A stretch of 31,989 bases of DNA from a virus (taxonomy: Duplodnaviria; Caudoviricetes). The DNA is taken from positions 1 to 31,989 of the IMG/VR virus record IMGVR_UViG_3300020269_000025; one strand, written 5' to 3'. The translations under genes were made by a program, and so were the position numbers. Positions 1 through 31,989 of this stretch are shown in pieces. The notes below the pieces were generated by a model, which had not been told where the DNA came from, made no database searches, and saw only the letters and a list, made by a program, of their open reading frames with translations. The number at the start of each line of letters is the position of its first letter. Positions within the stretch are counted from its first letter, which is position 1.

Positions 1-16
1 TCCTTAGAATGATTCT

Positions 17-39
17 AAAGAGGGAGCCGAAGCTCCCTC
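17..39 (-). terminator. Intrinsic terminator-like hairpin after major capsid gene
   Basis: Minus strand GAGGGAGC-TTCG-GCTCCCTC (8-bp stem, cUUCGg loop) followed by a short TTT, 7 nt after the capsid stop; the weak U-tract suggests partial read-through. Confidence 0.75.
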
Positions 40-46
40 ACTTAGA

Positions 47-1012
47 TTATTGGTTGATATCTAGTAAGATACCGTGTGCTTTTTCGTTTCTCATTTCAAG
101 AGTCCACTCAACTAAGAGTTGTACTCTCTCAGAGTCACCTGTTTTAGCAAGTTCATTCATGCTAAAATCTCTAAGGTAAGCAGCAGCCATCATATCTCTT
201 TGTAATAAGAAACACATTTTCTCATTAGTAAGAGCCATGATTCTGTTTGGTACCATTTGAATGTCACCAAAGTCAGATGAATATACATCAATAGCAGCAT
301 ATTCTACTCTGTCTCCAGCTTGTCCAAATCTAGTAGTATTAGCATTAAATGTAGATACAGTTTGTTTTACACTTGGTGGTACAACAAACATATCTAGATC
401 TCCACCAGACTCATAGACTTGTTTGATAGCAGCTTTCAGAATTGCTTCTGTAAGATCTCTATCAGTTCCGCCTGTAGTAGCTCTAGTAAGACCAGTTGCA
501 GAGTTAAATCCAGCAGATAAAGCACCACCACTTGCTCCAGCAGAACCGTTAGTTGCAATCCATGTAGAGATTGAACCTAGTTCACGAGCAGTTGATGCGT
601 CACCAGCTACAGAAATATTCTCTTTAATAAGAGCAAATTCCATGTCTTTCTTTAACTCTTTCGATTTTTTTGCGATCTGATACGCCATTTCGTCAGCACG
701 ACCTGCTGCATCTACAGCAAATTGTGTTCCTGACAATAAGATCACTTTATCCATGATCTGTGTAAAGTTATGCACTCTAGCAGATGCAGCAACTGCATCA
801 GTAGTAGCGTCATCACCTTCGATTACAGCGTTTGCAGCTGCATCAGCTAGTGTATCAGTTTGCCATTCGTGTTTTGTGCTTGTAGCTTTTGCACGAGGAA
901 TGGCAGATAGGATTGGAGTATCTTCTGGTGAAATATTGTAAATAACATCAGCAAGATCTTCTCTCAAACCTACAGTATCATATGTATCAAACATATTTGA
1001 TGGTTGAGCCAT
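47..1012 (-). CDS. Major capsid protein (SU10/DUF5309-like, HK97 fold)
   Basis: 321 aa; REDLADVIYNISPEDTP..HEWQTD, LAKTGDS..LLVEWTLEMRNEKAHG motifs; follows scaffold; AAGGAG RBS. Confidence 0.92.
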   Translation of the reverse strand: MAQPSNMFDTYDTVGLREDLADVIYNISPEDTPILSAIPRAKATSTKHEWQTDTLADAAANAVIEGDDATTDAVAASARVHNFTQIMDKVILLSGTQFAVDAAGRADEMAYQIAKKSKELKKDMEFALIKENISVAGDASTARELGSISTWIATNGSAGASGGALSAGFNSATGLTRATTGGTDRDLTEAILKAAIKQVYESGGDLDMFVVPPSVKQTVSTFNANTTRFGQAGDRVEYAAIDVYSSDFGDIQMVPNRIMALTNEKMCFLLQRDMMAAAYLRDFSMNELAKTGDSERVQLLVEWTLEMRNEKAHGILLDINQ

Positions 1013-1034
1013 AATGTTCTCCTTAGTTTAAAAG

Positions 1035-2027
1035 TTATTTAAGATTTTGCCTAAAGATAGCAGCAGCATCTCTAAGAGATCCACTTTTCTTCAAGCGTTT
1101 GATACCTTCATTTCTTTTAATGGCGAACTTTTCACTTTTAGTTTTAGCTGTACCAGATTTAACTACTTTAGGTGCATTTGATACTTTCTTAGCAAGTCCA
1201 GGCTTTGTAGCTTGTAACTTTCTATATGCCATAGCATCTTTAAGTATCAATAGCATTCTATGATCTGTAAGGTTAGCTACCTCTGCTTGAGAATAGCCTG
1301 TCTCAGTAAGATATCTTTTCATATCTGTTCTAACAGTTGATGCCTTTTCAGGATCTTTCATCTCAGGCATTTTGAGATACATTTGTTTCTCTTGTTCTTG
1401 AATATACTTTTGATATTCTTCTTGCTGAGATTGTTGTAGTTGTTGTCTAGTAGCTTCTAGATCCCTTTGTCTTTTCTGCATTTGATATTGTAATCTTGCA
1501 GCTCCAGAAGGATCTTCTTCATACATCTTATCGAAATCAATAGATGCCATTTCTGTATCTAATTGTGATCTCAAAGATTGTTCTAAAGTAGAAATATTAG
1601 CCAATTGAGATTGAAGGGCTTCTCGTTCCCTACGAATTTGATCTTCTTGTTGTTTTCTTTCAATAGATAATTCTTCGGTTTTACGAGAGTAATCAGCTTG
1701 TCGTTGATATCCGTTAATTAGTTCCTCTTGGTTGACCTCATATTTTTGTCCGTTAATTGTAACAGGGAATATAGGTTCCTGAACTTCTTCTACAATATCC
1801 TCAGTAGATTCTTCTTCCTGGGGAATATCTTCTTGGGTTTCTTCTTCTGACAAGTTTTTGTTTGGAAGGTCACTGGGAGCTAATGTCTCCTCAGTTTGCC
1901 TTGTTTCTTCAACTACTGGTTCAGTAGCAGGTGCAGTTTCCTGAGTATCCGCTGTAGGGTTCAGTAAACCGCTGATTGTTTGTGCAGCTCCACTAACTGT
2001 GGTTGGCTGCTTTTCAGCATCAGACAT
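1035..2027 (-). CDS. Capsid scaffolding protein
   Basis: Acidic N-terminus, VTINGQKYEV..ELINGYQRQADYSRKT motif, coiled coil, basic C-terminal helix (LKKSGSLRDAAAIF); immediately upstream of capsid. Confidence 0.88.
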   Translation of the reverse strand: MSDAEKQPTTVSGAAQTISGLLNPTADTQETAPATEPVVEETRQTEETLAPSDLPNKNLSEEETQEDIPQEEESTEDIVEEVQEPIFPVTINGQKYEVNQEELINGYQRQADYSRKTEELSIERKQQEDQIRREREALQSQLANISTLEQSLRSQLDTEMASIDFDKMYEEDPSGAARLQYQMQKRQRDLEATRQQLQQSQQEEYQKYIQEQEKQMYLKMPEMKDPEKASTVRTDMKRYLTETGYSQAEVANLTDHRMLLILKDAMAYRKLQATKPGLAKKVSNAPKVVKSGTAKTKSEKFAIKRNEGIKRLKKSGSLRDAAAIFRQNLK

Positions 2028-2037
2028 AAATGTCCTC

Positions 2038-2310
2038 CTATTTTGGTTTTTTGATTTCCTCTAATTGTTTAGAGGCTAGTTTGCCAGTATTCATTAATTC
2101 AGTCAGGTGGTTATGTACCTTATCTAACTGATGAATGGCTATCCATATGGCAGTTCTGCCATCTGAATCTTTGTAGGATGTGTTTATGATTTGATTCATA
2201 TAATTAACTTTTAAAGCACCAATAGCTTCTTTAAAAAGTTCATCCTCTAATATGGTTTCGGCTTTTTTACCTTTTGTGACTTCTTTGTTTAATTTTATTG
2301 CGTCTGTCAT
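2038..2310 (-). CDS. Conserved small head-module protein between portal and scaffold
   Basis: 90 aa helical ORF, ATGA overlap with portal stop; usual position in this podovirus type. Confidence 0.75.
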   Translation of the reverse strand: MTDAIKLNKEVTKGKKAETILEDELFKEAIGALKVNYMNQIINTSYKDSDGRTAIWIAIHQLDKVHNHLTELMNTGKLASKQLEEIKKPK

Positions 2311-4430
2311 TGATTTTTAGGATCAAAAAACTGCTGTTGCTGTCTTACTGTTTCTTGTCCAAGATCTCCTACTTTCGCAATATTATCTTTTTTAGGTATG
2401 TTTGCAATCTCTTTTTTAATTTCATTAGAATCAATACTCATTTGGTATTTGGCTTCTAACTCTTTTAGTCTCACTTCCATATTTAACATCATTTCTTGTG
2501 TTTTTAACTCAAGTTCTTTTTCTTTAATTTGAGTATCAAGAATCTTACGTTGGTTTTCACCTTGTACTTGTGCAAGTGTAACTTTTTCAAATTCAGTTGG
2601 CTGTGGTGGTAGTGGAGGTGGCATTTGTGCAGCACCAACAACTGGATCAGTAAAGTATGTTTCAACATTTCTTAATCCAGCAGCTTCTACCAATTTAGTT
2701 AATGTATTGTGTACATTTCTAAGATTGACCATTGGTCCAGCAGCTGACTTCTGTAAGTTAATAGCTTGTATTTGTCTTTCTAATATAACATTAAGAATAG
2801 CAAGTTCTTGATCTTTACTACCAGTACCAAGACCAACTTGTATTTCAACATTACATTTGTTTGCCCATTCCATAGGCATCATAGTTACATATTGTTCATT
2901 CACACGAATAATCTTTTCTTTAGTTTCGTATTTAGTAACTACTTCTAATATTTTATTAAATAATTGTTTAACACCTGTTTCAGCAAATACTCTGCATATT
3001 AATTCAACTCTCATTTGAGCTTGTGTCAATATTTGATTAAGACCACTTGCAGTTTTGTTTAATGAATCGGCATCCATTCCTTGTGAGTATCTTGTAATAC
3101 CAGTTCTTTGTTCTCTGACTGTATCTAAATACTCAAGCAATGGCATAGCTGCTTGATTCAATGGCTGACTAGCCATAGGTTGTATGACTGATTGTGGTGG
3201 TTGTTTTGTTCTTACTATTCCACCAGGTCTATTAGTTAATAGGTCATCTATATTAACTTGACCATCCATAACTGCAACTCGGTTATTATTTGTTAGATAC
3301 ATATTATCCAACAACTGTCTCATAATTGTACTTTTTACTAATTGTACATCTTCAACAAGTTCCGAAATAGACCTTCCGTAAAACCTGTGTGGCACTAGAA
3401 TAGGTGTTACACTTACGAATGGGCATCTGTCATAAGGCACATTGTCTAAGATTTCATATGAGCTATCACCTGCTACAGTTACCTTTCGTAACTCGGCAAT
3501 ACCATCTTCATCTTCATCTAACTTCATATAACATTCGTAGATCAAGATTTCTTCATTAGCTTTGTCTGTTGTAGGAGCTGTTTCCTCATCTTCTGCATAT
3601 CTTTTACGAGAAACTTTTTCTTCAGAATATTTATTATTTACATCAGCTGGTAGCTTTGCAATTGTTTCAGGATCAAAACCCATTTCAACTAATTCTGATC
3701 GTGTAATAAATTTTCTGTGTGCTGTAAAATGTGCATCAGGTATAGACTTGGCATTTCTTGCAATTAAAAATTCTTCAGGTGGTACATTCTCTACACATAC
3801 CTTACCTTTTTTCTTTACTCGATTGACAACAACATCATGCATCTTTTCTGCCATTGGCACTTGATCTGGTATCATTTGATCATTCAAAAACTTTTGAGCT
3901 TCTTTTAAAGCTTCTTCATTATCTCTTTCGTACTCAGTATGTTCTAATACTTTTACTTCTGGATCAGCAAGTAATAATGCAAACTCATCATCTGTTAATC
4001 CATAATAAGATGATCTTTCAACATCCATTGAATCATCCCAAAATACTTTTATAATTCCATTCTTTTGTAACAATGCATCTTTAAAAAATGTATATAGATT
4101 AGTAAAACCATCATTATCTTTATAGAATACATGGTTCAAATAATCTGTAGCTTGTTTTGCTATTGATTCATCACCAGCATTATTAGCTACACATTGCACT
4201 GCTTTTGGTGATGCAGTAAATGTTCTCATAATCTGAGGTAGTATACTTTCTATTGTATCTGCAACATCTGTAGATATAACTTGAGATCTACCTTCTTGTT
4301 CGTTTCCAAACGGTTCAGAAAAATAATAATCTAAAGATTTAGCTCTAGCTTCTGTTAGTTCACCACCAAGATATCCTAATGAGGATTGTATCTCAGATGA
4401 TATGATTGCTTTTAATTCATAATCATTCAT
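2307..4430 (-). CDS. Portal protein
   Basis: ~707 aa; EQEGRSQVISTDVADTIE, FKDALLQKNGIIKVFWD, VENVPPEEFL, PHRFYGRS, RQLLDNMYLTNN motifs; start moved to ATG 4430 (TAATG coupling to the upstream gene). Confidence 0.93.
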   Translation of the reverse strand: MNDYELKAIISSEIQSSLGYLGGELTEARAKSLDYYFSEPFGNEQEGRSQVISTDVADTIESILPQIMRTFTASPKAVQCVANNAGDESIAKQATDYLNHVFYKDNDGFTNLYTFFKDALLQKNGIIKVFWDDSMDVERSSYYGLTDDEFALLLADPEVKVLEHTEYERDNEEALKEAQKFLNDQMIPDQVPMAEKMHDVVVNRVKKKGKVCVENVPPEEFLIARNAKSIPDAHFTAHRKFITRSELVEMGFDPETIAKLPADVNNKYSEEKVSRKRYAEDEETAPTTDKANEEILIYECYMKLDEDEDGIAELRKVTVAGDSSYEILDNVPYDRCPFVSVTPILVPHRFYGRSISELVEDVQLVKSTIMRQLLDNMYLTNNNRVAVMDGQVNIDDLLTNRPGGIVRTKQPPQSVIQPMASQPLNQAAMPLLEYLDTVREQRTGITRYSQGMDADSLNKTASGLNQILTQAQMRVELICRVFAETGVKQLFNKILEVVTKYETKEKIIRVNEQYVTMMPMEWANKCNVEIQVGLGTGSKDQELAILNVILERQIQAINLQKSAAGPMVNLRNVHNTLTKLVEAAGLRNVETYFTDPVVGAAQMPPPLPPQPTEFEKVTLAQVQGENQRKILDTQIKEKELELKTQEMMLNMEVRLKELEAKYQMSIDSNEIKKEIANIPKKDNIAKVGDLGQETVRQQQQFFDPKNQ

Positions 4431-4711
4431 TAGCAATTCCACTTTCTCAATGCTTTATTAATTCTAGAATTAGGATCATTTGCTGTCTTAGCAGAAGTTA
4501 ATTTCTTTTTCATGCCTTTCATACGCTTACAAAAAGACTTTCTTCTTTTAGCAGCTTTTGAACCTTTTTTCAATTTACTTGGTTTTGTAGTAACAGCTGT
4601 TTGTAATTTACTACCAGGGTTTGCTCTACGATAAGATGCAACTCCCTTTTTATTCAATCCACCTTTTGGGTCTTTACCTTCTTTTCTTTGCCACGCTGGT
4701 GATTTAGCCAT
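4430..4711 (-). CDS. Small basic protein (DUF6321-like)
   Basis: AWQRKEGKDPKGGLNKKG..RRKSFCKRM..DPNSRINKALRKWNC; very Lys/Arg-rich. Confidence 0.8.
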   Translation of the reverse strand: MAKSPAWQRKEGKDPKGGLNKKGVASYRRANPGSKLQTAVTTKPSKLKKGSKAAKRRKSFCKRMKGMKKKLTSAKTANDPNSRINKALRKWNC

Positions 4712-4937
4712 TTTTCTTTCTCCTCTTTCCAGATGCAGTTACAGACCAATTGACTCTTTTTGGTCCAGTCTTTTTAGCAGCTTCCTTTTTACTTATACGA
4801 CCTGCTACTTTTTTTGGTCTACAAGCTGGATATGGTCTACCTTTATCTTTCTTTCCAGAACGACCACACTTCTTTCCTGTCTTAACATCTCTCCAATCTT
4901 CTTTGAACCACTTACGCAGTCCACCTTGGTAAGCCAT
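4704..4937 (-). CDS. Small basic conserved phage protein
   Basis: GLRKWFKEDWRDVKTGKKCGR..YPACRP motif; overlaps both neighbours. Confidence 0.8.
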   Translation of the reverse strand: MAYQGGLRKWFKEDWRDVKTGKKCGRSGKKDKGRPYPACRPKKVAGRISKKEAAKKTGPKRVNWSVTASGKRRKKNG

Positions 4938-5077
4938 TAATATTTTCCGCCACGCTTCTTGTAAGTTTTAACAAGCCAAGCGTTTGCATATGCACTAGGA
5001 TAAACTTTAAACTTTCTTTTAGCTTCAGCTTTTACTCTTGCATACAATGCTTTATTTTTTGGTTTTGGTGATGCCAT
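4937..5077 (-). CDS. 46-aa basic protein (DUF5872-like), not in ORF track
   Basis: Hand translation MASPKPKNKALYARVKAEAKRKFKVYPSAYANAWLVKTYKKRGGKY; TAATG overlaps at both ends fill the gap exactly. Confidence 0.85.
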   Translation of the reverse strand: MASPKPKNKALYARVKAEAKRKFKVYPSAYANAWLVKTYKKRGGKY

Positions 5078-6366
5078 TATATTATATACCTCGTGTCTAC
5101 ATTAATTTCTTTTGCCCAATCTGTTCTATCAGGTGCTTCACCTACACAACCATATCTAAATGCATCTGCTCCATGTGATGCCCAGTTGTGATGTGGTTTA
5201 TTTTTAAACACCTGGTTCTTATCATCAAAAACTTTTTTATATTGTTTTAATGATTCGATACCATGTTTGCACCTAATTCTATCAAACCAGCAGTTAGGCA
5301 AGGTATTTCTTACTGATTCAATTCCATGATCAACTTCAAGCTTTGGAGCTACTTCAAAGTCTAGCCCCAGCTCTGATGCAACCTCTAATCGAGATTTACC
5401 AGTGCCAAGTTCTCTAGTTGTAATATCGTGTGGAGCTATATGAGCTGAGTAGTTATATGGTTTTTTATTTAGTTCACCAACATAGTATGCAAGTGATTCA
5501 CCATTTGTTTCTAAATAATCTATGAGTCTAACTTCATTATTAACTCTTTGTGCAAACCATATTGCTGTTGAGTCACCAATACCTAAATCCCACCAAGTTT
5601 CTACACCTATAGTTGGATCGTATGGTACATCGCCTATACGCTTATCGCCTTCAGCTTTCTCCATCAATGCTCCGTAATAGCTGCCTTGTACCGAAGCATT
5701 GAATGAACATTCATACTCCTGCTCGTACTGTGAGTCTGGCATAGTACGCATAGCATCTTCTAGTTCCCATTGTGGAATAACATCAGTATCAGATGCTCTG
5801 TACATACATCCAAACCATTCTTTACTATCAGTTCTTTTTGAGAAGTCATATACTTCCCAGAACTGGTTATGACCCATAGGAGTTCCTATGAAAATAACAT
5901 AGCCAAGTTTGTCTGATACAGCAGGTCTAATAATCTCTGTCCATGTCCTAGGAGACATGAGGGCGTACTCATCGAGAATAACGCCATCGAACCCAAGTCC
6001 ACGGAGAGCATCTGGGTTGTCAGCTCCGAATATTTGTAATCTACTACCATTCCAAAGGTCAATCTTTAGTTCTGTTTCATTTCTACCCCCACCTAATTTC
6101 ATTATCGGTGCTGTGTATTCTTTGAGGTAGTCGTATGCTACAGCTTTTCCTTGACGATAGGTAGGAGCAATATATGCCAATCTGGCTCCTGGCTTTTCTA
6201 CAGCAGTAGTAATTATCTTCCATATTGCCAAACAGGTTTTTCCAAAACGCCTGTGGCAAACAATAACATTAAATCTTTTTAACTTATTAAAAACCTCCCA
6301 TTGATATTTACGAGGTTTAAAAGGTATGGTTATTTCTTTTTCTAATCCTTTTCTGGACTTTGGCAT
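5077..6366 (-). CDS. terL: Terminase large subunit
   Basis: Walker A VCHRRFGKT, Walker B GVILDE, FIGTP coupling motif, RNase H-like nuclease WDLG..HGADAFRY. Confidence 0.96.
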   Translation of the reverse strand: MPKSRKGLEKEITIPFKPRKYQWEVFNKLKRFNVIVCHRRFGKTCLAIWKIITTAVEKPGARLAYIAPTYRQGKAVAYDYLKEYTAPIMKLGGGRNETELKIDLWNGSRLQIFGADNPDALRGLGFDGVILDEYALMSPRTWTEIIRPAVSDKLGYVIFIGTPMGHNQFWEVYDFSKRTDSKEWFGCMYRASDTDVIPQWELEDAMRTMPDSQYEQEYECSFNASVQGSYYGALMEKAEGDKRIGDVPYDPTIGVETWWDLGIGDSTAIWFAQRVNNEVRLIDYLETNGESLAYYVGELNKKPYNYSAHIAPHDITTRELGTGKSRLEVASELGLDFEVAPKLEVDHGIESVRNTLPNCWFDRIRCKHGIESLKQYKKVFDDKNQVFKNKPHHNWASHGADAFRYGCVGEAPDRTDWAKEINVDTRYII

Positions 6367-6626
6367 AAATTAATCTTTACTGGTTTGTTTTCATCTCCTG
6401 ATACCTTTAATTCTTTTGATGCAAGTCTAGGATGGAGATATGGAGCTGCTTTTTCAGCTGCCCACATTTTACGTTCTGGTGATGTTCCTGGATTGTTCAA
6501 TACTGCAATCATATAATCTAATGGTGTTTTACTCATCTTTTGTAATTCTTCCTCTAATCTAATGCCTTTTGTTCCGTCTTTGACACCAATGGGTCTACCA
6601 GCTCCAGGTCTTTTACCGCCTCTCAT
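6342..6626 (-). CDS. Putative terminase small subunit
   Basis: RGGKRPGAGRP N-terminus, TPLDYM..AAEKAAPYLHPRL; directly upstream of and overlapping terL. Confidence 0.78.
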   Translation of the reverse strand: MRGGKRPGAGRPIGVKDGTKGIRLEEELQKMSKTPLDYMIAVLNNPGTSPERKMWAAEKAAPYLHPRLASKELKVSGDENKPVKINLCQSPEKD

Positions 6627-6629
6627 TGA

Positions 6630-6791
6630 TTAGCCTCTTGCTCTCATAGCATTAAAATGTTGTTTCAAAGCTTTATTAAGTTTCTTTTCTGCTACTCTTT
6701 TTCTCTTTTTTTCAGCAGATTTACCTATTTCATATCCTGCAAGACCTGTTGCTCCAAGTGCAAGACCTTTTATTATTGCTCCGTAAGCCAT
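6630..6791 (-). CDS. 53-aa Gly-zipper/basic peptide, not in ORF track
   Basis: MAYGAIIKGLALGATGLAGYEIGKSAEKKRKRVAEKKLNKALKQHFNAMRARG; AGGAG RBS; fills the gap. Confidence 0.75.
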   Translation of the reverse strand: MAYGAIIKGLALGATGLAGYEIGKSAEKKRKRVAEKKLNKALKQHFNAMRARG

Positions 6792-6801
6792 ATTTATTCT
6801 C

Positions 6802-7074
6802 CTATCTTAATAGTCCAGGCATCATTGCATCCCTAGTTGTAGGAGGCATAGGTCGCCTAGGTTGTGGTTGTGTCATTTGTGGCGGTAGTTGTCTAGGAGG
6901 TGCTGCTGCCATACCAGTTGTAGGCATTGGTCCAGGCACATTAGAAACCCCACCTTGCATTGGTGTTGCCATTTGCTGTTTTGCCATTACAATTTTTCCA
7001 AGGGTAGCCATTTCATTTGGAGATAAAGTTGCAATCATATCAGCAATCTCAACTAAACTAGTTTTCTTAGCCAT
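6802..7074 (-). CDS. Pro/Met/Gln-rich hypothetical protein
   Basis: 90 aa, TAATG-coupled, ends MMPGLLR. Confidence 0.75.
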   Translation of the reverse strand: MAKKTSLVEIADMIATLSPNEMATLGKIVMAKQQMATPMQGGVSNVPGPMPTTGMAAAPPRQLPPQMTQPQPRRPMPPTTRDAMMPGLLR

Positions 7075-7235
7075 TATAATAATCCTTTTTTAGTGTTATC
7101 TACCGCTATCCTAATGTCAGGTTCAGGTTCAAATACAACCTCTATTTCTTCTTTTTTCTTCCTGATAGGTGCAGATTCTTTTTTTCTTAATAATTGTTTA
7201 CGAAACTGGTCAACAAATTCTAAATCTTTATTCAT
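7074..7235 (-). CDS. 53-aa hypothetical protein, not in ORF track
   Basis: MNKDLEFVDQFRKQLLRKKESAPIRKKKEEIEVVFEPEPDIRIAVDNTKKGLL; TAATG overlaps at both ends. Confidence 0.75.
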   Translation of the reverse strand: MNKDLEFVDQFRKQLLRKKESAPIRKKKEEIEVVFEPEPDIRIAVDNTKKGLL

Positions 7236-7435
7236 TAAACCAAATATTTCTTGTTTTTATTCTTTTCTGTAGCTGATCCAATCTGTAAACCAGCAGATGC
7301 ACCTGCTAAAGCACCGATCTTTCCTCTGTTTTTAATGAGTCTTTTACCAGTTTTTGTTCTAGCAAATGTTTTTGCACCAGCTTTTGCACCTCTTGCGAGT
7401 CCTAAAGCTGCATTCATTATTGATACATAAGCCAT
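7235..7435 (-). CDS. 66-aa Gly/Ala-rich basic peptide
   Basis: C-terminal half resembles the 6630..6791 peptide; coupled to neighbours. Confidence 0.72.
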   Translation of the reverse strand: MAYVSIMNAALGLARGAKAGAKTFARTKTGKRLIKNRGKIGALAGASAGLQIGSATEKNKNKKYLV

Positions 7436-7436
7436 G

Positions 7437-7577
7437 CTATTTACCTTTCTTTTTTTTCATGCCATTGGGCTTTTTCTTCATCCCATTAGGCTTTTTTTTG
7501 CCATTTGCCTTCTTTTTTGAAGCTATAATCTTCTCTTGAAGCTTCGGTGGCAGTGTTTTTTGTTTCTTAGTAAGCAT
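7437..7577 (-). CDS. 46-aa Lys-rich peptide with KKK(A/P)NG(M) repeats, not in ORF track
   Basis: MLTKKQKTLPPKLQEKIIASKKKANGKKKPNGMKKKPNGMKKKKGK. Confidence 0.75.
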   Translation of the reverse strand: MLTKKQKTLPPKLQEKIIASKKKANGKKKPNGMKKKPNGMKKKKGK

Positions 7578-7680
7578 TTTTCTTACCCTTCATCATTTTT
7601 TTCTTTTTTTTCTTAGCTTTTGCAGCCATCGCCTTACCTTTTTTCGTGTAAGGGTACTTTTTTCCGTTTACCATTGGCAT
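7567..7680 (-). CDS. 37-aa Lys-rich peptide, not in ORF track
   Basis: MPMVNGKKYPYTKKGKAMAAKAKKKKKKMMKGKKNAY; AGGAGG RBS. Confidence 0.8.
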   Translation of the reverse strand: MPMVNGKKYPYTKKGKAMAAKAKKKKKKMMKGKKNAY

Positions 7681-7681
7681 A

Positions 7682-7795
7682 TTAGCCTCCTATTATTGCT
7701 ATTATTAATATTAAAATAACGACTGCTGCCGCTATCTTATGCTTTTTCGATACTCCATCCCATTTCTCTTGGGCATAGTCCATCCATTTTCGCAT
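7682..7795 (-). CDS. 37-aa single-pass membrane peptide, not in ORF track
   Basis: MRKWMDYAQEKWDGVSKKHKIAAAVVILILIIAIIGG; AGGAG RBS; C-terminal hydrophobic helix. Confidence 0.75.
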   Translation of the reverse strand: MRKWMDYAQEKWDGVSKKHKIAAAVVILILIIAIIGG

Positions 7796-7796
7796 A

Positions 7797-7997
7797 TTAT
7801 TCTCCTATTTTGTTAAAAAGGGTACTTACCCCTTCTGATGCACCTTCTTGGTCATCCTCGTTGAAATTTGAGCCTTTAAAGATCAATTCTATCTTAGGAC
7901 TTGGCTCAATCTTATGTCCACTCATCTTTGAGTATGCTCTTGCTTGGGTGATACCAAAGTTATCTTCCCCAAATATTACATTACCTACTAATGGCAT
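7797..7997 (-). CDS. Hypothetical protein, first ORF of the leftward late operon
   Basis: 66 aa; AGGAGG RBS. Confidence 0.75.
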   Translation of the reverse strand: MPLVGNVIFGEDNFGITQARAYSKMSGHKIEPSPKIELIFKGSNFNEDDQEGASEGVSTLFNKIGE

Positions 7998-8344
7998 ATG
8001 TTGTTCCTCCTATGATTAGTCTCAATACAAACCCCCCTTTTATTATTACCGCTGCTTCGCAGCGGCATTGACGCCTATGGCGGCTTTAAAACCCCACCTT
8101 TTCGCTTTCTGCTTCGCATTCAAGCTTAAGGCTTTGTGGGTTTGATTTGTCTTATTGTTTTTATTATATGATTTGATTGTTGAAGTCTCAAACTTTTCAT
8201 GCATCAGATCATTTTATCGTCATCTTCTTCGTCTGTCCTTGCTTCTTTGTATGTTATGTGTGCAACACATAAATGCCTTATGCAGGTGTGCAAGGCTTCA
8301 TGTGTTGCTTTGCACATAACTAAATACAAATGAAAGGACAAACT
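7998..8344. promoter_or_regulatory. Divergent control region (late/early promoters; candidate origin or packaging start)
   Basis: ~350-nt gap between divergent operons; hairpins at 8049-8065, 8072-8082, 8110-8118 and 8246-8330; T-rich tract 8140-8175. Confidence 0.6.
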
Positions 8345-9043
8345 ATGAATACTTCTAACGAATACAAAATGGATACTATACTCTCAGAGTTTCCTGTCGA
8401 GGAGACAGCTGAGGTTATGACTATGGTTGCTGACGCTAACCAGATTGATAGGTCTGTCAAGACTTATGGTTATCGTAATGCACTAGCTAAACTAATACAT
8501 GAGGAGATACTGTTCTATATATCTCTAGGTAATTTATGTTCTAAGCTCGATGATAACCTTGTTGATCTCAAGGCTAATCGTGAGCTTGATCGTGAAGGTA
8601 TCTATGGTATGGATAATCCTAACGAGATACAAGTTCACAATCTAGAAGATGTAAAGAATATGCAGTCTAAGTTGCACGATATTCTTATCGGCAAACTAAA
8701 TATGTTTGTGTTGCGATTTGGTTGCAGTATTACTGAATGTCTTACTTGGACTAGCTCTGGCAAGTATGGTAAGAACCAGACTGCTGTTGCAAAAATATCA
8801 CAGTCATCTGAATACTATGCGTTGATGATGGACTCTGATATGTCTGGTCTATTCAAAGATCAGATGCAATCAGTATCATACAAACTTAATGGAATGATTG
8901 ATAAACTTAATCAGGCTACTGTTCCACCAGTCAAACAATATTCAATGTTTGAGAAAGAAGTTATGAACAGGCTTGTACAAGCTGAAGATAAAATATCCAA
9001 AGCTGAGAAAGAAAAGTTTTCACAACCAATCGTTCAGTCTTAA
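8345..9043 (+). CDS. Hypothetical protein, first early gene
   Basis: 232 aa from ATG 8345 (AAAGGA RBS at 8333-8338); no recognisable motif. Confidence 0.8.
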   Translation: MNTSNEYKMDTILSEFPVEETAEVMTMVADANQIDRSVKTYGYRNALAKLIHEEILFYISLGNLCSKLDDNLVDLKANRELDREGIYGMDNPNEIQVHNLEDVKNMQSKLHDILIGKLNMFVLRFGCSITECLTWTSSGKYGKNQTAVAKISQSSEYYALMMDSDMSGLFKDQMQSVSYKLNGMIDKLNQATVPPVKQYSMFEKEVMNRLVQAEDKISKAEKEKFSQPIVQS

Positions 9044-9054
9044 TATAAACAAAT

Positions 9055-9084
9055 ATCTCAGGCAGTCGAGAGACTGCTTGGGAT
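9055..9084 (+). promoter_or_regulatory. 13-bp RNA hairpin with GAGA tetraloop
   Basis: ATCTCAGGCAGTC-GAGA-GACTGCTTGGGAT; two G-U pairs indicate plus-strand RNA; no U-tract. Confidence 0.55.
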
Positions 9085-9122
9085 TAAGCAATCGCCGCTT
9101 AGCGACATAGAGAGGAGAGTAT

Positions 9123-9371
9123 ATGGCAACATATGTACTAGCAGTCTGTGTGACTGCGATAATAGTAATACAGTTCATGGCTATGATATATCTAGCTTAT
9201 CAGGTAGATCATGAGAGAGAGAGTAATATCAAGCTTGAGAGAAAGCTGTATGATTTAATTCAATACATGAGAAAGGAGCAACAAGATGTTGAGAATAGCA
9301 AACTTACTGAGAGGTATGAGTCAGTTTCTTTTGATCGACCGAATGGTCAAGAAGATGAAAAGTATAGCTGA
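9123..9371 (+). CDS. Hypothetical membrane-anchored protein
   Basis: N-terminal hydrophobic helix; GAGGAG RBS. Confidence 0.7.
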   Translation: MATYVLAVCVTAIIVIQFMAMIYLAYQVDHERESNIKLERKLYDLIQYMRKEQQDVENSKLTERYESVSFDRPNGQEDEKYS

Positions 9372-9507
9372 TGCAGAGCCATCACTTGATGAGGCATTGG
9401 AGAAACACCAGAAAGCCACAGAGCAAGTAAAGCTTATGGAGCAGGTGATTGCGTCCAAGCACAAGAATCTTCAAGAGATTATCAACCGTCTAAACAAGGA
9501 GGACTAG
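9286..9507 (+). CDS. Hypothetical coiled-coil protein
   Basis: AAGGAG RBS before ATG 9286; overlaps the upstream ORF by 86 nt. Confidence 0.65.
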   Translation: MLRIANLLRGMSQFLLIDRMVKKMKSIADAEPSLDEALEKHQKATEQVKLMEQVIASKHKNLQEIINRLNKED

Positions 9508-9508
9508 T

Positions 9509-9763
9509 ATGCCATTAGACACAAGTAAACAAGCGAGTATGTATGTCAAAGGATATGTACAAAATATCTGGGAAAGAGATGCATCTGGCGAGGTTGTAGT
9601 ACCGTATAATAAAACTGGTGAACAGTTCAAAGTTATACAAACTATCAACTATACTGGTATTATGCCAGGACAGACTTGCAATATGGAGAGTCTACAGTCA
9701 TTGATTGCAGATCAAAGTATTGATGTCAGTATTGTGGAAGCACCAAAGCCAAGCAATAGATAG
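9509..9763 (+). CDS. Hypothetical protein
   Basis: 84 aa, GGAGG RBS. Confidence 0.75.
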   Translation: MPLDTSKQASMYVKGYVQNIWERDASGEVVVPYNKTGEQFKVIQTINYTGIMPGQTCNMESLQSLIADQSIDVSIVEAPKPSNR

Positions 9764-9770
9764 CTAGGTT

Positions 9771-9813
9771 GGGGAGGGTACTGTAAATAAATTAAGGTTA
9801 AACTTCCCTCCCC
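9771..9813. promoter_or_regulatory. Intergenic inverted repeat
   Basis: GGGGAGGG (9771-9778) / CCCTCCCC (9806-9813) around a 27-nt AT-rich loop. Confidence 0.45.
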
Positions 9814-9849
9814 CCTACATTTATGTTAATATTTTCAAGGAGGTAGAGT

Positions 9850-10182
9850 ATGGAAATAAATCTAATCACTAAGGTAATTGACAAGGTTCACGATGGTGAA
9901 ATGTCAAAAGAACAAGGCTTCAATCGTATCGAACAGATAATTATAAATTATTACAAAGAACTCGATGATGCTATTTATGACAAAGACGATATCCGCAGAG
10001 AGATCTTTTATCTATTTGATTTCAGGAACGGTATACTTGCAGGACAAGTAGAAGGTGATGAGAACAAAATAGATGAGGACATAAAGAAACTATGTACTCA
10101 GATCGACACGGATTATGAAACTATGGAACAAGAATGGGAGGATACAAATCATGGACGAGAACCGAATTTACAAGACGACTAA
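9850..10182 (+). CDS. Acidic hypothetical protein
   Basis: 110 aa, AAGGAGG RBS. Confidence 0.75.
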   Translation: MEINLITKVIDKVHDGEMSKEQGFNRIEQIIINYYKELDDAIYDKDDIRREIFYLFDFRNGILAGQVEGDENKIDEDIKKLCTQIDTDYETMEQEWEDTNHGREPNLQDD

Positions 10183-10882
10183 CTATGGTATGTTCAAACT
10201 AAAGTTTGGAAACAGACCAATAGATAACAACCATGTGAATAAACTTCGTAGGTCAATGACCAAACAGTTTATTAAAACACCAATCACAGTTAATAAACGA
10301 ATGGAAATATGTGATGGTCAACATAGGTTTACAGCAATCAAAGCTCTAGGATTACCTGTATTTTACAGGCTAGCATCAGAGAATCTAGATACAATCAGAA
10401 CTATGAACCAGAATAATAAGAACTGGTCATTTGATGATTATCTAGCATCTTATGTATCCTTAGAGACAAGGAAAGATGGTAACATTGGACCATACACACA
10501 GTTCAATGTGTTTAAAAGACAGACAAGATTTCCAAATGCTGCTTGTCTAGCAATGCTTACTGCGAATAAAAGTAGTTCTTGTGTATCAGAGTTTAAAGAA
10601 GGTAAGCTTGAAATACCACAGGGTCAATTTGGTGTAGCAACAAAACAAGCTAAAATGATTATGGAAATCGGTCAGTACTATGATGGATTCAAGAAAGCTA
10701 AGTTCATCAGTGCTATGTTAATACTATTCAAAGATGAACAATTTACATTCAAAAAGTTTATCAAAAAGCTCTCTATGAATAGAAACAAACTATACCACTG
10801 CACTAACACTCTAGATTATATTGATACAATAGAGAGGTTATACAACTGGGGTAATGCAACCAAAGTTAAATTTAGGAGGTAA
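10151..10882 (+). CDS. ParB/Srx-like N-terminal domain (DGQHR) protein
   Basis: GNRPIDNNHVNKLRRSM..PITVN..ICDGQHRFTAIKALGLPV; start moved to ATG 10151 (GGAGG RBS). Confidence 0.8.
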   Translation: MDENRIYKTTNYGMFKLKFGNRPIDNNHVNKLRRSMTKQFIKTPITVNKRMEICDGQHRFTAIKALGLPVFYRLASENLDTIRTMNQNNKNWSFDDYLASYVSLETRKDGNIGPYTQFNVFKRQTRFPNAACLAMLTANKSSSCVSEFKEGKLEIPQGQFGVATKQAKMIMEIGQYYDGFKKAKFISAMLILFKDEQFTFKKFIKKLSMNRNKLYHCTNTLDYIDTIERLYNWGNATKVKFRR

Positions 10883-10884
10883 CT

Positions 10885-11211
10885 ATGAACCAATACAGAG
10901 TAACTGTTATACCTGTCCACGGTGAGATTAAAGAACATTTAGTGGATGGTGATGATGGTCCAAACTTTAAAGATATGTACCGTCTGCTAGGGTGTAATAT
11001 GATTGAGATTACAGGCTGTAGAGTAGGTGGTAAAAACTATGAACTCTACATAGATGAAGAAGGTAGATTTAAAGATAACAATGGAATGAATCCAACTGCA
11101 TCACAATACTTTGTTGACTGGCTTGGAAACGAGGGGAGAGTAGCAAGAGTAGCCAACATAGTAGGTGACGCAGCTGTAGTTGATCCAGAACCCATAAATG
11201 AAAGGAAATAA
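10885..11211 (+). CDS. DUF3846-like protein
   Basis: MYRLLGCNMIE..LYIDEEG..NPTAS..IVGDAAVV pattern; AGGAGG RBS. Confidence 0.72.
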   Translation: MNQYRVTVIPVHGEIKEHLVDGDDGPNFKDMYRLLGCNMIEITGCRVGGKNYELYIDEEGRFKDNNGMNPTASQYFVDWLGNEGRVARVANIVGDAAVVDPEPINERK

Positions 11212-11213
11212 TT

Positions 11214-11456
11214 ATGAAATTATTGAGTAAATATGAGGATTATGAACCAAAATCGAACATAGATATGTCAGACATACCGTATGCAAATATAGTAATGGGC
11301 GTATTAGAAAACGAAACAATAGAAAAGATTCAAAGACATCTTGGTGGTACACCATGGAATGAAACTCCATTTGATGTATGGCAAAGAGTATTTGATGCTT
11401 GTCAAAAATATAAAGGAGAGTCGTATGGGATTAGATCAACGAGCAGGTTACAATGA
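11214..11456 (+). CDS. Hypothetical protein
   Basis: 80 aa, AAAGGA RBS. Confidence 0.65.
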   Translation: MKLLSKYEDYEPKSNIDMSDIPYANIVMGVLENETIEKIQRHLGGTPWNETPFDVWQRVFDACQKYKGESYGIRSTSRLQ

Positions 11457-11775
11457 AGTAGATGTGTATGACTGGCGTAAGCACGCAAGGTTACAACAGT
11501 TCATGCATAACAAATACTTTGAGAAACATCCTGATGCAGTATCAGGTCAAGAGTTCAATTGTAAGAAACTAATACTTACAAAAGAAGATATACTTGAGTT
11601 TCAAAAACTAGTTAAGAATGATAACTTACCATTTTGTGATGGTGGCTTCTTTTGGGGGCATCAGTGGCAGGAAGAAGCTATGAAAGATTACAAAGAGTAC
11701 GATCTTAAATTCTGTGAAGATGCACTTCAGTGGATCAAAGAAGGTAAAGAGGTATGGTATGACTGCTGGTGGTAA
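11425..11775 (+). CDS. Conserved phage protein (MGLD..WRK..GGFFWG..WW type)
   Basis: Start moved to ATG 11425 (AAGGAG RBS); motif pattern familiar from phage early regions. Confidence 0.75.
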   Translation: MGLDQRAGYNEVDVYDWRKHARLQQFMHNKYFEKHPDAVSGQEFNCKKLILTKEDILEFQKLVKNDNLPFCDGGFFWGHQWQEEAMKDYKEYDLKFCEDALQWIKEGKEVWYDCWW

Positions 11776-11989
11776 AACCAAAGGCAAAGTTTTAATCATG
11801 GATAGACATCAGGGTAAGTTGATTGATGAAACTAAAGTTTATAGTTTATGTTCTGAAGGTAATAGAAGAATTATACAATCTTCATATGACAAGAACAGAT
11901 TACAAACTATAGCTGATATGTTAAATCAAGAGCAAGAGCTTATGTCAGGAGTTAAATATGAAAAGTTTTTTATACTTGAACCTCTGTAA
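11759..11989 (+). CDS. Hypothetical protein
   Basis: Likely ATG 11759 after GAGGT; overlaps neighbours. Confidence 0.6.
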   Translation: MTAGGKTKGKVLIMDRHQGKLIDETKVYSLCSEGNRRIIQSSYDKNRLQTIADMLNQEQELMSGVKYEKFFILEPL

Positions 11990-12155
11990 TACTGTGTTGT
12001 TGATTGTAGTTTTGATTAGTCAAACTGCTGATATGTATACTGATCATGTGAACTATAGCAGCAACTGGTGTGCAAAAGAAATTGAAATAATGAGAGATCA
12101 AATAAGTGATCTTTGGTATATAAATGGATTAAATGGAGTACAATTAGATGACTGA
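11958..12155 (+). CDS. Hypothetical protein with N-terminal hydrophobic segment
   Basis: 65 aa, AGGAG RBS. Confidence 0.65.
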   Translation: MKSFLYLNLCNTVLLIVVLISQTADMYTDHVNYSSNWCAKEIEIMRDQISDLWYINGLNGVQLDD

Positions 12156-12333
12156 AATGAAAAAGAAAGATGACGAGTCTTTAACAACATATATCTACAG
12201 AGTGTGTAATAAGAACTATAATGAAATGAATCCAAAAGGCTTTCAAAGCTTTTTAGATCAAATGATCAAGCTATGTCAGGATATGGATAAAGGTAAATAT
12301 CCTTCTGATAACAAAGATTCCGTTAAGGAATGA
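12148..12333 (+). CDS. Hypothetical protein
   Basis: 61 aa, GGAG RBS. Confidence 0.6.
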   Translation: MTEMKKKDDESLTTYIYRVCNKNYNEMNPKGFQSFLDQMIKLCQDMDKGKYPSDNKDSVKE

Positions 12334-12375
12334 TTGGGCTAGGTACTTCCGTTTGTTCTTGAATCCTAGCCCAGT

Positions 12376-12439
12376 TTGGAGGGGAATATGTATACAAGTA
12401 CTACCTACCGAAAATCTAATTTCTTGGAGGGGAATATGT
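12376..12439 (+). repeat. 16-nt perfect direct repeat containing RBS and ATG
   Basis: TTGGAGGGGAATATGT at 12376-12391 and 12424-12439, 48 nt apart and in frame. Confidence 0.85.
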
Positions 12440-12843
12440 TTTTAAAACTTAAGACTGTACCTCAGATGTCAGTCGAACTTGAAGAACCTGCTTCTGTTAT
12501 TAGACATTGGGTAAAGAGACACAATGTACCGTTTCAACAAAAGAGCAGAATGCATTACAAATATTTTGGAGTGGCAGGACAAGCAAAGCTACACAGGATA
12601 AAGAAACTATATCGTGAGGATTTGTATTCTGCGATTGGTGTAGATAAACAACTAACAAAGAAAGGATATGACAATGTCAAAAATGTCAGAGAGTCAAAGA
12701 CAGTACTTTCTACAGAGAGTAAGCGATCAAGTTTACAACGCAAAGAGAGTATTGGAACTCAAAGAGTCAAGGAAGAAGGAACAGATGATTACGAAGATGT
12801 ATCCGAAATACCTCAAGACTATTGGGATCAATACATTACTTGA
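12388..12843 (+). CDS. MerR-like winged HTH DNA-binding protein
   Basis: KTVPQMSVELEEPASVIRHW..YKYF..LHRIKKLYREDLYSAIGV matches the MerR HTH pattern; alternative start 12436. Confidence 0.68.
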   Translation: MYTSTTYRKSNFLEGNMFLKLKTVPQMSVELEEPASVIRHWVKRHNVPFQQKSRMHYKYFGVAGQAKLHRIKKLYREDLYSAIGVDKQLTKKGYDNVKNVRESKTVLSTESKRSSLQRKESIGTQRVKEEGTDDYEDVSEIPQDYWDQYIT

Positions 12844-13201
12844 TGAATACAAAAAGAAAGAAGCTGCGTACGAAAAATCTAAAGATGAACTATTAAAGGT
12901 CGTTCAAAGAATGTGTGATGCTGAAGATATTAGTTCATACAATGTTACAACTTACAAAGATGTAGAATACAAACTGAAGGAACTTTGTGGTTTAATGGTT
13001 GATAGAGAGTATAAGAATACTGATGAAGGTAAAGAGTTATTAGCTCTTGATCAGTCGCACCAACAAGCTAAAGATATGATTTGGTCTGCTGGTAGTCAAT
13101 CAGAACATCTTATGAAAGCTATAGCAACTACATTACAACAAGGTGCTGGTATTGATATAGGATACAAACCATTACAGATAGAGGCAAAAAATGAAAGATA
13201 A
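12668..13201 (+). CDS. Hypothetical helical protein
   Basis: 177 aa, AAAGGA RBS; start 12668 or 12674. Confidence 0.78.
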   Translation: MTMSKMSESQRQYFLQRVSDQVYNAKRVLELKESRKKEQMITKMYPKYLKTIGINTLLDEYKKKEAAYEKSKDELLKVVQRMCDAEDISSYNVTTYKDVEYKLKELCGLMVDREYKNTDEGKELLALDQSHQQAKDMIWSAGSQSEHLMKAIATTLQQGAGIDIGYKPLQIEAKNER

Positions 13202-13358
13202 AGAAATACAATTAAACATTAACTATCGTGAATTAGTAGACAGAATTGATAGTTTACAATGTTCACTTGGATATCTTATCGAAGATGCAGACCGTTTAGG
13301 TTTGAAATTCGATAGAATAAAAAAAGTGTTTAATGAGACTGTCAAACCAAAAAGGTAA
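13191..13358 (+). CDS. 55-aa hypothetical protein, not in ORF track
   Basis: MKDKEIQLNINYRELVDRIDSLQCSLGYLIEDADRLGLKFDRIKKVFNETVKPKR; GAGG RBS. Confidence 0.65.
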   Translation: MKDKEIQLNINYRELVDRIDSLQCSLGYLIEDADRLGLKFDRIKKVFNETVKPKR

Positions 13359-13363
13359 ACAAT

Positions 13364-13498
13364 ATGATTACATTTGTATGTGGAGTAATACTTGGCTGGA
13401 TAGCAGCTCGTTCCTACCGTAAATCAAAAGAAGATGTCAAAGAGATGAGTGATGATGTCAAATCATTTCTTGGAAGATTTACTAAGAAAGACGAGTAG
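13364..13498 (+). CDS. 44-aa membrane-anchored peptide, not in ORF track
   Basis: MITFVCGVILGWIAARSYRKSKEDVKEMSDDVKSFLGRFTKKDE; overlaps the convergent gene by 36 nt. Confidence 0.6.
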   Translation: MITFVCGVILGWIAARSYRKSKEDVKEMSDDVKSFLGRFTKKDE

Positions 13499-13813
13499 GT
13501 CTGGGTTATCAATAAACAATAGAGGTTGGAGTATGTTGGTAGTATTTAGCACTACTCTTTCTTCTGTTGTATCATTAGATAAAGCCATACCATCATTTAC
13601 TTCACCTATAGTTTTGAAAACACAATGCATGATTTCATGCAATACTGTGTTTGCTTCCTCTTTTGGTGATAGTCCAGGTTGGATTTCTATTCTGTTTTCA
13701 CGATCTAGATACTGACCAAAACAATCAGTCATGTTATCTCTTTTAAAATCTGGCTTTGCGTAAGCTATCTCGATGGTCCTATAGCCTACTCTGATTTTCA
13801 TAGGTAGCTTCAT
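13463..13813 (-). CDS. HExxH zinc metallopeptidase-like protein (ImmA/IrrE-like)
   Basis: FGQY..IEIQPGL..NTVLHEIMHC..EERVV. Confidence 0.78.
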   Translation of the reverse strand: MKLPMKIRVGYRTIEIAYAKPDFKRDNMTDCFGQYLDRENRIEIQPGLSPKEEANTVLHEIMHCVFKTIGEVNDGMALSNDTTEERVVLNTTNILQPLLFIDNPDLLVFLSKSSKK

Positions 13814-13862
13814 ATAGGCACACCTATTCTAGTGTAATATAAATTAGTATTTGAGTTGGATG

Positions 13863-14186
13863 TCATTTGCAAGTGTTTTTCCATAAAATCTGCGAATAAA
13901 TAATTGGTTCTAAACAATAGTTTAACCAAAATTTGCGTTCGTTGCCATATTGTTGATGCAATTCCATATGGTGATAAACACATAATGGTACTGTATACGA
14001 ATCACATACTTTCTGCCCAAGACCTCGTTTTTGTGCATACATAATATGGTGTGCGTGAATATCCTGATCAGTTTTACAGACACAGCAAGGGTGTTCACGA
14101 ACATAATCTAAGTGTTTACTGCTCCGATAGCGTTTTTCAATCGAAGGATCAAACAACGATTTATCTATTCTACGCTTTTTAGCCAC
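13863..14186 (-). CDS. DUF968-like HNH/zinc-finger nuclease
   Basis: HLDYVREHPCCVC..AHH..GLGQKVCDSYTVPLCVYHHMELH..ERKFW. Confidence 0.8.
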   Translation of the reverse strand: MAKKRRIDKSLFDPSIEKRYRSSKHLDYVREHPCCVCKTDQDIHAHHIMYAQKRGLGQKVCDSYTVPLCVYHHMELHQQYGNERKFWLNYCLEPIIYSQILWKNTCK

Positions 14187-14640
14187 GAATAGTGTTCCCT
14201 TTGTTTGCTAGTCCGAAGTAAACAGCTGCTTCTCCGAGTGCTTCTCTTAGTCTATGTCCACCATAATACTTTGAAAAACCTAGCTTTTTATTCATTTCTG
14301 TTATTCCATATCCTTCACCACACACAAGATCTAGTACCTTTGCTGATGTAGGACCTACAGCTGAGTTACACCTAGATAGCTCTTGCATTGCGTGTAGCTT
14401 ATGATCAGCAATATTACCAGATCCACCAGAATCTATGCGTTCTTGGAGTGGAGATACTCTACATCCAAGGAGTGAAGTTTCGTATAATTTACGGTATTTC
14501 AGACCAGCAGAGTACTGAATAGAGGTGATGAGATTACGATTACGAAGGGTATCCAAGGAGCATTCCCTTAGATTCATAACCATTACATAGCTTCCTTGCT
14601 TTAGTACAGGTTTGATATCTCTTTTGTCCTCGGAATCCAC
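14179..14640 (-). CDS. DUF6456-like transcription regulator (GafA C-terminal-like)
   Basis: NLRECSLDTL..QYSAGLKYRKLY..RIDSG..AVGP..VLDLVCGEG..LREAL pattern; GTG start. Confidence 0.68.
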   Translation of the reverse strand: MDSEDKRDIKPVLKQGSYVMVMNLRECSLDTLRNRNLITSIQYSAGLKYRKLYETSLLGCRVSPLQERIDSGGSGNIADHKLHAMQELSRCNSAVGPTSAKVLDLVCGEGYGITEMNKKLGFSKYYGGHRLREALGEAAVYFGLANKGNTIRG

Positions 14641-14704
14641 AGGTTAAATATGAATGATTTGTTGTGTATGTGCAACGAATATGATTAGATGAAAGTGAGT
14701 AAAT
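14641..14704. promoter_or_regulatory. Second divergent promoter region
   Basis: 64-nt gap; imperfect palindrome GTTGTGTATGTGCAAC 14661-14676; minus strand TTGCAC-N17-CATATT ending 6 nt before the GTG start. Confidence 0.5.
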
Positions 14705-15499
14705 ATGAAATTAAACAAACCTATTCTTAGTGATGATTATAGGCATAGTGCATCAAGAGGTGTTGATTATATTGAGAATCCCTCATTATGGTTAATTCGT
14801 AATTATTTTGGTGTAGAGTCTACACAGAATTACAGTATGGCTATGGGTACAGCATCTGAGTGGGCTGCCTATAAAGGTCTACATGAAGATTATGATAGAA
14901 ATATTGATTACAATCAGAGATGTGAACAGGTATCAAGGATGGCTGAGAATCAGTTTAAAACATTGTGTCAAGATTTATTGACAGAAGATGCAGGTGTCAT
15001 ACCTAAACAAATGCAGAAGGTTGGTGCTATAGCAAACAACTTCATAGATATACTAAGCAATCTAGATAAAGATCTAGTAGCTTATAATGAAAAGAAAGTG
15101 GTTGAGTATCCAAACCTAAAACATAAAATTACTTATGTACCAGACTTTGAGTATGATGACCTCATAGTAGATACAAAAGCTACACAGCAGTTTCCAACTG
15201 ATCCGTTCAAAACAAAGCTGCAACATATTAGGCAGGTATCTTTGTATGGCTTATTATCAGGTAAGAATGTAGCTTTATTATATGCGACAGATAAAAAGTG
15301 TGCTATCTTTGGTATACCAGATGATGTCGTAAAACGAGAGGGTGAGTTTATGATTGAAGTGTTTAGTACAATCGAGAAGAACAATGAGTTTTTCAAAGAT
15401 GCAAGAACATTTATGAAACATAACATACTCAATACAGAAGGATACAAATGGGATGAAAACACTAAAGCAATCGCTGACAGGTATTGGTCTAAAGCTTAA
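14705..15499 (+). CDS. PD-(D/E)xK family exonuclease
   Basis: HSAS..MAMGT, E..YVPDF..IVDTKAT, QVSLY motifs. Confidence 0.82.
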   Translation: MKLNKPILSDDYRHSASRGVDYIENPSLWLIRNYFGVESTQNYSMAMGTASEWAAYKGLHEDYDRNIDYNQRCEQVSRMAENQFKTLCQDLLTEDAGVIPKQMQKVGAIANNFIDILSNLDKDLVAYNEKKVVEYPNLKHKITYVPDFEYDDLIVDTKATQQFPTDPFKTKLQHIRQVSLYGLLSGKNVALLYATDKKCAIFGIPDDVVKREGEFMIEVFSTIEKNNEFFKDARTFMKHNILNTEGYKWDENTKAIADRYWSKA

Positions 15500-15512
15500 C
15501 AAAGGAGGACAT

Positions 15513-16013
15513 ATGGCATACCAAGCACAACTAAAGAAAGACGCAAGGGATTACTCAGAAGGTGATCAAATCAAGTTCTGGATTCCTGCAAAAATGAATG
15601 ACAATGATATTGTAGTCTATTGGAACAATGGATTGCTATCAGATGGCACTAAACCTATGGATGCTCTCAAAGAGGGTGAATGGATAGAGTTTGAAGGCTA
15701 CAGTAAGAACGGTAAAACCTACACAGCTAAACAACTAAAGGTTGCTGAAGGTCTTGAAGCTCTTGCTGATGATGATCTTAACCAAGACACACCGTCTGGT
15801 AAAAAGATTACATCTGCTATCACAGATCAACTTCGTTCAGGTGATATGGTTCGAGTAAGAGCAGTTAATGATGCTATGCTTGACAAGGACATGAAATGGT
15901 CTGAAAAGGTAAAATATGTAAAACAAGCTGTAAATTTATATTCAGCTAGTACAATGGATGAAGCAGAGGTAAGTGCAGAATATGACGAAGAAGGTCAAAG
16001 AATACCTTTCTGA
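15513..16013 (+). CDS. Putative single-stranded DNA-binding protein
   Basis: Start moved to ATG 15513 (AAGGAGG); OB-like LKEGEWIEFEG segment; acidic tail ending DEEGQRIPF; follows the exonuclease. Confidence 0.62.
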   Translation: MAYQAQLKKDARDYSEGDQIKFWIPAKMNDNDIVVYWNNGLLSDGTKPMDALKEGEWIEFEGYSKNGKTYTAKQLKVAEGLEALADDDLNQDTPSGKKITSAITDQLRSGDMVRVRAVNDAMLDKDMKWSEKVKYVKQAVNLYSASTMDEAEVSAEYDEEGQRIPF

Positions 16014-16449
16014 TGAAACCATTAATGAGTTAGACTCTGCGTTTTTTGATGCTTATCATGAAAATGTTTGTGAAGTAGCAATAGATAACTTTCGTAGAGA
16101 TAACCATGTTGCAACTATTCTAGTAGGGCATACTAGGGGAGCAGCCTCATATACTAAGCTATTTGACAAGGAGCTAAAGGATGAGGCTGTTAATCTTATG
16201 AAGGTCCTTCAAAGAAAAAATATTTCAACATACAGTTTTGTTAGTGAAGGTAAGGTTAGAAAACAAAATCAGAAAAAAAAGGTTGAGTGTATAATTATAT
16301 CTTCACACAACAAAGCTGGTGATGCTCGTACTACAATATATGAAATTGTAAACAGAGATAAGTGTAAAGTATCTTTGTATGCAACAGGTGAAGTACAAGA
16401 TAATTTGTGGAACTATTTGTTACAGGATGATGAAAGGATTTTACATTGA
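15973..16449 (+). CDS. Hypothetical protein
   Basis: ~155 aa with YSFVSEG..ECIII segment; start 15973 or 15982. Confidence 0.75.
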   Translation: MQNMTKKVKEYLSDETINELDSAFFDAYHENVCEVAIDNFRRDNHVATILVGHTRGAASYTKLFDKELKDEAVNLMKVLQRKNISTYSFVSEGKVRKQNQKKKVECIIISSHNKAGDARTTIYEIVNRDKCKVSLYATGEVQDNLWNYLLQDDERILH

Positions 16450-16706
16450 GTAAATTAGATATAATGGAAGCAAAACTAAAGCTAAATGATTACTTGGCTA
16501 ATGCTCCTAAGAACTATTATTGCGAGGGTAAGTATACTGATAAGAATGGTAAGAGTAAACTTGTTGATGCTTTGGTCAAAGCTCATACAGCTGATCTTGC
16601 CAGACAAAAGTTTATTAAATACTTTAACAAAGATGAAGGTACAACAATTGTGACATCCTGTATTCGTAAGCCAGGATACATAGAAAAACAAGGAGGGATA
16701 CTATGA
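16446..16706 (+). CDS. Hypothetical protein
   Basis: 86 aa, overlaps both neighbours by 4 nt. Confidence 0.7.
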   Translation: MSKLDIMEAKLKLNDYLANAPKNYYCEGKYTDKNGKSKLVDALVKAHTADLARQKFIKYFNKDEGTTIVTSCIRKPGYIEKQGGIL

Positions 16707-17077
16707 GTTACGATCCAGCTAACTTTCAAAAAGAAGAAAAGAATATTAAGTTTTCAAAAGAAACTTCATTGGATGAAGGATCTGCTGAGAAAGCATATAA
16801 CTTTATGGCTAACAATCTTGACACTCTTGCTGAGTATGAAGAAGCAGCTGATCTTTTAGATAACTATACTAAGCATCTTGTAGATAATTTAGCTAGTATG
16901 ACTGAAGGCAGTGAAGCTGCTAAGAAAAGAACAGCTCATGCAGATACTGCATACAGAGTACATATTGAGAATCTAGCATTTGCTAAAGCAAGGTTTTCAA
17001 AGATGCGTAGATTATATGATCTAGCAAAAATAAGAATTGAAATGTGGAGAACTAAAGAAGCTTCTTCACGAATATAA
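16703..17077 (+). CDS. Helical conserved phage protein (possibly UvsY-like recombination mediator)
   Basis: SEAAKKRTAHADTAY..IEMWRTKEASSR; GGAGG RBS; function is tentative. Confidence 0.55.
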   Translation: MSYDPANFQKEEKNIKFSKETSLDEGSAEKAYNFMANNLDTLAEYEEAADLLDNYTKHLVDNLASMTEGSEAAKKRTAHADTAYRVHIENLAFAKARFSKMRRLYDLAKIRIEMWRTKEASSRI

Positions 17078-17437
17078 TATTCCAGCGGTCAATGGATAGA
17101 GAGAGGCATATGAATGCCTAGACTATAGTAAAGGAATAAGCACGCAAGGCTGACCAGCTTATGTCTCTCTCGTAAAATATTCCGGGCCAGGATACGAGTA
17201 CTGGTATATATAGAATGAAGTATAGGTATTTGCCCACTTCGTACTCGGTTTATTTGGTATCAGACTAAAAGACACCTACTAGTATTAGTATCACCCAGAG
17301 ATGTCTGACTAAGTTATGTCCTGGTGGTGTTAAAGAGAAAATAGCCAATTCGATATTCCTAAAGGATAGAGAGAGTAATTTATCTCTGGCTGTAATGTAG
17401 ACCTAGGTTGTCAGTCCTTAGATGCGTTATTCTCTCG
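17077..17437 (+). ncRNA. Candidate tandem array of pseudoknotted RNA units
   Basis: No ORF; ATATTCC-loop-GGATA recurs at 17077, 17177 and 17353, each followed by a long-range stem and a downstream complement of the loop; G-U pairs favour the plus strand. Confidence 0.68.
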
Positions 17438-17438
17438 G

Positions 17439-17657
17439 CTAGTCTAAGATTTTAATGATTCGTTTACGATCACCCATGTCGATTTCGATTTCTGCTTTGA
17501 CTTGTTGGCAGGACATAGATATGCCTTCCTGATTCTCACCGATCTGTCTTGTAACAATGCGTTTCTGTTCAAGGCAGTCAGCCATACCGCTTGTAGGGAC
17601 ATACTCTATAACCTTTCCATTCTGTATCATTAATATTGCAAATACTACTTCAATCAT
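17439..17657 (-). CDS. Hypothetical protein (hydrophobic N-terminus, two Cys)
   Basis: 72 aa; last gene of the late operon. Confidence 0.72.
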   Translation of the reverse strand: MIEVVFAILMIQNGKVIEYVPTSGMADCLEQKRIVTRQIGENQEGISMSCQQVKAEIEIDMGDRKRIIKILD

Positions 17658-17994
17658 TGTATCCGTTTTTTTCTTCTAAATCTATTATTCTTTCTTCATG
17701 AAACTGTATAGTCATATCGTTCTTTTTAATGTTAGGTACTTCAGCTTCTACTTTTTCTTTTAATTTATCTTGTTCCTTAGAGAGGAACTCCAATAACATA
17801 AACTGCTCTTGATCTATAGGCTTTTGTGTGGATGCCTCAAGCAAGTCTTGCTGCATTAGCTGCAATTCAGTTTCTATAATATTAAGTCGCTCAATGACTC
17901 CAAACCCGAACCAAGCACCCACAATACAAGCACCAATAATACTGATAAGATTACGCATTGGCATTGCGATAGATGTGTTTTCACTTATTTTCAT
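17650..17994 (-). CDS. Membrane-anchored coiled-coil protein (possible lysis accessory)
   Basis: TM helix LISIIGACIVGAWFGFGVI followed by coiled coil; downstream of holin. Confidence 0.65.
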   Translation of the reverse strand: MKISENTSIAMPMRNLISIIGACIVGAWFGFGVIERLNIIETELQLMQQDLLEASTQKPIDQEQFMLLEFLSKEQDKLKEKVEAEVPNIKKNDMTIQFHEERIIDLEEKNGYND

Positions 17995-18218
17995 ACTTCC
18001 TCTAGTTGTCTATTCTCACAGTAGAATGCCCAGGTCTTTAAACCTTTACCTTCTTTTGCTCCATGATCCTCTGCTAGTTTAGTTACTAGTTCTGTTTTAT
18101 TCCAAAATACATAATCCAAACATTCTATCTTTGTATTGAATTCTTTTAATTTATACTCAGAATAGTGTGGACCATTTAAACCATCATACCACAGCATAAC
18201 TGTTATGACCCAAATCAT
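17991..18218 (-). CDS. Hypothetical protein (hydrophobic N-terminus, two Cys)
   Basis: 75 aa, ATGA overlaps. Confidence 0.7.
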   Translation of the reverse strand: MIWVITVMLWYDGLNGPHYSEYKLKEFNTKIECLDYVFWNKTELVTKLAEDHGAKEGKGLKTWAFYCENRQLEEV

Positions 18219-18598
18219 TTTTTACCAAAGAACTTAGTTGCTCCACGGATTCCAAATGAGGCACTCACGATCACTCCCAAGGTGTACTTGTACCAGTCAG
18301 GGGTCATAGCGAGAGCTGCAAAACCTCGTTCAACATACTCTACAGTAAACGGTAAAAAGCAGAGCAACAGCGGAATACTAAAAAGTATGGTTAAATATTC
18401 GTCTTTCCATGAGTCTCTGCTACCTTTGATAGCTTCAACATCCCAGTCTATTTCTCCTGCAATTTGTTTCTTTTTTATCTCTGTTTCTGCTTTTATAGCA
18501 GTTAGCTTTTGTTCTGCTTTGGCTTTACGAGTTTCAACATAACCACCAATAGCATCACTAGCCACTCCCAAGAGAGGCTTGATTAACATTTGTAACAT
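18215..18598 (-). CDS. Holin (GTA 3TM-like)
   Basis: SWKDEYLTILFSIPLLLCF..PDWYKYTLGVIVSASFGIRG; adjacent to endolysin. Confidence 0.78.
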   Translation of the reverse strand: MLQMLIKPLLGVASDAIGGYVETRKAKAEQKLTAIKAETEIKKKQIAGEIDWDVEAIKGSRDSWKDEYLTILFSIPLLLCFLPFTVEYVERGFAALAMTPDWYKYTLGVIVSASFGIRGATKFFGKK

Positions 18599-19054
18599 TT
18601 ATATATTCCTTATGATTGTAGATAGTTCTATTGCTCTAGCAGGTGTTTGTTGATGCCATCGAGAATCAATCATCTCATCAGCAGCAGTTTTAAAATCACC
18701 CTCATCTAGTGCTTTTAGTGTTTTTTTAAATTTAGATACCCTAGGGTAGCCCATTTGAAAGAGCATTTCGATCAAAACGCCCTGAATTTGCTCTATATCA
18801 CCCTGATCTAAGCCTTGGGTATACAAATTGGGTATATGCTTCTCTATGAGCTGTTTTGCAGCCTTAAAAGCGATTTCAAAGTCTTTATCAAATATCTCAC
18901 TTAAATGATCCACAGAGTACTTAACACCCATCTGAATGTTATCTTCTGGTAAGATCATATGCCCCCAACCTATAGTAGGTATACCAAGACTATCATTGTA
19001 AGCCTCATCTCTAAAACCTTCGTGATCTTTAATACGTTTTTTAATCTGCTCCAA
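18599..19054 (-). CDS. Endolysin, T4 lysozyme-like muramidase
   Basis: HEGFRDEAYNDSLGIPTIGWGH catalytic E-D-T motif; MLFQMG, AADEMIDSRWHQQTPARA. Confidence 0.92.
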   Translation of the reverse strand: MEQIKKRIKDHEGFRDEAYNDSLGIPTIGWGHMILPEDNIQMGVKYSVDHLSEIFDKDFEIAFKAAKQLIEKHIPNLYTQGLDQGDIEQIQGVLIEMLFQMGYPRVSKFKKTLKALDEGDFKTAADEMIDSRWHQQTPARAIELSTIIRNI

Positions 19055-19370
19055 AATACATATCCTTTAAAAGTTCATCAGCTATTAGACCATCAATAGT
19101 TGTAGGTTCACCAGTAGTCCTTCTAGGTACTTGACTAGCAATAGATTCTAGTGCCTCTACAGGATCTTTAAATAGTTGTAGTTCTTTAGTCATATACATA
19201 CCGATCCTATGCATTAGGTCTGGGTATGTAGTTCCATATTTAGATTTACTCCAAATCATTATGACTCTAGGCAAATCATTTTCATACTCAACTTGCACAT
19301 AGTGCATTTGATTGTTGAGTTCTAAATTCTTTGTTATGCCTGGTCGTCTGTTATTTTGTGGTTGGTACAT
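19041..19370 (-). CDS. Stand-alone TSCPD-like (NrdJ C-terminal-like) domain protein
   Basis: NRRPGIT..YVQVEY..PRVIMI..K.GT..KELQ..R..GEPTTIDGLIADEL resembles small TSCPD-like phage proteins; likely start ATG 19370. Confidence 0.5.
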   Translation of the reverse strand: MYQPQNNRRPGITKNLELNNQMHYVQVEYENDLPRVIMIWSKSKYGTTYPDLMHRIGMYMTKELQLFKDPVEALESIASQVPRRTTGEPTTIDGLIADELLKDMYFGAD

Positions 19371-19377
19371 ATATATA

Positions 19378-19590
19378 TCATGATTTTGTTGATTCGTTTT
19401 CAATGAGGATGTCAATGTAGTGCCTTGCCTTTCTTAAATCTTCTATACCATTTTTTGTTTTCCACCTTGTAATATATTTTATTACACAAGCCTCACAATG
19501 TGGTATGTCATTTGCGAGTATAAATTCTATCGGCTGTATCACTAAGTCTTTATAGTGATTGCCACCCTCTTGTTTCTTTGTAGTTTCCAC
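19378..19590 (-). CDS. DUF3310 (SaV / T7 gp1.7-like) protein
   Basis: QEGGNHY..IQPIEFI..VIKYITRWKTKNGIEDLRKARHYID. Confidence 0.88.
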   Translation of the reverse strand: METTKKQEGGNHYKDLVIQPIEFILANDIPHCEACVIKYITRWKTKNGIEDLRKARHYIDILIENESTKS

Positions 19591-20291
19591 TATGGAACTA
19601 CTTTATTCCAACTTCCTCCTTTTGACAAGACCATAGGTAATAATTTTGGTTGTGAGTTTATAATGATTCCACAGCCAATAATAGGTCTATCCTTAAATAC
19701 TTTATCATATGCAAATGCCATAGAGTCTTTGTCTATAAGACATCCTACCTGCATCGCCCATAATAATGATTCTGGGTTGCCCCAATATGATATACCATAC
19801 TTTGTATGATAGTGTCCCTGTACATAACAGGTTCCCTGCTTCTGCCCCACAGATAAAATATTAGCAGACTTGCCATGATGAAAATGTACTTTGTTACCAT
19901 CAGGTAGTTTTATAGTAAGTTCATTATGCCACTTCCATCCCTTACCAACTTGAAGTACTTCATTGTATCCTCGCATATATGCCATAGGTATACCTGCTTT
20001 GAAGGACCTTCTATACGCAAGACTGCCATGATTAGAATGTAGTATATCTACATTACTCCATAATTTTTCAATTTCATGAATTACTTTTCTAGCTTCTACT
20101 AGTTCGTCACCAGCGGATGGTAAGTCAGGGTCTTGCCCATGCATATTTAATCCGTGTTTATCACATTCATCGCCGATATGTACAATTCTATCAGGGTTGT
20201 ACTTTTTTTTAATACCTTTTAAAAAAGGAATCAGGTCAGGATGATGATAAGGTGCGTGAGTATCTGAAATTATCAGTATCCGTTTGTTCAT
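19590..20291 (-). CDS. Calcineurin-like metallophosphoesterase
   Basis: ISDTH, HIGDECD, SNH, FHHG, QGHYH motifs. Confidence 0.9.
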   Translation of the reverse strand: MNKRILIISDTHAPYHHPDLIPFLKGIKKKYNPDRIVHIGDECDKHGLNMHGQDPDLPSAGDELVEARKVIHEIEKLWSNVDILHSNHGSLAYRRSFKAGIPMAYMRGYNEVLQVGKGWKWHNELTIKLPDGNKVHFHHGKSANILSVGQKQGTCYVQGHYHTKYGISYWGNPESLLWAMQVGCLIDKDSMAFAYDKVFKDRPIIGCGIIINSQPKLLPMVLSKGGSWNKVVP

Positions 20292-20485
20292 ATTAAGCTT
20301 CTAACAATTAAATAACACATTTGCAAGAATACGGTTGTTCCAATAAACCATATAAATGTTTTTAATTGTCGAATATCTTTCTCCACATGATATAAATGAT
20401 TGTCTTTTAGCGTATCAATTTTTTGATGAATTAATTTAATATCACCCTCAATACGAATAATTGCTTCTTTGTTGTTTTGTTCCAT
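20288..20485 (-). CDS. Coiled-coil plus C-terminal TM protein (XhlA/holin-like)
   Basis: Start moved to ATG 20485 (TAATG); IDTLKDNHLYHVEKD followed by a TM helix. Confidence 0.65.
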   Translation of the reverse strand: MEQNNKEAIIRIEGDIKLIHQKIDTLKDNHLYHVEKDIRQLKTFIWFIGTTVFLQMCYLIVRSLI

Positions 20486-21654
20486 TAAGCAGTCCTTTTC
20501 CACATATAGACAGTAATAAACGGAGGCATATTATCGTGTGATGTTCCACCACCAACAGATTGAGATGGTGATTGGTTAGCTTGTCCAGATACACCAAAAG
20601 AAACATAGTCGTTGTTACCTGCACCACCATTTGAGTTTGTTGTTTTTGTTAATGCACCGTTAGCTGATACCTGATTAGGAAAACCATTGCCACTACTTAA
20701 TGTAAAGTGAGAGTGACTCGGTATTTGTGATAATGTTAATGTAACTGATTCTGATCCACCAGTTTCTTCTGCACTATTCCATCTTGAATTGGAACTCTGT
20801 TGACTAATTAACATTCTTCCTTCACCAAATCTAGCCCAAGTACCAAATCCTAATAATGTGTTTGGATTTGTTGAGCTAGTAGCATTCATATATATAGATC
20901 CAACAGGGTAAGCATTTTGTACTATATTTGTTCCACCTGCTGTAATAGATCCACTAACAGAAAGATCCCCTGTTACTGTAGCACCAGAAGAAGTTGTTTC
21001 TAATTTTTTACTTCCATTATGATTTAATTCAACAGAACCATCACCAGTAAATTTAGCTCCAACAGTAGCATCTGTATTTTGCACTTCTACAATAGAAGCT
21101 TTTAATTTTAAATCACCTGTTCCTGAATCTTCAATATAAGAATGATTACTATCATGATAAATTTGTAGATCTTGAGAGTCGCCAAACCTTAGTTTAGCAT
21201 CATCATCCATATCTATATTTGCAGCACCACCAGCATTAGGTAGTCCTAGTTCAACTTTAGTTATGGCAGCTCCTGTAATATTAGCTCCAGATAAATTAAC
21301 TGTAAGTGTTGGGCTTGAGTAAGCTGTAGATTCTATTGTTCCTGTAGTAGTACCATTAGAGTGAGTTACTTTAACTTTTCTACCAACTTGATAATAATCA
21401 GTTCTTAAATCACTAGCAGTATTAATAGTAAATGTATCAGCATCAATTTTAGTTACTGTATATTCTCCATCAGTATCACCCAGTTCTACATATCCAGCTG
21501 CAATATCATTCACAGCAGCCCTTACATTAGCAAGTGTTTCTCTAGCTGCATTATTGACATCACTGGGAGCCATACCTTCAGCCCAGTTTGTAGACTGTAC
21601 AGATGTATTGTTTGCTGCTGTAGTACTATATTTTCCTACGCCTGTTCCTGCCAT
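20485..21654 (-). CDS. Tail fibre / receptor-binding protein
   Basis: WAEGMAPSDVNNAARE anchor, DDAKLRFGDSQDLQIYHD fibre module, C-terminal T4 gp10-like YPVGSIY..GTW..TGG..HDNMPPFITVYMWKRTA. Confidence 0.85.
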   Translation of the reverse strand: MAGTGVGKYSTTAANNTSVQSTNWAEGMAPSDVNNAARETLANVRAAVNDIAAGYVELGDTDGEYTVTKIDADTFTINTASDLRTDYYQVGRKVKVTHSNGTTTGTIESTAYSSPTLTVNLSGANITGAAITKVELGLPNAGGAANIDMDDDAKLRFGDSQDLQIYHDSNHSYIEDSGTGDLKLKASIVEVQNTDATVGAKFTGDGSVELNHNGSKKLETTSSGATVTGDLSVSGSITAGGTNIVQNAYPVGSIYMNATSSTNPNTLLGFGTWARFGEGRMLISQQSSNSRWNSAEETGGSESVTLTLSQIPSHSHFTLSSGNGFPNQVSANGALTKTTNSNGGAGNNDYVSFGVSGQANQSPSQSVGGGTSHDNMPPFITVYMWKRTA

Positions 21655-21666
21655 ATTATATCCTCC

Positions 21667-24600
21667 TTAAAATAAAGCTTTCATTGGATCTTCGACCAGT
21701 TCTCTAGTTCTAAACATTGTTGATCTTGGACCTTTGTATTTTGGATGTGCTAATTGTCCTAAGACAACATTGAGTGCATCATCATAAGTTAAACCATCTT
21801 CCATATATCCTTCTACAGCTTGATTTACCCATATAGGTAAAAATTTAGATCCAACTTGACCGCCTAGTTTCAAGGCTTTCTCTATTGAACTATCATCTTT
21901 TTTAGTGATTTGTGGACTCCAACCTGTAGTTAGATATTCTTTGTTGCTTAATATTTCAGCAGCTGTTTTTGGTAATGAACCAGTTTTCTTTAATAATGTT
22001 TTTTGTGGATCAGTTATCCAATGGAAAGGTTCCATGTACTGTTTACTAAATGTCATAACTTCACCGTTACCTAAGTCAATTCTAGTAGGATCTTTATTTT
22101 CAAAGATGCTCTTACCAGTAAATGCATAGTTAACAGCATTTCCAAGTATTGCATATAAAATTGCACCATTAATTAAATACATCATATATAGGTTTCTTGT
22201 TCGTTCATTTGAATTAAATGCAGGAAATGCTCGAGCAAGTATTCTAATATTTGATATAGTCCAGTCTGGTGCGAAAAATGCAAATTGAACATATGGCTTT
22301 GCTCCTGGTTTATATGTAGCTTGTGCCATACTTCTTAGTATTGGATTAGCTGTATCATTAGCTAATCTTGTCCAGTTTTGTCCACCAAAAGCGTCATTGG
22401 TAAATTCAGCTGCATCTCTAGCGTGTATCCTCAGTGGTATTCTACCTTCAGGATCTCTTAATATTTGTTTATTCATTTGTGCAATAGCAGTATGTAATTT
22501 AAATGATGTAAAAGCTCTTTCCCAAGTTACTTTATCAAACCATTTAAATACAGACCTAGCAGGTCTTACACCAAGATCATTCATCACTTTACCCAAAGCA
22601 GGTATTTTAGATACTGCTCTTTCTATTTGGTTAAATGATGCGTAAAACTGATCATGTCCTACATCGGCAGGTTTATTTATTTCTAAACCATTCTTAACTA
22701 AAAGCTGTATAACATCTCTGTAGTTTGGATCATTTTGTAATCTTGTTGTAGTTGCAACATACTCTGATTCCATCCATTTTTTAAATGATGGATCATTAGG
22801 ATTTTCTGTCCATTTTTGCATAAGACTCTTACGACCTGTAACTGAGTCTTTAAATAGTTTACCTGTATAGTTTCTCATCGCACCATCTCGTAAAAAAGTA
22901 AATATCATACTTTCTCCAAGAGATACTGCATGAAAGAAAGATGCTCCTACAGCAAATCGTTTCATCAAAAAGTTTACATTCTGTGAATGTTTTACTAGTG
23001 CAGGTGGATCTGTAGCATCCATAACCATTTGTATATAAGGTTTTACACTTTTATGTACAAAAGCTATTTCTTCTTTATCTAAAACATCGTTCCTATATAT
23101 TCTTTTATTGATACTAGGATGATTAAATGCAACAAAATCTGTTTTTAAATCATCAGGTATATCTGCAAAAGATCTATGTATTGCTTGTGTGCCTAGTCCT
23201 GGAAACTTAAATTTAGTAAATTCATTAATAGTTTTTCTTTCTATATCAGCTTTACCCATAGATATAGAATAACGAGTAACTATATCTGCAATATCAATAT
23301 CACCTTGATTATTTGTTCTTGGTATATATCCAAGCTCTATACCCTCTTTATAATTAGGTATAATTCTACTTTTACCATACTTACCAATACCACCAGATGC
23401 ACCTATTAGTTTTAAAACATTTTCACCAAATGTCTTTTCACCTTTATCAAATCTTTGTGCAAGTGCAAATGTATCAGCTGTTGGTCCTAGCTCCCATTCT
23501 TGAGCCAGATAGTTTTTTACATAACCAAATCTAAACCCATCTTTTACCATCTTATTTCTTGTTACTTCAAAATAATCTGGCAATTGGTTTTTTATAAAGT
23601 CCAATTCTTTCTTAGAAAACTTTATAGTTTCTGTAGGCATAGAATCAATTAAGTCTTGAGCTGCTTTAACATTACCCTGATCTCTAAGATTCCTAGCTCT
23701 CATCAAAGTGTCTTTATTAAATTTTTGCCAAACAAATGTTCCATCAGATGCTATAGCACTAGGATTTTGTACAGCAAAGACCATAGCTTCTCTAGCTCTT
23801 TCACTAAAGTTTGATCTAATTGCTTCACCTAATCTTGTAGATGCTACTTCTACACCTTTTATACCACCATCTAACGCAGCTGTAAGTTCATCTGCTTGAA
23901 GTTCATTTGATCTTACAATTTTTTGTTCATCAAATGTTCTTTTACGAGTTAGTACTTGTGTCGCTTTATTAAAAGCAAATGGAACTAAACCTAATGACAG
24001 ACCAGCAGTAGCAGCAGCTATTTTTTCATCTTTAGCTGTAAGAAAACCAGAAAATGCACCTATACCACCTAATGATGCTGCAACCTTCCAATTGAAGTTG
24101 CCTCGTATAGCATCATTTTTTGCTTTATTGAGTTCCTCTTTATATCTAAAATTAACCATATCCTCGACTTCTTTTCTTTGAAGTTGAGGTGCATCCATTT
24201 CATCTAGTATTTCTTTAATAGCTTTATCTAAATCAGGAATAGGATCTTCAGGTCTTTTAGATGCAGCTTCATATATTTTTCTACCTACTTTTTCAGGATC
24301 ATCTCCTGTAGCTTTTGCAACCTTTGTACCAAGACCAGCAATCATAGCACCAAACATTAAATTTGCAGTACCACCAATAGTAGCTTCTGCTAATGTTCTT
24401 TTAGCATCTATATCGGCATCTTCACCTAACTGTAAGATACCACCATATGCAGTACCTAGCGCAGCTCCTGTAGCAAACATTGAACCAGCATTCAATAATT
24501 TTTGACCTTTAGCTCCTGTAACACCAATTGCAGCAGCTGTGTTAGCTCCTAATTTACCCCACCCTAAGAATGGTATAAATAATAAATATGGATCAGCCAA

Positions 24601-24966
24601 TATTGCATTTACCATTTCACTGGCTAACATTTCAGGATTGGATGCTACAAACTTAGCTACTTCTTTTATATCAAAAGATCCTTTTTCTCCTGACTCATCA
24701 GGCAATAGATAGCCAAATTTATTATATATTCTAAACGACTCTTTCCATTCATCTGTATTTGGATCTAATGTTCTAAGTTTTTTACGAGCTTCTTCAGCTT
24801 GTTTGGCTTTAGTATTACCAGTAAAGTATTGATAGAGTGATGCAGGTAAAGATTCTTCAAAAAATAATTCTATAGGATTCCTAATATTAAATCCTACTTT
24901 AGGTTCTAGAATATCAGGTATATCAACTATATTATCGTCTAACCCACCAACAAACTCATTAGACAT
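21667..24966 (-). CDS. Large internal virion / DNA ejection protein
   Basis: 1099 aa, Gly/Ala-rich hydrophobic segments; last of three core genes before the fibre. Confidence 0.68.
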   Translation of the reverse strand: MSNEFVGGLDDNIVDIPDILEPKVGFNIRNPIELFFEESLPASLYQYFTGNTKAKQAEEARKKLRTLDPNTDEWKESFRIYNKFGYLLPDESGEKGSFDIKEVAKFVASNPEMLASEMVNAILADPYLLFIPFLGWGKLGANTAAAIGVTGAKGQKLLNAGSMFATGAALGTAYGGILQLGEDADIDAKRTLAEATIGGTANLMFGAMIAGLGTKVAKATGDDPEKVGRKIYEAASKRPEDPIPDLDKAIKEILDEMDAPQLQRKEVEDMVNFRYKEELNKAKNDAIRGNFNWKVAASLGGIGAFSGFLTAKDEKIAAATAGLSLGLVPFAFNKATQVLTRKRTFDEQKIVRSNELQADELTAALDGGIKGVEVASTRLGEAIRSNFSERAREAMVFAVQNPSAIASDGTFVWQKFNKDTLMRARNLRDQGNVKAAQDLIDSMPTETIKFSKKELDFIKNQLPDYFEVTRNKMVKDGFRFGYVKNYLAQEWELGPTADTFALAQRFDKGEKTFGENVLKLIGASGGIGKYGKSRIIPNYKEGIELGYIPRTNNQGDIDIADIVTRYSISMGKADIERKTINEFTKFKFPGLGTQAIHRSFADIPDDLKTDFVAFNHPSINKRIYRNDVLDKEEIAFVHKSVKPYIQMVMDATDPPALVKHSQNVNFLMKRFAVGASFFHAVSLGESMIFTFLRDGAMRNYTGKLFKDSVTGRKSLMQKWTENPNDPSFKKWMESEYVATTTRLQNDPNYRDVIQLLVKNGLEINKPADVGHDQFYASFNQIERAVSKIPALGKVMNDLGVRPARSVFKWFDKVTWERAFTSFKLHTAIAQMNKQILRDPEGRIPLRIHARDAAEFTNDAFGGQNWTRLANDTANPILRSMAQATYKPGAKPYVQFAFFAPDWTISNIRILARAFPAFNSNERTRNLYMMYLINGAILYAILGNAVNYAFTGKSIFENKDPTRIDLGNGEVMTFSKQYMEPFHWITDPQKTLLKKTGSLPKTAAEILSNKEYLTTGWSPQITKKDDSSIEKALKLGGQVGSKFLPIWVNQAVEGYMEDGLTYDDALNVVLGQLAHPKYKGPRSTMFRTRELVEDPMKALF

Positions 24967-26545
24967 ATAAATCTGGTCTAAATTTCTTTAGTGCTTTTAC
25001 AGCTTCTGCTCTACCGTTAGTTTGTTTTATTTTTTTAAGCATTTCACTATTATCTATAATAGCATCTTCCCAGTTATATCCACCTTTAGTAGCAGGATTA
25101 GAAACTATATTGCCGCTTTGATTAGGAACCATAACTTCAGGACCTTCTTCTCCAACAATATAAGGTTTACCAGCTTGTACTGGTCCACCTTTTGCTCTTT
25201 GAACAGTATTCAAAACTCCAATTTGAAATTTAGAACCACCTAACCATTGCCACATACTACTATTTTCATGAATATTATTATTGCTATAAACTAATTTTTC
25301 AGCTTCTAAATAATCTGATCTAATAGGTGTTTTTCTATCATTTGCAGCAGCTAATTTAATAGCTTGAGATTTAATTTGTTCATGCAATAGTTCTTCAATA
25401 TTTTCTTGATCTTCACGATTTGTAAAGAATTTAAACATTTTAGACTTACTAATTGTAGATTTATGATTAGCTTCATAATCAGACTCAACTCTAAGCAGTT
25501 CTTTCTCATCCACCATTGCAAACCATCGGTCAGGTCCACCACGCTTCATTGCATTTTTTTCAGCATTAGTAGCATCCATTGCATCTACTGTATCAAACCA
25601 ATCTTGATTTATTTCTCTAGCATCTTTTTGATTCATCATATTGATTTCTGCAACTTTCATATCAATTACATCCATTTTTAAATCATTTGATAAACCTTCA
25701 TTAGTTAATGCAAGATTTTCCATTTGCAGTTTTTGCATTTGAGGTAGTGCTGCATATGTAGCTTCAGCAACTTTTATTTCTATGTTACCTTTATCTATAT
25801 CTTGGAATCCTTTAGTAACTTGTTGTTCAACTAATTCTGCCTTACCATCTTTAGTTATTTCAAAGAATTCATTAGCTTGTTTTTGAGCTTCATTGCTTAA
25901 TCCCATGCTTTCAAATTGTAATCTTATTCTTTCAGTTACAGAGTCAGCTTCTGCTGTAGCTATTGTTGCACCAGCTTCAGCTGTTTTTAAATCTATTTTT
26001 CTCTTAACAGCAGAATCCAAAGCTTCAGATATAGTACCATCTCTGTTCATGCTTAATCTTTTATTTTGCTGTCTTAGCTCCTGATTAGTCATAAAAGCTT
26101 GTGTAGCTGTCATAGATGGAGCAAGTGCTTCTTGAATACCTTTACCTTGTGCTGCTTGACCCATTAAATTTAATCCCATCATAAATGCAGGATTATTCAT
26201 CAACTCATTCATCTTACCTTTAGGTGCTAGTTTACTATCTTTAAAAGCTTCTTCACCTAGAACCATAGCCATAGCTGCATTTGGATCACCAGCAGCATAA
26301 GCATCTCTAAATTTTACAGGATCAAATATTTGTTCACCTGCATCATTTGTACTCATAAACCCTTGTACATCAAAGAAACCATTATCTGCTATTTGTCCTT
26401 GTTGTCTAAACCAATCTGCAAGAAAGTCTTGTCTAGTAACATTTTGAGTTTGAGGCATCATTGCATTTTGAAAGCCTTGATTCATATTACCAAATATATT
26501 TGTAAATCCCTGATACCAAGGATGATTAGTTCCATCATGTGCCAT
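24959..26545 (-). CDS. Internal virion / ejection protein with tape-measure-type C-terminal motif
   Basis: 528 aa, helical; RAKGGPVQAGKPYIVGEEGPEVMVPNQSGNIVSN. Confidence 0.65.
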   Translation of the reverse strand: MAHDGTNHPWYQGFTNIFGNMNQGFQNAMMPQTQNVTRQDFLADWFRQQGQIADNGFFDVQGFMSTNDAGEQIFDPVKFRDAYAAGDPNAAMAMVLGEEAFKDSKLAPKGKMNELMNNPAFMMGLNLMGQAAQGKGIQEALAPSMTATQAFMTNQELRQQNKRLSMNRDGTISEALDSAVKRKIDLKTAEAGATIATAEADSVTERIRLQFESMGLSNEAQKQANEFFEITKDGKAELVEQQVTKGFQDIDKGNIEIKVAEATYAALPQMQKLQMENLALTNEGLSNDLKMDVIDMKVAEINMMNQKDAREINQDWFDTVDAMDATNAEKNAMKRGGPDRWFAMVDEKELLRVESDYEANHKSTISKSKMFKFFTNREDQENIEELLHEQIKSQAIKLAAANDRKTPIRSDYLEAEKLVYSNNNIHENSSMWQWLGGSKFQIGVLNTVQRAKGGPVQAGKPYIVGEEGPEVMVPNQSGNIVSNPATKGGYNWEDAIIDNSEMLKKIKQTNGRAEAVKALKKFRPDLYV

Positions 26546-27624
26546 TAAGCAATCCTCCTAAATTCTACATCTATTTTACTGTAATCAACAAGATCATAAC
26601 CATGTTCGTTTTCATAAGCAGCATATGGTACTTCATCTGCCATTACACCTTCGTAAATGTCATCTGATCCTTTATACTTAAACTGGTATATATTAATACC
26701 TGATGGTGATTTACCAACTACTCTATAAGATTCTTTTAATCTACGATCACTAAAGAATCCTAGTGCTGCACCACCCATAGCACCCATCATAGGGTTGCCA
26801 GGGAACATAGCAGCTCCTGACATAGCTCCACCTAAAGCTCCTGTAAGAGCATTATATCTAGGTACAGGTTGTGTCATAGTTGTCATTGGAAATTGTCCTG
26901 CAATAGGAAGTATAGTACCAGCATATTGTTGTAATCTTTGATATGGAGCCATTTGTTCAAACTGATATCTTTGTAGATCTTCTTGTAAATACTGACCAGC
27001 ATAGCCTTCTCTTTGTTGTCCTACATTACCAAGTAAGTTAGTACCCATCATAGCTCTTTGATCCATAGCTTGTTGAATGCCAGGTAACATACCAGCAGCT
27101 TGTAGCTGTTGAGCTTGTCCTAATGCATTAGCTTGTTGTTGTCTGCCAAGTTCAGCTTCTCTAAATTGTAATGCTGTTGGTACATAAGCTCTACTAAACT
27201 GGTTAGCAACAGCAGCTTGGGCTTGAGGCGAAGCTCCAGTTCTGCCCATACCAGCAAATTGATCTTGTACACTTTCCATAGCTTGACTAGCTAGTACATC
27301 TCTATAATCTGCTAATGATTGCCCACCAGCAAATGTAGATGGTGCTAAACCACCAGCATATCCAGACATAATATCAGCAGATTGGCTATATAATGGAGAT
27401 CCCCCCATCATTCCATAACCTAAATTTTCCTGACCAGCTAATGATGCTTGTGTTTGTCCTGACATAGGAACAACAGTAGAACCAGGATAGTATTGCATAC
27501 CAGTTCCTGATGCATAGAGGTTTGCAGCCTCATTCATTATATCCTGTAAATAGGGTTCGGAAGGACCGTATGGTTCCGCCTTAGTCGTTGTTTCTTTGGT
27601 ATCGTTACCGCCGCCTCTAGACAT
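26545..27624 (-). CDS. Pilot/ejection protein with C-terminal peptidase S74-like chaperone domain
   Basis: Gln/Gly/Ala/Met-rich body, Gly-zipper segment, then SDRRLKE..GINIYQFKY..GVMADEV..VDYSKI. Confidence 0.75.
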   Translation of the reverse strand: MSRGGGNDTKETTTKAEPYGPSEPYLQDIMNEAANLYASGTGMQYYPGSTVVPMSGQTQASLAGQENLGYGMMGGSPLYSQSADIMSGYAGGLAPSTFAGGQSLADYRDVLASQAMESVQDQFAGMGRTGASPQAQAAVANQFSRAYVPTALQFREAELGRQQQANALGQAQQLQAAGMLPGIQQAMDQRAMMGTNLLGNVGQQREGYAGQYLQEDLQRYQFEQMAPYQRLQQYAGTILPIAGQFPMTTMTQPVPRYNALTGALGGAMSGAAMFPGNPMMGAMGGAALGFFSDRRLKESYRVVGKSPSGINIYQFKYKGSDDIYEGVMADEVPYAAYENEHGYDLVDYSKIDVEFRRIA

Positions 27625-27625
27625 A

Positions 27626-28051
27626 TTATAACTTCCTCTCTAAATATACATGAGTTTTCTTAAAATTAAAACGCTTTAGTACTCGTTCCCATCCTGGGCG
27701 AGCTACAGCTTCAAAATGAGTACAGTTTCTGGATTTAGCAAATTCTGCTAACTTATCTAAGTTATGTACCCAGTCTTTCATATTACGACCTGTCATAATA
27801 AAAATACTAAATGTTTTACTATTTGGTCTTACAATGATTTCAGTAACACAAGTTGCATAGTGTGCATCATCTTTTGGTTTAGTATTATCCCAACCAATCC
27901 AAAGTTGCATTTCACCTTTTGCACATTTATCTTGTATGTCACTTGAGTTATAATGATTGCCTGATCTTTCTAACGCATTAGAAATATGTTGATCAACAAG
28001 ATTCCAACAATCATTAATATTTTCGCTTGGAATATATACAGCTTCAATCAT
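27626..28051 (-). CDS. GNAT-fold-like virion assembly protein
   Basis: QLWIG..CVTEI..GRNMKDW..FAKSRNC..ARPGWERVL; usual position before ejection genes. Confidence 0.65.
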   Translation of the reverse strand: MIEAVYIPSENINDCWNLVDQHISNALERSGNHYNSSDIQDKCAKGEMQLWIGWDNTKPKDDAHYATCVTEIIVRPNSKTFSIFIMTGRNMKDWVHNLDKLAEFAKSRNCTHFEAVARPGWERVLKRFNFKKTHVYLERKL

Positions 28052-28365
28052 GAAACCTCCAGATAACTCATAACTAAATGTAATCTGTCAGCAGTTGCAG
28101 CTGTTATTTTTAAAGTATCTCCATGTTGTAAAACTAATGGATGTGTTAACAATTCAGTTGTTCCGTTTGATGCTATTGTTCCACCATTAAATATATTAAA
28201 TGTGTCTGCACCATTTACAATTTTCATTAGAAAATTACTACCGCCTCCATCATCAGATAGAAGCATAGATTTAATTATAGCAGTTGTATTAGTAGCTGGG
28301 GCTAGTATATCAACAGCATTTGTAGAATTAAAATCTACTTTCTTATTCTTGTATGCATGAGCCAT
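28048..28365 (-). CDS. Small beta-rich putative structural protein
   Basis: 105 aa; PLVLQHGDTLKITA..LHLVMSYLE. Confidence 0.7.
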   Translation of the reverse strand: MAHAYKNKKVDFNSTNAVDILAPATNTTAIIKSMLLSDDGGGSNFLMKIVNGADTFNIFNGGTIASNGTTELLTHPLVLQHGDTLKITAATADRLHLVMSYLEVS

Positions 28366-28495
28366 TTTCTTCCTCTTTCAGATTTTTCCAAAATTCATCT
28401 AGTGCATTGTGTTCACAGTTTAAACAATTACATACTGAACATTGACCACCATTACCACAATGACAGTTATGATCACAATTTATGCAAGAAACCAA
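28343..28495 (-). CDS. 50-aa Cys/His-rich metallothionein-like peptide, not in ORF track
   Basis: TTG start after GAGG; MVSCINCDHNCHCGNGGQCSVCNCLNCEHNALDEFWKNLKEEENGSCIQE. Confidence 0.68.
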   Translation of the reverse strand: MVSCINCDHNCHCGNGGQCSVCNCLNCEHNALDEFWKNLKEEENGSCIQE

Positions 28496-28623
28496 GTTGC
28501 AACCTCTGCATTTTGTTGGTTTTGTATATTAACTAAAGTATTAACTATATCTTCAGATACTAACTGAAAGTTTTCTTGATTAGTATCTTGATATATATAA
28601 TCTAAGTTTCTTTGTTCAGCCAT
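28480..28623 (-). CDS. 47-aa hypothetical protein, not in ORF track
   Basis: MAEQRNLDYIYQDTNQENFQLVSEDIVNTLVNIQNQQNAEVATWFLA; TAATG coupling. Confidence 0.72.
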   Translation of the reverse strand: MAEQRNLDYIYQDTNQENFQLVSEDIVNTLVNIQNQQNAEVATWFLA

Positions 28624-29255
28624 TACGCTAGTCCATTACCCATTCCACCAAAGTTACCAGTTCCTGGTCCACCTGATGTTCCAACACCTCCAGATCCAGA
28701 TTGTCCTGAGTTTCCTCCACCTTCATCTGCTCCAGCACCATAACCTTGAAATCCATATCCTCTGTCATCTTCTGATCCTGGTCTACCAACTTCTCCATCA
28801 TTTTGACCGTTACCACCTGGTCTACCTTCACCGCCACCGCCTCTCCCTACCATACGATTAGCAGCTTCCTGAAATTTGTTAGCTTCTTGTTGTTTTAGAG
28901 CATCTTGTATTTTAGATAGGTCTGTTTGTGGTCTATAATAAATATATGGACTTACAATCTCACTAGAGCTTGTAGGCATTCTACCTAATGTATCCATATA
29001 AGATTGAGTCGTACCGTATTGTTGTCCAGCTCCTGCTGGTAAATTATACACAGGCTGTCCTGTTGCACCTGACATAAGAGTATTGCCTTCAAAATAGTTA
29101 GCTACTGGACCCATAGCACCTGATGGTTGCGAGAAGGTCATTCCACCTATTCTTCCTAATAATGAATTATAATGATTCATTTGTGGATTAATTGGTGTAT
29201 AACCTGTGTTATATGCACCCAATAAACCCATACCTTGTCCTGGTTGTAACAACAT
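28623..29255 (-). CDS. Low-complexity Gly-rich putative virion protein
   Basis: 210 aa; TAATG-coupled on both sides; Gly-rich C-terminal third. Confidence 0.7.
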   Translation of the reverse strand: MLLQPGQGMGLLGAYNTGYTPINPQMNHYNSLLGRIGGMTFSQPSGAMGPVANYFEGNTLMSGATGQPVYNLPAGAGQQYGTTQSYMDTLGRMPTSSSEIVSPYIYYRPQTDLSKIQDALKQQEANKFQEAANRMVGRGGGGEGRPGGNGQNDGEVGRPGSEDDRGYGFQGYGAGADEGGGNSGQSGSGGVGTSGGPGTGNFGGMGNGLA

Positions 29256-30712
29256 TATCTATAACCTTCCTGTATTGCTTCTACATCTAATCCTTGTGCA
29301 TCTGACCAAGTAGTTGCACTAGGGATGTTTAGTTGAATTTTAAAATATCTAGCAGACCTGTGAAAAGGTATCATGCCAGTTGGATGCATTGTAAATGGTC
29401 CATCAGTAGTAGAGGTACTAGCAACCTTTTCTCTGTGTAGTAAAAATCCTCTAGCAGCATCTGTGTCTACTATTGGTCTGCATCCTGTAACCAATGCTCT
29501 CATATTTGGAGCTATCTCAGACTCTCCAGTTTGTAATGTGGCTTCTAAATTATCTCCACTAAAATCACCTAAGAAGTGAGATGTATCAAATACTTTCAAA
29601 GATGGAAGTCCACCACTATATCCAGCAGAATCAAATGATACTGTTAAGTTATCAATATTTGTACCTGCAAGAGAGTCCAATTGTTCTAGTGTTGCACCTT
29701 GAGATAGTGCATTAAAAATTAATTCGTGATTCAGTTCTACCAATGACCATCTGTTACTTTCATAATGATATATAATCATTTTATCATTAAACTGTGTATT
29801 AACTGGTACATTAACGGATGGATATGACCATATAATTAATTTATTATCAGGGTCGTGTGTAGCTCTAATTCTTTCTCTCAAATCTAATTTAACATCACTA
29901 GCAAAAAATCTATCTACTTTACCATTTCCTATAGCTTTAGATGAGTTTCCATCAGTAACATAAAACCCATCAGCAGAATAAAAATATACTACATTACCAA
30001 CTTTAATAACTGATTTGCCTTGCACAGCTCCTCTGTTATCTTCAATTCTTCTAAAAGAAAATACTATAGCACCACCACGATAGTCCATACGAGTAATTCT
30101 ATTTTCTTGAAATATTAATCCATATTGTCCACCAGTGATTCCTGTAATAACACCGCCTTCTGGTAAATCTTCTATATCAGCTAAATTTAATCCTGCTGTC
30201 CAAGAAGTAACATCATTTACAGCTGACCACTGTACTCTGTTTTGAAATGTACCCTGAAATCCAGTTACAACAAAATTATTTACAACAGCTGCGTGTCTAA
30301 AAGATGGAGAGTTAGGTATAGCAGCAAAGTTAGTTGATGTACCCATAGTAAATTTTTGTGGAGGTTCATTACCATTAAAAGCGATAATTTCTTCTCCAAA
30401 CTTAATAAAATCCCAATAGTTATCAAGTGTAGTTACAAATGTTTGTCCACCACTAACATCATTAAATATATTATTTTGTAATCTATATAATTTGTCTGCT
30501 TTACCAGAAAATATATATGATGTACCACCATCATCTTTAAATGCAGCAGCTCCATGTACTCTTGCAGCAATTGCAGATATATTTGGTTGTTGTTGTATTG
30601 CTTTCCAAGGTCTATAACTGTTTACAGCTGGATATACATTTTTAGCTATTGTTGCTCCAGGATTAAGGTGATCAGGTAAATCAGGCAGCCATTCTGCAAA
30701 AGGAACTTGCAT
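29255..30712 (-). CDS. Tail tubular/nozzle (P22 gp10-like stabilisation) protein
   Basis: 485 aa, beta-rich; PFAEWLPD start, RVQWSA..W, IGNGKVDRFF; follows the adaptor. Confidence 0.8.
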   Translation of the reverse strand: MQVPFAEWLPDLPDHLNPGATIAKNVYPAVNSYRPWKAIQQQPNISAIAARVHGAAAFKDDGGTSYIFSGKADKLYRLQNNIFNDVSGGQTFVTTLDNYWDFIKFGEEIIAFNGNEPPQKFTMGTSTNFAAIPNSPSFRHAAVVNNFVVTGFQGTFQNRVQWSAVNDVTSWTAGLNLADIEDLPEGGVITGITGGQYGLIFQENRITRMDYRGGAIVFSFRRIEDNRGAVQGKSVIKVGNVVYFYSADGFYVTDGNSSKAIGNGKVDRFFASDVKLDLRERIRATHDPDNKLIIWSYPSVNVPVNTQFNDKMIIYHYESNRWSLVELNHELIFNALSQGATLEQLDSLAGTNIDNLTVSFDSAGYSGGLPSLKVFDTSHFLGDFSGDNLEATLQTGESEIAPNMRALVTGCRPIVDTDAARGFLLHREKVASTSTTDGPFTMHPTGMIPFHRSARYFKIQLNIPSATTWSDAQGLDVEAIQEGYR

Positions 30713-31356
30713 TAGTTTATGTTATCTAAATTGTTAAGATTAATATCTGTTCTTTGAACCAATGGTGTAGCATTATAAGATTCTTTATCATTATGTTCTC
30801 TAATAAGATTAATGCCATTCATAAATTGTTCTTTCCATTGAGTTACTACATTTGGATCTACACCTCTAATAAAATTAGATGCATGATACAATGCTCCATA
30901 CAAAAGAACATTTGGATGATTAGTAAGTATAAAATTACTAGTATTACTATCAGATAAAGCATCAAAAGCTTTATAATATGTTAATGTAGCTGTATGTGTA
31001 CCTGATGGTAAAGGACTAAATCTAAAATTAGATCCTTCAATACTATAAGCTCTAGGAACACCACTAGTACTAGATCCTTGTGTTTGATGTTGTTGATACG
31101 GAGTTATAAACTGTAATGGTTGTTTTTTAGTACCATTAATAAAAAAACTTCTTACTCCTAAAAATCCTGTGGGTAGAGCTTCTGTCTCTGCATCTATAGT
31201 AAAACTAATTGTAGTTTCCATAGGTCTAATTCTAAGCTCTCTATTTATTTCAGATTCAGCCAGTGCTATAAAATCTATAATTTCTGTACCCAAATCTGAT
31301 CTAGCTAAAAAGTTAGCAATGGATGCTTGTAATCCTGAATAAGTATTTAATGCCAT
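30712..31356 (-). CDS. Head-tail adaptor protein
   Basis: TYSGLQASIANFLARSDL..FIALAE..RELR..LPTGFL..HPNVLLYGAL. Confidence 0.82.
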   Translation of the reverse strand: MALNTYSGLQASIANFLARSDLGTEIIDFIALAESEINRELRIRPMETTISFTIDAETEALPTGFLGVRSFFINGTKKQPLQFITPYQQHQTQGSSTSGVPRAYSIEGSNFRFSPLPSGTHTATLTYYKAFDALSDSNTSNFILTNHPNVLLYGALYHASNFIRGVDPNVVTQWKEQFMNGINLIREHNDKESYNATPLVQRTDINLNNLDNIN

Positions 31357-31661
31357 TATAATCCCTTACTTCCTACTTTAAAATTTTGGAACTCATTACT
31401 ATTTATCATAGACTTAATGATCTCCATTTGTTGGTCCTTGTGTAATTTATACCAATTGCTATGTCCGTGTCTTTTTTTAGTCTGTATTTGTAAAGCAATT
31501 AGTGGTATCTGTGCTATTCGCTGAAAGTCTCCTCTTTGAGCTTCTGGAACATGATTCCTAAATATTTTATTTTGCTCCATTACAGGAGTAGTATCTTGTA
31601 CTTTTTCTATAACAATTTTACGTTCTGCTCTATCAAGAGTAATTTTATCTTCTATTGGCAT
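31356..31661 (-). CDS. Conserved hypothetical protein upstream of adaptor
   Basis: QDTTPVMEQNK..RIAQIP..INSNEF pattern. Confidence 0.72.
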   Translation of the reverse strand: MPIEDKITLDRAERKIVIEKVQDTTPVMEQNKIFRNHVPEAQRGDFQRIAQIPLIALQIQTKKRHGHSNWYKLHKDQQMEIIKSMINSNEFQNFKVGSKGL

Positions 31662-31678
31662 TTAACTTTCCTATACAT

Positions 31679-31987
31679 TTATTTATAATATTGAACTATT
31701 TTGCAAGGTTCATCATTGCTGTTTGTAACATCAATAGACTCTGATGATAGATTTCTTACAGACCATTTTTCCAATACTGTCTCACCAATAGAAACTTCTT
31801 TACAGAAAACCATATAACAATTTGTACTTTCTGGTCTGTCTAAAGATTTTGTTGTACCAGCAGGAATGTCTATGTTTCTGATATTCCATCCTGACCAATC
31901 TTCCATCTTTCGAGAACAGCAAAGTATTTCACTATTATCACTATCAAGTGTCAACTTAATCTCTGGTGTCTTTAATAAATAAGCAAC
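31679..31987 (-). CDS. Hypothetical protein, 5'-truncated by the window edge
   Basis: Frame stays open to the end of the window (VAYLLKTPEIKLTLDSD...), so TTG 31954 is probably not the start. Confidence 0.65.
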   Translation of the reverse strand, partial: VAYLLKTPEIKLTLDSDNSEILCCSRKMEDWSGWNIRNIDIPAGTTKSLDRPESTNCYMVFCKEVSIGETVLEKWSVRNLSSESIDVTNSNDEPCKIVQYYK

Positions 31988-31989
31988 AG

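What the first reader, a model, noticed from the sequence alone, without database searches (positions are those of the whole stretch)
17077..17437. Tandem array of 3-4 pseudoknotted RNA units with unit-specific loop pairings at the early/late convergence
Seen: the whole 360-nt gap has no ORF and repeats one topology. Unit A: ATATTCC 17077, loop containing GGTCA (17087-91), GGATA, stem GAGAGAG 17099-105/CTCTCTC 17165-71, inner stem AAGC/GCTT whose loop holds TGACC (17151-55). Unit B, exactly 100 nt later: ATATTCC, loop GGGC (17184-87), GGATA, stem CGAGTAC 17195-201/GTACTCG 17241-47, inner stem GAAGT/ACTTC with GCCC (17232-35) in its loop. Unit D: ATATTCC 17353, TAAA loop, GGATA, stem GAGAGAGTAA 17369-78/TTATTCTCTC 17427-36, with CTAA complementary to TTAG (17418-21). 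In A, B and D an AAT precedes the inner stem and a G follows the outer stem. Unit C lacks the sequence tag but keeps the shape: TTTGGT-ATCAG-ACTAAA, stem GACACC 17271-76/GGTGTT 17326-31, TCAG(AC) complementary to (GT)CTGA 17303-08. Stems and loop pairings change sequence while staying complementary, which is internal covariation; G-U pairs point to the plus strand. I do not recognise it as a tRNA, tmRNA or known ribozyme. Inference: a processed small-RNA array. Options are self-cleaving or nuclease-resistant RNAs, decoys in the manner of type III antitoxin pseudoknot repeats, or pRNA-like interlocking RNAs.
Basis: partly seen in the sequence, partly recalled or inferred. Interest (0 to 1): 0.88.

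Follow-up and report, generated by a model that had tools for sequence, protein, structure and literature searches.

The report
Shuffled two-slot RNA cassettes in phages
Marine phages carry rows of small non-coding cassettes in which one fixed two-stem frame holds dozens of different, exchangeable inserts predicted to fold as RNA; they are likely cut out of early messenger RNA by host enzymes and likely act as decoys for host proteins, which would make them an undescribed, shuffled RNA toolkit.

Summary
The element is real and non-coding, and no Rfam family reaches threshold. It is not four copies of one pseudoknot. Relatives (94 units from 42 loci) show one grammar: a first stem (AUAUU...AUA) runs straight into a second stem that starts with G and is followed by G-Y-U-A. 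Each stem encloses a variable payload: 28 payload families in slot 2 and 36 clusters in slot 1. The slots recombine independently, near-identical phages differ in unit number and order, and eight families are shared with other phage lineages. Many payloads are covarying pseudoknots, and several keep self-complementary loop hexamers, suggesting homodimers. No reverse transcriptase was found in 9 records, and no dedicated partner protein was established. Best reading (0.45): RNase P/E-type processing releases stem-protected small RNAs that bind host proteins as decoys. Processing, expression and targets are untested.

The parts
16703..17077 (+). Upstream 124-aa early gene of unknown family; the last base of its stop codon is the first base of the array
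   Evidence: the same stop-codon abutting is seen at other array starts
17077..17098 (+). Unit 1, slot 1: AUAUU...AUA frame with a short loop (cluster A3; loop core GGUC here, GAUC in relatives)
17099..17176 (+). Unit 1, slot 2: 12-bp stem starting at G17099 and ending at C17171, tail G-UAA; payload family B3 with self-complementary ACUAUAGU (17122-29) and a small GCAA-loop hairpin
17177..17194 (+). Unit 2, slot 1 (A14); its loop holds the only GGCC of the window, and the stem-loop junction its only CCGG
17195..17250 (+). Unit 2, slot 2 (B14): 7-bp stem with an atypical C-G first pair. Unit 2 is absent from relatives that join unit 1 directly to unit 3
17251..17349 (+). Unit 3, slot 1 only (A7): closed by UGG 17255-57 / CCA 17345-47; multi-helix pseudoknot 17260-65/17303-08, 17272-76/17326-30, 17295-98/17321-24; palindrome 17277-84. 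It has no slot 2 here; relatives follow it with B8 or B9
17353..17368 (+). Unit 4, slot 1 (A8), minimal hairpin
17369..17441 (+). Unit 4, slot 2 (B5): 11-bp stem to C17436, tail GG-CUA overlapping the stop codon of the opposite gene; long hairpin tipped by CCUAGG (17402-07; CCAUGG in L005)
17439..17657 (-). Convergent 72-aa gene at the end of the late (lysis-region) operon; flank only
13463..13813 (-). HEXXH metallopeptidase-like gene; a second array site lies beside it in relatives. Possible trans partner, weakly supported

Best explanation
The gap is a row of exchangeable cassettes in which a fixed two-stem frame holds variable payloads predicted to fold as RNA; the row is likely transcribed as part of early phage mRNA, likely cut by host RNase P before the G that opens the second stem and by a single-strand nuclease in the AU-rich linker, and the released stem-closed RNAs likely bind and distract host proteins such as defence factors. 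Shown: the frame, the two independent slots, gain, loss and reordering of units, sharing between phage lineages, and covarying payload helices. Inferred: transcription, the cutting enzymes, homodimer formation through self-complementary loops, recombination at the short conserved frame motifs, and the decoy role. No target is identified.
For: Grammar recovered in 94 units from 42 loci. Parser noise: 2 hits in 327 kb of shuffled DNA and 0 in 7 control records. Slot-2 first pair is G-C 59, G-U 22, C-G 2 of 83, followed by G 78, C/U 76, U 72, A 60 of 83. In the 43 distinct slot-2 stems from loci found by flanking proteins only, it is G-C 29, G-U 14, then G 41 of 43. This resembles an acceptor stem with discriminator and a CCA-like end. 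RNase P pairs its GGU with the RCCA end, cuts hairpin model substrates and phage C4 RNA, and the T4 tRNA-Ser precursor has UAA for CCA, though CCA is preferred (PMC11143913, passages). Slots shuffle independently: A6 occurs with B5, B7, B10, B13 and B8 with A4, A7, A11, A16, as expected if each slot works alone. Phages with 91-100% identical upstream proteins carry different arrays, and an empty site exists (L389 versus L387). Eight families are shared with phages outside the window's lineage. Arrays also sit between co-oriented genes and directly behind a sigma70-type promoter, so they are not terminators. Payload pseudoknots covary (B2+B4: 98.8% paired, 0 of 500 shuffles; B1; A7/A34). Precedent for phage RNA decoys: pseudo-ToxI (PMC3594212, passages) and Racrs (PMC10651486, abstract start).
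Against: No unit ends in CCA (0 of 94). Slot-2 stems run 6-15 bp rather than a fixed 7 or 12. The base before the proposed cut is paired in slot 1 rather than single-stranded. The tail G is partly forced by my parser. No payload matched a host sequence: best E 0.005 per genome in 187 genomes of one streamlined alphaproteobacterial order, which may not be the host's order. ToxN was found in 0 of 61 genomes of that order, but the control rang nowhere either. Payloads are not enriched for the 4-mers the phage avoids. One slot pair (A1/B1) never separates. No read ends or strand data were available.
Confidence: 0.45

Rival explanations
1. The payloads are self-assembling RNAs: self-complementary loops join copies into dimers or, in an uncut array, multivalent networks with a structural or compartment-forming role.
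For: Self-complementary loop hexamers are kept through compensatory change, including G-U wobble: B2 GAUAUC/GUCGAC/GGCGUC, B3 CUAUAG/ACUAGU, B5 CCUAGG/CCAUGG, A5, B9; A2-type UACGUA/UGCGCA/CAGCUG/CACGUG and CAGUUG. 8-mer palindromes occur in 21 of 64 families versus 12.0 +/- 3.1 in shuffles (0 of 300). Symmetric kissing loops exist in OLE and GOLLD (PMC12286853, passages).
Against: 6-mer counts are not significantly raised (55 versus 45.5, P 0.07; whole arrays 80 versus 72.8). 43 of 64 families lack an 8-mer palindrome. Dimerising is compatible with the decoy reading and does not explain the diversity.
Confidence: 0.17
2. The cassettes act in cis as processing and stability elements that tune decay or translation of the early transcript.
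For: Arrays begin at the stop codon of the upstream gene, lie between early genes or at a transcript start, and 3'-closed stems would slow exonucleases (general knowledge).
Against: A cis signal needs neither 28+36 payload families nor up to six units in a row. Sites can be empty in close relatives, and the same payload moves between unrelated genes and lineages.
Confidence: 0.15
3. The units are self-cleaving ribozymes or ligand-binding aptamers (for ions, metabolites or immune signal nucleotides) collected on a common frame.
For: Compact pseudoknots and three-way junctions with invariant unpaired bases (A1/B1). Arcs of this size and shape are typical of riboswitch aptamers and small ribozymes (general knowledge).
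Against: No Rfam ribozyme or riboswitch model scored at E up to 10 on the window gap or on 12 related loci. The payloads share no common catalytic core.
Confidence: 0.13
4. The units are templates or substrates for an enzyme acting in trans: a reverse transcriptase as in UG27 arrays, or an RNA ligase that would seal the abutting 5' and 3' ends into dumbbell circles.
For: UG27 arrays are variable, gain and lose units, and have a basal hairpin plus a main hairpin (bioRxiv 10.64898/2026.09.22.753630, sections 9-11). In this frame slot 1's 3' strand runs directly into slot 2, so the two free ends meet at one junction.
Against: No RVT_1 match in 9 of 9 array-bearing records, 5 of them at least 90% complete, and none annotated among 49 window proteins. 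Unit lengths and motifs differ from UG27. No back-joined unit appeared in the RNA contigs of six runs, which is weak evidence.
Confidence: 0.1

Closest known systems
UG27 reverse-transcriptase ncRNA arrays (bioRxiv 10.64898/2026.09.22.753630; abstract and sections 9-11 read)
   Same: Phage-borne intergenic arrays of structured units with short conserved motifs and variable interiors; related loci gain and lose units; function of the products unknown.
   Different: No reverse transcriptase or conserved three-gene module here. Two independently exchanged slots with unrelated folds, not one common fold. Slots are 16-140 nt, not about 150-nt units, and the motifs differ.
Pseudo-ToxI of phage PhiTE and type III antitoxin repeats (PMC3594212, passages)
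   Same: Phage-encoded tandem pseudoknot RNAs whose copy number changes by recombination; the model for a decoy role.
   Different: ToxI arrays are near-identical 36-nt repeats aimed at one toxin. Here payloads are unrelated and enclosed in stems, no ToxI model scores, and no cognate toxin was found (control silent).
Phage non-tRNA substrates of RNase P: C4 antisense RNA of P1/P7, phi80 M3 RNA (PMC11143913, passages); T4 RNAC and RNAD (PMC3014915, passage)
   Same: Small phage RNAs with acceptor-like ends cut from longer transcripts (C4, M3), or small phage RNAs of unknown role (RNAC, RNAD).
   Different: Those are single fixed RNAs. Here the ends are G-YUA, never CCA, no tRNA gene is in the window, and no convincing antisense target was found in 964 kb of related phage DNA.
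OLE, ROOL and GOLLD ornate RNAs (PMC12286853, passages)
   Same: Intermolecular kissing loops, some symmetric, supported by covariation.
   Different: Those are single RNAs of many hundred nucleotides with a fixed architecture; these are small exchangeable modules.
Rfam mcrA motif (RF03010)
   Same: Weak match (E 6.4, 15 bits against a cut-off of 57.6) to the A1 payload in L044, sharing a UGACGA loop and AACUACGGAUA.
   Different: Far below threshold, A1 is absent from the window, and the motif's description could not be read (supplement too large).

Membership tests
Any Rfam family (ribozymes, riboswitches, ToxI, tRNA, tmRNA) | Score at or above the gathering threshold | tested here: not met
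   0 hits in the window; best E 10 near the gap; best E 3.7 in 12 related loci; ARAGORN 0
UG27 RT array | Linked reverse transcriptase with two accessory ORFs | tested here: not met
   RVT_1 0 of 9 records; YxDD-like strings occur only in a few long proteins, not followed up. A very divergent RT could escape RVT_1
UG27 RT array | Variable array with gain and loss of units | tested here: met
UG27 RT array | cDNA made from the central hairpin | not testable with these tools
   needs ssDNA sequencing
Type III antitoxin or pseudo-ToxI repeats | Tandem near-identical repeats of about 36 nt, each an H-type pseudoknot | tested here: not met
   Units share only the frame; longest direct repeats in the gap are 15-16 nt; 28 and 36 payload groups
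Type III antitoxin or pseudo-ToxI repeats | Cognate ToxN-type toxin in phage or host | tested here: inconclusive
   0 of 61 genomes of one candidate order, control silent, host unknown
RNase P substrate (acceptor-like hairpin) | Helix starting at G+1 with a purine discriminator | tested here: met
   G at +1 in 81 of 83 and G after the stem in 78 of 83; 43 of 43 and 41 of 43 in loci found by flanking proteins; parser favours G after the stem
RNase P substrate (acceptor-like hairpin) | 3' RCCA | tested here: not met
   0 of 94; commonest tails CUA 34 and UUA 23 of 83
RNase P substrate (acceptor-like hairpin) | Cleavage 5' of G+1 | not testable with these tools
   only assembled contigs of RNA runs were available
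Antisense RNA (C4-like) | Complementary target in the phage genome | tested here: not met
   Outside arrays only 15-23-nt hits at E 0.007-0.04 in 964 kb; host targets tested in one order with one array only
Intrinsic terminator | GC-rich hairpin followed by a U tract | tested here: not met
   none in the gap; arrays also lie between co-oriented genes

The most novel reading that the evidence does not exclude
Marine phages keep a shared, recombining library of small RNA effectors: a universal host-processed frame lets any folded RNA be plugged into two slots, and each payload, often as a homodimer, blocks a different host defence or RNA-binding protein or captures a signal molecule. This would be the RNA-only counterpart of anti-defence protein islands, needing no phage enzyme.
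Probability: 0.35. Interest if true: 0.95.

Novelty: categorically new. Interest (0 to 1): 0.82.

Why it matters
Known phage RNA countermeasures (pseudo-ToxI, Racrs) copy one host RNA each. This is a general carrier with tens of interchangeable structured payloads moving between phage lineages that probably infect very abundant marine bacteria. If the decoy reading holds, each payload is a ready bait for finding an unknown host defence or regulator. Whatever the function, the catalogue adds many undescribed small RNA folds with natural covariation, and a natural frame for expressing structured RNAs.

Tried and rejected
Restriction-site decoys: the window avoids CCGG, GGCC, GCGC and ACGT (observed/expected 0.03-0.12), but payloads are not enriched for them (12 observed, 20.2 expected). 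Global palindrome enrichment in whole arrays was not significant. Cross-slot kissing loops were rejected. Terminators and an internal promoter: scans equal shuffles. Host homologues: genome-collection pattern scans gave chance matches only, and 187 genomes of one order gave nothing convincing. The HEXXH alignment found no relative in cellular genomes. Isolated phages: no match to the window gap or to the L044 array. Dedicated protein partner: the HEXXH protein is in 8 of the 9 other array-bearing records compared (absent from a 17%-complete fragment), but two records at least 92% complete have it without a parsed array, and many arrays were found through it. Its model is a weak IrrE/PprI-like match (E 0.026). 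Expression: contigs of RNA runs X4 and X6 cover array units in other orders, but one runs into the opposite-strand gene, contigs show no strand or ends, and DNA carry-over is not excluded; shares of words were 0.05-0.10 for six of seven runs. Two pair counts used mis-numbered columns and are discarded (redone in 117 and 133). Hammerhead, pistol, HDV and glnA resemblances were judged by eye from recalled layouts and rejected; only the Rfam scans test them. The host was not determined. The Atlas search for the HEXXH protein did not complete. Literature: ten searches found no description of this family. Three of the supplementary files of PMC10690425 were not searched and the supplement of PMC5737381 could not be read; either may list single payloads as candidate motifs.

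Full report
Setting. The window is a 32-kb marine podophage-type record with capsid, portal, terminase and lysis genes. Its capsid protein is 42-47% identical to those of Pelagibacter phage HTVC106P, Methylophilales phage Venkman and rhizobial phages, and the lysis region matches two pelagiphages weakly. A SAR11 or OM43 host is an inference; it was not determined. The gap 17077-17437 lies between a plus-strand early gene and the end of the minus-strand late operon.

Observation check. Rfam, at threshold and at E up to 10, and ARAGORN find nothing. From the window alone the folding signal is modest (array z -1.9; only unit D strong at -3.3), so relatives were needed.

Relatives. I collected loci with the upstream protein (11 loci), the HEXXH protein (7 and 80 loci), a nuclease that follows some arrays (80 loci, one further unit) and DNA patterns. 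Most pattern hits were chance and were dropped after inspection. A grammar parser returned 78 units from 42 loci. I removed 2 false units in coding DNA and added 18 missed units by coordinate or motif, giving 94 units, 86 distinct. Units with slot 1 only, such as the window's unit C, are not among the 94. L024 and L044 are the two ends of one contig, and L001 and L003, identical to the window in the gap, were left out.

Anatomy. Each unit is AUAUU-[stem and payload 1]-AUA, then directly G-[6-15-bp stem and payload 2]-C/U, then G-Y-U-A and an A-rich linker. In 68 distinct slot-1 sequences the five leading bases are 62-68 of 68 conserved, and the first variable pair is C-G 43, U-A 21, U-G 1, unpaired 3. 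In 83 distinct slot-2 stems the first pair is G-C 59, G-U 22, C-G 2. A version of the parser gave 2 hits in 327 kb of shuffled DNA and none in 7 control phage records, with 3 spurious-looking hits in real records. Units fold better than shuffles (median z -2.4; 25 of 42 tested below -2, every second one of 84) and better on the array strand (67 of 84).

Modularity. Payloads fall into 28 slot-2 families and 36 slot-1 clusters; the clustering threshold is arbitrary and some clusters clearly merge. Slots recombine independently, except A1/B1, which always occur together. Phages whose upstream protein is 91-100% identical to the window's carry different arrays: L002 lacks unit B and adds another, L004 starts with A1/B1, L005 has only two units. 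L008 has no array at this site but has one elsewhere. L389 has an empty site where L387 has two units. Arrays hold one to six units, start at an upstream stop codon in most cases inspected, lie at convergent junctions, between co-oriented genes or right behind a TTGACA-17-TATTAT promoter, and several phages have two arrays. Eight families are shared with phages that have few genes in common with the window, including a fragment with a different gene set. Exchange by recombination at the 11-17-nt frame motifs is inferred; unit B is bounded by a 4-base repeat.

A: second pair broken in 6 of 7, no compensation. D: 35% paired. All combinations: no excess complementarity. B: untestable. C: the two inner helices are right and belong to a larger pseudoknot inside slot 1; the 5' hairpin is not supported by compensation.

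Payload structure. B2 and B4 share a pseudoknot helix with a C-G/U-A switch in 6 of 13 sequences. B1 has a helix, a hairpin and a loop pseudoknot, nearly all pairs kept in 10 of 10 sequences with compensatory changes. These counts come from related sequences and from structures I read off the alignments, so they are supportive, not probabilities. Several families keep a self-complementary loop hexamer while changing its sequence, with G-U variants that make sense for RNA and not for double-stranded DNA. 8-mer palindromes are enriched (21 of 64 families versus 12.0; 0 of 300 shuffles) but 6-mers are not; this was one of four measures tried. Six of the window's seven modules have such a core, with predicted self-duplexes from -2.7 to -15.0 kcal/mol (no shuffled control). 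Homodimers are inferred.

Partners and targets. No reverse transcriptase profile match in 9 records. The only non-structural early protein shared across the lineages compared is the HEXXH protein, but it also occurs without a parsed array, so the link is open. No antisense target in related phage DNA, no host homologue in the genomes searched, no enrichment of avoided restriction-type 4-mers. RNA-run contigs contain array units but cannot show expression, strand or ends.

Mechanism. The slot-2 stem looks like an acceptor stem: G+1, a purine after the stem and a tail that could pair with RNase P's GGU by wobble (inference from PMC11143913, passages). A cut before G+1 and a cut in the AU-rich linker (RNase E preference recalled, not from a call) would free both payloads as separate stem-closed RNAs, which fits their independent shuffling. 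The absence of CCA, the variable stem length and the paired leader count against a textbook substrate. Fast turnover of accessory content at early loci, shared between co-occurring phages, is the usual pattern of host-interaction modules (general knowledge), and phage RNA decoys exist. I give the processed-decoy reading 0.45, self-assembly 0.17, cis processing 0.15, ribozymes or aptamers 0.13, enzyme templates or circles 0.10.

Novelty. No family membership test was passed. The nearest published system, UG27 arrays, needs a reverse transcriptase that was not found here. Ten literature searches found no description (listed under Tried and rejected); two supplements that list candidate motifs could not be fully searched. 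Earlier notes of this scan describe swappable RNA cassettes in other marine and gut phages; sequence look-ups with the window gap and the L044 array found no look-alike among them, and they are unchecked leads, not support. Verdict: a real, apparently undescribed kind of element with an untested function; interest 0.82.

Noticed in passing
window 13463-13813 (-): HEXXH metallopeptidase-like protein (weak IrrE/PprI fold) shared at 42-71% identity by array-bearing phages of different capsid lineages; its close clade is absent from isolated pelagiphages in the phage collection.
   Followed up: partly
whole window: Strong avoidance of CCGG, GGCC, GCGC and ACGT (observed/expected 0.03-0.12), with different subsets avoided in relatives, pointing to host restriction systems; G015 lacks GATC, ACGT, GCGC, GGCC and CGCG altogether.
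   Followed up: partly
L419, L406, L381, L387, L385, L588 (A2-type slot-1 payload, 134-140 nt): The largest payload; its conserved loop carries a self-complementary hexamer in five different versions, the clearest homodimer candidate.
   Followed up: partly
L062:170-218 (-), L043, L153, L393 (B10) and B7 family: Payloads with a 7-nt loop closed by AGG/CCU that resembles a tRNA T-arm (resemblance recalled).
   Followed up: no
L044:861-892 (-): Weak match of the A1 payload to Rfam mcrA (RF03010); that motif may derive from a related element.
   Followed up: partly
G006 ends (L044 and L024): One contig begins and ends with two different versions of the same array, suggesting array variants within one phage population or an assembly overlap.
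   Followed up: no
L047, L059, L064, L099: In a phage with a different gene set the array starts a few bases behind a sigma70-type promoter, so the transcript would begin with the frame's 5' end.
   Followed up: partly
window 7075-8329: Gap in the 70-aa ORF list that holds several short, lysine-rich minus-strand frames and the divergent early/late promoter region.
   Followed up: no
L537 (contig of a single-cell assembly labelled Poseidoniales): Carries an 81% identical lysis-region protein of this phage group; probably a co-sorted virus rather than host evidence; no array parsed.
   Followed up: partly
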